Of a stretch of 64,000 bases of DNA, positions 1 through 64,000 are shown one piece after another. Source of the DNA: Alphaproteobacteria bacterium (GTDB lineage: Bacteria > Pseudomonadota > Alphaproteobacteria > GCA-2731375). The DNA lies in NCBI GenBank assembly GCA_965232515.1, contig CBDDPY010000002.1, forward strand, positions 6,080,001 to 6,144,000, in the 5' to 3' direction. How positions within the stretch are numbered: position 1 is the first letter of the stretch; each line of letters starts with the position of its first letter. A program made the translations under genes and the position numbers. The notes beneath the pieces were generated by a model, which saw nothing but the letters and a program-made list of their open reading frames with translations, was not told where the DNA came from and ran no database searches.

Positions 1-585
1 CCATACGGCGAGGCGAGCGGTCGGCTGAAGACGCTCTACGATCGGATCAAGGGGCCGGACGACAACGTCGACAACATCATGATGGCGCACAGCCTCAGGC
101 CGCACACCATGGAAGGGCACATGTACATCTACAAGTACGTGCTGCACCATTCCGGCAACCGGCTGTCGAAGTGGCTGCTGGAGGCGCTCGGCGTCTACAC
201 CAGCCTGCTGAACGGCTGCAGCTACTGCGTCGAGCATCATTTCCAGGGTATGCGGCGCCTGCTGGCGGACGATGCGCGCGCCGACGGGATACGCGCGGCC
301 TTCGAAGCCGGTGCGCCGGAGCGTGCTTTCGACGGCCGCGAGCTGGCGATGATGCACTACGCCGCGGCCCTGACCACGTCGCCGCAAAGCATCGATGCCG
401 GGACGATCGATCGTCTGCGCGCCGCCGGTCTGGACGACGGCGAGATCCTGGAGGTCAATCAGGTCGTCAGCTACTTCGCCTACGCCAACCGCACCGTGTT
501 GGGACTCGGCGTCAACACCGACGGCGATGTCCTGGGCCTGTCGCCGAACGATTCCGACGATCCCGGCAACTGGTCGCACAATTGA
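1..585 (+). CDS. AhpD-like / carboxymuconolactone decarboxylase family peroxidase-related protein (5' end outside window)
   Basis: Frame open from base 1 (PYGEASGRLKTLYDRIKGPDDNVDNIMMAHSLRP...); CxxC motif NGCSYCVEHH and C-terminal YFAYANR typical of the AhpD-like family. Confidence 0.85.
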   Translation, partial: PYGEASGRLKTLYDRIKGPDDNVDNIMMAHSLRPHTMEGHMYIYKYVLHHSGNRLSKWLLEALGVYTSLLNGCSYCVEHHFQGMRRLLADDARADGIRAAFEAGAPERAFDGRELAMMHYAAALTTSPQSIDAGTIDRLRAAGLDDGEILEVNQVVSYFAYANRTVLGLGVNTDGDVLGLSPNDSDDPGNWSHN

Positions 586-633
586 TGCCGTTCGGTTCGC
601 GGAAGCGACCATTTGAAGGTTAGGGGCTCAAGC

Positions 634-1632
634 ATGGCGCAGTCGGTATTGGTGACGGGGGGCGCGGGCTACATCGGCTCGCATATCGTCCTGGCGCTGC
701 TGGACGCGGGCCACGGGGTCGTGGTCCTGGACGATCTGTCGTCCGGCCGGCGCGAGCTCGTGCCGGCCGATGCCGCTTTTATCGAGGCCGATGTCGGCGA
801 TGGGGCGGCGCTCGACGCCTGTTTCGACGCGCATGACATCGACGCCGTCATCCATACGGCCGGCTCGATCATCGTATCGGAATCGGTCGAACAACCGCTG
901 CGCTACTACGACAACAACACGGCCAAAAGCGGCGTGCTGATCGACGCCTGCATTCGGGCCGGCGTCGGCCGGTTCATTTTCTCCTCGACCGCCGCCGTCT
1001 ACGGCGAGCCGGCGGTGCTGCCGATCCCGGAGACCGCGCCGCTGCAGCCCATCAACCCCTATGGCCGAAGCAAGCTGGCGGTCGAGTGGATGCTGCGGGA
1101 CGCCGGCACGGCGCACGGTCTGCGATCCGGCATCCTGCGCTACTTCAACGCGGCCGGCGCCGATCCGGCGGGACGTAGCGGCCAGTCCACGCCGTTCGCG
1201 ACGCATCTGATCAAGATCGCGAGCCAGCTCGTTGCCGGCGCGCGCGACCACATGACGATTTTCGGCGACGATTATCCGACCGCGGACGGCACCTGCGTCC
1301 GCGACTATATCCACGTCAGCGATCTGGCCGCCGCGCACCTCGCGGCGCTCACCGACCTCGAGGCCGGCGGCGACAGTTTCGCGCTCAATTGCGGCTATGG
1401 CCGCGGTCATTCGGTGCGCGAGGTGTTGGACGCGGTGACGGCGGCCGCCGGCCGGCCGCTCGATATCCGTACCGGCCCGCGCCGCGCCGGCGATCCGCCG
1501 GCACTGGTGGCCGACGTGTCGGCGCTCGGCGCGCGATTGCGCTGGCAGCCGCGGCACGACAACCTGGCGGATATCGTCGGCTCGGCGCTGGCGTGGGAAA
1601 CCCGTCTGGTCGACAGCGAGCGCGCGGGTTAG
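634..1632 (+). CDS. galE: UDP-glucose 4-epimerase
   Basis: TGGAGYIGSH NAD motif, FSSTAAVYG, PYGRSK (YxxxK), RYFNAAGADP, DGTCVRDYIHVSDLA. Confidence 0.95.
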   Translation: MAQSVLVTGGAGYIGSHIVLALLDAGHGVVVLDDLSSGRRELVPADAAFIEADVGDGAALDACFDAHDIDAVIHTAGSIIVSESVEQPLRYYDNNTAKSGVLIDACIRAGVGRFIFSSTAAVYGEPAVLPIPETAPLQPINPYGRSKLAVEWMLRDAGTAHGLRSGILRYFNAAGADPAGRSGQSTPFATHLIKIASQLVAGARDHMTIFGDDYPTADGTCVRDYIHVSDLAAAHLAALTDLEAGGDSFALNCGYGRGHSVREVLDAVTAAAGRPLDIRTGPRRAGDPPALVADVSALGARLRWQPRHDNLADIVGSALAWETRLVDSERAG

Positions 1633-1666
1633 GCTCGGACCGATCGCAAGGGATGGAGTGGCGCGT

Positions 1667-2659
1667 ATGCGCGCAATCGTCTGCCGGCAGTGGGGTGGAC
1701 CGGAAGACCTGACGCTTGAAGACGTGCCGCCGCCGTCGCCGGGTCCAGATGAAATTCTGATCGGCGTGCGCCGCGCCGCCGTCAACTATGCCGACACGAT
1801 CATGGTGCGCGGCGACTATCAGACCAAGCCTGAGCTGCCGTTCAGCCCGGGCATCGAGGCGGTCGGCGAGGTGCTGGCCTGCGGCGACAAGGTCACGGAC
1901 TTCACGCCCGGCGACCGGGTCATGGCGCTGGTCTGGCACGGCGGCTTCGCCGAGCAGGTCGTGGCGAACCCGGTCGAGACCTTCAAGCTGCCGGACGGCA
2001 TGGACATGGACATCGCCGCCGCGATGCTGGGCGCCTATGTCTCGAGCCATGTGGCGCTGCGCTGGCAGGGGCGGCTCGAGGCCGGCGAGACGTTGCTGGT
2101 GCTGGGCGCGGGCGGCGGTGTCGGGCTCGCCGCGGTCGAGATCGGCAAGGCGATGGGCGCCAGGGTCATTGCCGCGGCCAGCGCGGACGAGCGGCTGGCG
2201 CTGGCGCGCACGCATGGCGCCGATGAGGTCGTGAACTATGCCGACGGCGACCTGCGCGCCGAGGTCGCGGCGCTCACCGACAAACACGGCGTCGATATTT
2301 GTTTCGATCCGGTGGGCGGGCCGCTGTTCGATCAGGCCCTGTCGTCGCTGGCCTGGGGCGGTCGCATTCTGCTGATCGGGTTCGTCGGCGGGATTCAGCA
2401 GATCCCGGCGAACCGCCTGCTGGTCAAGCACCGCTCGGCCCTGGGCTCGTCGCTGCGTTATTTCCGCAACCAGCGCCCGGACTTACTGCGCCGAAGTGTC
2501 GAGGAACTGTGCCGTTGGCAGGCCGATGGCAAGGTGCGGCCGACGGTGTCGGCCGTCTATCCCCTGGACCAGGTGCCGGCGGCAATGCAGGCGTTGGTCG
2601 ATCGGCAGGTCGTCGGCCGGGTGATTGCCGCGATTGACGATGGAGACCGGCAACCGTGA
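1667..2659 (+). CDS. NADPH:quinone oxidoreductase family (zinc-independent MDR)
   Basis: MRAIVC..GGPEDL, PFSPGIE, GAGGGVG nucleotide motif; GGAG RBS before ATG 1667. Confidence 0.88.
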   Translation: MRAIVCRQWGGPEDLTLEDVPPPSPGPDEILIGVRRAAVNYADTIMVRGDYQTKPELPFSPGIEAVGEVLACGDKVTDFTPGDRVMALVWHGGFAEQVVANPVETFKLPDGMDMDIAAAMLGAYVSSHVALRWQGRLEAGETLLVLGAGGGVGLAAVEIGKAMGARVIAAASADERLALARTHGADEVVNYADGDLRAEVAALTDKHGVDICFDPVGGPLFDQALSSLAWGGRILLIGFVGGIQQIPANRLLVKHRSALGSSLRYFRNQRPDLLRRSVEELCRWQADGKVRPTVSAVYPLDQVPAAMQALVDRQVVGRVIAAIDDGDRQP

Positions 2660-3351
2660 TGCGCCGCCGCGGGATTTTGGCCGTGCTGGCGCTGGCCGCC
2701 GTCTGCCTGTTCGGCGGGCCGGCGGTGAATGCCGGCCGACCGGTGGATCTGGCCCTGATCCTGGCGGTCGACTGTTCCTACAGCGTCAGCGCCGACGAGT
2801 TCCGCAAGCAGGTGATCGGTCTGTCGCTGGCGCTTCGCGACCCGGAGGTGATTGCGGCGATCCAGGGCGGCCGTCACGGCGCGATCTCGGTGGCGGTGGT
2901 GCAATGGTCGTCGTCCGGCGCGCAGGTCGCCGCCGTGCCCTGGACGCTGGTCGATGGACCGGACGCGGCCGATCAGCTCGCCGACCGCATCGCCGCGACA
3001 CAACGGCTGACCCGCGAAGGCGGCACGTCGATCTCGCATGCGCTCGAATTCTCGGCCGCGCTGTTCGCCGTCAATCCCTTCAACAGCGACCGTCATGTAA
3101 TCGACGTCTCGGGCGACGGCCGCAACAACAACGGCGTCAAGCTGCGGCCCGTGCGCGACCGGCTTGTCGCCGACGGCATCACGATCAACGGCCTGGTCAT
3201 CCTGAACGAGGATCAGACCCTCGACCGATATTTCGAATCGGATGTGATCGGCGGCGCCGGCGCATTCATCGTGCGCGCGGACGACTACGACGATTATCTC
3301 GAGGCGATCCGTCGTAAGCTGTTGCGCGAGATCAACAACTTCGTTTCCTGA
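2656..3351 (+). CDS. DUF1194 (vWA-like) exported protein
   Basis: Signal peptide; VDLALILAVDCSYSV (MIDAS-like DxSxS), VIDVSGDGRNN, AIRRKLLREI C-terminus. Confidence 0.85.
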   Translation: MMRRRGILAVLALAAVCLFGGPAVNAGRPVDLALILAVDCSYSVSADEFRKQVIGLSLALRDPEVIAAIQGGRHGAISVAVVQWSSSGAQVAAVPWTLVDGPDAADQLADRIAATQRLTREGGTSISHALEFSAALFAVNPFNSDRHVIDVSGDGRNNNGVKLRPVRDRLVADGITINGLVILNEDQTLDRYFESDVIGGAGAFIVRADDYDDYLEAIRRKLLREINNFVS

Positions 3352-3444
3352 CGCCGGCGCGCCGGACCCGGTTTATCCGTATTGTCATGCAAGCTACACT
3401 CGCCGCCGGGGGAGAGAGCGGCCGCTCGGGAGACAATCAACGGA

Positions 3445-4671
3445 ATGAACAACAGTCTTGCGGGACTGCGGCTGGTCGAGGGATCGGCCTTCGTCGCGGC
3501 GCCATTCGCCGGCATGACCCTTGCGCAGCAGGGTGTCGATGTCATCCGGTTCGACCCGATCGGCGGCGGCCTCGACTATCATCGCTGGCCGGTGACCGAT
3601 GACGGCAGCAGTCTCTACTGGGCCAGCTTGAACAAGGGCAAGCGGTCGATCGCGGTGGACCTCAGAAGCGAAGAGGGCCGCGATCTCGTGATCATGCTGA
3701 TCACCGCGGCGGGCGTCGACGCCGGCCTTTTCCTGACCAATTTCCCAGCCGTCGGCTGGCTCGACTACAAGGAATTGAAGAAGCGCCGGTCCGATCTGAT
3801 CATGCTCAACATCATGGGCAACTCGGACGGTACATCGGAAGTCGACTACACCGTCAACTGCGCGACCGGCCTGCCTTTCATGACCGGACCGTCGGAGCAT
3901 CCGGGGCCCGTGAACCACGTGCTGCCGGCCTGGGATCTGCTGACTGGCCTGACCGCCGTGAATGGGCTGCTGACGGCGGAGCGGCATCGGCGACTGAGCG
4001 GCGAGGGACAACTGATCAAGCTGGCGCTGTCGGATGTCGCCTTCGCCACCATGGGCAACCTGGGTTTCATCTCCGAATACCAGATCAGCGGCACGGAACG
4101 CGGCAGCACCAGCAACGACCTTTACGGCGCCTTCGGCCGCGATTTCGAGACCCGCGACGGCCGTCGGGTGATGATCGCGGCGATCAGTCCGCGGCAGTGG
4201 CAGGCTTTGGTGAAGGCGACGGGCATCGCGGATGCGGTCAAGCGCATCGAGGAATCCGAGGACGTGGACCTGAACCAGCAGGGCGACCGCTATCGGGCGC
4301 GCGAGGCGATCGCCGCATTGCTGGCGCCCTGGTGCGCGGCGCGTAGCATGGCGGAGGTGGCCGATGCCTTGAATCTCGCGCGGGTGAGCTGGGGGCCCTA
4401 TCAGACGGTGCGGCAGATGCTCGAGGAGGACCGCCGCTGCTCCACGGCAAATCCCATGTTCGCGGAGGTCGAGCAGCCGGGCATCGGCCGGCACCTGATG
4501 CCGGGCTCGCCACTGGAGTTCAAGGCCGCGGATCGTCATCCGGCCCGGCCGGCGCCGCTTTTGGGCCAGCACACGGACGAGATCCTGTACGATCTCTTGG
4601 ATCTGAGCGATGTCCAGATCGGCCGCCTGCACGATCGGGGATTGGTCGCCGGCCCGACGCCGAAGGAGTAG
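3445..4671 (+). CDS. mct: Family III CoA-transferase, mesaconyl-CoA C1-C4 transferase (2-methylfumaryl-CoA isomerase)-like
   Basis: VEGSAFVAAP..GMTLAQ.G.DVIRFDPIGGGLDY.RWP N-terminus, VDYTVN catalytic Asp context and PVNHVLPAWD match the Mct subfamily. Confidence 0.8.
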   Translation: MNNSLAGLRLVEGSAFVAAPFAGMTLAQQGVDVIRFDPIGGGLDYHRWPVTDDGSSLYWASLNKGKRSIAVDLRSEEGRDLVIMLITAAGVDAGLFLTNFPAVGWLDYKELKKRRSDLIMLNIMGNSDGTSEVDYTVNCATGLPFMTGPSEHPGPVNHVLPAWDLLTGLTAVNGLLTAERHRRLSGEGQLIKLALSDVAFATMGNLGFISEYQISGTERGSTSNDLYGAFGRDFETRDGRRVMIAAISPRQWQALVKATGIADAVKRIEESEDVDLNQQGDRYRAREAIAALLAPWCAARSMAEVADALNLARVSWGPYQTVRQMLEEDRRCSTANPMFAEVEQPGIGRHLMPGSPLEFKAADRHPARPAPLLGQHTDEILYDLLDLSDVQIGRLHDRGLVAGPTPKE

Positions 4672-4679
4672 ACGCAAGC

Positions 4680-5549
4680 ATGTCAGAAGTCCAATCGCCG
4701 GCCGGCGGCGCCTACGCGGACTGGGTCGGCCGCCGGGAGACGACGGTGGATCGTATCGCGCTGGCGCCAGCCCGCGGCCTGCTGGCAACGCTGAACGATG
4801 CCGCGACGGTTCTGACCGAAGGCGACGAGCTGCCGCCGCTCTGGCATTGGCTGTACTTTCTGGCGCAGGCCCCGCAATCGGCCATCGACGTCGACGGCCA
4901 TCCGGTTCGGGGCGGGTTTCTGCCGCCGGTCGACTTGCCGCGGCGGATGTTCGCCGGCGCCCGGATGACGTTCGAGGCGCCGCTCAGGATCGGCGTCGAG
5001 GTGCGGCGGGAGAGCGAGATCCTCGACGTCGTCGAGAAGTCCGGCCGCAGCGGCCGGCTGGTCTTCGTGACCGTGCGCAACCGGATCTATGACGGCGACC
5101 GGCTCTGCATCGAGGAGACCCGCAACATCGTCTATCGCGAGGCCGGCGGCCCGACGCCCGCGCCGGTGCCGTTGTCCGAATTGCCGGCCGCGCCGGCCGG
5201 CGCCTGGGTCGAGACGGTGTCGCCCGATCCGGTGCTGCTGTTCCGTTATTCGGCGCTGACCTTCAACGGCCATCGCATTCACTACGACTATCCCTATGTC
5301 ACCGGCGAGGAAGGTTATCCGGGACTGGTCGTGCACGGGCCGCTGATCGCGACCTTGCTGATCGATCTTGTGCGCCGGCATGCCGACCGTCCGGTGCGCG
5401 CGTTCCAATTCCGGGCCAACGCGCCGTTGTTCGCCGGCGCACCGTTCCGGGTGATCGGTCAGACGACGGGCGAAGGCATCGAGCTGACGGCCGAGCGCTG
5501 TGACGGCGCGGCCGCGATGACCGCGACGGCCGAACTACTTGCTGGTTAG
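4680..5549 (+). CDS. Double hot-dog acyl-CoA hydratase, mesaconyl-C4-CoA / itaconyl-CoA hydratase-like
   Basis: LPPLWHWLYF, GGFLPPVDLPRRMFAG, YSALTFNGHRIHYD, VVHGPL; starts 8 bp after the mct-like gene. Confidence 0.82.
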   Translation: MSEVQSPAGGAYADWVGRRETTVDRIALAPARGLLATLNDAATVLTEGDELPPLWHWLYFLAQAPQSAIDVDGHPVRGGFLPPVDLPRRMFAGARMTFEAPLRIGVEVRRESEILDVVEKSGRSGRLVFVTVRNRIYDGDRLCIEETRNIVYREAGGPTPAPVPLSELPAAPAGAWVETVSPDPVLLFRYSALTFNGHRIHYDYPYVTGEEGYPGLVVHGPLIATLLIDLVRRHADRPVRAFQFRANAPLFAGAPFRVIGQTTGEGIELTAERCDGAAAMTATAELLAG

Positions 5550-7646
5550 CACCAGCACGCCGTCCCAATCCTCGGGTGGCGGTTGGTCGAGATACTCGCG
5601 GCAGCGCTTCGCCATCACGGCGGCGGGCCCATCGTCAGCCAGTTTGTCGAAAGCGGTGGCGGCTTCGTCGAAGCGGCGTGACCGGTAGAGCGTCAGAGCC
5701 GCGGCGTAATCCTCGACCAGACGATGCTGGGCCTCGCTCGCGGTCATCGGCGGCGCGATGACCTCGTAGATGCCGACGGGCTGGGCGCGGCCTTTGACCG
5801 CCACGCGGTCCAGCTCGCGCATCAGGAACCACCCGGCAACGGCGGCTGCCGTGGTATCGCTGATCACGATCTCGCAGCCATAAACGCCCGGCAGGCCCTC
5901 GAGGCGCGAGGCCACATTCACGGTTTCGCCCACGGCCGTATAATTGAAGCGCTTCTGCGATCCGACGTTGCCGACGATTGCGTCGCCGGTATGCGCACCG
6001 ATCTTCACGCCAAAACTGTGCCCGCCGCCCGTGGTCTCGGCCCGCGCCTGGTGGATCAAGTCGGTGATGCGCAGGGCGGCGCCGACGGCGTTGGCGGCGT
6101 GATCCGGATCGTCGGCCGGCGCGCCCCAGATGCCCATGACGGCATCGCCGATGAACTTGTCGACATAGCCGCCGCTATCGTCGATGGCGTCCGCGATCAG
6201 CGCCAGATAGCGGTTGGTGATCTGCATCAGCTCGTCGGCCGAGACCTTGGTCGACAGGGCCGTGAAGCCGGAGAGGTCGGCGAACATGATCGTCACCGGC
6301 CGGGTGTCGCCGCCCAGCCGCAGGGCGTCCGGGTTCTCGGCCAGGCGCTCCACCAGGGCCGGCGCCAGGTAGTGGTCGAATGCCTTGGTCACCAGAAGCT
6401 GACGCCGCTCGACCGCGAGATACCGAACCGTGTAGGCAAGTATGACGGAAACCAAAAGAACGGCGATCGCCGGACCGGCGGGGAACCAGTAGGCCGCCTC
6501 CAACAGAACGACTTCGCCGGCCCAGGCAGCGATACCCGCGAGCAGCGTGGCGCCAGCCGCCATCCAGGGCATCAGCGTCAGGCCGATCACCGCGCCGATG
6601 CCGCCGGACAGGACGCCGGCGGCGACACGCCAGGCGATCGGCAGCACCTCGGTCAGGTCATCGTTCAGCACCGCCTCGGCCGCGGTCGCATGCAGAAACA
6701 CGCCCGGAACGGTGCTGGCGGCCTGCTCGGCGTCGGACGCCGACACCGAAACGCCTTTTGGAATCAAACTACAGGTTGCCTTGTCGGGCTCGCTCGCCGC
6801 GGCAACCGGTTCTGGTTCGGGCAGGAACCTGCCGGCGGACCGCTTGCGGTCCTCGTCCGGCAGGGTCGTGCCGACAAATGCCATCCGGTCCGCGAACACG
6901 TCCGCCAGCCGGGCGGGCTCGCTCTCGGCGCAGTTCAGCACGTCGATTAGCGAATAGGTCGGCATGGCTTCCAGATGTCGGCGGGGCGCGAGCAGGACCT
7001 CGGGCGGCATGGCCGGGCCGCCGCTGCGGTTGAGCGTGGCCGCAGTGAGGCCCGGCAACGGTTCGCCATCGATGATGACCGGCATCGCCTGGACACGACG
7101 ATAGATGCCGTCCTCGTCAGGGACGATCTCCAGTAAGCCGAAAGCGCCGGGGTCTTCTCGTAGCGCGGCGCGGTATTGCTGCGCCGGCAAGGTTGCGGCG
7201 GAGCGTCCGAGTACGATCCGATCCCGGTTTCGCGACAGCGCGATCATGAAAGGACGGTCGAATCCGTCTTTTAACTCGTTACCGCTGTAGGCCAGCAACA
7301 GGTCGAACGCGATTGCCTTGGCCTGGGCTTCGACCAGTGCAAGGATCAGCCGTTCCCAGATCTCGCCAAACATCGCGCGCGGATAGGTGGCCAGACGGGG
7401 ATCGGTAAGGCTGCGCTCGTCGACGGCGATCACCACGACGGGGGCGAAACGCGTCTCGACCGGCGCCGGCATGACGGCCGCGCGGGCGGCGATGGCGGCG
7501 TCGTAGAGAAACCCATCGACACGGCCGACGCCGTCGGCAAATTGCGCGACGATGCCGCCGGCGATGGCGCAGACAGCGATGGTGATGGCGGCGGCGCGTT
7601 TGCTCAGGTTCACCCGTCGTCCCCCCCAACGGCGGGTTGCCGTCAC
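5535..7646 (-). CDS. CHASE2-domain class III adenylate cyclase with C-terminal TPR-like tail
   Basis: N-terminal TM, VVVIAVDERSL..YPR CHASE2 start, PGVFLHA, 3 TM helices, FADLSGFT, DKFIGDAVM, YTAVGETVNVASRLE, PPEDWDG end. Confidence 0.9.
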   Translation of the reverse strand: MTATRRWGGRRVNLSKRAAAITIAVCAIAGGIVAQFADGVGRVDGFLYDAAIAARAAVMPAPVETRFAPVVVIAVDERSLTDPRLATYPRAMFGEIWERLILALVEAQAKAIAFDLLLAYSGNELKDGFDRPFMIALSRNRDRIVLGRSAATLPAQQYRAALREDPGAFGLLEIVPDEDGIYRRVQAMPVIIDGEPLPGLTAATLNRSGGPAMPPEVLLAPRRHLEAMPTYSLIDVLNCAESEPARLADVFADRMAFVGTTLPDEDRKRSAGRFLPEPEPVAAASEPDKATCSLIPKGVSVSASDAEQAASTVPGVFLHATAAEAVLNDDLTEVLPIAWRVAAGVLSGGIGAVIGLTLMPWMAAGATLLAGIAAWAGEVVLLEAAYWFPAGPAIAVLLVSVILAYTVRYLAVERRQLLVTKAFDHYLAPALVERLAENPDALRLGGDTRPVTIMFADLSGFTALSTKVSADELMQITNRYLALIADAIDDSGGYVDKFIGDAVMGIWGAPADDPDHAANAVGAALRITDLIHQARAETTGGGHSFGVKIGAHTGDAIVGNVGSQKRFNYTAVGETVNVASRLEGLPGVYGCEIVISDTTAAAVAGWFLMRELDRVAVKGRAQPVGIYEVIAPPMTASEAQHRLVEDYAAALTLYRSRRFDEAATAFDKLADDGPAAVMAKRCREYLDQPPPEDWDGVLVLTSK

Positions 7647-8293
7647 TCGACGCGGATCAAGGTGAGCGGCGTACTGCCGCGCTGCTCGGCAATCGTCACC
7701 TTCAGGCTGTGCTGACCCTTGCCGTCGTCGGTCAGCAGGTCGATGTCGTAGGCCGACCCGGCCTTCAATGGCGCCGTGCCTTCAGGCCAGGTGAAGCGCC
7801 AGCCGTCGATGCGGCCTTCGAAAACGGTCGTCTCGCCGTCGCGGACGCGTAGCCGCGCCACCCGCGCACGATTCGCGCCGACCAGCACGAAACTCGGCTT
7901 GGTCGTCAGACGCAGACCGCCTGGCACGACGTTGCGCAGCTGAACGCCGCTGACTTCCATGCCGACGGCCACGGTCTTGGGACACTTGCTGCGCCGGACG
8001 TCCAGGATCTTGCCTTTCTGGGTCGTATAGGTCTGACGCGAGAAGTTAACGCGCCCGCCTTCGACGACGACCGTTTCGCAACGCTGGTAGTGCTGGAATT
8101 CCAACCGGCCGCCGTTGCCCAGGTCGATCGACTTTCCGGCGGAGATTTCGTCGAACGGACCGACGTCGGTGGTCACGGCGCCGACGATATCGGTAATTAA
8201 CGCCACCGGCCGTTGTGCGGCAGCGGTATCTGCCCATCCCATGGTCGCGGTCAGCGCGACGACAAAAAGGGCCGTAAGGCTCGATCGTCTCAT
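7643..8293 (-). CDS. Secreted hypothetical protein translationally coupled to the CHASE2 cyclase
   Basis: ATG 8293 with GGAG RBS, signal peptide ending in an Ala-rich cleavage site, beta-rich mature part with two Cys; stop overlaps the cyclase GTG (GTGA). Confidence 0.75.
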   Translation of the reverse strand: MRRSSLTALFVVALTATMGWADTAAAQRPVALITDIVGAVTTDVGPFDEISAGKSIDLGNGGRLEFQHYQRCETVVVEGGRVNFSRQTYTTQKGKILDVRRSKCPKTVAVGMEVSGVQLRNVVPGGLRLTTKPSFVLVGANRARVARLRVRDGETTVFEGRIDGWRFTWPEGTAPLKAGSAYDIDLLTDDGKGQHSLKVTIAEQRGSTPLTLIRVE

Positions 8294-8409
8294 AGCCCTG
8301 CTCCACTGGTTCGATCGATGAATGTTAGGCGTGAGTATGGCATATCGGAGCGATTGAAGTCTGTGACGGCGGCCACTTTTTCGCACGTCCGACGGTCGGC
8401 GTCGATGTT

Positions 8410-8424
8410 GCGACACAACGTCGC
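8410..8424. promoter_or_regulatory. RegA/PrrA/RegR-type box
   Basis: GCGAC-ACAAC-GTCGC matches GCGRC-N5-GTCGC and lies 14 bp upstream of the FNR box at ccoN. Confidence 0.6.
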
Positions 8425-8438
8425 GTGACGCCAAGCCT

Positions 8439-8452
8439 TTGATCGAAATCAA
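8439..8452. promoter_or_regulatory. FNR/FixK/FnrL box upstream of ccoN
   Basis: Perfect TTGAT-CGAA-ATCAA about 120 bp upstream of the ccoN start. Confidence 0.92.
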
Positions 8453-8570
8453 TGTTGCGGCGCAACACGACAATCAGTCTGCCTCGCGAAGAGCGGCCCG
8501 TGCGGTATACTCGCGTGCATCAAACATGTGCGCCCGCAACGGCGCCGAAAGGGCGTTAGAGGTGACAGCG

Positions 8571-10208
8571 ATGAACATGCTCGCAGGCATTCTTTTGGCC
8601 ATTGGGTCGTTGCTAGGTGCGCTGCTGGCATCGAAGTCGGTGGATGCGGCGTTCTACTGGCACGGACTGCTGCTGTGCGTCGTGAGCGTTGCCGGCCTGA
8701 TCGTCCTGGTCAAGCGTCATTATGACGCCGCAGCCGTGGCGTCGACTGGACAAGTCGCGGTCACCACCAGCGGCACCGGCGTGGTCTACAACGACGCCGT
8801 CGTGCGGGCCGGCGTTATCGCCTCAATGTTCTGGGGCATCGTCGGCTTCCTGGCCGGTCTGGTGATCGCGCTGCAGCTGGCGTTCCCGATTCTGAACCTG
8901 GATCTGCCCTGGACCACCTTCGGCCGTCTGCGGCCGGTGCACACGTCGGCGGTGATCTTCGCCTTCGGCGGCAACGTGCTGATCGCCACCTCGTTTCATG
9001 TCGTGCAGCGGACCTGCCGCGCGCGGCTCGCCGGCGAGCTGGCGCCTTGGTTCGTATTCTGGGGCTATCAGTTCTTCATCGTGCTGGCGGCGACCGGCTA
9101 CATCTTCGGCATCACGCAGTCGAAGGAGTATGCCGAGCCGGAATGGTATGTCGATCTGTGGCTGACCATCGTCTGGGTCGTCTACCTGCTGGTCTTCCTG
9201 GGCACGCTGTGGCGTCGGCAGGAGCCGCACATCTATGTGGCGAACTGGTTCTACCTGGCGTTCATCGTCACCATCGCCATGCTGCACATCGTCAACAACC
9301 TGGCGGTGCCGGTCTCGCCGTTCGGCGCCAAGAGCTATGTGCTGTTCGCCGGCGTGCAGGATGCGCTGACGCAGTGGTGGTACGGGCATAACGCCGTCGG
9401 CTTCTTCCTGACAGCGGGCTTCCTCGGCATCATGTACTACTTCGTGCCGAAGCAGGCCGAGCGGCCGGTCTATTCCTACCGGCTGTCGATCATCCACTTC
9501 TGGGCGCTGATCTTTCTCTACATCTGGGCCGGTCCACACCACCTGCACTACACGGCGCTGCCGGACTGGGCGCAAACGCTGGGAATGACCTTCTCGATCA
9601 TGCTGTGGATGCCGTCCTGGGGCGGCATGATCAACGGCTTGATGACGTTGTCCGGCGCCTGGGACAAGCTGCGCACCGATCCGGTGCTGCGCATGCTGGT
9701 GGTGTCGGTCGCGTTCTACGGCATGAGCACCTTCGAGGGCCCGCTGATGTCGGTGAAGGCCGTGAACGCGCTCAGCCACTATACGGACTGGACCGTCGGC
9801 CACGTGCATTCCGGCGCGCTCGGCTGGGTCGGCTTCGTCAGCTTCGGCGCGCTCTACCACCTGGTACCGGTGCTGTGGCGGCGGCAACAGCTTTACTCGC
9901 TGCGCCTGGTCAGCCTGCACTTCTGGATCGCGACGCTCGGCATCGTCCTCTACATCACCGCGATGTGGGTCTCGGGCATCATGCAGGGCCTGATGTGGCG
10001 GGCCTACGACTCGCTCGGCTTCCTGGAATACTCCTTTGTCGAGACGGTCGAAGCGATGCATCCGTTCTACGTGATCCGCGCGCTCGGCGGTCTGCTGTTC
10101 GTGCTGGGCTCGCTGGTCATGGCCTACAACCTCTGGCGCACCGTGCGCGGCGACGTGCGTGAAGAAAAGCCGATGGCGGCGGCCCCCGTGGCTGCCCCGG
10201 CGGAATAG
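8571..10208 (+). CDS. ccoN: cbb3-type cytochrome c oxidase subunit I
   Basis: [50 protein letters not shown]; ATG 8571 preceded by AGAGG. Confidence 0.98.
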
Positions 10209-10220
10209 GAGTACGGCGAC

Positions 10221-10946
10221 ATGTTCCGTCACGCGACCATCGAAAAGAACTCGATCCTCCTCACCGTGCTGACGCTGATCGTCGTGTCGATCGGCGGCAT
10301 CGTCGAGATCTCGCCGCTGTTCTACCTCGAGAGCACGATTGAGAAGGTGAAGGGGGTGCGGCCCTACTCGCCGCTCGAGCTGGCCGGCCGCAACATTTAC
10401 ATCCGTGAGGGTTGCTATACCTGCCACTCGCAGATGATCCGTTCGTTGCGCGACGAGGTCGAGCGCTACGGCCACTACAGCCTGGCGGCCGAGAGCATGT
10501 ACGACCATCCCTTCCAGTGGGGCTCGAAGCGGACCGGGCCGGATCTGGCGCGGGTCGGCGGCCGCTATTCCGATGCCTGGCACGTACAGCACATGATCAA
10601 TCCGCGCTCGGTGGTGCCGGAATCGATCATGCCGGGCTATCCGTTCCTGGCCACCAAGGCGCTCAATTTCGACCGCATCGCCGATGACCTGAAGGCCAAT
10701 CGCGCGGTTGGCGTGCCCTACGACGACACCATGATCGAAGTGGCGGTCAGCGACGTGCGCACGCAGGTCGATCCCGACGCCGACGATTTCGATGCCTTCA
10801 TGGAGCGCTATCCCGGCGCCCAGGTGCGCGATTTCGACGGCAACCCGCAGATGATCACCGAGCTCGACGCGCTCATCGCCTATCTGCAGGTGCTGGGCAC
10901 GATGGTCGATTTCAGCGCCTACGAGGCGCAGGAAAACCTTCGCTAG
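10221..10946 (+). CDS. ccoO: cbb3-type cytochrome c oxidase subunit II
   Basis: [13 protein letters not shown] heme c motif, [14 protein letters not shown]. Confidence 0.98.
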
Positions 10947-10957
10947 GGGAGGGCGGC

Positions 10958-11107
10958 ATGGACTACGAAGCGGTTTCCAGGTTCGCCCAGACCTATGGCC
11001 TGGTCTATCTGTTCATTCTGTTCCTCGGTGTCGTGGTTTATGCGCTGTGGCCGAGCAACCGGCGGAAGTTCAAGGACGCCGCCGAGATCCCGCTGAAGGA
11101 GGATTGA
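10958..11107 (+). CDS. ccoQ: cbb3-type cytochrome c oxidase subunit IV (49 aa, absent from ORF track)
   Basis: Translated by hand: MDYEAVSRFAQTYGLVYLFILFLGVVVYALWPSNRRKFKDAAEIPLKED; GGAGG RBS; lies between ccoO and ccoP. Confidence 0.95.
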   Translation: MDYEAVSRFAQTYGLVYLFILFLGVVVYALWPSNRRKFKDAAEIPLKED

Positions 11108-11111
11108 GGTC

Positions 11112-11981
11112 ATGGCGGAGAATCGCGAGGTCGACCAGCTCAGCGGAATCGAGACGACCGGACACGAATGGGACGGTATCCGTGAGCTGAACAATCCGCT
11201 GCCGCGTTGGTGGGTCTGGACGTTCTACGTCACCATCGTCTGGTCCATCGGCTATTGGATCGTCATGCCGGCCTGGCCGCTGGTGACGGACTATACGGCC
11301 GGCGTGCTGGGTTATTCGCAGCGCGGCGTGGTCGCGCAACAGCTGGCCGAGCGGCAGGCGGCCCAGCAGGTCTACACCGACCGCATCGCCGGCGCCTCGC
11401 TCGACGAGATCCGCAGCGATCCGGAACTGCTGGCCTTCGCGCTCGCCGGCGGTGGGTCGGCCTTCGCCGTCAACTGCTCGCAGTGCCATGGTTCCGGCGC
11501 CGCCGGATCGGTCGGCTATCCGAACCTGAACGACGACGAATGGATCTGGGGCGGCACGCTCGACGCCATCCAGCACACGATCAACTTCGGTATCCGCTCG
11601 GATCACGAGGAGACCCGACTGAACGACATGCCGGCATTCCTGGTCGACGAGCTGCTGACCCGAGAGGAGGTCGCGGACGTCGCTGAGTATGTCCTGTCGC
11701 TGAGCGGTCGGGCCGAGGACCAGGAGGCGGTCGCCCGCGGCCAGGAGATCTACGTCGAGCAGTGCGCGGCCTGCCACCAGGACGACGGCAGGGGCGATCA
11801 GGAACTGGGCGCACCTGATCTGACGGACGCGATCTGGCTCTATGGCGGCGACCGCGAGACCGTGGTCGAGAGCATCGCCTATAGCCGTCGCGGCGTGATG
11901 CCGCCGTGGGTCGACCGGCTGAGCCCGGCGGCGATCAAGCAGTTGGCCGTCTATGTGCACACACTGGGGGGCGGCGAATAA
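11112..11981 (+). CDS. ccoP: cbb3-type cytochrome c oxidase subunit III
   Basis: TTGHEWDGIRELNNPLPRWW; two heme motifs CSQCH and CAACH. Confidence 0.98.
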   Translation: MAENREVDQLSGIETTGHEWDGIRELNNPLPRWWVWTFYVTIVWSIGYWIVMPAWPLVTDYTAGVLGYSQRGVVAQQLAERQAAQQVYTDRIAGASLDEIRSDPELLAFALAGGGSAFAVNCSQCHGSGAAGSVGYPNLNDDEWIWGGTLDAIQHTINFGIRSDHEETRLNDMPAFLVDELLTREEVADVAEYVLSLSGRAEDQEAVARGQEIYVEQCAACHQDDGRGDQELGAPDLTDAIWLYGGDRETVVESIAYSRRGVMPPWVDRLSPAAIKQLAVYVHTLGGGE

Positions 11982-12027
11982 CTCGCCGTAATTGGCGCCG
12001 GCAACGGCGACAGGGGATAGAGTGGTG

Positions 12028-13515
12028 ATGAACCAGGTCTCGGTTGCCAGGGGGACAGCCGCGGGACCCGGCGTCGACCGCGTCGATGTCGAGCCCGTCA
12101 ACAAGGCCGAGCACCGTCAGCTCTACAAGAAGCGGGAGAAGATCCACCCGCGCCTGGCGCGCGGCAATTTCCGCAAGCTGAAATGGGTCATCATGGCGGT
12201 GACCCTGTCGGTCTATTACCTGGCGCCCTGGATCCGTTGGGACCGCGGGCCGAACACGCCAGACCAGGCCATCCTGATCGATTTTCCGGCCCGGCGGTTC
12301 TATTTCTTCTTCATCGAGATCTGGCCGCAGGAGGTCTACTACCTCACCGGTCTCCTGATCCTGGCCGCATTGAGTCTGTTCCTGATCACCAGCCTCGCCG
12401 GCCGGGTCTGGTGCGGCTACACCTGTCCGCAGACCGTCTGGACCGACCTGTTCATCGCCGTCGAACGCCTTGTCGAGGGCGATCGCGGCGCCCGCATCCG
12501 CCTCGACAAGCAGTCGTTCAGCGTTGGGAAAATGACCAAGCGTGTGGTCAAGCACGCGATCTGGCTGCTGATCGCGGTCTGCACCGGCGGCGCCTGGGTG
12601 TTCTACTTCGCCGACGCGCCGACGCTGGCCGCCGACCTGTTGACCTTCCAGGCGCCGCAGGTCGCCTATATCTCGATCGGCGTGCTGACGGCGACGACCT
12701 ACATGTTCGGCGGCCTCGCCCGCGAGCAGGTCTGTACCTACATGTGCCCCTGGCCGCGCATCCAGGCCGCGATGGTCGACGACGACACGCTGATCGTCAC
12801 CTACCAGCGCGAACGCGGCGAACCGCGCGGTCCGCATCGCAAGGGCGAGAGCTGGGAAGGCCGCGGCCATTGTATTGACTGCAATCAGTGTGTCGCCGTC
12901 TGTCCCATGGGGATCGACATCCGCGACGGCATGCAGCTGGAGTGCATCTCCTGCGCGCTCTGCATCGACGCCTGCAACGATGTCATGGACCGGATCGACC
13001 TGCCGCGCGGTCTGATCGGCTACGACACCACGTCGAACATGGTCCGCCGGGCGCGCGGCGAGCCGACGCAGTCGCACATCTTCCGTCCGCGCACGCTGAT
13101 CTATGCCAGCGTGATCGTCGCCGTTGGCCTGATCATGCTCGGCGTGCTGCTGACCCGACCGTCGCTCGACGTCAACGTGCTGCGGGACCGCAACCCGTTG
13201 TTCGTGACCCTCTCGGACGGCAGCCTGCGCAATGGCTATACGCTGAAGATCCTCAACAAGCAGCATGAGACGCGCACGTTCGGCCTGGCGGTCGATGGCG
13301 TGCCGCAGGCGGAGATCAAGGTGGTTGGCGCTGGCAACGAGAGCGGCTCGTCTCTCTCGGTCGGATCGGACCGGCTGGGCGCATTCCGAATTTTCGTAAC
13401 GCTGCCGGCGAGCGCCGTGAACGCCGAGTCGACGCCGATCGGCTTCGTCGTCACCGACAACACGGACGGCACGACGGCGCGGTACGACAGCGTCTTCCTG
13501 GGGCCGGGCGCATGA
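12028..13515 (+). CDS. ccoG: Cytochrome c oxidase accessory protein CcoG/FixG (4Fe-4S)
   Basis: GRVWCGYTCPQTVWTD, CTYMCPWPRIQ, CIDCNQCVAVCP, CISCALCIDAC. Confidence 0.96.
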   Translation: MNQVSVARGTAAGPGVDRVDVEPVNKAEHRQLYKKREKIHPRLARGNFRKLKWVIMAVTLSVYYLAPWIRWDRGPNTPDQAILIDFPARRFYFFFIEIWPQEVYYLTGLLILAALSLFLITSLAGRVWCGYTCPQTVWTDLFIAVERLVEGDRGARIRLDKQSFSVGKMTKRVVKHAIWLLIAVCTGGAWVFYFADAPTLAADLLTFQAPQVAYISIGVLTATTYMFGGLAREQVCTYMCPWPRIQAAMVDDDTLIVTYQRERGEPRGPHRKGESWEGRGHCIDCNQCVAVCPMGIDIRDGMQLECISCALCIDACNDVMDRIDLPRGLIGYDTTSNMVRRARGEPTQSHIFRPRTLIYASVIVAVGLIMLGVLLTRPSLDVNVLRDRNPLFVTLSDGSLRNGYTLKILNKQHETRTFGLAVDGVPQAEIKVVGAGNESGSSLSVGSDRLGAFRIFVTLPASAVNAESTPIGFVVTDNTDGTTARYDSVFLGPGA

Positions 13516-14003
13516 TCGGCGTTGGCGCAAAAACCCTGACCGGCCGCCGCGTGCTGGCCTATCTGCTCGGATTCTTCGGGCTGATCTTCGCCGTGAATGG
13601 CGTCTTCGTTTATTTCGCGCTGAGCAGCTTCAACGGCGTGCATACGGAGAATGCCTACATCAAAGGGCTGAACTACAACGCGATGATCGAGGCCGCCGAG
13701 CAGCAGGCGGCGCTCGGCTGGCGGATGGAGACCGTCCTGACCCCGACCGAACGGGGCGGCATCTTGACCGTGACCATGCGCACCGCCGACGGCGAGCCGG
13801 TCGACGGACTGGGGATTAACGGTATGTTCTGGCGGCCGGCGCAGGATGGCATGGACCGGCCGGTGGTTCTGCACCAGGTCGGCGCCGGCCGCTACGACGC
13901 CCAGGTCGACCTGCCGGTGCGCGGACAATGGGATCTGAGACTGGTGGCGACAGCACGCGACGGCGCCACCTATCGCAGCGCGGAGCGGGTATGGCTGAAG
14001 TAG
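13512..14003 (+). CDS. ccoH: CcoH/FixH family protein
   Basis: LTGRRVLAYLLGFFGLIFAVNG single TM, G.WDL C-terminus; lies between ccoG and ccoI. Confidence 0.92.
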   Translation: MIGVGAKTLTGRRVLAYLLGFFGLIFAVNGVFVYFALSSFNGVHTENAYIKGLNYNAMIEAAEQQAALGWRMETVLTPTERGGILTVTMRTADGEPVDGLGINGMFWRPAQDGMDRPVVLHQVGAGRYDAQVDLPVRGQWDLRLVATARDGATYRSAERVWLK

Positions 14004-16231
14004 CGGCGATCCCGACCAGCCGCGGACCGGCCGACGACGTCGTCGGTCCGGAGGCCTACGTGCGCGTCGACGCCAAGGGCATGGCGCACCTGCATCTTCT
14101 GGTCGAGAACCTGCATTGCGGCAAATGCGTGCAGGCGATCGAGGGCGCGTTGCGGCCACAGCCGGCGGTGACCGAAGCGCGCGTGAACATGACGACCCGC
14201 CGCCTGGCGTTGAGCTGGCGCGTCGACGGCGCCGGCGCCGGTGAGTTGCTCGCGCCGGTGACGGCGCTCGGTTACCGGCTGGTGCCGTTCAATCCCGCCG
14301 CGCTGGAAAGCAACGCCGCCGAGCAGGATCGCATGTTGCTGCGTTGCGTCGCCGTCGCCGGCTTTGCCGCGGCGAACGTGATGCTGCTGTCGGTCTCGGT
14401 CTGGGCCGGCGCCTTCTCCGACGATATGGGGCCGGCGACGCGCGATTTCCTGCACTGGATATCGGCCCTGATTGCGATGCCGGCCGTGGCCTACGCGGGC
14501 CGGCCGTTCTTCCGCTCGGCGGCCGCCGTGTTGCGCAACGGCGCCACAAACATGGACGTGCCGATCTCGCTCGCCGTCCTGCTCGCCACCGGCATGAGCC
14601 TGCAGCAAACCATTGTCAGCGGTCCGCACGCCTATTTCGACGCCTCGGTCACGCTGCTGTTCTTCCTGTTGATCGGCCGCTACCTCGACCGGCGTGCCCG
14701 CAGCCGCGCGCGCGATGCGGCCGAGCAGCTGATGCTGCTGGGCGCGGTCGCGGCGACGGTCATCGAGCCGGACGGCCAGCGTCGGGCGCGTCCGGTGGGC
14801 GCTGTCAGGCCCGGCATGGCCGTCGCGGTGGCGCCTGGCGACCGGCTGCCGGTCGACGGGCGTGTCCGCGCCGGTCAATCGACGGTCGATACCAGTCTGG
14901 TCACTGGCGAGACGATGCCGCTGTCGGTGGCGCCGGGCACGGACGTTTTTGCCGGCACCCTCAATCTCGATGCGCCGCTGGAGGTGACGGTGACGGCGGC
15001 CGGCGAGGGCACGCTGCTGGCCGAGATCGTGCGCCTGATCGAGGCCGCGGCGCAGGGGCGCGATCGCTACGTGCGTCTCGCCGACCGGTTCTCCCGGGTT
15101 TATGCGCCGGCCGTGCATCTGCTTGCGGGTGGCGCATTTGTCGGCTGGCTGCTGCTGGGCGGGCTCGCCTGGCAGCCGGCGCTGATGATCGCCGTCGCCG
15201 TGCTGATCATCACCTGTCCTTGCGCGTTGGGTCTGGCCGTGCCGGCGGTGCAGGTCGTGGCCAGTGGCCGTCTGATGCGCCGCGGCGTGCTGGTCAAGGC
15301 GGCCGACGGCCTGGAGCGCTTGGCGGACGCCGATACGGTGGTGTTCGACAAAACCGGCACGCTGACGGTCGGCCGGCCGGAACTGACCAACCGTCAGGAC
15401 GTGTCGAACGAGGATTTGACGATCGCGGCCTCGCTGGCGGCGGCCAGTCGGCACCCGCTCGCCCGCGCGCTCAGCCGCGCCGCCGGTCCGACGCCGCTGC
15501 GCGATGGTGTGCGCGAAACCGCCGGTATGGGACTGGCCGCGCCCGTCGACGGTGGCGAAGCGCGGCTTGGCAATGCCGCCTGGTGCGAGGTGACCGCGAC
15601 GGACGAGACGGCGCCCGGCTCGGAGCTCTGGCTGCGGCGGCCCGGCGCCGAACCGGTCCGGTTCGCCTTCGAGGATCGGCTGCGCGACGACGCCGAGCAT
15701 GTCGTGGCGGAGCTGCGGCGGCGCGGGCTGGCGGTGGAGCTGTTGTCCGGCGACCGCGCACCCGTTGTCGCAGCCGTGGCCGAGCGTCTCGGTATCGAAC
15801 GCTGGTCGGCCGGCTGCCGGCCGGCGGGCAAGGTGGCGCGGCTGGAGGCACTGGCGAACGAGGGACGCAAGGTGCTGATGGTCGGCGACGGTCTGAACGA
15901 TGCGCCGGCGCTGGCGGCGGCCCACGCCTCGATGTCGCCCGCCGAGGCCGCCGATATCAGCCGCACGGCCGCCGATTTCGTGTTTCAGGGCCGGCGCCTG
16001 ACGCCGATCGTCGGCACGCTGGACCTGTCCCGGCGGGCGCGCCATCTGGTGCTGCAGAACTTCGCGCTGGCGCTGGCCTACAACGTGATCGCCGTGCCGA
16101 TCGCGCTCGCCGGCCTGGTGACGCCGCTGATCGCGGCGGTGGCGATGTCGTCTTCGTCGCTGATCGTCACGCTGAACGCCTTGCGGCTGCGGCGCGGCGG
16201 CATCGCGGCCGGAACGGATGCGGGCCGATGA
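13991..16231 (+). CDS. ccoI: Copper-translocating P1B ATPase CcoI/FixI
   Basis: CGKC metal-binding domain, TGE, CPC, DKTGT, GDGLND. Confidence 0.95.
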   Translation: MAEVAAIPTSRGPADDVVGPEAYVRVDAKGMAHLHLLVENLHCGKCVQAIEGALRPQPAVTEARVNMTTRRLALSWRVDGAGAGELLAPVTALGYRLVPFNPAALESNAAEQDRMLLRCVAVAGFAAANVMLLSVSVWAGAFSDDMGPATRDFLHWISALIAMPAVAYAGRPFFRSAAAVLRNGATNMDVPISLAVLLATGMSLQQTIVSGPHAYFDASVTLLFFLLIGRYLDRRARSRARDAAEQLMLLGAVAATVIEPDGQRRARPVGAVRPGMAVAVAPGDRLPVDGRVRAGQSTVDTSLVTGETMPLSVAPGTDVFAGTLNLDAPLEVTVTAAGEGTLLAEIVRLIEAAAQGRDRYVRLADRFSRVYAPAVHLLAGGAFVGWLLLGGLAWQPALMIAVAVLIITCPCALGLAVPAVQVVASGRLMRRGVLVKAADGLERLADADTVVFDKTGTLTVGRPELTNRQDVSNEDLTIAASLAAASRHPLARALSRAAGPTPLRDGVRETAGMGLAAPVDGGEARLGNAAWCEVTATDETAPGSELWLRRPGAEPVRFAFEDRLRDDAEHVVAELRRRGLAVELLSGDRAPVVAAVAERLGIERWSAGCRPAGKVARLEALANEGRKVLMVGDGLNDAPALAAAHASMSPAEAADISRTAADFVFQGRRLTPIVGTLDLSRRARHLVLQNFALALAYNVIAVPIALAGLVTPLIAAVAMSSSSLIVTLNALRLRRGGIAAGTDAGR

Positions 16232-16395
16232 CCGGTCTGGTCTATCTCATACCGGTGGCGCTGTTTCTGGGACTGCTGGGCCTCGCCGCCTTTCTCTGGA
16301 CGCTGCGGTCCGGGCAATACGACGACCTCGACGGCGCCGCCCATCGCATCCTGTTCGACGACGACAATCCATCGGACGACCAGCGGCCGAAATAG
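16228..16395 (+). CDS. ccoS: cbb3 oxidase maturation protein CcoS/FixS
   Basis: MTGLVYLIPVALFLG..FLWTLRSGQYDDLDGAAHRILFDD; ATGA overlap with the ccoI stop. Confidence 0.95.
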   Translation: MTGLVYLIPVALFLGLLGLAAFLWTLRSGQYDDLDGAAHRILFDDDNPSDDQRPK

Positions 16396-16399
16396 AGCG

Positions 16400-17179
16400 T
16401 CAGGCCGGCGGCTCGATCATCGCACGGTAGGCGTGCCAGGTGGCGTGGCCAACCAGCGGGAACGTGACAATCAGGCCAAGATAGCCGAAGGCGATGCCGA
16501 AGCCGGTGATCAGCGCGATCAGCCAGGCCCAGAGCAGCATGACCTTGAAGTTCTGGCGCACGACCTGAACGCTGGTGAGCATCGCGGTGATGGCGTCGAG
16601 GTCGCGGACCATCAGCATCGGCACCGAGATCGCCGACACGGCAAAGGCGATGAAGGCCAGGACGCCGCCCGCGGCGGAACCGATGGCGAGGAAGATCAGC
16701 CCCCTTGGCGTGAACAGGAGCGTCGGCACGAATTCCGACAGCGGCGGATAGTCCGCGCCGTAGAACACGGCGAACAGCAGCGTCGCGACGCGGATCCAGG
16801 CGAGGATGAAGAAGGTTAGCAGGGCGCCGATAAAGGCAAGCTGAGTTGGCGAGGCGGTGGCGACGAAAATCACGTCGCGGGCCAGGATCGGCTGATTGGC
16901 CTCAAGCCGGCGGCTTTTTTCGTAGAGGCCGACCGCCAGCATCGGGCCGATCAGCATGAAGCCCGCCGCCATCGGCAGCACCAGGGGGAACAGATCGAAT
17001 GCCAACAACGCGCCGGTCATGGCGAAGCTGGCGACCGTGACGGCGAGGCCGTAAAGCAGACTGATGCCCGGCGAGCGCCACAGGTCGCGCCAGCCGGCGG
17101 CGAGCCATGTCCAGGGCTGCTCCATATCCACCTTGCGCACGACAGGCGGCGCAGGCGGCGTATAGGTGTCTGTCGTCAC
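16400..17179 (-). CDS. DUF2189 integral membrane protein
   Basis: PWTWLAAGWRDLWR, GFMLIGPMLAVGLYEKSRRLE, PLVGHATWHAYR. Confidence 0.88.
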   Translation of the reverse strand: MTTDTYTPPAPPVVRKVDMEQPWTWLAAGWRDLWRSPGISLLYGLAVTVASFAMTGALLAFDLFPLVLPMAAGFMLIGPMLAVGLYEKSRRLEANQPILARDVIFVATASPTQLAFIGALLTFFILAWIRVATLLFAVFYGADYPPLSEFVPTLLFTPRGLIFLAIGSAAGGVLAFIAFAVSAISVPMLMVRDLDAITAMLTSVQVVRQNFKVMLLWAWLIALITGFGIAFGYLGLIVTFPLVGHATWHAYRAMIEPPA

Positions 17180-17255
17180 AGCATGCGTTCCTTTCCCGAT
17201 GCCGAATACCGCTCCAGGTTATGTGCAATCATACGTGATCAGGTCAATCATGGGC

Positions 17256-17269
17256 TTGATTTCACGCAA
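17256..17269. promoter_or_regulatory. Probable second FNR/FixK-type box upstream of the DUF2189 gene
   Basis: TTGAT-TTCA-CGCAA: one perfect half-site, correct spacing, about 77 bp upstream of GTG 17179. Confidence 0.55.
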
Positions 17270-17322
17270 TCCGGGCCAAGGTCTAGCCGGAGACCGAAAT
17301 TGCCCGCACGAGGTGTCCGATC

Positions 17323-17862
17323 ATGCGCCGTCTGCTCCTCGCCATGGCCTTGCTTATCGTCTCTGCGCCGGCGTTCGCCGGTGCGAAATCGGCGCATGAC
17401 TTCAGTTTTACCAGTATCGACGGCGCGCCGCTGCCGCTCGATCGACTATCGGGAAAAGCCGTGCTGGTCGTCAATACCGCGTCATTTTGCGGCTTCACCC
17501 ACCAGTACGCCGACTTGCAGGCCCTTTGGCAGCGGTATCGTGACAAGGGTCTAGTGGTTCTGGGCGTGCCGTCGAACGATTTCGGCGGCCAGGAGCCGGG
17601 AACCGAGGCCGAAATCAAGGAATTCTGCGAGGTCAACTTCGACGTGGACTTCCCGCTGACCGAGAAGGTCAGCGTTCGCGGCGCCAAGGCGCACCCGTTT
17701 TATCAATGGGCCAAGGCCGAGCTGGGGGATGCCGCCGCGCCGCGCTGGAATTTCCACAAATATCTGGTCGCGCCCGATGGCCGGCTCGCCGGATGGTTTT
17801 CGACCCGCGAGCGGCCGGACAGTGAGCGACTGACGTCCGCCATCGACGCCGTGCTGCCTTGA
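17323..17862 (+). CDS. Glutathione peroxidase (Cys type) with signal peptide
   Basis: VVNTASFCGFT, PSNDFGGQEPG, PRWNFHKYL. Confidence 0.93.
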   Translation: MRRLLLAMALLIVSAPAFAGAKSAHDFSFTSIDGAPLPLDRLSGKAVLVVNTASFCGFTHQYADLQALWQRYRDKGLVVLGVPSNDFGGQEPGTEAEIKEFCEVNFDVDFPLTEKVSVRGAKAHPFYQWAKAELGDAAAPRWNFHKYLVAPDGRLAGWFSTRERPDSERLTSAIDAVLP

Positions 17863-17908
17863 CGTCGCCATTCGTGGACGACAGCTGGCGGCGATCGCCG
17901 GCATGGCC

Positions 17909-17934
17909 TTAAGACAACCTTAACGCGGTTTAAC
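17909..17934. promoter_or_regulatory. CtrA-type binding site (TTAA-N7-TTAAC plus a third TTAAC)
   Basis: TTAA-GACAACC-TTAAC at 17909-17924 and a further TTAAC at 17930-17934, in an AT-rich patch upstream of the pentapeptide gene. Confidence 0.7.
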
Positions 17935-18087
17935 AATAATTGTGATCACCATTTAGGCGTACCCATGTCTGGAGCCGGTCTCGGTGATATTCGCCGCACG
18001 GCACCTGATCGGCTGACAGACCGGGCGCGAGGGCATAGGTATGGTGATGTGCATTCCGCAGTCTGACGAGCTGTCCGGAGCGGTGGA

Positions 18088-19161
18088 TTGACGGCCGCCC
18101 GCGGCGACATAACCGGCGGCCAGGGCTTCACGTCGGTCCGGTTCACGCAGGAACTGCTCGAGCGCGTGCAAAGGCTGCACGAACGCTATCTGAAGGGCAT
18201 TCCGAATGGCCGTCGTTGCGTGCTCTGTATGTGCGATCTCAGCGATCTGGATTTCCGCCAACTCGACTTTTCGGACGCCGAGTTCATTGCCTGCGATTTT
18301 TCCGGCTCGGACTTTCGCGGCGCGACCTTCCGCTCGGCGACGATCTATAGCGCCAAGTTCGACGGGGCCAATCTGGGCGGGGCCGATTTCGAGCGCGCCA
18401 ACCTGCGCGGCGCGACCTTTCAGGACACCAACCTGACGCAGACCTCGTTTGTCGGCGCCGACCTGCGCCGGGCCGGCCAGATCAACCTGGAAGAACTGGT
18501 GCTGACCGACGAAGCGCCGTCCACCTTTCGCGGCGCCCGGCTACGGAAGACGAAACTCGCCGGGGCCAAGCTCAAGGCCGCGGACTTCACGGCGGCGACA
18601 TTGGACTGCACGGACTTCAAGGGCGCCGACCTGCGCGGCACGCAGTTCAAACACGCCGCGTTCGTCGATGCCGAGCTGCGGGGCGCCTATCTGACGGACG
18701 CCGATCTTCGCGGCGCGTCGTTCGAGGGCGTCGACCTCGGCGATGTCGACCTGACCCTGGTGCAAACAAACCCCAAGGCGCCCGAGCCGGCGGAACTGGG
18801 GCGCATGCTGGATGCGCATCAGCAATGGCTTGCCAGCAACGGCCAGGAGGGCGCGCGCGGCGACTTCTCGTCGCTGGATTTGAGCGGCCACATATTCCGG
18901 GGCGCGATGCTGGCGGCGGCGAACCTCGCCGATGCCATTCTGGCGAAGGCGAACCTGCAAAGCGCCAATCTGGCCGCGGCCGATCTGCGTGGCGCCAACC
19001 TGAACGGCGCCGAGCTCGATGACGCGGATCTGCGCGGCGCGGATCTGCGCGACGCTTTCATCTCCGACGAACAGCTCGCCTCGGCGAAGACCGGTCAGTT
19101 GCCTGGTGTCAGCAAGCTGACGCAGACCGACACCGACGAGGGCGCGGCGGGCGGCGATTGA
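18088..19161 (+). CDS. Pentapeptide repeat protein
   Basis: Long A(D/N)LxG/xDFSx repeat runs in two blocks; TTG start with GGAG RBS. Confidence 0.9.
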   Translation: MTAARGDITGGQGFTSVRFTQELLERVQRLHERYLKGIPNGRRCVLCMCDLSDLDFRQLDFSDAEFIACDFSGSDFRGATFRSATIYSAKFDGANLGGADFERANLRGATFQDTNLTQTSFVGADLRRAGQINLEELVLTDEAPSTFRGARLRKTKLAGAKLKAADFTAATLDCTDFKGADLRGTQFKHAAFVDAELRGAYLTDADLRGASFEGVDLGDVDLTLVQTNPKAPEPAELGRMLDAHQQWLASNGQEGARGDFSSLDLSGHIFRGAMLAAANLADAILAKANLQSANLAAADLRGANLNGAELDDADLRGADLRDAFISDEQLASAKTGQLPGVSKLTQTDTDEGAAGGD

Positions 19162-19172
19162 CAGCGACGCGA

Positions 19173-19793
19173 TCAGGGATTTTGCCGGGCGAGCAGCGCC
19201 TTCAGTCGTTTTTCGGCGAGAGAAATTTCCGCCGCGGTCATCCGGGTTTCGAGTTCGGCAACGGCGACCGCGCCATCGCTGCGTCCCAGCAGGCCGGCAT
19301 AGGTCAGCAGGAAATGCGCTTCGACCCGGTCTTCCGGCACCAGCCAACCACGCGCGTACAGCAGCCCCATCTGAATGGCGCAGACCGCGGCCTGGGCCTT
19401 GCCGTGGTCGTCGGCCGATAATCCCTGGGCGGTGACGGCGCGGCCCCAATACAGGCGCGCCGCCAACGCGTCCTCGTCGGCTTCGCTGCCGGCGGAGTAG
19501 TGGAGATAGAGCTCGTACTGAGCGCCGATATGGCCTTGCTCGGCCGCGTGTCGCAGCCAGACGAGGGCCGCCGCCGCGTTCTTGGCGATGCCGTGGCCGC
19601 CCTCTTTTTGCATCACGCCGAGATAGAACTGGGCCCGGGCATCGCCCTGGTCGGCGAGCGGCGTGAATTCGTCGACCGCCCGCAGCCAATTGCCCCGCAA
19701 ATAGGTGTCATAGCCTACATCGAAGTCGGCCAGCGCCGCCGGTGCCTGGATCATCGTCGCAACGGCGGCGCAGAAACCGAGAATTCTGAACAT
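19173..19793 (-). CDS. Sel1-repeat exported protein
   Basis: Signal peptide, ADFDVG..Y.RG, LADQGDARAQFYLG, AAEQGHIGAQY repeats. Confidence 0.85.
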   Translation of the reverse strand: MFRILGFCAAVATMIQAPAALADFDVGYDTYLRGNWLRAVDEFTPLADQGDARAQFYLGVMQKEGGHGIAKNAAAALVWLRHAAEQGHIGAQYELYLHYSAGSEADEDALAARLYWGRAVTAQGLSADDHGKAQAAVCAIQMGLLYARGWLVPEDRVEAHFLLTYAGLLGRSDGAVAVAELETRMTAAEISLAEKRLKALLARQNP

Positions 19794-19885
19794 GACGGCT
19801 CCATGATACCGGGCGATCGCGCGGGCCGGTTGACGCTGGACGTTGCCTGCCGCAGGTTCGCATCTGAGACATGAGCGGATCAAGA

Positions 19886-22828
19886 ATGCCGACCTCGCCG
19901 TTTATCGACGCCATCGCCACCTGCCCGCCGCCGCACGACCGGGAACGGGTGGCGCGCGCCAGCGAAGATCTGTCGACGGCCGCCGCCGAGGCCGACGGCG
20001 CCGTTGCCGACGCGGTCGCATTGATGCGTGGCGACGCGGCCGGCGAGGCGCTGCTGGCCGCCGTGTTCGGCAACAGCCCGTTTCTGACCCGCACACTGCT
20101 GCGCGAGACCGCGTTTTTTCCGACGCTGCTGTCGGCGTCCGCGGCCGAGACCTTCGCGGCGGTGCTGGCCGAAGTCGACGCGACGCCGGCCGAGGCGGCG
20201 TCGCAGGCCGAGATGACGCGGCGGCTGCGCCTGGCGCGGCGGCGCGTGGCGCTGCTGGTCGCCATGGCCGATATCGCCGGTATGTGGCAGGCGCCTCAGG
20301 TCGTCGAGGCCCTGACGGCATTCGCGGATGCGACCGTGCAGGCCGGGGTGCGCTGGCTCTTGCGGCAGCTTCACGAGAAAGGCGACCTGGCGCTTCCCGA
20401 TCCGGCGGCGGCGGACGTCGGCAGCGGCCTTGCGATCATCGCGATGGGCAAGTTCGGCGCGCACGAGCTGAACTATTCCAGCGATATCGACTTCGTGATG
20501 GTGTTCGACCAGGACGTGACGCCCTATCAGGGCAAGGACACGCCGCAAGCGAGCTTCATCCGGCTCAGCCAGGCCCTCGTCAAGCTGCTGCAGGAGGCCA
20601 CCGCCGACGGCTACGTGTTCCGCACCGACCTCCGGCTGCGGCCGGATCCCGGCGTGACGCCGACGGTGATCTCGATGATGGCGGCGGAGCAGTATTACGA
20701 GAGCATGGGCCAGAACTGGGAGCGGGCGGCGATGATCAAGGCCCGCGCCGCGGCTGGCGACATCCCGGCCGGCGAGGCGTATCTCGCCCGGCTGGCGCCC
20801 TTCATCTGGCGCAAAAACCTGGATTTCGCCGCCATCGAGGACGTGCATTCCATCAAGTCGCAGATCCATGCCCACCGGGGCCTGGGCAAGATCGTCGTGC
20901 CGGGCCAGAACATCAAGCTGGGGCCGGGCGGCATTCGCGATATCGAGTTCTTTGCCCAGACCCAGCAGCTGATCGCCGGCGGCCGCGATCCCGATCTGCG
21001 CCAGCGCGCGACCTGCGGCGCGCTGCGTGCTCTGGCCGAAGCCGGCTGGATCGACGACGGCGTCGCCGACGCCCTGACCGCATGCTATTGGTATCACCGC
21101 CAGGTCGAGCATCGACTGCAGATGGTTGGCGACGAGCAGACCCATTCGCTGCCCGACAGCGACGATGGTCTGACGCATATCGCCCGGTTCATGGGCTATG
21201 ACGACCGGGGCGCGTTCGAGAAAGACCTGCTCGAGCGCCTCAACACCGTTCGTGGCCACTATGCGGCGCTGTTCCAGAAATCGGCGCCGCTGGCCGCCGG
21301 CGGCAATCTGGTCTTCACCGGCACCGAGGACGATCCGGAAACGCTGGAAACGCTGAGCGGCATGGGCTTCGAACGGCCGGACAGCGTGTCGGCCGAGATC
21401 CGGGGCTGGCATCACGGCCGCTATCGCGCCACTCGTAGCACGCGCAGCCGCGAGTTGTTGACCAAGCTGATGCCCGCGTTGCTTGCGACCATGGCGAAGA
21501 CGGCGGATCCGGACGCCACGTTCGGCCGCTTCGGCCGCTTTCTCGAGGGCCTGCCGTCGGGCGTGCAGCTGTTCTCGCTGCTGTTCGCGCACCCCAATCT
21601 GCTCGATCTGATGGCCGCCATCATGGGCGCGGCGCCGCGGCTGGCGAACTATCTGAGCCGCAGCGCGACGGTACTCGACGCCGTGCTGGAGCCGGATTTC
21701 TTCAATCACCTGCCGCCGTGCGAGATCCTCTGCGAGGATCTGCAGGAAGCGTTGCGCACGACGCGCGACTTCGAGGATGTGCTCGATGTCTCGCGTCGCT
21801 GGACGCGCGAACGGCGGTTCCAGCTCGGCGTGCAAGTGCTCAACAACACGACCGACGCGGACACGGCCGGCCGCAATTACGCCGATGTCGCCGAGGCCGT
21901 GATCACGGACCTCTGTCCGCGCGTCGAGGCCGACTTCGCGGCGCGTCATGGCCGGGTGCCAGGCGGTGGCATGGCCGTGCTGGCCATGGGCAAGCTGGGC
22001 GGCCGGGAGATGAGCGCGACGTCCGACCTGGACCTGATCTTCATCTATGACTACGACGCGTCCGCGGCCGAGTCGGATGGCGCCAGGCCGCTTGCCGCAG
22101 GGCACTATTTCACCCGGTTGAGCCAGCGCTTGCTGAACGCGCTGACGGTGCAGACCTCGGAAGGCGCGCTCTATGAGGTCGATATGCGCTTGCGGCCGTC
22201 GGGCAACGCCGGGCCGGTGGCGACGCAACTGGAGACGTTCCAGACCTATCAGCGCGAGCAGGCCTGGACCTGGGAGCATATGGCGTTGACCCGGGCGCGT
22301 GTGGTCGCCGGCCCGCCGGCATTGACGGCGGAAATCGCCGCCACGGTCGACGAGGTGCTGCGGCAGCCGCGCGAGCCGGCGCAGATCGCGACCGATGTTG
22401 TCGACATGCGGACACGCCTTGCCCGGGAGAAGCCGAGCGAGGACCCCTGGGAGCTGAAGCAGGTCCGCGGCGGCCTGATCGATCTCGAATTCATCGCTCA
22501 GTATCTTCAGCTCGTGAACGCCGCGAGCCATCCCGATTGCCTCGACCGCAACACCGGCGAAGCCCTGGCAAAGCTGGGCAAGGTGGGCGTGCTGGAGGCG
22601 GACGTCGCCGGCGAGTTGGTTTCGGCCGTGACCCTGATCCGCGGCCTCACCGGCGTGCTGCGGATCGCCATGGAAGGCCCGTTCGATCCGGAGAAGTCGC
22701 CGCAGGGCCTGCGCGACGTTTTGGCGAAGGTGGCCGGCGAGGCCGACTTCGCCGCCCTCGATCGGCGCTTAAGGGCGACCCAGGCTTTGGTGCACCAGCG
22801 GTTCCGGGAGATCGTCGGGGCAGGCTAA
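19886..22828 (+). CDS. glnE: Bifunctional glutamine synthetase adenylyltransferase/deadenylase
   Basis: Two nucleotidyltransferase domains: MGKFGAHELNYSSDIDF..RTDLRLRP and MGKLGGREMSATSDLDL..EVDMRLRPSG; start may be 19871. Confidence 0.96.
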   Translation: MPTSPFIDAIATCPPPHDRERVARASEDLSTAAAEADGAVADAVALMRGDAAGEALLAAVFGNSPFLTRTLLRETAFFPTLLSASAAETFAAVLAEVDATPAEAASQAEMTRRLRLARRRVALLVAMADIAGMWQAPQVVEALTAFADATVQAGVRWLLRQLHEKGDLALPDPAAADVGSGLAIIAMGKFGAHELNYSSDIDFVMVFDQDVTPYQGKDTPQASFIRLSQALVKLLQEATADGYVFRTDLRLRPDPGVTPTVISMMAAEQYYESMGQNWERAAMIKARAAAGDIPAGEAYLARLAPFIWRKNLDFAAIEDVHSIKSQIHAHRGLGKIVVPGQNIKLGPGGIRDIEFFAQTQQLIAGGRDPDLRQRATCGALRALAEAGWIDDGVADALTACYWYHRQVEHRLQMVGDEQTHSLPDSDDGLTHIARFMGYDDRGAFEKDLLERLNTVRGHYAALFQKSAPLAAGGNLVFTGTEDDPETLETLSGMGFERPDSVSAEIRGWHHGRYRATRSTRSRELLTKLMPALLATMAKTADPDATFGRFGRFLEGLPSGVQLFSLLFAHPNLLDLMAAIMGAAPRLANYLSRSATVLDAVLEPDFFNHLPPCEILCEDLQEALRTTRDFEDVLDVSRRWTRERRFQLGVQVLNNTTDADTAGRNYADVAEAVITDLCPRVEADFAARHGRVPGGGMAVLAMGKLGGREMSATSDLDLIFIYDYDASAAESDGARPLAAGHYFTRLSQRLLNALTVQTSEGALYEVDMRLRPSGNAGPVATQLETFQTYQREQAWTWEHMALTRARVVAGPPALTAEIAATVDEVLRQPREPAQIATDVVDMRTRLAREKPSEDPWELKQVRGGLIDLEFIAQYLQLVNAASHPDCLDRNTGEALAKLGKVGVLEADVAGELVSAVTLIRGLTGVLRIAMEGPFDPEKSPQGLRDVLAKVAGEADFAALDRRLRATQALVHQRFREIVGAG

Positions 22829-24264
22829 GGCTTTTCGCCCTCGCGGCCGTACTGGTCCTCGAAGCGGACGATGTCGTCCTCGCCGAGATAGCTGCCGGAC
22901 TGCACCTCGATCAGCTTCAGCTCGATCATGCCCGGATTGGCGAGGCGGTGCTTGACGCCGATCGGGATATACGTGCTCTCGTTCTCGTGCAGCAGCACGG
23001 TTTCCTCGCCGCGCGTCACGGTGGCCGTGCCCTGGACGACGATCCAGTGCTCGGCGCGATGGTGATGCATCTGCAGCGAGAGCTGGGCGCCCGGCTTGAC
23101 CGCGATATGCTTGACCTGGAAGCGGTCGCCGAAATCGATGCTTTCGTAATAGCCCCAGGGCCGGTAGACCCGGTTATGCACGTCCGTCTCGCTGCGGCCG
23201 TTGGTTTTCAGGTCGTCGACGATGGCGCGCACGTCCTGCACCTTTTCGCGGTCGGCCACCAGGACGGCGTCGTCGGTCTCGACCACCACGACGTTCGACA
23301 GGCCCAGGGCCGCGACCAGACGCTTGTCGGACCTGAGATAGGAGTTCTCGACGTCGTGCGTGACTACGTCGCCAACGGTGACGTTGCCGGCATCGTCCCG
23401 ATCGCCGATCTGCCACAATGCCGACCAGGAGCCGACATCGCTCCAGCCGATATCGGCGGCGACCACGGCGGCATCGGACGTATGCTCCATCACCGCGTAG
23501 TCGATCGAGATCGACGGCGACTTGCCGAAGGCGTCGGCGTCGAGCCGGGTGAACGACAGGTCCTCGGCGCCGCCCGCGAGGGCCGCCCGACAGGCCGAGA
23601 CGATTTCGGGCTGCAGGCGTTCCAGCTCGTCCAGGTATTTAGCGGCCTTGAACACGAACATGCCGCTGTTCCAATAGTAGCCGCCGTCATCCAGGAAGGC
23701 CTGGGCCTTGGCGGCATCGGGCTTCTCGAGGAAGGCCTCGACGGCATAGCAGTCGTCGGCGCTCCCTTTGCCGGCGCCACGCTTGATGTAGCCGTAGCCG
23801 GTCTCGGGTGCGTCCGGCATGATGCCGAAGGTGACCAGCGCGCCGTCATCGGCCAGCGGCACCGTTTTGTCGACGGCCGCGATGAAGGCGTCCTGCTGCA
23901 GAATGGTGTGGTCCGACGGCAGCAGCATCATCAGCGCGTCGGGGTCCCGTTCGCTCAAGGTCAGCGCGGCGACGGCCGCGGCAGGCGCGGTGTTGCGGCC
24001 GACAGGTTCGAGCACGATGGCCGACGGCTCGATCTCGATGGCGCGTAGCTGCTCGGCGATGATGAAGCGGTGGTCGTTGTTGCAGATCACCATCGGCGCG
24101 GCGAACCGGTCGGGATCGGAGACCCGGTCCGCCGTCTCCTGCAACATGGTGCGTTCGCCCGCCAGCGACAGCAATTGCTTCGGGTAGACCTGGCGCGACA
24201 GCGGCCATAGCCGGGTGCCGGACCCGCCGGAGAGGATAACGGGATGGATCTTGCTCGCGGCCAT
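22825..24264 (-). CDS. manC: Mannose-1-phosphate guanylyltransferase / mannose-6-phosphate isomerase
   Basis: ILSGGSGTRLWPLSR..PKQ, EPVGRNTAPA, WSDVGSW, C-terminal cupin LSLQMHHHRAEHW. Confidence 0.95.
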   Translation of the reverse strand: MAASKIHPVILSGGSGTRLWPLSRQVYPKQLLSLAGERTMLQETADRVSDPDRFAAPMVICNNDHRFIIAEQLRAIEIEPSAIVLEPVGRNTAPAAAVAALTLSERDPDALMMLLPSDHTILQQDAFIAAVDKTVPLADDGALVTFGIMPDAPETGYGYIKRGAGKGSADDCYAVEAFLEKPDAAKAQAFLDDGGYYWNSGMFVFKAAKYLDELERLQPEIVSACRAALAGGAEDLSFTRLDADAFGKSPSISIDYAVMEHTSDAAVVAADIGWSDVGSWSALWQIGDRDDAGNVTVGDVVTHDVENSYLRSDKRLVAALGLSNVVVVETDDAVLVADREKVQDVRAIVDDLKTNGRSETDVHNRVYRPWGYYESIDFGDRFQVKHIAVKPGAQLSLQMHHHRAEHWIVVQGTATVTRGEETVLLHENESTYIPIGVKHRLANPGMIELKLIEVQSGSYLGEDDIVRFEDQYGREGEKP

Positions 24265-24283
24265 CGGAACGCCCCTTCAGGAT

Positions 24284-25870
24284 CTACTCACGCCCCGCTC
24301 GTATATCACATGCGCCTTGCCGGTCCAGTGACATCCAGGCAATCACGGCGCTGCCGATGGCAAGCAGGGTGCTCAGCACCATGACTGCCCGAAAACCGTT
24401 GATAAATGCTTCATTAATCGCGTTTCTGAGGGCATCGGCCAGGTCCGGATCGAGCCCCGCGGGCAATGCCGCGGCGGCCAGCTTGATGCGTTCGGCGTCC
24501 AGCGTCGACAGCACGTCCGGCGGCGGCGCGATGGCCGCGAGACCGGCATCGAGCGCCTGATTGAAAAAGGCGGCCAGGATAATGCCGAACAGGGCGACGG
24601 CGATCAGGCCGCCGACCCGGGCGACGGTATTGTTGATGGCCGAGGCGACGCCGGCCCGGTCGGGACCGGCGGCGTTGAGCGCCACCGTGGTCACGGGCGC
24701 GACGCAGACCCCCATGCCGAGGCCCAGAACCAGGGCGGCGGGGAAGTAGCCGGTCCAGTAGCTGTCGCCGATGCCGGGCACGGCGAACAGCGCGAACCCG
24801 GCGGCCGTGATCAGCGTGCCCGTGACCAGCGGCGGGCGCGGCCCGTATCGGTCGACCAGGCCTCCGGCCCAGCGCGACAGCAGCGAGATCATGGCGACGA
24901 ACGGCAGCATGGCCGCGCCGGCGGCAAACGCGCTGTAGCCTTGCACCTGGATCAAATTGAAGGGCAGAAAGAACAGCGCGCCCTGCAGTCCGGCATAGAG
25001 CGTGAAGGTGAGCGCGTTGACGCCACTAAAGGTGGCCGAGCGAAACATGTCGAGGGGCAGCATCGGCGCGTTCGATACGGCCTCCACCCAGAGGAAGGCG
25101 ACGACGGCGACGAGTCCGAGCAGGAGCGCGCCCCAGACGAGCGGGTGGCCGAACCCGAGACGCACCGAATCCAACAGACCGAAGGTAATGGCGGCGAGCG
25201 CCAGCGTGCCGAGTGCGGCGCCGATCCAGTCCGGCGGCTGACATTCGGCCCGGCTCTCCGGTACCCGCCAGTGGCTGATCGCGAGCGCCAATATCGCCAG
25301 CGGCGGGTTGATGAAGAAAATCCAGCGCCAGGACAGCGCGTCGACGGCCCAGCCGCCGAACACCGGGCCGAGGGAAACGGTGATCGCGGTCGCCGCGGAC
25401 CAGGTGCCGATCGCCCGGCCGCGCCGCTGTTCGGGAAAGCAGGCCGAGATGATAGCGAGGCTGCCGGGGATCATTAGGGCGGCGCCGATGCCCTGTACGG
25501 CCCGCGCCAGGTTCAATTGCAGCGGCGTCATGGCGAGGCCGCAGAGCAGGGACGCGACGGCGAAGATGACGATGCCGAGATTGAAGATACGGCGGCGGCC
25601 ATGCCGGTCGCCGAGCGCGCCGCCGACCATGATCAGCGAGGCCATGAACAGGATGTAGCCCTCGACCACCCATTGCGACTGGGTGATATCGGCGCCGAGA
25701 TCGCGCTGCAACACCGGCAGGGCGACATTGACCACGGTGCTGTCGAGGAAACCCATGCTGGAGGCGATGATCGTCGCCGCCAGCACCCAACGGCCATCCG
25801 GAGCGGTGGCAGTTTCGGGCTCGCGTTGACGGGCCGTCAGTTCGGCCCGGCCGCGAAACCCAAATGCCAT
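24284..25870 (-). CDS. MFS drug-resistance transporter (DHA2/EmrB-like)
   Basis: FLDSTVVNVALP, GGALGDRHGRRR, WRWIFFINPP, about 14 TM segments. Confidence 0.9.
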   Translation of the reverse strand: MAFGFRGRAELTARQREPETATAPDGRWVLAATIIASSMGFLDSTVVNVALPVLQRDLGADITQSQWVVEGYILFMASLIMVGGALGDRHGRRRIFNLGIVIFAVASLLCGLAMTPLQLNLARAVQGIGAALMIPGSLAIISACFPEQRRGRAIGTWSAATAITVSLGPVFGGWAVDALSWRWIFFINPPLAILALAISHWRVPESRAECQPPDWIGAALGTLALAAITFGLLDSVRLGFGHPLVWGALLLGLVAVVAFLWVEAVSNAPMLPLDMFRSATFSGVNALTFTLYAGLQGALFFLPFNLIQVQGYSAFAAGAAMLPFVAMISLLSRWAGGLVDRYGPRPPLVTGTLITAAGFALFAVPGIGDSYWTGYFPAALVLGLGMGVCVAPVTTVALNAAGPDRAGVASAINNTVARVGGLIAVALFGIILAAFFNQALDAGLAAIAPPPDVLSTLDAERIKLAAAALPAGLDPDLADALRNAINEAFINGFRAVMVLSTLLAIGSAVIAWMSLDRQGACDIRAGRE

Positions 25871-25876
25871 GATTGA

Positions 25877-27082
25877 TTAGTAGGAGCGTGGTAGGCCGAG
25901 CACGTGCTGGGCCACATAGGCCAGCACGAGGTTGGTCGAGATCGGCGCCGTCTTCATCAGCCGGCATTCACGCCATTTACGCTCGATGTCGTATTCGCGG
26001 GCGAAGGCGAAGCCGCCGAAAGTCTGCATGCAGGTCTCGGCCGCTTCCCAGGCGGCTTCGGACGCCAGCATCTTGGCGATGTTCGCGTCCTCGCCGCAGT
26101 CCTTGCCGTCGTCGAACAGTGCCGCGGCGCGGCGCACCATCATGTCGGCGGCGCGCACCTGGGCATAGGCGCGGGCGATAGGGAATTGGATGCCCTGGTT
26201 CTTGCCGATCGGTGCGCCGAATACCTCGCGTTCGTTGGCGTAGGCCACCGCCTTGTCGATGAACCAGCGGCCGTCGCCGAGCGCTTCCGAGGCGACCAGC
26301 ACGCGTTCGGCGTTCATGCCGTCGAGGATGTAGCGGAAGCCCTTGCCTTCCTCGCCGATCAGGTTCTCGGCCGGCACCCGCAGATTGTCGAAGAACACCT
26401 CGTTGGTGTTGTGGTTGATCATGGTCGGGATCGGGCGGATCTCGAGGCCGTTGTCCTTGCCCGCGTTGAGGTCGACAATGAACGTGGAGATGCCGTCGGT
26501 GCGGCGCTTGACCTGGTCGGCCGGCGTGGTGCGGGCGAGCAGCAGCATCAAGTCCGATTGCCTTGCCCGCGAGGTCCAGATCTTCTGGCCGTTGACCACG
26601 TAATGGTCGCCGTCGCGCACAGCCCGGGTCTTGAGCTGGGTGGTGTCGGTGCCGGTCGTGGGCTCGGAGACGCCGAATGCCTGGAGCCGGATCTCTCCGG
26701 AGGCGATGCCGGGCAGGTATTTGCGCTTCTGCGCGTCGCTGCCGTGCCTGAGCAGCGTCCCCATGATGTACATCTGGGCGTGGCAGGCGCCGGCGTTGCA
26801 GCCGTTGGCGTGGATCTCCTCCAGGATCACTGAGCCGGCGCGGATCGGCAGGCCGGAGCCGCCATATTCCTCCGGGATCAGGGCGCCGAGGTAGCCGGAC
26901 TGGGTCAGGGCCTGGACGAACTCCTCGGGATATTCCGACTTTTCGTCCTTCTCGCGCCAGTATTCGCCGGGGAATCCTTCGCAGATCCGGCGCACGCTGT
27001 CGCGGATATCGGCATAGTCCTCATCGACCGGGACCACCGTGACACTATCGGCGCCGTGCCCCGCATCCAATTCAGCAACCAT
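25877..27082 (-). CDS. Acyl-CoA dehydrogenase
   Basis: IPEEYGGSG, FGVSEPTTGTD, NGQKIWTS, FGGFAFAREYDIERKWR; GGAGG RBS before ATG 27082. Confidence 0.93.
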   Translation of the reverse strand: MVAELDAGHGADSVTVVPVDEDYADIRDSVRRICEGFPGEYWREKDEKSEYPEEFVQALTQSGYLGALIPEEYGGSGLPIRAGSVILEEIHANGCNAGACHAQMYIMGTLLRHGSDAQKRKYLPGIASGEIRLQAFGVSEPTTGTDTTQLKTRAVRDGDHYVVNGQKIWTSRARQSDLMLLLARTTPADQVKRRTDGISTFIVDLNAGKDNGLEIRPIPTMINHNTNEVFFDNLRVPAENLIGEEGKGFRYILDGMNAERVLVASEALGDGRWFIDKAVAYANEREVFGAPIGKNQGIQFPIARAYAQVRAADMMVRRAAALFDDGKDCGEDANIAKMLASEAAWEAAETCMQTFGGFAFAREYDIERKWRECRLMKTAPISTNLVLAYVAQHVLGLPRSY

Positions 27083-27095
27083 CAGCTTTCCTCCC

Positions 27096-27890
27096 TCAGC
27101 GTCCGACGAAGCGGGGCTTGCGTTTCTCGTTGAAGGCGCGCACGCCCTCCATGCGGTCTTCCGTCGGCACCAGACGGTTATAGGCTTCGATCTCAATGCC
27201 GAGCGCCGTCGTCAGGTCCGTGCCCATGCCCAGGTTCATCGCGCGCTTGGCCTGGCGCACGGCCAGCGGCGCGTTGGCGCAGATCCGGCGGGCCACCTCC
27301 AGCACGCCGCCCATCAACGCATCCGGCGCATGGATCTCGTTCACCATGCCCCAGTCGTAGGCCTCCTGGGCGCTGAACGGACGGCCGGACAGGATCAGCT
27401 CCTTGGCGCGGCGGATGCCGACGGCGCGCGGTAGGTTTTGGGTACCGCCACTGCCGGGAATGATGCCGAGGGTGATTTCCGTCAGCGCGAAGCGCGCGGT
27501 TTCGGACGCGTGAATGAAGTCGCAGCCCAGCGCGAACTCGCAGCCGCCGCCGAAAGCGGCGCCGTTCACCGCGGCGATGATCGGCACCGGACAGTCCAGC
27601 ATGGTGTAGAAGGCCTGCTCGAACAGCACATGCTGCAGGCGCCAGGCCTCGTCGGTCATGCCGTCGCGTTCCTTCAGGTCGCCGCCGGCGCAGAACGCGC
27701 GGTCGCCGCTGCCGGTCAGGACGATGCAGCGCACGTCGCCGGGATCCAGCACCAGGCCGGTGAACAGGTCGTGCAGGTCGCGACCCATTTGCGTGTTGAG
27801 CGCATTGGCCGCCTGCGGCCGGTTGAAGGTAACGCGCAGCAGATGCGCTTCCGGCGTCTCGACCGTCAGTGTCTCGTAAGACTTAGTCAT
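27096..27890 (-). CDS. Enoyl-CoA hydratase/isomerase
   Basis: AFCAGGDLKE, IAAVNGAAFGGGCE, EITLGIIPGSGGTQ. Confidence 0.93.
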   Translation of the reverse strand: MTKSYETLTVETPEAHLLRVTFNRPQAANALNTQMGRDLHDLFTGLVLDPGDVRCIVLTGSGDRAFCAGGDLKERDGMTDEAWRLQHVLFEQAFYTMLDCPVPIIAAVNGAAFGGGCEFALGCDFIHASETARFALTEITLGIIPGSGGTQNLPRAVGIRRAKELILSGRPFSAQEAYDWGMVNEIHAPDALMGGVLEVARRICANAPLAVRQAKRAMNLGMGTDLTTALGIEIEAYNRLVPTEDRMEGVRAFNEKRKPRFVGR

Positions 27891-28896
27891 TGGTCAGCGG
27901 CACCCGGCCTTCGAGTGGATACGCAGGGTCATTGTAGCCGGGTGTCGAGGGATGACCGGCGGTGACCAGCTCGTCGACCAGCGCTTCGTCCTCGGCTGTG
28001 AATGCATAGTCGAGCGCGCCGACATAGTCGTCCCAGTGCGCTTCGGTGCGCGGGCCGACGATCGGCGCCGTAACGAGCGCATTGTTCAACACCCAGCAGA
28101 CGGCGAACTGGCCGGGCGTGACGCCACGGGCTTCGGCATGCTTGGCAATGGTCTGGGCGATCTCTAGCGATTCCTTGCGCCATTCGGTCTGCATCATGCG
28201 GGTGTCGCTACGGCCGGCGCGGGTGTCGTCGGGCGGCGGCGCGTCGGGATCGTATTTGCCGGTCAGCACGCCGCGCGCCAGCGGGCTGTAGGGCACGACG
28301 CCGAGGCCGTAGTAGGCGCAGGCCGGTAGCTGCTCGACCTCGGGCATGCGGTTCATGGCGTTGTAGTAGGGCTGACTGACCACCGGCCGGTCGATGCCCA
28401 ACCGGTCGCAGATGTTGCAGATCTCGGCGATGCGCCAGGAGCGGTAGTTGGAGACGCCGAAATAGCGGATCTTGCCCTGGCGGATCAGCTCGGCGAGCGC
28501 GCCGACGGTCTCCTCCAGCGGCGTGTCATGGTCTTCCTTATGCAGGTAGTAGATGTCGATATAGTCGGTGCCGAGCCGGCGCAAGCTGGCGTCACAGGCC
28601 TCGATCACCCATTTGCGCGACAGGCCGCCCTGATTGGGGCCATCGCCCATGGCGTTCGCCAGCTTGGTCGCCAGCACCCACCAGTCCCGTTGGTTGCCGA
28701 TCGCCCGGCCGGTAACTTCCTCCGAGCCGCCGCGGCTGTAGGCGTCGGCCGTGTCGATGAAGTTCACGCCGGCGTCGCGCGCCCTGGCGATGATGCGGCC
28801 ACTGGTCGGCTCGTCGGTCTGGCCGCCGAACATCATCGTGCCGAGGCAGAGCGGCGAGACCTTCAGCCCGCTGGCGCCGAGTTTGCGATACTCCAT
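27883..28896 (-). CDS. Aldo/keto reductase
   Basis: LGASGLKVSPLCLGTM, FIDTADAY, SLRRLGTDYIDIYYLH, YSPLARG. Confidence 0.93.
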   Translation of the reverse strand: MEYRKLGASGLKVSPLCLGTMMFGGQTDEPTSGRIIARARDAGVNFIDTADAYSRGGSEEVTGRAIGNQRDWWVLATKLANAMGDGPNQGGLSRKWVIEACDASLRRLGTDYIDIYYLHKEDHDTPLEETVGALAELIRQGKIRYFGVSNYRSWRIAEICNICDRLGIDRPVVSQPYYNAMNRMPEVEQLPACAYYGLGVVPYSPLARGVLTGKYDPDAPPPDDTRAGRSDTRMMQTEWRKESLEIAQTIAKHAEARGVTPGQFAVCWVLNNALVTAPIVGPRTEAHWDDYVGALDYAFTAEDEALVDELVTAGHPSTPGYNDPAYPLEGRVPLTND

Positions 28897-28945
28897 CCGT
28901 AATTCCTCCCTGACTTCGCCGCACAGCTTATACCAACGGCCAGGG

Positions 28946-30265
28946 CTAGAAATAGCTCGTGAACCCCAAGGCGGTTGGCAGCCAGAGGATGAGTTGTGGG
29001 AACAGGATCAGGAGCGCCAGGCGGAACAGGTCGGCCAGCAGAAACGGCACGATGCCGCGGAAGATGGTGCCGAGCGGCACCTGCGGCGCCATGCCGTGCA
29101 GCACGAAGACGTTCAGGCCGATCGGCGGCGTGATCATGCCGACCTCGATCAGCACGATCATCACCAGACCCCACCAGATCGGATCGTAGCCAAGGCCGAT
29201 GATCAGCGGGTAGACGAAGGGCAGTGTGATGACCATGCCGGCCGTTGTGTCGAAGACGCTGCCGAGGATGATGAACATCACCGCCAGGATGCCGATCACC
29301 ACGATGCCCGGCAGGTTCTGGGACTGGATCCACCCGACCAGCTCGCCCGGCGCGCCCGAGATGGTGACGAAATAGGACATGGTCGAGGCGCCGATGATGA
29401 TCAGGAAGATCATGCCGGTGGTGCCGGCGGTATCGCCTAGCACCTCGGTCAGCGTCTTGGCGCTGGTATGGCCGCCGAACAGGTAGAACAGGAAGGCCAG
29501 TCCGGCGCCGACGGCGGCGGCCTCCGACACCGTGAAGATGCCGCCATAGATGCCGCCGCTGACCGCGAAGGCCAGCGCGACGACGCGCCAGCTCTGGCGC
29601 GTGGCGGTGGCGCGCTGGCGCCATGCCGTCCGTTCCGCGGCCGGGCCGGCTTCCGGATTGATGCGCACATAGACCGAGATGGCGACCATGTAGACGGCGA
29701 CCGTCAGCACGCCCGGTACGATGGCGCCGGCGAACATCGCCAGCACCGACTGTTCGGTCAGCACGGCATAGAGCACCATCAGGATCGACGGTGGGATCAG
29801 CATGCCGAGCGAGCCGCCGCCGGCGATCGAGCCGGTCGCCAGCTGCGCGCTGTAGCGGCGCTGCAGCATCTCGGGCAGGGCGACGCGGGTCATCGTGGCC
29901 GCGGTGGCGATGGACGAGCCGCTGACCGCGCCGAAGCCGGCGCAGGCGCCGATGGTCGCCAGCGCCAGGCCGCCGCGGAAATGGCCGATAAAGGCCTGGG
30001 CCAATCGGTAGATATCGGTCGACATGCCGCTCGCCGTGGCGAAACCGCCCATCAGCAGGAACAGCGGAATCACGGCCAGTTCCAGGCTCGACAGCGCGCT
30101 GGTGGCCTCGGTCTTCAGGATGCTGAAGGCGAGGCCCATGTCGCCTTCCAGCAGGCCGAAGCAGATCAGACCGGTCGCCGTCATGGCGACGCCGACCGGC
30201 ACGTGGAGCGCAATCAGCGCGAACATGCCGACCAGCCCCAGGACGACGATCAGGATCGGATCCAT
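28946..30265 (-). CDS. dctM: TRAP transporter large permease
   Basis: GFGAVSGSSIATAA, LIPPSI, GMITPPIGLN. Confidence 0.93.
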   Translation of the reverse strand: MDPILIVVLGLVGMFALIALHVPVGVAMTATGLICFGLLEGDMGLAFSILKTEATSALSSLELAVIPLFLLMGGFATASGMSTDIYRLAQAFIGHFRGGLALATIGACAGFGAVSGSSIATAATMTRVALPEMLQRRYSAQLATGSIAGGGSLGMLIPPSILMVLYAVLTEQSVLAMFAGAIVPGVLTVAVYMVAISVYVRINPEAGPAAERTAWRQRATATRQSWRVVALAFAVSGGIYGGIFTVSEAAAVGAGLAFLFYLFGGHTSAKTLTEVLGDTAGTTGMIFLIIIGASTMSYFVTISGAPGELVGWIQSQNLPGIVVIGILAVMFIILGSVFDTTAGMVITLPFVYPLIIGLGYDPIWWGLVMIVLIEVGMITPPIGLNVFVLHGMAPQVPLGTIFRGIVPFLLADLFRLALLILFPQLILWLPTALGFTSYF

Positions 30266-30299
30266 CAGACCGGCGCCTGGCCGATATTGCGGTCCGTCA

Positions 30300-30833
30300 T
30301 CAAAGGATCGACGCCTTCTCGCCGCCGTCGTTCAGCGACCGGCCCGACACGGCGGCCGCGATCTGGGCCAGCAGCACCAGTGCCTGCACGACCGCCGCTG
30401 CGGATGACAGCACGGCGGCCGCCCACCAGGTCGGCTGTAACGGCAGCGCGATGATGAAGGTGACCTGATTGCCGACCTCGCTGGCATGGATCATCAGCTG
30501 CCAGGCCACCGCGGCGATGAACACGAAGGTCAGGCTGTGGCCGAAGACCTCGAGCCAGGCCGCGGCGCGGGGTCCGAGCGCCTTGCCTACGAAGCGCACC
30601 GTAATGTTGGTGCGCAAGCCGAAGCTGGAGACGAAGCAGGCGGCGATGGCGACCGTAATCGTCAGGATGACGATGTCCTCGAGACCGTGGATCGGGCTCA
30701 GGAACAGCCAGCGCAGCAGCACGTCGAGCATGATCGCGAGCGAGATCAGCAGCAAGACGCACACCGCCAGCCAGGCGATGATGCGGCTTGCCTGCATAAC
30801 CTGCCGGTTCAGGCGGAACAGCGCCTCGGTCAT
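30300..30833 (-). CDS. dctQ: TRAP transporter small permease
   Basis: 4 TM segments, DVLLRWLFLSPIHG; lies between dctP and dctM. Confidence 0.88.
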   Translation of the reverse strand: MTEALFRLNRQVMQASRIIAWLAVCVLLLISLAIMLDVLLRWLFLSPIHGLEDIVILTITVAIAACFVSSFGLRTNITVRFVGKALGPRAAAWLEVFGHSLTFVFIAAVAWQLMIHASEVGNQVTFIIALPLQPTWWAAAVLSSAAAVVQALVLLAQIAAAVSGRSLNDGGEKASIL

Positions 30834-30851
30834 GGCGACGCGACCGTGGGG

Positions 30852-31862
30852 CTACTGGCTGGCGCGGACCTTGGCCAGTTCCTCTTCCATGGCGGCGAAC
30901 AGCGCCGGTCCGTTCGGATGCTTCGTCTTCCAGTCGTCGATGATCGGCGTCAGCCGTTCTTCCCAGCGACCACGTTCATCCGCCGACAGTTCGACGGTGG
31001 TGTTGCGTCCCGACGCGGCCGCGGCGTCGCGGGCCTGATCGCCCACGATGTTGTAGTTCTTGGCCATGCGCTCGGCGATCCAATCACCGGAATACTTGTC
31101 GATCACGGCCTGCAGGTTGGCCGGCAGCGAGTCGTACTTCTTCTTGTTCATGCCGACCATCAGCGGCGTGAAGCCCTGCGGGACGTTGACGTGATGGGTG
31201 ACCGTCGGGGTCACGCGGAACGTATTCATCGACTCCCAGCCAAGCAGCGTGCCGTCGATGACCCCGCGGCTCAGCGACTCGGCCGTTTGCGTGACCGGAA
31301 TGCCGCCGACCGGCGTGCCGCCCAGGGCCTCGATGATCTGCGACTGGATGCCCGTGGCGACGCGGATCTTCCTGCCCTTCAGGTCGTCGAGCGAGGCGTA
31401 GTCGAAGTTCATATGCGTGTTGTAGGCCGACGTCGTGCCGAGCCCGAGCACGTGCACCTTGTCATAGCCCCTGAGCAGGCCGCGCTCGTAGAGCCGCTGG
31501 TGTACCAGCGAGGCTTCGAGCGTCGATTCCATGACCAGCGGCAGCTCCATCAGCGAGTTGTCGGGAAACTCGCCGGGCGTGTAGCTCTGCACGATGAACG
31601 AGATGTCGGTGACCCCGTCCATCAGCAACTGCAGTTGCGCGCGCGGGTTGCGGCCCAGCGAGCCGCCGGGAAAGATCTGGATGACGACCTGCCCGTCGGT
31701 CTCCTCCTTGATCTTCTCCGCCATGGGAACGAACAGATTGCTGTGCGTCAGTGACTGCACCGGCAGAAAGTGTCCGAACTTCAGGCGATAGACCTTGTCG
31801 GCGAGCGCCGGGCCGGTCATCAGACCGGTCGCGACGGCGGCAAGAACGAGTTGCTTCAACAT
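30852..31862 (-). CDS. dctP: TRAP transporter substrate-binding protein
   Basis: Signal peptide, IFPGGSLG, DLKGRKIRV, SLSRGVIDG. Confidence 0.92.
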   Translation of the reverse strand: MLKQLVLAAVATGLMTGPALADKVYRLKFGHFLPVQSLTHSNLFVPMAEKIKEETDGQVVIQIFPGGSLGRNPRAQLQLLMDGVTDISFIVQSYTPGEFPDNSLMELPLVMESTLEASLVHQRLYERGLLRGYDKVHVLGLGTTSAYNTHMNFDYASLDDLKGRKIRVATGIQSQIIEALGGTPVGGIPVTQTAESLSRGVIDGTLLGWESMNTFRVTPTVTHHVNVPQGFTPLMVGMNKKKYDSLPANLQAVIDKYSGDWIAERMAKNYNIVGDQARDAAAASGRNTTVELSADERGRWEERLTPIIDDWKTKHPNGPALFAAMEEELAKVRASQ

Positions 31863-32007
31863 TGGCGACCTCCCAAGACGTGAAAGCGCCGGCTGTCGGC
31901 CGGCGCGGCGCTGAACATAGCGCCGGATTCACCCGGTCCGGGCGAATTAGCGTTTCTGGTTGGGAGTTAAACGCCCCGTGACGCCGACGCAAGCGGTTTT
32001 GATCGTG

Positions 32008-32442
32008 CTACTCGACCCGGGTCCAGATCTGGGATTTGCAGAAGATCAGCACGCAACCCTCGACCTTCAACGTCTTGTCGTCCTGCAGGCTCATCTTCGA
32101 TTTGTAGGTCTTGCCGTCTTCCGGATTGTAGATCCGGCCTCCGGACCAGCTGGCGCCGTCCGACGTCTCGAAGCCCGACAGAAGGCGCAGGCCGACGATG
32201 GTCCTGTCACGCTGGGTTTCGTCTTCGTTGAAGATATCGCGCTTCGGCACGCCTTGATCGTCGTTGGGCTCTTTCAGCCAGACGATGACGCCGCACAGGC
32301 GTTCGCCGCACGGTTCGATCCGGACATGCGATTTCTCCTTCTCCGTGGCCCAAAGCCCCGCGGCACCGGCCGCCATCGCGGGTGAGATCATCGTCAGGGA
32401 CACGGCGAGGGCGACAAGAAGATAGCGAAAAGCGATCAACAC
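32008..32442 (-). CDS. DUF2147 exported protein
   Basis: GLWAT, CG..LCGVIVW, WSGGRIYNPEDGKTY, GCVLIFCKSQIWTR. Confidence 0.9.
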   Translation of the reverse strand: MLIAFRYLLVALAVSLTMISPAMAAGAAGLWATEKEKSHVRIEPCGERLCGVIVWLKEPNDDQGVPKRDIFNEDETQRDRTIVGLRLLSGFETSDGASWSGGRIYNPEDGKTYKSKMSLQDDKTLKVEGCVLIFCKSQIWTRVE

Positions 32443-32495
32443 GGCCTCCGTTGCCTATCGAACACCACGGATATATAGGGCGCGATGCCGGAGAA

Positions 32496-33215
32496 TCAGC
32501 CGCCGTTGCACCGTTGATATGTTTCGACCCGGTTCATCAGCCGGTGCATGGGACCGTCGGCGATGCCGAGCTCGTCCAGGTGCAGCACCAGATTGTGCAG
32601 ATAGTCGGCGCAACGGCCGAGCTGGCCTTCCGCCGTGGCTAGCGCCTTGACGGTCTCGTCCTCGGGCATGTCGGCGACATAGCGCTCGTGCTGGCGATTG
32701 ATCACGAAGGTGACCGCGCGGATCGGCCCCTTGTCGGTGTGCACCGTCACCCATTCGGCCCGATACGCGCCGCTCAGCATCTCGCGGCGCCAGACGATCT
32801 GAGTTTCGCTCTCGACGTGATCGGAATCGATCCGGAGCGCGAGACCACGACAGCTGCCGCCGGGCTCCATCCCCAGCATCAGGCCGGGCTGTTCCGGCGA
32901 GCCGCGGCCGATCGGCGTCGACAGGCAAAAGCTGCGGTGATAGCCGTAGATCAAGCCCGGCACGCGATCGGCGACATGGCAGGCCGGGTTCCACATCAGC
33001 GAGCCGTAGGCGAAAATCCAGACGTCCTCGTCCGGACCGATATCGCTCAGCACGTCGCGGCGGATCGCCTCGCGCTCTTCGGCCTCCATGACGATGAAAG
33101 CGCCGATCCGGTGGGCCTCCTGGCGGATCTGGGCGACACGTTCCTCGGTGATATCCTCGCGCCGCAGGCCGTCGTTGACGATGCCCCGAAGTTTCAACCG
33201 CAAATCCTCAACCAA
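32496..33215 (-). CDS. chaC: ChaC-like glutathione-specific gamma-glutamylcyclotransferase
   Basis: VWIFAYGSLMWNP, GRGSPEQPGL, VWRREM, GRCADYL; start uncertain (TTG 33215 or 33197). Confidence 0.87.
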   Translation of the reverse strand: MVEDLRLKLRGIVNDGLRREDITEERVAQIRQEAHRIGAFIVMEAEEREAIRRDVLSDIGPDEDVWIFAYGSLMWNPACHVADRVPGLIYGYHRSFCLSTPIGRGSPEQPGLMLGMEPGGSCRGLALRIDSDHVESETQIVWRREMLSGAYRAEWVTVHTDKGPIRAVTFVINRQHERYVADMPEDETVKALATAEGQLGRCADYLHNLVLHLDELGIADGPMHRLMNRVETYQRCNGG

Positions 33216-33338
33216 AATCGACCGCGCCCGTCTTGACGAATGGGGCCCGTCGAAAAATGCATGCCAATGCCGGAGCGGCCCGTAGTATCTCTTCTCACCT
33301 TACCTATACCCGGCAAAGGCGACAGAGCAAGCGCTGTG

Positions 33339-33920
33339 ATGAAAATTGAGGCAGTTGAGTTGAACGGCGAAGGATTGACGCTGGAGCCGTTCGCACGATC
33401 GCACTACGAGGGGCTGGCGGCGATCGTCGATGACCCGAAAATCTGGCCCTATATGGGCATGGATGCCTCGGGCGGTAGCTATGACGCCTGGTTCGCCGCC
33501 GCCGAGGCGACCACGGCAAACGGCAGCGACGCCCATTTCGTGGTCCGCCGAAATGCCGACGGCCGGCTGGTCGGCAGCAGCCGGTACCTGAACATCTTTC
33601 CCGAGCACAAGCGACTGGAGATCGGCAGTACCTGGTACGCGCCGGACGCCTGGGGCAGCAAGGTCAATCCGGAATGCAAGCTGCTGATGATCCGCCATGC
33701 TTTCGAGACGCTTGAACTGAACCGGGTCGAGTTCCGCTGCGATGCCCGCAACGAACGCTCACGCGCGGCGCTGCACAAGCTGGGCGCGGTCGAGGAGGGC
33801 GTGCTGCGCAAGCACATGATCGTGCAGCACGGCTATGTCCGCGACAGCGTCCAGTTCGGCATCATCCGCGAAGACTGGCCGGGCGTGAAGGCCGGCCTGG
33901 AGGCGCGGCTGGCCGCCTGA
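33339..33920 (+). CDS. GNAT N-acetyltransferase (RimJ/RimL-like)
   Basis: LEIGSTWY, AFETLELNRVEFRCDARNERSRAA, EGVLRKH. Confidence 0.9.
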   Translation: MKIEAVELNGEGLTLEPFARSHYEGLAAIVDDPKIWPYMGMDASGGSYDAWFAAAEATTANGSDAHFVVRRNADGRLVGSSRYLNIFPEHKRLEIGSTWYAPDAWGSKVNPECKLLMIRHAFETLELNRVEFRCDARNERSRAALHKLGAVEEGVLRKHMIVQHGYVRDSVQFGIIREDWPGVKAGLEARLAA

Positions 33921-33925
33921 TCTTT

Positions 33926-34615
33926 CTATTCGGCGACCGGCAGGCCGCCGGTGCAGACGTAGAGCAGACAGCCCTCGTCCGACCAGGCCCTGTGCCCGCT
34001 GCCGACGGGGCAGCGCACCCAGGTGCCCTTGGCATAGGTGCCGTTTTCGTCGCTGACAGATCCTGCCAGCACGAAGGCCTCTTCGCCGCCGGGATGCGGA
34101 TGGTGCGGCACGCGTGCGCCGGGTGCGAACCGGACCAGCCGGATCGTCTCCGGAAACCCCGACTGGCTATAGAGCAGCTTGACCTCCAACCCGTCGACCG
34201 ACCCCGGTGACCAGTCCATGCCGGCGCTCTCGGTCGCCGTGGTCTGGCGTTCGAGGCCGGCATACTGCCGCAGCTTCACGAACAGCGTGCAGCCGTCGTC
34301 CGACCAGGGCGCATGGCCGTGGCCTTCCGGGTTCAACAGATGGCTGCCGGGCGGGTAGACGCCATGCTCGTCGGCCCACGTGCCTTCCAGCACGAGGATC
34401 TCTTCGCCCTCCGGATGGCCGTGATAGGGAAACTGCGCGCCCGCGTCGAAACGCACGATCGAGGTCACGCGACCCGCCTCGGGCGGCCCGACATGGTCGA
34501 GCCGCTTGCGCCAGATGCCGGCGGCCGGGCTGGCGACCCAGTCCATGGCGGCCGAGTCCACGACCGCGCGGCCGAAATGGCCCCGATCGATGGCCAACGC
34601 CTGTGATGACGACAT
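33926..34615 (-). CDS. ChrR-like tandem cupin protein
   Basis: WVASPAAGIWRKRL, TSIVRF, two HxHxxGEE cupin motifs. Confidence 0.88.
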   Translation of the reverse strand: MSSSQALAIDRGHFGRAVVDSAAMDWVASPAAGIWRKRLDHVGPPEAGRVTSIVRFDAGAQFPYHGHPEGEEILVLEGTWADEHGVYPPGSHLLNPEGHGHAPWSDDGCTLFVKLRQYAGLERQTTATESAGMDWSPGSVDGLEVKLLYSQSGFPETIRLVRFAPGARVPHHPHPGGEEAFVLAGSVSDENGTYAKGTWVRCPVGSGHRAWSDEGCLLYVCTGGLPVAE

Positions 34616-34618
34616 GCG

Positions 34619-35440
34619 TTAGCTGCCGGCTTTCGCCGCGTCCCAGTACTGGTTGTTGAGGTAACCGATCATGCTGTCGTGCTGGCCCTCGAGGCACTTG
34701 CGCATGCTTTTCGCCAGGCCGTAGCTGGCGCCATGGTCGCAGTGGAACCAGGCGAAGCGCAGCGACTCGACCGTGTTCGGCGTCAGCGTCGCGTAGCGCG
34801 GATCCGATACCGTCATCCGCCACAACGATTGCCGGGTGGCCGCATCGACGCGGCCCCGCGTCGGCAGCGCGTTGATCATCTGGCTGGCGAGGCGCGCCGC
34901 GACGACGCGATCGCCCTCGGAATCGACCAGCGTGTCGCCGAGCGCCCGCAGCGGGCCGGTGGCGAGGTCGAGCTCCAGCTCGTCTTGCGGGTTATCGTCG
35001 CCCGGCATCGGTTCCGGGATTAGCGCGACGTTCTGGCCGACCGATACCGATACCTTGGCGAGCTCCAGATCCCGTACGACGTCGCCGGCGACCGCGACGC
35101 GGACCGCGACGTGCGTGCGCAGCGCGGTAATGGTCAGGTCCTTCGCCGGGTCCAGCATCACGGTGCGGCCGTCATGCGTGGTGCCGGTCGCCCGCAGGTC
35201 CGCGTCCGCCGTCGTCAGATAGCGGGTGCCGTGCACCGGCGAGCGGCGGTCCGGCTGCAGGCAATAGGCCGAGAACTCGGCCCAACACTCGCCGCCCGCA
35301 CAGTTCAGCTCGACCGGCTGGCTGTCCGCGACCAGCGCCAGCACCTGCGGCGCCGCTTCCGCCGGCGTGGCGGCGACGTTCAACGCCATCGCGCCGGCCG
35401 CGATGATCGAAAGCCCCAATGTCTTGAATTCGGTCCGCAT
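34619..35440 (-). CDS. Exported Cys-containing hypothetical protein
   Basis: Signal peptide (..TPAEA), CAGGEC..SAYCLQP and CDHG..KCL; GAGGGG RBS before ATG 35440. Confidence 0.7.
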   Translation of the reverse strand: MRTEFKTLGLSIIAAGAMALNVAATPAEAAPQVLALVADSQPVELNCAGGECWAEFSAYCLQPDRRSPVHGTRYLTTADADLRATGTTHDGRTVMLDPAKDLTITALRTHVAVRVAVAGDVVRDLELAKVSVSVGQNVALIPEPMPGDDNPQDELELDLATGPLRALGDTLVDSEGDRVVAARLASQMINALPTRGRVDAATRQSLWRMTVSDPRYATLTPNTVESLRFAWFHCDHGASYGLAKSMRKCLEGQHDSMIGYLNNQYWDAAKAGS

Positions 35441-35595
35441 GCGTGTCCCCTCGGCAGAATGGCGCTCGCTCACGCGGACCCGGGGCGGATGGCCGCCGCG
35501 GGCTCGGCCCGCGTGCACGTGAAAAGCGTTCCACGTCGCCGCGCCGGGGTCAATGCCACATGGCGCGATTGTGACCGCGGCGTGCGTGTCGTCGG

Positions 35596-37023
35596 TCAGG
35601 CCAACGGCGGGCGGCGATCGAACCAGGGCTGCGCCTGCTCGATCTGGCTGGCCATGCGCAGCAGCAGCGCCTCGTTGCCGAAGTCGGCGCCAAGCTGCAC
35701 GCCGACCGGCAGGCCGTCGTCGGTCCAGTGCAGCGGTAGCGAGCAGGCCGGCTGGCCGGTGATGTTGAACAATGGCGTGAACGGCAGCCGCCGGAACAAC
35801 GCGTCGAAATAATCCTCGGGCGCGGCCATCATGTCGACGGTGCCCAGCGGCAGCGGCGGATTGGCGAGCGTTGGCGACAGCAACAAATCGTAGTTTGCGA
35901 AAAAGCCACCAATCCGCCGGCCCGTCGCGTGCAGCACCTGGATGGCACGCGCATAGTCCGCGGCCGAGAAACCGCGCGCCTGCTCGGCCAGGTACCAGGT
36001 GGCACGCTCGACATCGTCCTCGCGCGGTTCCCGGCCGAGCGCGGCACAGCGCGTGTCGATGACGTGCCGCATGTTGCCGCCGATAATGATCTGCACGGCA
36101 TCATTGATGGCCGCAATGTCGACATCGATGGCGGTGGGCTCGACATGGTGGCCCAGGTCCTCGCAGAGCTTCGCCGTCGCCTCCGCGCCTGCCACGCAGA
36201 CCGGATCGACGTCGTGGCCGCTGGGCGCGGCGGTGATCAGTCCGATCCGCAGCCGGCCCGGATCGGCGCCGACCTCGTCGCTGAACGGCCGCGCCGGCGG
36301 CGGCGCGCAATAGGGATCGCCGGGCGCAGGGCCGTGCGTCGCGTCGAGCAGGGCGGCGCTGTCGCGCACGCTGCGGGTAACCGCATGGCCGACACCCATA
36401 CCGCTCCAACCCTCGCCGACATCGGGGCCGGACGGGTTGCGCGCCCGCGTCGGCTTCAGGCCGAACAGGCCGCAGTTCGCGGCCGGGATGCGGATCGAGC
36501 CACCGCCGTCGGTGGCGTGCGCCGCCGGCAGCATGCCGGCCGCCACGGCCGCCGCGGCGCCGCCGCTGGAGCCGCCGGGGCTGTGTTCGGTGTTCCAGGG
36601 ATTGCGGGTGGCGCCGTGCAGCACCGGCTCGGTGAAGAAGTTGTAGCCGAACTCCGGCGAATTGGTCTTGCCCATGATCACCAGGCCGGCGGCGCGCAGG
36701 CGTTCGGTCAGCGTGCTGTCGTGGTCGGCGACGAAGTCGGCGAACAGGCGGCTGCCGTTGGTGGTCGGCGCGCCGGTGTAGAGGACATAGAGGTCCTTCA
36801 GCATGTAGGGCACGCCCGACAGCGGACCCGCCGGCAGGCCGGCGTCGATGCTGGCCCGCGCCGTGTCGTGCATCTTGTGGACAACAGCGTTCAGCGCCGG
36901 GTTGCGGGCGTCCACCCGCTCGATGGCCGCGTCCAGCACCTCGGTCGCGCCGACCTCGCCGCGGCGGATCAGATCGGCCAACCCAAGCGCATCGTAGTTT
37001 TCGTATTCCTGGAACCCGGTCAT
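35596..37023 (-). CDS. Amidase signature family enzyme
   Basis: [40 protein letters not shown]; start [14 protein letters not shown]. Confidence 0.93.
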
Positions 37024-37105
37024 CTCGGCATGCCCCCTATGGCGAACGGTGTAGGAACAGCCTAGGTTTGTTGCCAGCATGCGCGCAAGCGAGGTGTGTA
37101 AGATC

Positions 37106-37525
37106 ATGCAGCAGCAACACCATTGTCTCGTCATCGAGCCGCCGCGGCAGGGGCTGCACGACATCACGGCCGAGATCGCCGAATGGCTGACCGAACAGGC
37201 GGTCGGCGATGGCCTGCTCACGGTGTTCATCCGACATACCTCGGCCTCGCTGTTGATCCAGGAGAACTGGGACGACGACGTGCAGGCCGATCTCGAGGCT
37301 TTCTTCATGAAGCTGGTGCCGGAGGAGTCCACGCTCTACCGCCACATCGCCGAGGGCGACGACGACATGCCGGCGCATATCAAGGGCGCGTTGACGCAGA
37401 CCCATCTGAATATACCGGTGCGTGGGCGTCAGCTACGGATCGGCCGCTATCAGGGAATCTATCTGTTCGAGCACCGCCGCAGACCCCGGCCACGGGAGCT
37501 CGACCTGCACCTGATCGGCGACTAG
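37106..37525 (+). CDS. yjbQ: YjbQ/UPF0047 family protein
   Basis: FIRHTSASLLIQEN, EGDDDMPAHIK, G.YQGIYLFEHR. Confidence 0.92.
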   Translation: MQQQHHCLVIEPPRQGLHDITAEIAEWLTEQAVGDGLLTVFIRHTSASLLIQENWDDDVQADLEAFFMKLVPEESTLYRHIAEGDDDMPAHIKGALTQTHLNIPVRGRQLRIGRYQGIYLFEHRRRPRPRELDLHLIGD

Positions 37526-37790
37526 CCCGCATTTCTCAATCCCCGCACGGTCTGCGTCGCGCACAGGCGTCCGCTCCGCCAGGAGCGGGCCGAAAAGCGT
37601 AGCGGGCCTACGGTTGAGGGCCGCGACGCCGCGGGCGGGCGCCTGCGCGCGACCCTTCGGGCGGCGCCGTGCTGCCGACAGGGAGCGTCGCGCTGCTTGC
37701 CCGATGTCCCACATCGCGCCGCGCAGCGCTCCTGCCCTGTCGGCAGCACGACGCCGCGCAGACCATGCAGGGTTTAAGAAATGTGGGCTA
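37523..37790. mobile_element. MITE-like non-autonomous element with 32-bp imperfect terminal inverted repeats, TA flanks and internal hairpins
   Basis: 37525-37556 GCCCGCATTTCTCAATCCCCGCACGGTCTGCG vs reverse complement of 37757-37788 GCCCACATTTCTTAAACCCTGCATGGTCTGCG (27/32); TA at both ends; two long internal stems. Confidence 0.75.
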
Positions 37791-38981
37791 ACGCTCCGGA
37801 TGGGCGGGCTGCGGCGGTTCGCCGACATAGTGGGCGCGCGGGCGGATCAGGTTGCCCTGCCGGTACTGCTCCTGCGCATGCGCGATCCAGCCAACGCAAC
37901 GGCCCACGGCGAAGATCGACAGCGGCGCCGATGACGGCAGGCCGAGGGCGCGGGCCAGCAGGACCAGCGCTACGTCGATGGTCGGCTCGCCGTCGGTCAT
38001 CAGCCTGACCGCCGCCAGCACGCGATCGCCCCATTCGACGGCATCGGCCTCGCGCAGCATCGCCAGCAGAGCGTGCGCGCGGATATCGCCGGCCGGATAG
38101 AGCGGATGGCCGAAGCCAGGCAGGCTGTCGCCGCGTGACAGGCGTTCGGCGACCGCGGCTTCGACATCGCCGGCGGTCTCGAACTCGTTGAACAATGCCG
38201 CGACGCGCGCCGTGATACCGCCGTGGCGCGGACCCTGCAGCGCCGCCAGGCCGGCCAGCACCGCGGCATATGGCGTGGCGCGGGTCGAGGCGACGCAACG
38301 GACGGTGAAGGTCGACGCGTTCAGCTCGTGATCCGCGCAGAGCACGAGCGCGGCGCGCAGCAAATCGGCGCCCGCGGCGTCGACCCTCCAGGCCTCGCCC
38401 AGCACACTGTGGATCGGTGCGTCGCCCACCGGCGTGCCGGCGACGCCGGCCGCCAGCAGGCGCAGAATGCGGGCGCCGGTGCGGGCGACGCCAGCGGCTT
38501 CCAGGTTGTAGGCCCGCGCATCGGCCTCGGCTGCCCAAGGCAGCATGGCCTGACACCTGACCATGCCGTCGAGGCCGTCGGGCACGGCGACGTCGGGCGG
38601 CGGATTGTCGACGAACGGATCGGCCTCGCCGGCGTCCCACAACAGGCCCGCGACCGTTTCGAGACTGGCCGCCCGAGCCAGGCGCGCGGCATCGCGGCCG
38701 CGATAATAGAGCCGGCCGTCGGCGATCAGGGTCAGGCTGGAATCAAGTACCGGCAGGCCGAAGTTCAACGCGTCGCCGGCAATGCTTTCGGGATCGCGGC
38801 CCGGTCCCTTCCGCGCCCGCAGCGCTCGGACGTCGTCGGCCCGGTAGAGGCGGCTGCGGCTGTTGCCGCTGGCCTCCGAGCGGATCTGGCCACGGCTGAC
38901 GTAGGCGTAGAGCGTCGCCCGGCTGACGTTCAGTTCGGCTGCCGCCTCCCGCGCCGTCAGGTACTGCTTTTCCGTCGTCAT
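37788..38981 (-). CDS. Citrate synthase-fold protein with N-terminal excisionase/MerR-like HTH (probable regulator)
   Basis: YLTAREAAAELNVSRATLYAYVSRG HTH, then LYYRGRD, DHELNAST, PRHGG, GFGHPLY, RPRAHYVG. Confidence 0.9.
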   Translation of the reverse strand: MTTEKQYLTAREAAAELNVSRATLYAYVSRGQIRSEASGNSRSRLYRADDVRALRARKGPGRDPESIAGDALNFGLPVLDSSLTLIADGRLYYRGRDAARLARAASLETVAGLLWDAGEADPFVDNPPPDVAVPDGLDGMVRCQAMLPWAAEADARAYNLEAAGVARTGARILRLLAAGVAGTPVGDAPIHSVLGEAWRVDAAGADLLRAALVLCADHELNASTFTVRCVASTRATPYAAVLAGLAALQGPRHGGITARVAALFNEFETAGDVEAAVAERLSRGDSLPGFGHPLYPAGDIRAHALLAMLREADAVEWGDRVLAAVRLMTDGEPTIDVALVLLARALGLPSSAPLSIFAVGRCVGWIAHAQEQYRQGNLIRPRAHYVGEPPQPAHPER

Positions 38982-38988
38982 CGTCGTG

Positions 38989-39023
38989 TTGATCGTATTA
39001 ATCAATATTGACGATATATTGAT
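38989..39023. promoter_or_regulatory. Putative operator between the divergent HTH-citrate synthase and citrate synthase genes
   Basis: TTGAT-CGTATTA-ATCAA palindrome (38989-39005), then TATTGAC / TATTGAT direct repeats 11 bp apart. Confidence 0.6.
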
Positions 39024-39070
39024 CGCATGCCTATCTCCCGTCAAGCAATAGAGATCGAAAGGAGCGCGAG

Positions 39071-40168
39071 ATGGCCGCTGGATTGGAAGATGTCGTCGCC
39101 GCGGAAACCCGTCTGAGCCACGTGGATGGCCAAGCGGGGCGGCTGCTGATCGCCGGGTACGATGTGGATGACCTGGCCGGCGGCATGCGGTTCGAGGATG
39201 TGGCGGCGTTGCTCTGGCAGGATCTGGCGCCGCGGAACGCCAACGCAACGGAGATCGCCGAACAATTGGGCGCGGCCCGGCTGGCGGCGGCGGAAATGCT
39301 GCCAGAGCTCCTGCACACGACCGAAGGATTGAACCCGATCGAAGGCTTGCGCGCCGGGCTCGCCATGCTGGCCGACCACGACGACGACCGCGACCATATC
39401 CGGGTGACCGCGGCGATCCCCGTCTTCATGGCGGCACTGTCGCGGCACGCGCAAGGCCTGTCACCTGTTATGCCTGACGCGAAACGCGGGCAGGCGGATG
39501 ACTTCCTGCACATGCTGCACGGCCGGAAACCGGAGCGCTCGCATGTCGCGGCGCTCGACACCTATCTGGTGACGGTGTCGGACCACGGCATGAACGCGTC
39601 GACCTTTACCGCCCGCGTTGTCGCCTCGACTCGGGCCGGCATGGTGTCGAGCGTCGTCGCCGCGCTGTGTGCCCTGAAAGGGCCCCTGCACGGCGGCGCG
39701 CCGGGCCCGGTGCTGGACATGCTGGACGAGATCGGCTCGGCCGACCGGATCGAAGGCTGGCTCGACGCACGGCTGGCCGCGGGCGCGCGGCTGATGGGCT
39801 TCGGTCATCGGGTCTACCGCACCCGCGATCCACGCGCCGATGTCCTGAAGCGCGTCGTGCGGGATCTGCGCACCGGCGACAACCGTATCGCCTTCGCCGA
39901 GCAGATCGAGCGCGCCGCCATCGAGAAGTTGGCGACGCGTTATCCGGGCCGCCGACTCGATACCAATGTCGAGTTCTACACGGCGCTGGCGTTGGAGGCG
40001 GTCGGTCTGCCGCGCGACCTGTTCACCTGCCTGTTCGCCATGGGCCGCGTGTTGGGCTGGACGGCGCATGTCTTCGAACAGATCGCGACCAACCGCATCA
40101 TGCGTCCGCAATCGAGCTATGTCGGCCCCTGGCCCGACGGCAAGGTGCGCGCCGTCGCCGGCGGCTGA
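39071..40168 (+). CDS. Citrate synthase / 2-methylcitrate synthase family enzyme
   Basis: GLEDVVAAET.LS.VDG, DHGMNASTF, GPLHGGA, MGFGHRVY, DTNVEFY. Confidence 0.92.
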   Translation: MAAGLEDVVAAETRLSHVDGQAGRLLIAGYDVDDLAGGMRFEDVAALLWQDLAPRNANATEIAEQLGAARLAAAEMLPELLHTTEGLNPIEGLRAGLAMLADHDDDRDHIRVTAAIPVFMAALSRHAQGLSPVMPDAKRGQADDFLHMLHGRKPERSHVAALDTYLVTVSDHGMNASTFTARVVASTRAGMVSSVVAALCALKGPLHGGAPGPVLDMLDEIGSADRIEGWLDARLAAGARLMGFGHRVYRTRDPRADVLKRVVRDLRTGDNRIAFAEQIERAAIEKLATRYPGRRLDTNVEFYTALALEAVGLPRDLFTCLFAMGRVLGWTAHVFEQIATNRIMRPQSSYVGPWPDGKVRAVAGG

Positions 40169-40221
40169 GATCGGCATCGGCGCACGTTCCGTCGCGGGCG
40201 TCGACAGGCTATGCTGTCGCC

Positions 40222-41094
40222 ATGACGAAATTGACGGACGAGCAAATCGCCGCGTTCCGGCGCGACGGCTATCTGATGGTCGGCGGCGCGGTCGACGCGG
40301 CCGCGCTGGCGGCGATGCGGCAGCAACTGGACGATTGGATCGACGAGAGCCGCGAGCATGCCGATAGCTGGGGCGAGACCGTCGGCGGATCGCCCCGGTT
40401 CGATCTGGAGGCGGGACACGCGGCCGATGCGCCGCGCCTGCGGCGGATCAACAATCCGGCCGAGATTTCAGACGCGTTTTTCGCCACCACCTTCGACGGC
40501 CCGGTGGCCGAGATGGTGGCCGACCTGATCGGCCCAGATGTGAAGTTCCACCACGGCAAGATCAACAGCAAGCAGCCGCGCACCGACAGCCGGGTCGGTT
40601 TGCATCAGGACTTCTCCTACACGCCGCACACCAACGACGACATCGTCACCGTGCTGCTGCTGCTGGATGACATGACGGTCGAGAACGGCCCGTTGCGGGT
40701 CGCGCCCGGCACCCATCGCGAGGGCCAGAAGAGCCTCTGGCACGACGGTGTGTTCACCGGGCAGGTCGCCGCCGACGTGGCGGCGGAAATGGAAGGTCGC
40801 CTGGTCACGCTGACCGGCAAGGCGGGCGATGTCTGCCTGATGCATACCAATCTGCTGCATGGGTCGGCGCCGAACGGCTCGGACGAGCGGCGGACGCTGT
40901 TTATCTCCGTCTACACGGCCGCGGACGCGGTGGCCCTGGCGGCGTCGCCGTTGCCGAACCGGTTCGAGAACAAAATCGTCGCCGGGCAGGCCGTGCGAAC
41001 CGCGCGGCTGACAGTCGACCGGGTCGAGCTGCCGGCCGCTTCGCACAGCGGCTCGTTCTTCAATCTGGCGGGTCAGGGCACCAATACGGGCTGA
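40222..41094 (+). CDS. Phytanoyl-CoA dioxygenase family Fe(II)/2-oxoglutarate oxygenase
   Basis: MTKLTDEQIAAFRRDGY, HQD..H facial triad (LHQDF, LLHGS), ENGPLRVAPGTH; true start ATG 40222. Confidence 0.9.
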   Translation: MTKLTDEQIAAFRRDGYLMVGGAVDAAALAAMRQQLDDWIDESREHADSWGETVGGSPRFDLEAGHAADAPRLRRINNPAEISDAFFATTFDGPVAEMVADLIGPDVKFHHGKINSKQPRTDSRVGLHQDFSYTPHTNDDIVTVLLLLDDMTVENGPLRVAPGTHREGQKSLWHDGVFTGQVAADVAAEMEGRLVTLTGKAGDVCLMHTNLLHGSAPNGSDERRTLFISVYTAADAVALAASPLPNRFENKIVAGQAVRTARLTVDRVELPAASHSGSFFNLAGQGTNTG

Positions 41095-41105
41095 CCGCGC
41101 CCGTG

Positions 41106-41134
41106 ATTGTTTTCGTCTAAGAAACAATATTGTT
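41106..41134. promoter_or_regulatory. Palindromic putative operator upstream of the yqjG-like gene
   Basis: ATTGTTT-N9-AAACAAT overlapping an AACAATATTGTT palindrome in an AT-rich patch. Confidence 0.4.
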
Positions 41135-41199
41135 CCGTCTGGTCGCTTTGTGGCGGCCGTGGCCCCACTTATATGTCGTCGAAACAGGGGAGTGGCAGC

Positions 41200-42165
41200 A
41201 TGGGCATGCTGATCGACGGCGCGTGGATTGAGGACGACGCCAAGTACCGGCAATCCGGCGGCAAGTTCGTTCGCCGCGACTCGCATTTCCGCAACTGGGT
41301 GACATCGGACGGATCGTCCGGCTATCCCGCCGAGGCCGGGCGGTACCATCTCTATGTGGCCGCGGCCTGTCCCTGGGCGCACCGGACGATCCTGTTCCGC
41401 AAGCTGAAGGGTCTCGAGGACGCGATCTCGCTGTCCTATGTCGATCCGGTCGCGCTGGCCGGCGGCTGGGCCTTCACCAGCGAGCCCGACCCACTGTTCG
41501 ACGCCAATTTCCTGCACGAGATCTATCAGCGCGCCGATAAGAGCTACACCGGCCGGGTGACCGTCCCGGTGTTGTGGGACCAGCAGACCGACGGAATCGT
41601 GAACAACGAGTCGTCCGAAATCATCCGTATGTTCAACAACGCCTTCGACACGATCGGCAATGCGGCGGTGGACTACTATCCGGCGGCGCTGCGGGCTGAT
41701 ATCGACGCGATCAACGCTGTCATCTACGACCGCGTCAACAACGGCGTCTACAAGTGCGGTTTTGCCAGAGCGCAGGAGGCGTACGATGAGGCTTTCGACG
41801 TTCTGTTCGCCACGCTCGACGACCTGGAGCAACGTCTCGACGGGCAGCGCTACCTCGTCGGCGATCGTCTGACCGAGGCCGATTGGCGACTGTTCACCAC
41901 GCTGGTGCGGTTCGACGCCGTCTATTTCGGGCACTTCAAGTGCAACCTGAGGCGCATCGCCGACTACCCGAACCTGTCGAACTATCTGCGCGAGCTCTAC
42001 CAGATGCCGGGCGTTGCCGACACGGTCGATCTGGAAGATTTCAAGACCCATTACTATGCGAGCCAGTTGTCGGTCAATCCGACCGGTATCGTGGCGAGAG
42101 GGCCCGAGCTGGATCTCAGCGCGCCGCATGACCGCGGCCGTTTCGCCGTCGCCGCGGCCGAATAA
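41200..42165 (+). CDS. yqjG: Glutathionyl-hydroquinone reductase (YqjG/ECM4 family)
   Basis: GRYHLYVAAACPWAHRT, YTGRVTVPVLWD, NNESSEIIRM, NNGVYKCGFA. Confidence 0.93.
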   Translation: MGMLIDGAWIEDDAKYRQSGGKFVRRDSHFRNWVTSDGSSGYPAEAGRYHLYVAAACPWAHRTILFRKLKGLEDAISLSYVDPVALAGGWAFTSEPDPLFDANFLHEIYQRADKSYTGRVTVPVLWDQQTDGIVNNESSEIIRMFNNAFDTIGNAAVDYYPAALRADIDAINAVIYDRVNNGVYKCGFARAQEAYDEAFDVLFATLDDLEQRLDGQRYLVGDRLTEADWRLFTTLVRFDAVYFGHFKCNLRRIADYPNLSNYLRELYQMPGVADTVDLEDFKTHYYASQLSVNPTGIVARGPELDLSAPHDRGRFAVAAAE

Positions 42166-42222
42166 GACAGCCGCGGCAAGATGATCGCTACGGTTCGCGA
42201 CGTGCGACGGCCGGATTGAGCC

Positions 42223-43092
42223 ATGCTCGCCGGCCTGTTGTCTCCCGATAACCCGGCTTTTCAGAGCGCGGTGCTGCCGTTTCTTCTGGCCGCCGTCGTT
42301 GCCGGTTTGATCCGGCTGGCGGGCGGCAGCGGGCGCGGCGCGCTGCTGGCCGGCGCGGCGGTCGGCCTGGCGGTGCTGGTCGTCTATGCGGTCGTGCTGG
42401 GGATGCCGCCGTTTCCGCCCCGGTCGTCGGGGCAGAAGCTGTTCTACGTGGCGGTCGCGGGTCTGGTGCTCGGCATCGCGCTCGATTTGGGCCGGATGCG
42501 CGGCAGAGTTCTGACCCTGCTGCTGTTAGCATTCATTGCCGTCGCGTCGGTGTGGGTCGGCTGGCCGGCCTGGAAACGCCTGGCGGCGGCGCCTGACACC
42601 TGGATGCCGGCTGTGACGCTCCTGCTCCTGCTGACAGCGGCAGTGCCGCTGGCGCGCGCGGCGCCGAACGGGATTTCGGCGGCGGTGATGTTGCTGATCG
42701 CCGCGGTTGGCCTGGCGATGGTCGCGTTGACGGCGAACTCGGCATCGCTATCCCAGATCGCCGGCGCGCTGGCCGCCGCCGTTGGCGGCTTTCTCGTCTG
42801 GAACTGGCCCAAGGCGCGTTTCCCCGTCTCCGCCGCGCTGTTGTTCGGCGCCATGGGCGCCTTCGCGGCGCTGACGACGCAAGCGGCTCTGTTCACCCGG
42901 GCCGATCCGTGGACGCTCGCGCCCTTGGTTCTGGTGTTTCTGGCCGCGATACCGGCGTCGCGGCTGAGCATCGGCAGCGGCGCGGTTCGTGCCGCGCTGT
43001 CCCCCCTTGTCATCGGGTTTTGCGCGGCGTTGCCGGCCGCGCTCGCGGTCGCTTTGGGCTTTTGGCTCAACGGCGACGTTTACACCGGCTGA
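42223..43092 (+). CDS. Polytopic membrane hypothetical protein
   Basis: About 10 hydrophobic segments, PPFPP..SGQKLFY motif; co-oriented between yqjG and yceI. Confidence 0.7.
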   Translation: MLAGLLSPDNPAFQSAVLPFLLAAVVAGLIRLAGGSGRGALLAGAAVGLAVLVVYAVVLGMPPFPPRSSGQKLFYVAVAGLVLGIALDLGRMRGRVLTLLLLAFIAVASVWVGWPAWKRLAAAPDTWMPAVTLLLLLTAAVPLARAAPNGISAAVMLLIAAVGLAMVALTANSASLSQIAGALAAAVGGFLVWNWPKARFPVSAALLFGAMGAFAALTTQAALFTRADPWTLAPLVLVFLAAIPASRLSIGSGAVRAALSPLVIGFCAALPAALAVALGFWLNGDVYTG

Positions 43093-43135
43093 CCTGCCGA
43101 CGATTTTCGCACACAACAGGAAGGGAGTGCTTCAG

Positions 43136-43720
43136 ATGAAACCGTTTCGTGTTTTGGGTATCGCCACCGCCTTCGCCTTGGCGCTCGGCACACTGCCCGC
43201 CAAGGCCGCGGACGAGATGGAGATCGACCCGGCGCATACGAATATCGCCTTCATGATCGATCATCTCGGCTATTCGATGATGCTGGGCCGGTTCGCCGAT
43301 TTCGATATCGCGCTGGCGTTCGATCAGAACCAGGTTGGCAACAGTACGCTTGCGGTATCCGTAAAGACGGAGAGCCTGACCACCTTCCATGCGAAGCGGG
43401 ACGAGCATTTGCGGTCGCCCGATTTCTTCAACACGGCCGAGTTTCCCGCGATGACCTTCACCTCGACCGCGATCGAGCAGACCGGCGACAATACCGGCAA
43501 GGTGACCGGCGATCTCACCCTGCTGGGCGTGACCAAGCCGGTGACGTTGGACGTCACCTTCAACAAGGCGGCGCCGCATCCGTTCAACAAGAAGATGACC
43601 GTCGGCTTCTCGGCCCGCGGCATGCTGAAGCGCTCCGATTTCGGCATGGCCTATGGTTTGCCGGCGATCGGCGATGACGTCGAGCTGATCATCGAGGCCG
43701 AGGCCGTGAAGCCGGAGTAG
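43136..43720 (+). CDS. YceI family periplasmic protein
   Basis: Signal peptide, IDPAHT, HLGYS, RDEHLRSPDFFN, GDLTLLGVTKPV, RSDFGM; GGGAG RBS. Confidence 0.93.
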   Translation: MKPFRVLGIATAFALALGTLPAKAADEMEIDPAHTNIAFMIDHLGYSMMLGRFADFDIALAFDQNQVGNSTLAVSVKTESLTTFHAKRDEHLRSPDFFNTAEFPAMTFTSTAIEQTGDNTGKVTGDLTLLGVTKPVTLDVTFNKAAPHPFNKKMTVGFSARGMLKRSDFGMAYGLPAIGDDVELIIEAEAVKPE

Positions 43721-43768
43721 TCTCCCGCCGGACACCATTTGGGCTCATTAGCCCTAGCGCTTGTTAAC

Positions 43769-43801
43769 CTTGAGGGCGGCCGCCCCACGGCCGCCCTCAA
43801 G
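43769..43801 (+). terminator. Probable intrinsic terminator after yceI
   Basis: Perfect 14-bp stem CTTGAGGGCGGCCG-CCCCA-CGGCCGCCCTCAAG followed by CATTTCTT. Confidence 0.65.
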
Positions 43802-43920
43802 CATTTCTTAATCCGGACTATCCACCATACGTCGGTTGCGCTGCTGAACCGCCGCGCCCGGCAGCCATTCGACATCGCTGCCCGGCCGGCGGAGGCCGAT
43901 TTGCGGAACGGAACGGCGGT

Positions 43921-45159
43921 ATGTCCGGCATGATGGAATGGATGCGGCAGGCCGATTGGCTGGTCCGCCGACGGCTGGTCGCCTATTCGGCGATCTTTGT
44001 CGTGATGTATGTCGTCGCCGCCGGCATCTGGTTGGCCATGAGCAGCGGCGGCATCGACATCAACGGCAGGCCCATCGGTCCCGATTTTGTCAATGTCTGG
44101 GCGGCCGGCAGCCTGGCGCTGACCGACCGATCAGCCGACATCTACGAGTATACCGCCCATCACGAGGCCCAAAAGGCAGCTTTTGGCGGCGCCCATGTGC
44201 CCTATTTCGGCTGGCACTACCCGCCCATGTTCCTGCTGCTCGCCCTACCGCTGGCGTTGTTGCCCTACCTGGCGGCGTTGAGCCTTTGGCTGCTGTCGAC
44301 GCTGCCGCTCTTCTTGCTGGCGGTCTATCGAATTCTGCCGCGCCGCGAATCGCTTTTGCTGGCATTGGCGTTCCCCGGCGTTTTCGTCAATTTGAGCCAC
44401 GGGCAGAATGGTTTTCTCACCGCGGCCCTACTTGGCGGCGGTTTGCTGCTGCTCGAGAGGCGACCGCTGCTGGCCGGTCTGTTGTTCGGATTGCTGACCT
44501 ACAAGCCGCAGTTCGGGCTCTTGATCCCGCTGGTTTTGCTGCTCGGACAACGCTGGGATACCATTGTGGTGGCGGCCGGGACCGCGGCCTTCGTCGCCAT
44601 GGTTTCGTTGCTGTTGTTCGGACCCGAAACCTGGATCGCGTTCCTCGACAGTCTGGCGCTGACGAGAGAGGTGATCGTCGAGCAGGGTGTGACCGGCTGG
44701 CACAAGATCATGAGCGTGTTCGCGGCCGCGCGCATGTATGGCGCCGGTATCGAGCTGGCCTATCTCATTCAAGCGGCCGTCGGCATTTGCGCCATGGCGA
44801 CGGTCTTGTGGTTGTGGGCCCTGACGGTTCCGCACGGGCTGAAATGCGCCGCGCTGGTGGCCGCGACCCCGTTGCTGACGCCTTATGTCCTGGACTACGA
44901 CCTGGTCATCCTGGCCCTACCGGTGGCTTGGCTGGCGGCCGATGGATTGCGACGCGGGTTCCTGCCCTGGGAGAAGCTGACGTTGGCCGCCGTCTGGTTG
45001 CTGCCGCTTCTGTCGCGGCCGATCGGTCTGAGCCTGTCGCTGCCGATTACGCCACCGTTGTTGATGATCCTGTTGTTCGTGATCTTCCGTCGCGCCCGTA
45101 GTCCGGCGCTTGCCGGCGCAACCCCGACCGATGTTCGACCGCGGGCGGCACATGCCTGA
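43921..45159 (+). CDS. GT87/DUF2029 GT-C fold membrane glycosyltransferase
   Basis: G.DFVNVWAAG, WHYPP, GQNGFLTAAL, YKPQFGLL, PYVLDYDL. Confidence 0.88.
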   Translation: MSGMMEWMRQADWLVRRRLVAYSAIFVVMYVVAAGIWLAMSSGGIDINGRPIGPDFVNVWAAGSLALTDRSADIYEYTAHHEAQKAAFGGAHVPYFGWHYPPMFLLLALPLALLPYLAALSLWLLSTLPLFLLAVYRILPRRESLLLALAFPGVFVNLSHGQNGFLTAALLGGGLLLLERRPLLAGLLFGLLTYKPQFGLLIPLVLLLGQRWDTIVVAAGTAAFVAMVSLLLFGPETWIAFLDSLALTREVIVEQGVTGWHKIMSVFAAARMYGAGIELAYLIQAAVGICAMATVLWLWALTVPHGLKCAALVAATPLLTPYVLDYDLVILALPVAWLAADGLRRGFLPWEKLTLAAVWLLPLLSRPIGLSLSLPITPPLLMILLFVIFRRARSPALAGATPTDVRPRAAHA

Positions 45160-46150
45160 GCAGGCGGTGAACTGGACCGCCGCGGCGATCCGGGAGCTGG
45201 TCGCCGCCGTCGATGCGCCCCGGGTGGCGGTGCTATTGCCCTGCTACAACGAGGAGGCGACGGTCGTTGAGGTAATCGCCGATTTCCGCGCGGCGTTGCC
45301 CGAGGCCGAGATTTACGTCTATGACAACGCGTCGACCGACGCGACGGCCGAGCTTGCCGCCGCGGCCGGCGCGGTCGTCCGCCGCGAGCCGCTGCGCGGT
45401 AAGGGCAATGTCATTCGGCGCATGTTCGCGGACATCGATGCCGACATTTACGTGATGGCCGATAGCGACGGCACCTACGACGCCGCTGCCGCGCCCGAGC
45501 TGGTCGAGCGACTGGTCTCGGACAATCTCGATATGGTGGTCGGCACGCGGGCCGGCGGCGGCGCGGCGGCCTATCGTTGGGGGCACGTGTTCGGCAACCG
45601 CATGTTCAACAAGGTCGTCGCGATACTGTTCGGCGACGGCTTGCACGACATCCTGTCGGGCTATCGCGTGTTCTCTCGCCGCTTCGTCAAATCGTTTCCG
45701 GCGCTGGCGACGGGCTTCGAGACCGAGACCGAGCTCAGCATTCACGCCCTCGACCTGCATCTGCCCGTGGCCGAGATCGAAACCGCCTATGGCGCCCGTC
45801 CGAGCGGGTCGGTCAGTAAACTCCGCACGGTGCGGGACGGGCTGTCGATCCTCTGGACCATCATGCTGCTGTTCAAGGAGGTCCACCCGTTCTGGTTCTT
45901 CGGCGCGATCTCCGCGGCATTCGCCGCCCTGTCGTTGGGACTGGCCTATCCGGTCATCGTCGAATACCTGCTGACCGGTCAGGTGCCCCGGTTCCCGACC
46001 GCGATCCTGGCCACCGGCGTCATGCTGCTCGCCTGCCTCGGATTTGCCTGCGGGCTGATCCTGGACAGCGTCTGCCGCGGCCGCCGCGAGGCCAAGCGCA
46101 TGTGTTATCTGGCGCTGACGTCGGTCGGCGCCAAACTGCCGAGCGACTGA
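45152..46150 (+). CDS. GT2 polyprenol-phosphate glycosyltransferase (DPM/GtrB-like)
   Basis: LLPCYNEE, VYDNASTD, DSDGTY, DILSGYR, GFETETE, two C-terminal TM helices. Confidence 0.9.
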   Translation: MPEQAVNWTAAAIRELVAAVDAPRVAVLLPCYNEEATVVEVIADFRAALPEAEIYVYDNASTDATAELAAAAGAVVRREPLRGKGNVIRRMFADIDADIYVMADSDGTYDAAAAPELVERLVSDNLDMVVGTRAGGGAAAYRWGHVFGNRMFNKVVAILFGDGLHDILSGYRVFSRRFVKSFPALATGFETETELSIHALDLHLPVAEIETAYGARPSGSVSKLRTVRDGLSILWTIMLLFKEVHPFWFFGAISAAFAALSLGLAYPVIVEYLLTGQVPRFPTAILATGVMLLACLGFACGLILDSVCRGRREAKRMCYLALTSVGAKLPSD

Positions 46151-46238
46151 CCGACACGCCCACGCGGTTAAGCCTTCACCTTGGCGTCGGCCGAAAAATG
46201 CCGCATCCTCTCGGTCTATCGGGAGGTTGCGACAGACA

Positions 46239-47015
46239 ATGACGGCGTCCACACCGGACCTCGACAAGCTATTTCGTCTGGACGGCCAGGTCGCGGTGGT
46301 GACCGGCGGTGGCGGCGCGATCGGCGGCCTGGCCACCCGCGTGCTGGCGCAGGCCGGCGCGCGCGTGGTCGTGACCGACCGGGATGCGGCGGCCGCGAGA
46401 GCCGTGGCCGTTGAGATCGAGTGGGCCGAGGCCCGGCAGTTGGACGTCGCGGACGAGGCCGCCGTCGATGCGCTGATGGCCGACATCGACGGCGCGCATG
46501 GTCGTATTGATGTGCTGGTCAACGCGGCCGGGATCTCGAAACGGCTGGCCTCGGAAGAGATCCCGCTCGAGACCTGGAGCCAGGTTCTGGCCGTCAATCT
46601 CACCGGCACCTTCCTCTGTGCCCGGGCCGCGGCGCGTGTGATGCTGCGACGCCGGGCGGGCGCCATCGTCAACATCTCCTCGATCATGGGGCATAGCGGC
46701 GGCGGGCTCTATCCGAACCCGGCCTATCACGCCAGCAAGGGCGGGGTCGTGAACCTGACCCGGGCGCTGGCGGCCGAATGGGGCGACCGCGGCATCCGCG
46801 TGAACGACATCGCGCCGACCTTCGTCGATACGCCGCTGGCCACGCCGGTGCTGGGCGATCCGGCGATGCGGGCCGAGATCGACCGCCTGCATCCCCTGGG
46901 CCGCGTCGCGCAGGTCGACGATCTCGCCGGCGCCATCCTCTATCTCGCGAGCCCGGCATCGGCGCTGGTCACCGGTCAGAGCCTGGCGGTCGACGGCGGC
47001 TGGCTGGCGCGCTGA
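46239..47015 (+). CDS. SDR oxidoreductase
   Basis: VTGGGGAIG, VNAAG, YHASK, LAVDGG. Confidence 0.92.
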   Translation: MTASTPDLDKLFRLDGQVAVVTGGGGAIGGLATRVLAQAGARVVVTDRDAAAARAVAVEIEWAEARQLDVADEAAVDALMADIDGAHGRIDVLVNAAGISKRLASEEIPLETWSQVLAVNLTGTFLCARAAARVMLRRRAGAIVNISSIMGHSGGGLYPNPAYHASKGGVVNLTRALAAEWGDRGIRVNDIAPTFVDTPLATPVLGDPAMRAEIDRLHPLGRVAQVDDLAGAILYLASPASALVTGQSLAVDGGWLAR

Positions 47016-47039
47016 TTTCAAACAAGCTGAGGTTTTTTG

Positions 47040-47819
47040 ATGAGCGGTAACATCGTGATGGAAGGCGACGGCGACATCGCGACCGTGATTCTGCGCGCGC
47101 CGGATCGGCTGAACGCGCTGAACATGGCGATGTGGGACGAGCTGCGCCGGGTGTTCGAGGGGCTCGACGCCGACAGCAGCTGGCGCTGCATCATCATTCG
47201 CGGGCACGGCGACAAGGCGTTTGCCGCCGGCGCTGACATCGCCGACTTCGAGGCCAACCGGTCCAGCGTCGAGAAGGCCCGGGCGTATGGCAAGGTCTTC
47301 CACGGCGGGCTGCACGCCGTCGCCAATTGCCGGCATCCGGTGGTGGCCCAGATCCAGGGCGCCTGTGTGGGCGGCGGTCTGGAGCTGGCCTGCTGCTGCG
47401 ACATCCGCATCTGCGGCGAGTCCAGCCGCTTCGGCGTGCCGGTGAACCGGCTGGGCCTGGTGATGGCCTATCAGGAGATGGGCGCGCTGGTCGATCTGGT
47501 CGGCAAGGCGGCGGCGCTGGAGATTGTGCTCGAAGGCCGCGTGTTCAGGGCCGAGGAGGCGCGCGAGAAAGGCCTGGTGAACCGCATCGTCGCCGACGAC
47601 ATGGTCCAGGCCGAGGCGCTGGCGACGGCCGAGCGGATCGCCGCCGGCGCGCCGCTGGTCGCGCGCTGGCACAAGCAGTTCGTCAGCCGCCTGATGGATC
47701 CGCGCCCGCTGAGCGAGGCCGAATTGGACGAAGGCTTCGCCTGCTTCGGGACGGAGGACTTCCAGATCGGCTATAAAGCCTTTCTGGCGAAAGAGAAACC
47801 GGACTTCAAGGGACGATAG
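47040..47819 (+). CDS. Enoyl-CoA hydratase/isomerase family protein
   Basis: AFAAGADIADF, GACVGGGLE, FLAKEKPDFKG. Confidence 0.9.
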   Translation: MSGNIVMEGDGDIATVILRAPDRLNALNMAMWDELRRVFEGLDADSSWRCIIIRGHGDKAFAAGADIADFEANRSSVEKARAYGKVFHGGLHAVANCRHPVVAQIQGACVGGGLELACCCDIRICGESSRFGVPVNRLGLVMAYQEMGALVDLVGKAAALEIVLEGRVFRAEEAREKGLVNRIVADDMVQAEALATAERIAAGAPLVARWHKQFVSRLMDPRPLSEAELDEGFACFGTEDFQIGYKAFLAKEKPDFKGR

Positions 47820-47821
47820 AC

Positions 47822-49060
47822 ATGCCAATCGAGCGATTTGGCCCGCTGAAGGGCGTCACCGTTATCGAACTCTGCCACGTGATGGCCGGCCCGACCTGCG
47901 GGCTGATGCTGGCCGACATGGGCGCCGATGTGATCAAGGTCGAGAAGCTCGACGGCGGCGACGATACGCGCCGGGCCCTGCCGCCCGAGATCAACGGCGA
48001 GCCGGCAGCCTTCATGATGATGAACCGCAACAAGCGCGGCGTCGTCGTCGACCTGAAGACCGAAGGCGGCAAGCGCGTGCTGCGCCGTTTGCTGGAGAAG
48101 GCCGACGTCGTCACCGAGAACTACCGCAAGGGCACGATGGAAAAGCTCGGCCTCGACTACGAAGCCCTGCGCAAGGTCAATCCCGGCCTGATTTTGGCCT
48201 CGATCTCCGGCTTCGGCCGCTCAGGCCCCTATGCCGACCGTCCGGGCTTCGATCTGGTCGCCCAAGGCATGAGCGGCCTGATGAGCATCACCGGCGAAAG
48301 CCCCGAGCGGCCGCCGGTCAAGGTCGGCGCGCCGCTCTGCGACATCACCGCCGGGCTGCTGCTGGCCATGGGCGTGCTCGCCGCCTATACGCATCGCTTG
48401 AAGACCGGCGAGGGCCAGGTCGTCGATACCTCGCTGCTGGAGGCCGGCATCACGCACACCTACTGGCAATCGGCGATCTGCTTCGCCGACGGCAAGCCGC
48501 CGCTAGCCATGGGCTCGGCGCATCCGCTGAACGCGCCGTATCAGGCGGTCCGCACCAAGGACGGCTACATCAATATCGGCGCCGCGAACGTCAAGACCTG
48601 GGGCCTGTTCATCGAGGCCTTCGGTCTGCAGCGGCTGGGCGAAGACGAACGCTTCAGGGACAATGCCGGCCGCATGGCGAACCGTGAGGCGCTGATCACC
48701 GAGATTGAAACGGCCTTCGCGCCGTTCACCAGCGCCGAGCTGCTGGACAAGCTGGAGCAGGCCGGCGTGCCGGCGGGGCCCATCTTCAATGTGCAGGAGA
48801 TGCACGCCGACCCGCAAGTGCAGGCCCGCGACATGGTGCCGACGGTCGCGCATCCCGTGGCCGGCAACGTGCAGACCATCGGCCTGCCGGTGAAGTTCTC
48901 CGACACGCCCGGCAAGGTGGGGGCCGCGGCGCCGACGTTCGGTCAGCACACCCGCGAGGTCTTGCTGGAATACGGCTTCGATGCGGCCGAGATTGCGCAA
49001 CTCGCCAACGAGAAGGCGATCCACGTGGGCGACGCGCCGACCGCCGACGCCGCCGAGTAG
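47822..49060 (+). CDS. CaiB/BaiF family III CoA-transferase
   Basis: GPLKGVTVIE, AGPTCG..LADMGADVIKVE, NRNKR, RPGFDLVAQGMSG. Confidence 0.92.
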   Translation: MPIERFGPLKGVTVIELCHVMAGPTCGLMLADMGADVIKVEKLDGGDDTRRALPPEINGEPAAFMMMNRNKRGVVVDLKTEGGKRVLRRLLEKADVVTENYRKGTMEKLGLDYEALRKVNPGLILASISGFGRSGPYADRPGFDLVAQGMSGLMSITGESPERPPVKVGAPLCDITAGLLLAMGVLAAYTHRLKTGEGQVVDTSLLEAGITHTYWQSAICFADGKPPLAMGSAHPLNAPYQAVRTKDGYINIGAANVKTWGLFIEAFGLQRLGEDERFRDNAGRMANREALITEIETAFAPFTSAELLDKLEQAGVPAGPIFNVQEMHADPQVQARDMVPTVAHPVAGNVQTIGLPVKFSDTPGKVGAAAPTFGQHTREVLLEYGFDAAEIAQLANEKAIHVGDAPTADAAE

Positions 49061-49063
49061 CCG

Positions 49064-49756
49064 CTACTCCGCCGCGGCGGAGTCGAACAGGCCGCCGATG
49101 TAGAAGCCGCGCCGTTTCAGGCTGGCGACCCATTCGTCGGCGAAGCTCGGCGCCACCGAGCCGGTGACGATCTCGCTCGCCAGCAGCGCGTCCGACCAGG
49201 CCTTGACCTGCGGGAAGTCGTTCAGCAACCCGCTTTGCAGCCGCTGCTCGGCCATGTCGAAGCGCTGCAGGAACGGCGCATAGGCCGCGTCGACAAGGCA
49301 CAGCTTGTCGCCGTTGAAGTAGGGACCGTCATTGCCGCGCTCCTGCGCGATGGCGTCCTCCAGCTTTTGCAGCACCTTGGGCGCAGCCGCCAGACCCTCG
49401 TCGACGCCCTCGCGAGTTGCCTGGTAGTAGACGCCACTCAGGCCCTTGGAGAAATCCGGCACGAAGTCGGTCCAGGCCCGGTTGCGGGCTCGCTTGATCG
49501 GGTCCTCCGGATGCAGGCGCGGCGGCACCACTTCGTCCAGGAACTCGGCGATGGCGTTCGATTCGAACAGCGGCTCGCCGTCCACGTTCAGCACCGGCAC
49601 CTTGCCGTGCGGCGAGATCTCCAGGAACCAGCCCGGCTTCTCACGAAGATTGATGTAGGTGACCTCGAACTCGACCTGTTTCGCACGCATCACGATCACG
49701 GCGCGCTGAACCCAGGGTCAAGTTACCGAGCTCACCAGATGATATTTGCTGGCCAT
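49064..49756 (-). CDS. Glutathione S-transferase (omega-like), probable selenoprotein with Sec13 (in-frame UGA)
   Basis: ATG 49756 reads MASKYHLVSSVT-UGA-PWVQRAVIVM...; the UGA (49718-49720) sits at the catalytic C of the CP(W/Y/F)VQR motif; SPHGKVPVL and FESNAI are intact; hairpin follows the UGA. Confidence 0.85.
49673..49720 (-). other. Candidate bacterial SECIS element
   Basis: mRNA UGACCCUGGGUUCAGCGCGCCGUGAUCGUGAUGCGUGCGAAACAGGUC: upper stem GCGCGC(C)GU/AUGCGUGC with G-initiated loop GAUCGUG 20 nt after the UGA; lower stem GACC(C)UG/CAGGUC. Confidence 0.6.
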
Positions 49757-49830
49757 AACAGTGTTTCCGACATCTCGGTTGCTCAGGCCGCCAGTCTCTC
49801 CCATTGTCTGGCCGAAGGAAAGCGTCGTCG

Positions 49831-50433
49831 CTAGGCGGGCCGGCAGATCATCTCGACCGCATCGTCGGCGAATTTCACCAGGCTGGCCTTGGCCTCGCCC
49901 AAGCGGGAGCGCAGCGCCAGGCTGTGCAGCACCGCCTGCGCCAGCTTCGCCGCCGCCTCCGGCGCGCGCGACGTCGGGAACTGGCCGTCGTCCTGGGCTT
50001 GCCGAAACCGACGCGTCAGCATGTCGTCGATCTGGCTCAGCAGGTGCTTGACGTCACGCCGCACCTCGGCGTGCACGACGGCCTCGACCGGCGCCGTGCA
50101 GAAGGCGAAACAACCGCGCGCCGGCTTGCCGCCGCAATAGACGTCGAGCGCGGCGCGATAGAGCTTGCGCAGCGATTGGGCGAGGTCGGGTTCGTCGGTC
50201 AATCGGTCGCCGACCTCGGTCTCGAGCTGCGCCGCGAACCGTGCCATGGACCGGCGGTAGATCATCTCCTTGTCGCCGAATGCGTTGTAGAGGCTGGGCC
50301 GGTTCATGCCCGTGGCCCGGGCCAGATCGTCCAGCGACGTGGCGGTAAGGCCCTGGGTCCAGAACAACTGCATCGCCGCTTCCAGCGCCTCGTCGGGATC
50401 GTACTGCCGTGGCCGGCCGCGCGGTCTGCTCAT
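49831..50433 (-). CDS. TetR family transcriptional regulator
   Basis: RGRPRQYD, FWTQG..ATSLDDLARATGMNRPSLYNAFGDK, RGCF. Confidence 0.93.
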   Translation of the reverse strand: MSRPRGRPRQYDPDEALEAAMQLFWTQGLTATSLDDLARATGMNRPSLYNAFGDKEMIYRRSMARFAAQLETEVGDRLTDEPDLAQSLRKLYRAALDVYCGGKPARGCFAFCTAPVEAVVHAEVRRDVKHLLSQIDDMLTRRFRQAQDDGQFPTSRAPEAAAKLAQAVLHSLALRSRLGEAKASLVKFADDAVEMICRPA

Positions 50434-50494
50434 TTTTGTACCTATTCGCATAATTTAATTGACTCCGATAATTTTATGCGGAACGATACAAAAA
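50433..50494. promoter_or_regulatory. Twin inverted TetR operators in the tetR/GST divergent region
   Basis: Reverse complement of 50433-50453 is TTATGCGAATAGGTACAAAAA; 50474-50494 is TTATGCGGAACGATACAAAAA (17/21); TTGACT -35-like hexamer lies between them. Confidence 0.7.
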
Positions 50495-50516
50495 ATCCAG
50501 ACCGCGAGACCCGACC

Positions 50517-51464
50517 ATGCCCAGAATCGACCATCCCAAGAGCCCCCTCGTGCCCAAGCTCCAGGGCCTGCATCTGTTCCACTTCGAAGGCGCGCCCTGC
50601 GCCCAGCGCGTCCGCTTCGCGCTGGCGGAAAAGGGCCTGGCGCGGGACCGGGACGTCGCCTGGCAGTCGGTCGCGCCCGACACGCTCGTTGCCGAGACCG
50701 GCACCTGGATCAGCCGGCATGTCTCGCTGGTCAAGAAGGACCACCTGACCGACGCCTACGCGGCAATCCACCCGAACCTGGTTGTGCCGGCGCTCGTGCA
50801 TGACGGGCGGCTCTATATCGAATCCATGGACATCGTGGACTACATCGACGCGACCTGGCCGGAGAACCGCCTGGTGCCGGACGACTCCGACCGCGCGGCG
50901 CTGGCCCGGTCACTGGTCGACCAGGCGAAGGCGCTGCATGTTTCAGTGCGTTACGTGTCGTTCCGCTGGGGCCTGGGTCGCCTCGGCAAGCTGAACGCCA
51001 GCGACGAAGAAAACCTGCGACGCCTCGAGACCGACGGTTCGCCCGAACAGCTCGTCAACTTCTATGAAAGATATGACCGCGGCCAGATCGAGGAGGCGAC
51101 CTTCGCCGAGCACCTGGCGGCGCTCGAGGGCGGCTACGGGGCGCTGGAGCGGCTGTTGTCGGGCGACGGCCAGCCGTTTCTGACGGGCGACAGCTTCAGC
51201 ATCGCCGACATTATCTGGTCGCTGAAAGTGCTCAGGATCGAGGAATGCGGCTATCCCTTCGCCGCGAACTTCCCGGCGCTGTTCGCCTGGTATGGCCGGG
51301 TGACAAGCCGGCCCGCGTTCAAGGAGGGCGTCATGTCGCGGCATACGGCGATGAGCCGGACCTTCAAGCTCAAGGCCGCCGCCGCGAACCTGATGGGCCA
51401 TGGTCTGAAGCAGGCGAGCCGGCGCCAGGATAAGACCGGTGGGAGCGCGGCGAGTGCCGCGTGA
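50517..51464 (+). CDS. Glutathione S-transferase family protein
   Basis: LFHFEGAPCAQRVRFALAEKG, HPNLVVPALVHDG, IESMDI, FLTGDSFSIADI. Confidence 0.87.
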   Translation: MPRIDHPKSPLVPKLQGLHLFHFEGAPCAQRVRFALAEKGLARDRDVAWQSVAPDTLVAETGTWISRHVSLVKKDHLTDAYAAIHPNLVVPALVHDGRLYIESMDIVDYIDATWPENRLVPDDSDRAALARSLVDQAKALHVSVRYVSFRWGLGRLGKLNASDEENLRRLETDGSPEQLVNFYERYDRGQIEEATFAEHLAALEGGYGALERLLSGDGQPFLTGDSFSIADIIWSLKVLRIEECGYPFAANFPALFAWYGRVTSRPAFKEGVMSRHTAMSRTFKLKAAAANLMGHGLKQASRRQDKTGGSAASAA

Positions 51465-51801
51465 GCGGGATCGCCACCTCCAGATCGAGCGCGATCAACT
51501 GCGGCGCATGCGTTGGGTTTCGCTGCTGGAGGGAACGACGCTCGTTGTCCTGGTCTTCGTCGCCGTGCCGCTCAAGCATTTGGGCGGTTATCCGCAAGCG
51601 ACGGCGGTGATGGGCCCGGTCCATGGCATGACCTTCCTGCTCTACGTCTGGATGGCGTTTCAGACCGTCGCGACAGGCGGCTGGTCGGCCGGCGAAACAT
51701 CCCGGCTGCTGATCGTCGCCTTCATCCCATTCGGTGGGCTCGTGAACGCGGGCTTGCTGCGTCGGAAGGAAATTGAGCTGATCGCGCACGCAGGCTGCTG
51801 A
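51454..51801 (+). CDS. DUF3817 small membrane protein
   Basis: LLEGTTL.VLVFVAVPLKH, GPVHG..FLLY, AFIPFGG; GTG 51454 after GGGAG. Confidence 0.82.
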   Translation: MPRERDRHLQIERDQLRRMRWVSLLEGTTLVVLVFVAVPLKHLGGYPQATAVMGPVHGMTFLLYVWMAFQTVATGGWSAGETSRLLIVAFIPFGGLVNAGLLRRKEIELIAHAGC

Positions 51802-51806
51802 CGGAC

Positions 51807-52220
51807 ATGGCGTATCTCTGGCTGAAGGCGTTTCACATCGCGGCCGTGATGGTTTGGATCGGCGGCCTGTTGGTCTCGTCGATGGCCGTGGCCGCCGTGC
51901 AAGCGTCCTCGACGACGACGTTCGCGACGATCCGGCGATGGGACAGGCGGGTCACGTCGCCAGCCATGCTGCTGGTCTGGATCGTGGGGTTGGCGCTGGC
52001 GGCGCTGGCCGACTGGTTTCCGTCCGCCTGGCTGATTGTCAAGCTGGTGATCGTGCTGGCGCTCTCGGCCCTGCACGGCATGTTGACGGGGACGTTGCGG
52101 CGACGGGCCGAAGGTCTGGATCACCGTCCGCCCGCATTCCTGCGGTTTGCGCCACCGCTTGTCGTGGTGGGCGCGACAGCCATCGTGCTGCTGGCGGTCG
52201 TCAAACCATTCGAGGGCTAA
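51807..52220 (+). CDS. CopD/HemJ(UPF0093)-like 4-TM membrane protein
   Basis: YLWLKAFHI.AVMVWIGGL, PAMLLVW..G, WLIVKL, LAVVKPF. Confidence 0.8.
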   Translation: MAYLWLKAFHIAAVMVWIGGLLVSSMAVAAVQASSTTTFATIRRWDRRVTSPAMLLVWIVGLALAALADWFPSAWLIVKLVIVLALSALHGMLTGTLRRRAEGLDHRPPAFLRFAPPLVVVGATAIVLLAVVKPFEG

Positions 52221-52837
52221 TCCGGCCGCAGCATCTCGAAGGCTTCGTCGACGACCGCATAGTCGAAATAGCCGAGCCGGGCGACGGGCCGCAGGCGGCC
52301 GATGTCGATCTTGCCCTCGACGATGACGTCGTCGCTGATATGAATGCCGACGACCTTGCCGATCACCATGTAGTTGCCGTCGCCGCGCCGGCTTTGCGGC
52401 AGGTCGACGACCTGGTGCAGCACGCATTCGAAATGCGCCGGCGCCGCGGCGACACGCGGCGGCCTGACCTTTTCCGACGGCAGCGCGTTCAGGCCGGTAT
52501 GGTTCATCTCGTCGATGCTGCGGGCGACATGCTCTGACGAGGCATTCATCTGCTCGCGCGTCTCCCAGCTGGCGAGGTTGAAGACGAACTCGCCGGTGTC
52601 CTCGACATTCTTCAGGCTGTCCTTCTTGCCGCCCTCGGGATGGCCGCCGTTGGGGCAGTACATCACCATCGGCGGATCGTCGCAGACGGCGTTGAAATAG
52701 CTGAACGGCGCCAGGTTGACGACGCCGTCGGTGCTGATCGTCGAGATCCAGCCGATCGGCCGCGGCACGACCAGCGATTTGAAGGGACTGTGCTTCAGCG
52801 GCGGTGGCCGCATGCCCTCGGCGGGATCGAAAAACAT
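52217..52837 (-). CDS. Flavin reductase (DIM6/NTAB) family protein
   Basis: VPRPIGWIST, NLAPFSYFN, KDSLKN.E.TGEFV, PVARLG. Confidence 0.92.
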   Translation of the reverse strand: MFFDPAEGMRPPPLKHSPFKSLVVPRPIGWISTISTDGVVNLAPFSYFNAVCDDPPMVMYCPNGGHPEGGKKDSLKNVEDTGEFVFNLASWETREQMNASSEHVARSIDEMNHTGLNALPSEKVRPPRVAAAPAHFECVLHQVVDLPQSRRGDGNYMVIGKVVGIHISDDVIVEGKIDIGRLRPVARLGYFDYAVVDEAFEMLRPD

Positions 52838-52849
52838 GGGCTCAGCTCC

Positions 52850-53764
52850 TCAGATCGGGTCCCAGCTGTAATACTCGCCGGTGCCCTTCAGGTCGTAGAG
52901 GTCCTGCCGCAGGGCGGGCTCCAGCATGTCTGCGAGGTTGTCCGGCGTCCAGCCGTCGCTGTTATGCAGCGTGCGGACCGGCCGGGGCTGGGACATCAGA
53001 TAGATCTCGTTGCCGCGCACGCCGAAGATCTGGCCGCTGACGCCGCTCGCTGCGTCGCTGGTCAGGTAGACCACCAGGGGCGCGATCTGCGCCGCCGTGG
53101 CGCCGGCGCGGAATTTCTCGAAGGCTTCGGCCTGGGCCTCGCTCTGTACCGGGATTGCCTCGATCATGCGGGTCCAGGCGAACGGCGCGACGGCGTTCGA
53201 GCGCACGCCGAAGCGCTGGCCTTCCATGGCGATCACGCGCGACAGGCCGACGATGCCGAACTTGGCGGCGGCATAGTTCGCCTGGCCGATATTGCCGTTC
53301 AGCGCCGATGTCGAGGTGAACTGCACGAAGGCGCCGCTCTCCTGCGCCCGGAACCGGTCCATGGCGGCGCGGCTGACGAGATAGGTGCCGTTCAGATGCA
53401 CGTCCAGCACGGCCTGCCATTGCGCCAGCTCCATCTTATGGAACATGGCGTCGCGCAGAATGCCGGCGACGTTAACCACGGCGTCGATGCGCCCGAAGCC
53501 GTCGACCGCGGCCTGCACCATGGCGTCGGCGCCGTCGGGACTGCTGACGCTGTCATTGTTGGCGACGGCCTCGCCGCCGGCCGCCGCGATCTCGTCGGCG
53601 ACCTGCTGGGCCGGATTTTCGTCCGTGGTATCGCCGCCGAGCGTGCCGCCGAGATCGTTAACAACGACCCGCGCGCCTTCCGCCGCCATCGCCAACGCGA
53701 CCTCGCGGCCGATACCGCGGCCGGCGCCGGTGACCAGCGCGACCTTGCCGTCCATCACCCCCAT
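52850..53764 (-). CDS. SDR oxidoreductase (3-hydroxyacyl-CoA dehydrogenase-like)
   Basis: VTGAGRGIG, VVVNDLG, AGILRD, GQANYAAAK; start ATG 53764 with GGAGGAG RBS. Confidence 0.92.
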   Translation of the reverse strand: MGVMDGKVALVTGAGRGIGREVALAMAAEGARVVVNDLGGTLGGDTTDENPAQQVADEIAAAGGEAVANNDSVSSPDGADAMVQAAVDGFGRIDAVVNVAGILRDAMFHKMELAQWQAVLDVHLNGTYLVSRAAMDRFRAQESGAFVQFTSTSALNGNIGQANYAAAKFGIVGLSRVIAMEGQRFGVRSNAVAPFAWTRMIEAIPVQSEAQAEAFEKFRAGATAAQIAPLVVYLTSDAASGVSGQIFGVRGNEIYLMSQPRPVRTLHNSDGWTPDNLADMLEPALRQDLYDLKGTGEYYSWDPI

Positions 53765-53834
53765 TTCTCGCTCCTCCGGAATGTCCAAGCTGTCCGCCCG
53801 GCACGCTAGCGGCAAAGCCCCGGCAGGTCCATGC

Positions 53835-53863
53835 TTGGCAACGGCGCGGAAAGCTGCTACATC
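53835..53863 (+). promoter_or_regulatory. Putative sigma70 promoter
   Basis: TTGGCA-N17-TACATC in the context CTTG...GCTACAT, typical of alphaproteobacterial housekeeping promoters. Confidence 0.45.
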
Positions 53864-53973
53864 GCCTGCATCATGACGCCCGCCAACCGACTCCGACGAC
53901 GAGGCAAGAACCAGCGGCTCCGCACGAGCCGTCGCCAGGATGCCTATGTCAAACGTCGTTCGGAATCGAAGCC

Positions 53974-54729
53974 GTGTTTTTACTTTCCCATGAGCGGTCG
54001 CAAGACGCCGCCGCAATACGTGAACTGATCGCCCGGTCTTTCGGACCGGACCACCCCGACAAACCCGTCTCCAAGCTGCGCGAGCGCTGTTCGCGTGAAC
54101 CCGATCTCTGTTTGGTCGCGCGGCAGGGTAACCATGTTGTCGGCGCGATCCGCTATTGGCATGTCGAGATCGGCGCCAGGCGGTCGACGGCGCTGCTGCT
54201 CGGACCGCTCGCGGTCGCGCCGGAGCGCCAGGGCCGCGGGATCGGCGCGGCGCTCGTCTGGTCGACGCTGGATATGGCCGAAAAGGCCGGCCATGGCTCG
54301 GTCCTGCTGGTCGGCGACCCGGCCTACTATCGCCGGTTCGGCTTCCGCGCCGCTTCAGATCTCGGGATCACGCTTGCCGGCGAGACCGAGCGGTTGCGGG
54401 TGCACGAATTACGGCCGGATGCCCTGCGGAATGTCAGTGGGGCCCTGCGGCCCGGGAGGGGCGTTCGCCGACCGGGATCCTCAGCGGCCCTCGCGATGCC
54501 AGGCCAACATCGTGACGCCCAGCACCAGCGCCAGCACCACCAGCGCCGGCAGCATCGGGATCTGCTCGACGCCGGTCACCAAGTAGTCCCCGTTCGCCCG
54601 CAGGCCGAACCAGCTCCGGCCCGCGGCGTCCCGCTCGGGCTTCACGCGCCGAACGTCGGGAATGCCGTCGCTCAGCCAGAAGCTGCCGCCGCCCGTCCGT
54701 TCCACAAGCGGTGCCAGCGGCTGCGGTGA
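53974..54729 (+). CDS. GNAT N-acetyltransferase (YhbS-like); C-terminal read-on overlaps the convergent gene
   Basis: LLGPLAVAPERQGRGIG..LV, LLVGDPAYYRRFGF; the domain ends near 54450 but the first stop is at 54729. Confidence 0.82.
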   Translation: MFLLSHERSQDAAAIRELIARSFGPDHPDKPVSKLRERCSREPDLCLVARQGNHVVGAIRYWHVEIGARRSTALLLGPLAVAPERQGRGIGAALVWSTLDMAEKAGHGSVLLVGDPAYYRRFGFRAASDLGITLAGETERLRVHELRPDALRNVSGALRPGRGVRRPGSSAALAMPGQHRDAQHQRQHHQRRQHRDLLDAGHQVVPVRPQAEPAPARGVPLGLHAPNVGNAVAQPEAAAARPFHKRCQRLR

Positions 54730-56559
54730 CGATCTGAGGTCGGCGTATTCCAGGGGATTGAGCACGCCCACCGCCGCGACCGTCGCGCGGGCGCCGTCCG
54801 ACAGCCGGTAGAGCCCGGGCTCGTTCACCTGCAGGCTGCCGCGCGCCAGGCCACCGGTCTCGTCTTCGCTCAGCGGGACGGTAAATTCCCGGCCCGACGG
54901 CGCCGTCACCGTCACGTCGCCGCCGCCCGGCGCCAGGCTGCGGCGCCAGATTTCGAGGCGATTGCCGTCGGCGGCCGCGCGCAGGTCTTCCTCCTCCAGA
55001 TCCGGCTCTTTCATCAGCCAGTGCGCCACCCGGCGCAACAGCTCGGCCTGCGGCCCGCCGCCCTCGAAGCCCCGGGTCCAGAGCCAGGCGTGGTCCGACA
55101 GCAGCTGCGCGACCCGGCCTTCGCCGATGCGGTCGAGGATCAGGACCGGCCGGTCCGATTCGCCCTGCATCAGGGTCGTGCCCCGCATCAGGTCGACATC
55201 GATCAGGCGGAACCAGCGGCCCCAGTCCGGCTCGTCCGCCTGCGCGCCCGGCAGCTCGGCCGTGACCGGATGCCGGCGGCCGGCATCCGTCAACTCGGGG
55301 CGGAAGCCGCCCGTGATGATGTCGCCGGTCGGGCTGGTCGGCAGCACCTGCGCCAGCGGCGTGCGGTGCAGGCTGAGCGGCGTCGCGAAGGCCGGGCCGG
55401 CGGCGGTCAGCACCGCGCCGCCCTGACGCACGTATTCGACGACGTTGCGCAAATAGAGATCCGGCAGCACGCCGCGGCGGCGATAGCGGTCGAAGATCAC
55501 CAGATCGAACTCGTCCAGCTTGGTCTGGAACAGCTCGCGGGTCGGGAACGAGATCAGTGACAGTTCGCGGATCGGCGTGCCGTCCTGCTTCTCCGGCGGC
55601 CGCAGGATGGTGAAATGCACGAGATCGACGGACGGATCGGCCTTCAGCAGGTTGCGCCAGGTGCGCTCGCCGGCATGCGGCTCGCCCGAAACCAGCAACA
55701 CGCGCAACCGGTCGCGCACGCCGTTGACGACGACCACCGCCCGGTTGTTGATCATGGTCAGTTCGTCCGGGCCGGATTCGACCTCGACCTCCAGCACCGT
55801 CAGGCCGCCATGTTGCAGCGTGAACGGCACCGTGTAGGGCGATCCGATCGGCACGATGTAGGACTGCGGCGGGCCATCATCCTGCTTGACCGTGACCTCG
55901 GCCGCGCCATCGCCGCCAACGCCCTGGTCCTCGATGTTGAGCGTCAGGCTCAACTCCTCGCCGACGATGCCGTAACGCGGGGCTTCTTCGATGACCAGCC
56001 GGCGGTCCCGCTCGCCGCGCTCGCCGGTCAGCAGGACATGCACCGGTCCGCCCGGATCGTCGCGTTCGACCTCGGCCCCGAGGTCATGCACCTGACCGTC
56101 GGTCACCAGCACGGCGCCGGCTACGCGCTGGCGCGGCACGTCCGAAAGCGCGCGGCGCAACGCGCCGATCAGGTGCGTGCCGTCCGGCATGGTGGCGTCG
56201 CCGGCCTCACGGCCGCCCGCATAGACAACCCGGGTCTCGAGATCGCCGTAACCCTCGAGGCGTCGCTCGAGCTGCGCGACCGCCCGTTCGGCGCGCTCTC
56301 CGCGTTCGCCCACATCCTGACTTGGCGACTCGTCGACCACGATCACCGCCACGTCGGTCAGCGGCTCGCGCTGCTCCTCGACCAGCGCCGGATTGGCCAG
56401 CGCCAGCAGGCCGAAGGCCAGCGCCAGGCTCCGCCACCAGGCGCCGGGCAGCCGTCGGGCAAGGGCGTAGCCGACGAACAGCAGCGCGAAGGCGGCGATG
56501 ATCGCCAGCAGTTCCCACGGGATCAGCGGCGCGAACGAAATGTTGGCGATGGTCGTCAT
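54481..56559 (-). CDS. Conserved membrane protein of the MoxR cluster (vWA-like + GATase-like domains)
   Basis: N-terminal TMs, VVDESPSQ, VTDGQVHD, SGEPHAGERTWRNLLKADPSVDLVHFTILRPP, C-terminal TM W.REGR. Confidence 0.85.
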   Translation of the reverse strand: MTTIANISFAPLIPWELLAIIAAFALLFVGYALARRLPGAWWRSLALAFGLLALANPALVEEQREPLTDVAVIVVDESPSQDVGERGERAERAVAQLERRLEGYGDLETRVVYAGGREAGDATMPDGTHLIGALRRALSDVPRQRVAGAVLVTDGQVHDLGAEVERDDPGGPVHVLLTGERGERDRRLVIEEAPRYGIVGEELSLTLNIEDQGVGGDGAAEVTVKQDDGPPQSYIVPIGSPYTVPFTLQHGGLTVLEVEVESGPDELTMINNRAVVVVNGVRDRLRVLLVSGEPHAGERTWRNLLKADPSVDLVHFTILRPPEKQDGTPIRELSLISFPTRELFQTKLDEFDLVIFDRYRRRGVLPDLYLRNVVEYVRQGGAVLTAAGPAFATPLSLHRTPLAQVLPTSPTGDIITGGFRPELTDAGRRHPVTAELPGAQADEPDWGRWFRLIDVDLMRGTTLMQGESDRPVLILDRIGEGRVAQLLSDHAWLWTRGFEGGGPQAELLRRVAHWLMKEPDLEEEDLRAAADGNRLEIWRRSLAPGGGDVTVTAPSGREFTVPLSEDETGGLARGSLQVNEPGLYRLSDGARATVAAVGVLNPLEYADLRSSPQPLAPLVERTGGGSFWLSDGIPDVRRVKPERDAAGRSWFGLRANGDYLVTGVEQIPMLPALVVLALVLGVTMLAWHREGR

Positions 56560-56572
56560 GCGTGCCGGTCCG

Positions 56573-59323
56573 CTATTGGCCCAGACGCTCGAGGATCGCC
56601 GGCACGTGCACCTGATCTGTCTTGTAGTTACCGGTCAGCGTGTACATCACCAGGTTGACGCCGAAGCGATAGGCCATCTCGCGTTGGCGCGGCCCGCCCG
56701 GCACCACGGCGGCCATCGGCCGGCCGAGATCGTCCGTCGCCCAGGCCGCCGCCCAGTCGTTGCCGCCGATGATGATCGAGGCGACGCCGTCATTGACGCC
56801 GCCGGGGCGCAGCTCGACCCAGACCTGGCCGTTGGCGTAGCGGCCCGGGAACGACTGCATCAGGTAGAAGGCGCGGGTCAGCACATGATGCTGCGGCACC
56901 GGCACCAGGGGCGGCACGTCCAGGCGCCGCAGCATCTGGCGCAGCCGCTGGTTGTTGGCGCTGCCGCCGCCGACGCCGCCGGGCAGGCGTAGGTTCGCCG
57001 TCTGTGAGTCCCGGGTGTCGAAGAGAATGGTGCCGCCGGTCCGCATGTAGTTGTCGATGCGCGCGAGCGCCGCATCCGACAGTGGCGGCTGGGTCGGCGT
57101 CAGCGGCCAGTAGATCAGCGGGAAGAACACCAGCTCGTCGGATTCGATATCGAGGCCGAACGGATCCGCCGGCTCGATCGAGGTGCGCCGCCGCAGGATC
57201 TCGCTGAGGCCGATCAGGCCGGCCCGGCTCATGGCGTCGATCTCGTCGTCGCCGGTCAGCACGTAGGCGAGCCGGGTGTCGAGCGTCGCCTGCAGGACGA
57301 ATTCGTCAGAGGGGTCCTGCGCCCGCGCGCTGTCCATCGGCAGGGCGGCGACGACGCCGAGCAGCAGCAATGAGGCGGCCGCGCGGGCGCGCCGTTGCGG
57401 TGACAGCAGGCCGCGCAGCGCCAGCGCCGCGACAATATCGACCAGCGCCAGCAGGATCGCGGCGGTCAGCAGCCAGGGCTTCAGGTCGGTCTCGGCCTGT
57501 TCGGCATAGGGCGCGACCGCGGAACTGCCGGGATAGTCGCCGATCTGAAGCAGACCGTCGATGCCGGACGACAGGTTCAGCGCGCGCTTGGCGTCGTCGT
57601 TGCCGTAGAAACCCGGCGGATGCTGCGGACCGGCGTCCGTCGTGTCGATGACATCGCCGGCGATCGGCCGCGCCGTGGCGCTGGCCGGTCCGAGCTGACC
57701 GTCGCCGCTCAGGCTGGCGAGCGGCGGCAGCATGGCCTCGCTGTCCTCGCCGGCGACGCCGCGCGACAGCGTCACCAGCCGGCGCAGCATGTCGACGAAC
57801 AGCCCGGTAATAGGCAGGTTGGTCCAGTCGGTGTTCGCGGTCGAGTGGAACAGCACCAGCCAGCCGTCATCCAGGCGGTCGGCGGTCACCAGCGGTGTGC
57901 CGTCGGCCAGCCGCGCCCAGGTTTTCCGGTTCAGATCCAACGACGGCTCGGCCAGCACCTGCCGGCGCACGAAGATGTCGTCGGCAATCTCCAGACCATG
58001 GAAGGGGCTGGTCTCGGGAAAATCCGCCAGCTTGGCCGGCTGCGCCCAGGACAGCGAGCCGTCGAGCGCCCGGCCGCCGCCGCGAAGTCTCACGGGGATC
58101 AGGTCGTCGGCGTTCTGCGCCATGCGCGGGCCGGCGAACCGCACCAGCATGCCGCCGTCGCGCACCCACTGCTCCGCTGCGCCGGCGGCGCCGGGATCGA
58201 GCCGGCCGATATCGGCCAGCACCAGCACGGCCGTCGGCCGCCGCAGCAGTTCGGTGACGTCGCCCAGACGCACGTCGCTATAGGGCGACAGCGCCCTGTC
58301 CAGATAATAGAGGTTCGACAGCAGCGGCTGGGTCTGTTCCTCGGTGGCGGCGCCCGAGACCATGCCGACGGGCCGCCGGCGCCAGCGTTCGTCCAGCAGC
58401 ACCACGGCCGCGGCCGATGCCTCGCCGTCGACGTCCAGCCGGACCGCCTGGTTGCGCAGTTCGCTGGGCAGTTCGAGGTCTGTTTCGGCCCGGGTCTGTC
58501 CGGCCTCGAAAGTCGCGCGGCTGCGGGCGAGAACCCGCCCGCCTTCGGCCATGGCGCGCACCCAGACCTGTTCCTCGTTTTCGGGGTCGGCGCGCAGCAC
58601 CGAGGCGCGCAGGCCGCTGCCGCTGATATCAGGCGGCAACAGCGCCTTTGCCAGTGCCAGGCTGTCCTCGGTGATGACGGTCAGGGCGCCAAGCTGCGCC
58701 AACCGCTGGCTGAGCGTTTCCGCCGCGCCGTCGTCGATGCCGTCGCTCAGCCAGACAATCTGCGGCGCCCGCTCGAAAGTGATGTCGGCCAGCGCCGCCG
58801 TGGCCGCGGACCGGTCCACCGGCCAGGGACGCGGCGTCAAGGCCCGTACGGTCGGTCGCAGGTCGGCCGCCGACGTCAGCTTGCTGACGGCGATCGGCGC
58901 GCCGTCGGCCGGCGGCGCGGTCGACAGCAGCGCCGCCGACCGGTCTTCGCGTTGCGCCCGGTCGAGCAGGCCGTCCAGCATGTCCTGGCGCGCGTCCCAG
59001 TTCGGCGCTGCGGCCCAGCCGTCGTCGACGACCAGCAGCAACGGCCCGTCACCGTCCAGCTCGGCGCTGGGATTCAGCAGCGGATGCGCCAGCGCCAGGA
59101 TCACCAGCGCCGCCAGCACCATGCGCAGGATGGTCAGCCACAGCGGCGTCGTCGCCGAGGTCTCGTCGGTGGGTCGCAGCGACAGCAGCAGCCGCACGGC
59201 CGGAAACGAGACACGCCGTGGCGTCGGCGGAATGATGCGCAGCAGCCACCAGATCACTGGCAGCAGTATCAGCCCCAGCAGCATCCAGGGCGCGGCGAAC
59301 CCAATCGCACCGAGGTTCAGCAT
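56573..59323 (-). CDS. BatA N-terminal double-TM + DUF4159 protein
   Basis: FAAPWMLLG..LP.IWWLLR..PP BatA motif, VDDGWAAA, FFPLIYWP, YTLTGNYKTDQVH. Confidence 0.88.
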   Translation of the reverse strand: MLNLGAIGFAAPWMLLGLILLPVIWWLLRIIPPTPRRVSFPAVRLLLSLRPTDETSATTPLWLTILRMVLAALVILALAHPLLNPSAELDGDGPLLLVVDDGWAAAPNWDARQDMLDGLLDRAQREDRSAALLSTAPPADGAPIAVSKLTSAADLRPTVRALTPRPWPVDRSAATAALADITFERAPQIVWLSDGIDDGAAETLSQRLAQLGALTVITEDSLALAKALLPPDISGSGLRASVLRADPENEEQVWVRAMAEGGRVLARSRATFEAGQTRAETDLELPSELRNQAVRLDVDGEASAAAVVLLDERWRRRPVGMVSGAATEEQTQPLLSNLYYLDRALSPYSDVRLGDVTELLRRPTAVLVLADIGRLDPGAAGAAEQWVRDGGMLVRFAGPRMAQNADDLIPVRLRGGGRALDGSLSWAQPAKLADFPETSPFHGLEIADDIFVRRQVLAEPSLDLNRKTWARLADGTPLVTADRLDDGWLVLFHSTANTDWTNLPITGLFVDMLRRLVTLSRGVAGEDSEAMLPPLASLSGDGQLGPASATARPIAGDVIDTTDAGPQHPPGFYGNDDAKRALNLSSGIDGLLQIGDYPGSSAVAPYAEQAETDLKPWLLTAAILLALVDIVAALALRGLLSPQRRARAAASLLLLGVVAALPMDSARAQDPSDEFVLQATLDTRLAYVLTGDDEIDAMSRAGLIGLSEILRRRTSIEPADPFGLDIESDELVFFPLIYWPLTPTQPPLSDAALARIDNYMRTGGTILFDTRDSQTANLRLPGGVGGGSANNQRLRQMLRRLDVPPLVPVPQHHVLTRAFYLMQSFPGRYANGQVWVELRPGGVNDGVASIIIGGNDWAAAWATDDLGRPMAAVVPGGPRQREMAYRFGVNLVMYTLTGNYKTDQVHVPAILERLGQ

Positions 59324-59333
59324 GCGCGCTCCG

Positions 59334-60236
59334 TCACGCGGTCACCAGCGCATCGGCAAGTGCGCTATATAGGGAAAGGAGGGCCGTTTGCGGCGGCCGG
59401 TCTGTTCGATGGAAGGCGCAGGTCCAACCTACGCTGCGCGCGGTGACGCTGAGGTTATCGCGTCGGGCGGCGATGCGTGCGTGATAGTCGGACCGCAGTC
59501 CCTCGACACGGCCGATGGTGATGCTGCCTTCGCCTTCGACGCCCTCGAACAGCATGCGGCCATTATACGGCAAATCTTCCTCGGCCGGGTCCAGCACCTG
59601 CAACAGATGCCCGCGGGCGCCCTGACCGGCGAAGCTCTTGATCGCGGTATCGATCTCGGGCATCGGCGACAGAAAGTCGCCGATCAGCACGATCTGGGCA
59701 TAGCGCGGCACCCGGGCGATGTCGGGCAGGCTGGGCGTTGCCAGCGGCGTGTTCCCGATCAGCGCCTGCGCCATCCGGGTGAGCGCGGCCCGGCCGGTCG
59801 ACGGCGCATCGTCGACGCCCAACAGGGCGATGCGCTCGCCGCCGCGGACCAGCAGCGCCGCCAGCGCCAACAGCAGCAGCGTCGACCGCTCCAGCTTGTC
59901 CTGCTCGGCCGCGTCCGACCGGAAGTCCATCGACGGCGAACCGTCGCGCCAGAGCCAGACGCTCTGGGCGGCTTCCCATTCGTTCTCGCGCACGAACAGC
60001 TTCTGGGTCTTGGCCGATTGCCGCCAGTCGATGGCCTGGGCCGGGTCGCCGATATCGTAGCGGCGGAACTGCCAGAAGGTTTCGCCGATGCCGACGCGGC
60101 GGCGGCCGTGCACGCCCTGCGCCACGGTGGCGGCGACCCGTTCTGCGGCGACCATGAGCGGCGGCAGCGCGGCCGCCATCTGTTCGGCGCGCTGGCGGAC
60201 GACGTTGTGTTGCGCCAGCGAAGCCGTCTCTGCCAT
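59334..60236 (-). CDS. DUF58 protein
   Basis: GVHGRRRVGIGETFWQFRRY..GD...IDWRQSA, DGSPSM, IGDFL. Confidence 0.92.
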   Translation of the reverse strand: MAETASLAQHNVVRQRAEQMAAALPPLMVAAERVAATVAQGVHGRRRVGIGETFWQFRRYDIGDPAQAIDWRQSAKTQKLFVRENEWEAAQSVWLWRDGSPSMDFRSDAAEQDKLERSTLLLLALAALLVRGGERIALLGVDDAPSTGRAALTRMAQALIGNTPLATPSLPDIARVPRYAQIVLIGDFLSPMPEIDTAIKSFAGQGARGHLLQVLDPAEEDLPYNGRMLFEGVEGEGSITIGRVEGLRSDYHARIAARRDNLSVTARSVGWTCAFHRTDRPPQTALLSLYSALADALVTA

Positions 60237-60260
60237 ATGGCAGGCCTTCCCCTGTCCGTC

Positions 60261-61259
<999 letters not shown>

Positions 61260-61360
61260 GATGTCGACTATATTTGTTCCCTGGGACGAAATGACCAGAG
61301 CAAAGGTAACGATTGCGTGCGCCGGATACCATATCGGTGTCGCAAGATGAGAAAAAAGTG

Positions 61361-61939
61361 ATGACCGCAAGCCCGCCCGATCCGATGACCATCGCTGCGC
61401 GTCTGCCGAAGGGCAAGCTGCCGCCGGTGCATAAGTGGAATCCGCCGTTTTGCGGCGATCTCGACATGCGCATCGCCCGCGATGGCACCTGGTACTATCT
61501 CGGCAGTCCGATCGGCCGCAAGCCCATGGTCAAGCTGTTCTCGACGGTTCTGCGGCATGACGACGACGGCCGTTATTATTTGGTGACGCCGGTGGAAAAG
61601 ATCGGCATTACCGTCGACGACGCGCCGTTCGTCGCCGTCGAGATGACGGCGCACGGCAGCGGCCGGGATCAGGTGCTGACCTTTCGCACGCATGTCGACG
61701 ACGAGGTGATGGCCGGGCCCGAGCACCCGATTCGCGTCGAAACCGACATCGGCACCGGCGAGCCGTCGCCCTATGTGCTGGTCCGCGACCGGCTGGAGGC
61801 GCTGATTGCGCGTTCGGTGTTTTATGACCTGGTCGAGCACGGCGAGAATCGCGACATCGACGGGGTCGAGACCTTCGGCGTCTGGAGCGCCGGCGTGTTC
61901 TTCCCGATCGGCAGCTTGGACGGCGCAACGGATGGCTGA
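61361..61939 (+). CDS. DUF1285 protein
   Basis: [40 protein letters not shown]. Confidence 0.92.
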
Positions 61940-62570
61940 GAGGCATCGGACGCGAATCGTCGAGCGATTGAAGCCGGACGCCGACGACCTGAACGGCTGG
62001 GCCGCGCCGGCGCCGACGGGCGATTTCGATTTGAACCCGGTGATGCGCGACAAGCTGCGCGAGGACCGGCCGTTGCGACCGGCCGCCGTGCTGGTGCCCA
62101 TCGTCGAGCATGCCGGCGGTCCGACCGTGCTGCTGACCCTACGCACCGATCATCTGGAGCATCACGCCGGCCAGGTCAGCTTTCCCGGCGGCCGTGTCGA
62201 GGTGGAGGACAAGCATCCGCTCGACACGGCCCTGCGCGAGACCGAGGAGGAGATCGGCCTGACGCGCGCGCATATCGAGCTCGGCGGCTATCTCGACACC
62301 TACGAAACCGGCACCGGGTTCCGGATCACGCCGGTTGTCGGCTTCGTGCGTCCGGGATTCGCGCTGGCGCCGGACGATTTCGAGGTGGCGGAAGTGTTCG
62401 AGGTGCCGCTCGATTTCCTGTTCGATCCCGCCAATCACCAACGGCACAGCCGGACCTGGAACGGCGTCGAGCGGCATTATCATGCCATGCCTTATGGCGA
62501 TTACTACATATGGGGGGCGACGGCAGGCATGCTGATGAATCTGTACCGTCGCGTACACGGCTTGTTATGA
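61932..62570 (+). CDS. CoA pyrophosphatase (NUDIX, NudL-like)
   Basis: [32 protein letters not shown] Nudix box, IWGATAGML. Confidence 0.93.
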
Positions 62571-62583
62571 GGGGTCGCAGCCG

Positions 62584-62847
62584 ATGGTTCGTAAGCTATT
62601 CATACACCTGCTGCCGTTTCTGCTGCCGTTTATCGCGTTCGTGATCTACGCGATCGTGACGCGGCGGGCGCAGCGCAAGGGCTCCATGTGGGCGGACACG
62701 CCCTATTTCTGGCTGACCAGCAGCGGCCTGATGCTGGTGATCGCCGGTCTGGTGACGGCCGCGGTCATCGGCGGCGATCCGCCCGGCGGCACCTATGTGC
62801 CCGCCACCGTCGTCGACGGCGAGGTCGTGCCGGGCCGCGTCGAATAG
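62584..62847 (+). CDS. Small 2-TM protein (DUF6111-like)
   Basis: FLLPF..F..Y, YVPA...DG.VVPG C-terminus; sits between the NUDIX gene and cca as in other alphaproteobacteria. Confidence 0.75.
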   Translation: MVRKLFIHLLPFLLPFIAFVIYAIVTRRAQRKGSMWADTPYFWLTSSGLMLVIAGLVTAAVIGGDPPGGTYVPATVVDGEVVPGRVE

Positions 62848-62857
62848 CGTTTCCGCC

Positions 62858-64000
62858 ATGGAACCCGCCGGCCGGTTGACGCCGCAGCCCTGGATGACGG
62901 CGCCGGAGACGGCGGCGGTCCTGGCGGCGCTGACGGCCGGCGGTGGTATCGCCCGCTTTGTCGGCGGCTGCGTGCGCGACGCATTGCTGGGCCGGCCGGT
63001 GAGCGATGTCGATATCGCCACCACCGGCGCGGCCGACGACAATATCCGACATCTCGAAGCGACCGGCATCAAGGCGGTGCCGACCGGCCTGGCGCACGGC
63101 ACGCTGACGGCGGTCAGCGGCCACCGACATTTCGAGATCACCACGCTCCGGCTCGACGTCGAGACCTTCGGCCGGCATGCCCGTATCGTCTATACCGACG
63201 ACTGGGCGGCGGACGCGGCGCGGCGCGACCTGACCATGAACGCGCTCTACGCCGATGCCGACGGCACGCTCTACGACCCCATGGGCGGGCGGGCCGACCT
63301 CGAGGCCGGGCGGGTGCGTTTCGTCGGCGACGCCGCCAAGCGCATCGCCGAGGATCGCCTCAGAATCTTGAGGTTTTTCCGCTTTCACGCCTGGTACGGC
63401 CATGGCGCGCCGGCGGCCGACGCGCTGGCCGCCTGCACGGCCGCGGCGCCTGAAATCGCGTTGCTGTCGGCCGAGCGGGTGCGGGTTGAGGTGCTGAAGC
63501 TGCTGGCCGCGCCCGCCGGGCCTGCCGTCGTGCGGCTGATGGCGGACGCCGGCGTGCTGGTCCATGTGCTGCCCGGCCCGGCCGACCTCGACGCGCTCGA
63601 TCGTCTCGCGGGCCTGGAGGCCGAACCCGAGCCACTGCGCCGCCTCGCCGCGCTGACCGATCATCCTGACACGGCCCAGCGTTTGCGCCTGTCGAACGCC
63701 GAGCGCGACCGGCTGGCCTTCCTGCACCGTCCGCTGGCCGAAGTCGTCTCAAGTACGGATATGGCCGACCTGCGCCGGGCCGCCTATCGGCATGGCGTGG
63801 ATCTGGTCGCCGACCGGCTGCTGCTGGCAGGCGAAGCGCCGGCCGCCGCGGCGATCCGCGACTGGACGCCGCCGGTCTTGCCGATCGCCGGCGCCGATGT
63901 GGTGGCCCAGGGCGTGAAGCCGGGCCCGCGGGTCGGCAGGCTGTTGGATACGGTTGAGGCCTGGTGGCTCGATGCCGACTTCGCGCCTGACCGGGCGCGG
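62858..64000 (+). CDS. cca: CCA tRNA nucleotidyltransferase (runs off the window end; absent from ORF track)
   Basis: Translated by hand from ATG 62858: ..ARFVGGCVRDALLGRPVSDVDIAT.., EITTLRLD, DAARRDLTMNALY, RIAEDRLRILRFFRF. Confidence 0.93.
   Translation, partial: MEPAGRLTPQPWMTAPETAAVLAALTAGGGIARFVGGCVRDALLGRPVSDVDIATTGAADDNIRHLEATGIKAVPTGLAHGTLTAVSGHRHFEITTLRLDVETFGRHARIVYTDDWAADAARRDLTMNALYADADGTLYDPMGGRADLEAGRVRFVGDAAKRIAEDRLRILRFFRFHAWYGHGAPAADALAACTAAAPEIALLSAERVRVEVLKLLAAPAGPAVVRLMADAGVLVHVLPGPADLDALDRLAGLEAEPEPLRRLAALTDHPDTAQRLRLSNAERDRLAFLHRPLAEVVSSTDMADLRRAAYRHGVDLVADRLLLAGEAPAAAAIRDWTPPVLPIAGADVVAQGVKPGPRVGRLLDTVEAWWLDADFAPDRAR

Follow-up and report, generated by a model that had tools for sequence, protein, structure and literature searches.

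A selenocysteine-containing glutathione S-transferase predicted in an alphaproteobacterial genome from an in-frame UGA codon and a downstream hairpin

The locus and its reading frame

The window (the whole stretch of DNA analyzed in this study, 64,000 nt, C2:6080001-6144000) belongs to a 7.39-Mb alphaproteobacterial assembly that consists of 4 contigs and is 96% complete. On the minus strand, positions 49064..49756 carry a full-length coding sequence for a glutathione S-transferase (GST) of 230 residues, followed by a TAG stop codon (49066-49064). This extent was defined by translation with a single in-frame TGA read as selenocysteine (Sec, U), by Pfam matches, and by orthologues spanning residues 1-230. 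The start codon is an ATG (49754..49756, minus strand); 17 of the 23 aligned orthologues likewise have ATG there, opening the conserved peptide M..KYHLISS(V/I)T. The 5' end of the gene on the minus strand reads ATG GCC AGC AAA TAT CAT CTG GTG AGC TCG GTA ACT TGA CCC TGG GTT CAG CGC. The 12 sense codons ahead of the TGA (a count that includes the ATG) correspond to MASKYHLVSSVT, and the TGA, codon 13 (49718..49720, minus strand), is the predicted Sec codon in the context SSVT-U-PWVQR. A preliminary description of this DNA had quoted this codon string, from the ATG to the CGC beyond the TGA, and it is exact on the minus strand. The same description had stated that the rest of the 230-aa frame is intact, and indeed the number of other in-frame stops is zero when TGA is translated as U.

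In mechanical ORF calling with translation table 11, the gene is listed as 49064..49699, a protein of 211 aa starting from GTG at codon 20 (49697..49699, minus strand), which is located within the loop of the hairpin described below. The preliminary description had objected that this start removes the first strand and the active site. The AlphaFold2 model bears this out, because beta-1 (residues 5-10), U13, and residues 14-19 of alpha-1 are all gone from the shortened product. In the Pfam search of the full-length protein, GST_N_2 was the top match (1.4e-17, residues 12-75) and GST_N_3, GST_N, and GST_C_2 were also matched, while no NCBIfam model reached its cut-off and none names the family. 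For one truncated form in the database, the name given by NCBI is simply "glutathione S-transferase family protein".

The A of the TGA codon, on which the reading as Sec depends, is carried by assembled contigs of two sequencing runs, both from one study. A 7,480-base contig of one run, possibly the very source of the assembly, spans the whole stretch with 0 differences. Another sample of that study yielded a 150-base contig over 49700-49849, the TGA included, also with 0 differences. Separately, a contig from an RNA library that is labelled with another organism matches 49638-50500 with an identity of about 93%, its differences being listed in part; it is therefore not from this strain, may reflect DNA carry-over, and is no sign of transcription. 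A raw-read poly-A RNA run gave no reads here, a result that is uninformative about expression.

A TetR-family regulator (49831..50451, minus strand; Pfam TetR_N and TetR_C_13) lies directly upstream of the GST gene across a gap of 74 nt, and the GST gene is convergent with a gene for a family III CoA-transferase. Among 102 related loci, relatives of the TetR gene adjoined the GST in none and relatives of the CoA-transferase in 2, and the commonest other neighbour cluster was found at 9 of 81 loci. Because the neighbours are not conserved, the context gives no clue to the substrate.

The UGA codon, the downstream hairpin and the selenocysteine machinery

A six-frame search of 40 related genomes gave orthologues of 63-83% identity in 23 of them, with exactly one TGA in each match. 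One further genome has a C-terminal fragment alone, at a contig start, and the other 16 contain only paralogues, with identity of 40% or less. The TGA column is identical in all 23 orthologues, the consensus being KYHLISS[VI]T-U-PWVQRAVI. In paralogues of 30-38% identity, this column is occupied by Cys within CP[YF].QR, as in LCPYVQR and SCPFAQR. We also scanned contigs with one genome per species, which yielded at least 515 relatives, and retained the best 80; this set overlaps the 23 orthologues. Among these best 80 of at least 515, the column is TGA at 75 loci and TGC or TGT at 5. The 75 Sec loci represent 60 distinct 45-mers, and the genomes, being related, are not independent samples. According to their record labels, the best 80 loci (of at least 515) are mostly from metagenome-assembled genomes of Alphaproteobacteria, with labels such as Rhodospirillaceae, Rhodospirillales, Defluviicoccus, and Hyphomicrobiaceae, and some are from Gammaproteobacteria. 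Several of them bear names suggestive of sea water.

Among the best 120 database homologues, 30 are full-length proteins with CPWVQR and 65-74% identity to the query, and 90 are 208-217 aa long with a query coverage of 87-93%. Four of the short homologues were aligned, and these proteins begin at query residues 16-23, past the Sec column. The Sec loci, the full-length Cys homologues, and the short database forms thus make up a classical Sec/Cys pair, the Sec forms of which are routinely called short. The preliminary description had proposed a comparison of this column among homologues; it alternates between Cys and UGA, and UGA is kept in every one of the related-genome orthologues.

The codons around the TGA were compared in an alignment of the 23 orthologues, from which the partial one was omitted. 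In codons 4-12 the amino acids are kept while the codons vary; for example, Ser is encoded by AGC in 13 sequences and by AGT in 10, and Val by four codons. Codons 14 and 16 likewise keep the amino acid with varying codons. This synonymous variation, together with the conserved residues upstream of the TGA, indicates that the dozen upstream codons are translated in the frame of the rest of the gene. The pattern is different immediately downstream, where the normalized codon entropy of codons 17-24 (CAG CGC GCC GTG ATy ... TTG CGT) falls to 0.14, the mean for the gene being 0.58 (119 usable columns, 23 orthologues). This was the lowest value among all sliding windows, and none of 100,000 permutations was as low, a figure that overstates the significance because the sequences are related. 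Among the 47 invariant columns of four- or six-fold degeneracy, only two show no codon variation across the 23 sequences, and both lie in codons 17-24.

These codons coincide with a SECIS-like hairpin at 49683..49706 on the minus strand, composed of a 5' arm (49706-49701, GCGCGC), a loop (49700-49689, CGUGAU...), and a 3' arm (49688-49683, GCGUGC). When the U of UGA is numbered 1, the stem consists of 6 bp between positions 15-20 and 33-38 (GCGCGC/GCGUGC), after a spacer of 11 nt. The loop of 12 nt, CGUGAUCGUGAU, begins with C21, G22, and U23, and the window's own sequence allows two extra pairs inside it. Through these two pairs the two-part stem-loop that had been proposed downstream of the UGA can form. 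The accompanying placement of a G at the very start of the apical loop, at a distance of 20 nt, was approximate: there is a G in the loop, but the loop opens with C21 and the G is at position 22.

The hairpin is associated with the Sec form of the gene. Among the best 80 of at least 515 relatives, the 14-mer CAGCGCGCCGTGAT is present exactly at 72 of the 75 Sec loci and at none of the 5 Cys loci, and a complete 6-bp stem in either of two registers is found at 73 of the 75 Sec loci and, again, at none of the 5 Cys loci. The second register is a shifted one (14-19 / 27-32) that has the same loop start as the main register; seven divergent loci do not have all six main-register pairs, and five of these seven make a full 6-bp stem in the shifted register. 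The mean folding energy of the region +12 to +42 was similar in the two groups (-9.9 kcal/mol for Sec and -9.5 kcal/mol for Cys), with only five Cys loci entering this comparison. The window's own hairpin, when set against shuffled sequences, gave z = -1.08, with 29 of 200 shuffles folding at least as well, and a scan of 49560-49860 against Rfam at E <= 10 gave no match. Covariation neither supports nor tests the stem, because the stem is nearly invariant and no pair was changed on both sides in the comparison (12 of 24 sequences); the hairpin structure rests on conservation instead.

The SECIS core GCGCGCCGUGA recurs at equal spacing after the UGA codon of an unrelated gene in the same genome. 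In this gene, which is GrdB/PrdB-like and adjoins selA, a UxxC motif contains an in-frame TGA, after which come an 11-nt spacer and GCGCGC-CGUGA-GCGCGC. Over both strands of the 7.39-Mb genome, TGA-N11-GCGCGCCGTGA occurs twice, and the two occurrences are the Sec codons of the GST and the GrdB/PrdB-like gene. The 11-mer GCGCGCCGTGA itself has 29 copies genome-wide, from which 0.35 cases of TGA-N11 are expected by chance. It is thus the conservation in relatives and the recurrence of the core after a second Sec codon that raise the hairpin above chance. In a UGSC-family gene, which is a third candidate, a hairpin of 8 bp begins at +14 and has the loop UGUAU.

The archetypal SelB-binding hairpin of bacteria is the SECIS of E. 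coli fdhF, which lies directly 3' of the UGA codon, with a spacer of 11 nt to the SelB-binding upper stem and a G-U that the apical loop exposes around positions 22-24. The GST hairpin resembles it in following the UGA directly, in the 11-nt spacing, and in the position of the loop G-U. It differs from the fdhF element in its sequence and in its consensus loop of 12 nt, and no bulged U was found to be conserved in it. The GST hairpin is conserved and Sec-specific, and it is probably a SECIS that would recruit SelB.

The preliminary description had reasoned that a seleno-GST implies Sec machinery, and selA, selB, selC, and selD were each found in the genome. All four are located on the contig of the GST gene, at C2:5.873-5.884 Mb and some 0.25 Mb away from it. 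The tRNA-Sec (selC) scored 71.6 bits against a cut-off of 47 bits and was also called by ARAGORN as tRNA-SeC with the anticodon tca. SelA scored 524 bits and SelD 290 bits, and SelB was recognized by its winged-helix domain (45.6 bits) in a 680-aa frame. Across 41 genomes, SelA (E <= 1e-30) was present in 21 of 24 carriers of the TGA-containing GST and in 5 of 17 non-carriers. Three carrier genomes gave no SelA match at this threshold; two of them have a tRNA-Sec (71 and 68 bits), and the third, which is 77% complete, gave no tRNA-Sec above the cut-off either. Formate dehydrogenase was considered as a client of the machinery and rejected, since none of the 19 TIGR01553 matches in the genome contains an in-frame stop. 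A GC3-based genome scan for TGA-interrupted genes is not a census, and it missed the GST because the GC3 of its 12 upstream codons is below the threshold.

Fold, active site and family of the GST

We next compared the translated protein with known structures. Among the 60 PDB matches listed, the best by sequence was thiol-dependent reductase 1 (TDR1) of Leishmania (4ags, 4e-26); GSTO1 of rat (8qll, 1e-22) and human (1eem, 6e-20), pyrimidodiazepine synthase, plant DHAR, and lambda GSTs were also among them, as were tau-class enzymes. In these alignments, U13 lies opposite the cysteine of CPFAQR in rat GSTO1 and opposite the cysteines of both TDR1 domains. Residue 8 of the query pairs with chain residue 27 of 1eem, which places U13 at residue 32 if the stretch is gap-free, and we take Cys32 to be the catalytic residue of omega-class GSTO1. 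The VP and ES motifs of the glutathione site are aligned with those of GSTO1 as well, and none of 23 family members deviates from K52-V53-P54 or E65-S66.

The AlphaFold2 model (mean pLDDT 82, pTM 0.83; the five models range from 61 to 82) has beta-1 at residues 5-10 and U13 right before a helix of residues 14-25. A Foldseek search retrieved tau and omega GSTs with TM values of about 0.65-0.73 and identities of 22-28%. Pfam, AlphaFold2, and Foldseek all point to the two-domain architecture with a thioredoxin-like N-terminal domain and a helical C-terminal domain. The protein thus shares with GSTO1 (1eem, 8qll), TDR1 (4ags), DHAR, and lambda GSTs the two-domain fold and a nucleophile at the N-terminus of alpha-1 in the motif C/U-P-aromatic followed by QR, along with the aligned VP and ES. 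It differs from omega GSTs in having Sec in the place of Cys and in its low identity of only 22-28% (Foldseek), and its fold matches the tau-class Ser-GSTs equally well. The omega class is defined by an N-terminal extension of approximately 19 residues, and this extension is absent here, as just four residues precede beta-1 in the model and query residue 8 already pairs with residue 27 in the alignment with 1eem. Accordingly, we call the protein omega-like rather than omega-class. The earlier assignment to omega-like Cys-type GSTs therefore stands in that U13 falls on the catalytic Cys column, but it does not extend to the N-terminal extension of the omega class. A CPW motif points to Xi-class (YqjG-type) GSTs; this class was rejected, being absent among the 60 PDB matches listed and giving no NCBIfam hit.

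The preliminary description had called this a hidden selenoprotein, a term that does not apply to the family. In the Sargasso Sea survey (Zhang, Fomenko, Gladyshev 2005; PMC1088965), GST is entered as a new selenoprotein family with 4 sequences under COG0625, the Cys homologues of which are given as widespread. The GOS survey (Zhang, Gladyshev 2008; PMC2398784) includes the GST family again, in one row under COG0625. A "GST-like" selenoprotein appears in a 2022 review (PMC9312934) and in a 2026 review (PMC13188914), the latter assigning it to PF13409 with one Sec and describing the functions of its listed selenoproteins, GST-like included, as largely uncharacterized. The protein described here agrees with the entries in these sources in its GST fold, in COG0625/PF13409 (PF13409 being its top Pfam match), in a single Sec without a UxxC-type motif, and in the widespread Cys homologues; this match rests on fold, Pfam family, Sec count, and taxa. 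Neither of the representative accessions, PPR62222.1 and MEK9676863.1, was present in the 10 clusters examined. While the published family comes, in these sources, from marine metagenome surveys, the present copy lies in a 7.39-Mb genome of 4 contigs with the sel locus on the same contig. It is most likely a further, well-supported member of a catalogued selenoprotein family and is not new in kind. Since the family is already catalogued, the novelty lies in a further member with a sharply defined SECIS.

Decoding of the UGA codon and possible chemistry

The Sec machinery of the genome, the Sec/Cys column, the contigs carrying the TGA, and the place of U13 opposite the catalytic Cys all support the reading as a UPWVQR seleno-GST that the preliminary description had offered. 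That the gene is a genuine selenoprotein gene, annotated about 20 residues too short with its active site missing, is strongly supported. Several other explanations of the TGA were weighed against this reading. UGA 13 might be a true stop, with a truncated GST made from GTG 49699 or from the ATG three codons on and the preceding 12 codons serving as a leader or being non-coding. The mechanical ORF begins at exactly this GTG, and three quarters of the best 120 database homologues (90 of them, at 208-217 aa) have a corresponding length, the four aligned ones beginning at residues 16-23. However, the 23 orthologues conserve the protein sequence of residues 2-19 while their codons vary synonymously, the Cys forms run unbroken through the UGA region, and truncation would cost the enzyme beta-1, its catalytic residue, and six residues from the start of alpha-1. 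In addition, the TGA is invariant, whereas the stop codon of a leader could drift among the three stops. We therefore consider a truncated GST very improbable. The TGA could also have arisen by nonsense mutation, or through an error of sequencing or assembly, leaving a pseudogene, and a lone 5'-proximal in-frame stop does resemble a fresh nonsense mutation of TGC or TGT. This explanation is nearly incompatible with a TGA shared by 23 of 23 related orthologues and by 75 of the best 80 species loci (of at least 515), with contigs of two runs that agree (one study; one contig may be the assembly source), and with a rest of the frame that is intact, and we give it practically no weight.

Selenium-free read-through of the UGA is another alternative. 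A shortage of selenium could let Cys-tRNA(Sec) decode it, near-cognate tRNA(Trp) or tRNA(Cys) could do so, or the code could be reassigned; the protein would then have Cys or Trp at position 13. Insertion of Cys at Sec codons occurs in other systems, and Cys at column 13 is functional in natural homologues. Against such a read-through, the genome keeps the full Sec machinery, SelA is present in most carrier genomes, and the conserved hairpin, with the spacing and loop of a SelB site, is lost in the Cys forms; moreover, TGA is an ordinary stop in this lineage, as three of the orthologues end in TGA. We regard selenium-free decoding as unlikely.

The gene thus very probably encodes a 230-residue Cys-type (omega-like) GST with a Sec nucleophile, U13 in UPWVQR, that is decoded at the UGA through SelB and the hairpin. 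Translation would start at ATG 49756. When the ribosome meets the UGA at 49720-49718, the hairpin located 11 nt downstream, with G22-U23 in its loop, would recruit SelB carrying Sec-tRNA(Sec), and Sec would be inserted at UGA 13 in place of termination. In the folded enzyme, the selenolate of U13 would fill the role played by the Cys thiolate in omega-class enzymes and may attack a glutathionylated or oxidized substrate, or a hydroperoxide. Glutathione, held via VP and ES, which are conserved, would then be joined to U13 in a selenenyl-sulfide, and the enzyme would be regenerated by another glutathione molecule. With such a selenenyl-sulfide cycle the protein would not be a conjugating GST but a reductase, thiol transferase, or peroxidase that depends on glutathione, a chemistry that we infer from the family. 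Engineered GSTs with Sec in the catalytic site match natural GPx in the order of magnitude of their peroxidase activity (PMC9944854), which makes a peroxidase role of the present enzyme chemically plausible. The engineered mimics, like this protein, have Sec at the catalytic Ser/Cys site beside the bound glutathione; they are laboratory constructs obtained by chemical conversion or auxotrophic expression, whereas the predicted Sec-GST is natural and is encoded by a UGA codon and a SECIS.

Besides the corrected annotation, the practical gain from this locus is a well-defined SECIS, the core of which is common to a second selenoprotein gene of the same genome. In addition, the natural Sec and Cys orthologues, at 65-74% identity, form a ready pair for asking what selenium contributes to a GST scaffold.

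The history of the Sec/Cys column was examined with a tree of 113 rows (76 Sec, 35 Cys, and 2 Cys paralogues as the outgroup), in which the column itself was masked. All 80 loci of the contig scan were included and the 23 overlapping related-genome loci were left out, and the tree was calculated with a quick IQ-TREE run under LG+G4. Sec forms occupy the basal branches, and Cys forms are nested in several places. Parsimony on this tree counts 6 changes between Sec and Cys, and the starred branches force at least 2. A single Cys clade was rejected by the AU test (lnL difference 123.9, p = 0.00095), which was run after the tree had been seen and on a group defined by codon. The nested Cys forms and the AU rejection suggest that Cys replaced Sec repeatedly, a direction that depends on the outgroup rooting. 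It is possible, if rather doubtful, that Sec is both the rule and the older state in this GST lineage with Cys having arisen several times, that the enzyme is a natural glutathione-dependent peroxidase or reductase, and that the core GCGCGCCGUGA placed 11 nt after the UGA is a lineage-wide SelB signature. If so, the Sec-GST would be the natural counterpart of the engineered seleno-GST peroxidase mimics, and the GCGCGCCGUGA core could be used for finding unannotated selenoproteins in marine Alphaproteobacteria.

Candidate selenoproteins and SelD at the sel locus

Two selenoprotein candidates lie at the sel locus on contig C2 of the source genome, G000. One is a UGSC-family gene on the reverse strand, flanked by selD and tRNA-Sec (positions 3747-4412 of L130, the stretch of C2 around this locus, corresponding to C2:5875746-5876411), whose protein matched PF24696 (4e-57) and scored 155.6 bits with NF041046, above the 125-bit cut-off of that model. 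Its selenocysteine, U141, sits in GD-UGSC-TSC, and an 8-bp hairpin begins 13 nt past the UGA. The other candidate, the second unannotated one in the genome, is a GrdB/PrdB-like gene that adjoins selA on the forward strand (L130:12760-13995, C2:5884759-5885994). Its TGA at C2:5885224 (forward strand) would encode U156 of a UPFC (UxxC) motif, and the GCGCGC-CGUGA core is found 11 nt past the UGA, as in the Sec-GST gene. The protein matched PF07355 (2e-09) and the PrdB model TIGR04483 (9e-29, under the model cut-off).

A 774-aa frame on the reverse strand (1387-3711 of L012, another stretch around the locus, C2:5873480-5875804) carries a pyridine nucleotide-disulphide oxidoreductase domain (Pyr_redox_2, 1.6e-27) as its N-terminal half and SelD as its C-terminal half, and is therefore a fused reductase-selenophosphate synthetase.

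Probable clients of the selenocysteine machinery

In bacteria, Sec machinery usually serves formate dehydrogenase. G000 has 19 matches to the formate dehydrogenase alpha family, among them C2:7170937-7171776 and C2:6665599-6666384, and all of them lack an in-frame stop; the enzyme appears to be Cys-type or absent in this genome. Redox proteins, such as those encoded by the Sec-GST, UGSC, and GrdB-like genes, appear to be the clients of the machinery here.

Neighboring GST-like gene and genome assemblies

Divergent from the TetR/Sec-GST pair is a 315-aa GST-like gene, longer than Sec-GST (window 50517-51464, forward strand), with GST_N_3 and GST_C_2 domains and an ordinary Cys at the equivalent site in an A-P-C-A-Q-R context.

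The small contigs C3 (5,516 bases) and C4 (10,862 bases) of G000 have G+C contents of 46% and 42%, respectively, against 65% for the remaining assembly, and could be of foreign origin or assigned to the wrong bin. In G012, a related fragmented genome (71% complete), the SelA match (C158:6309-7322) contains one in-frame TGA.
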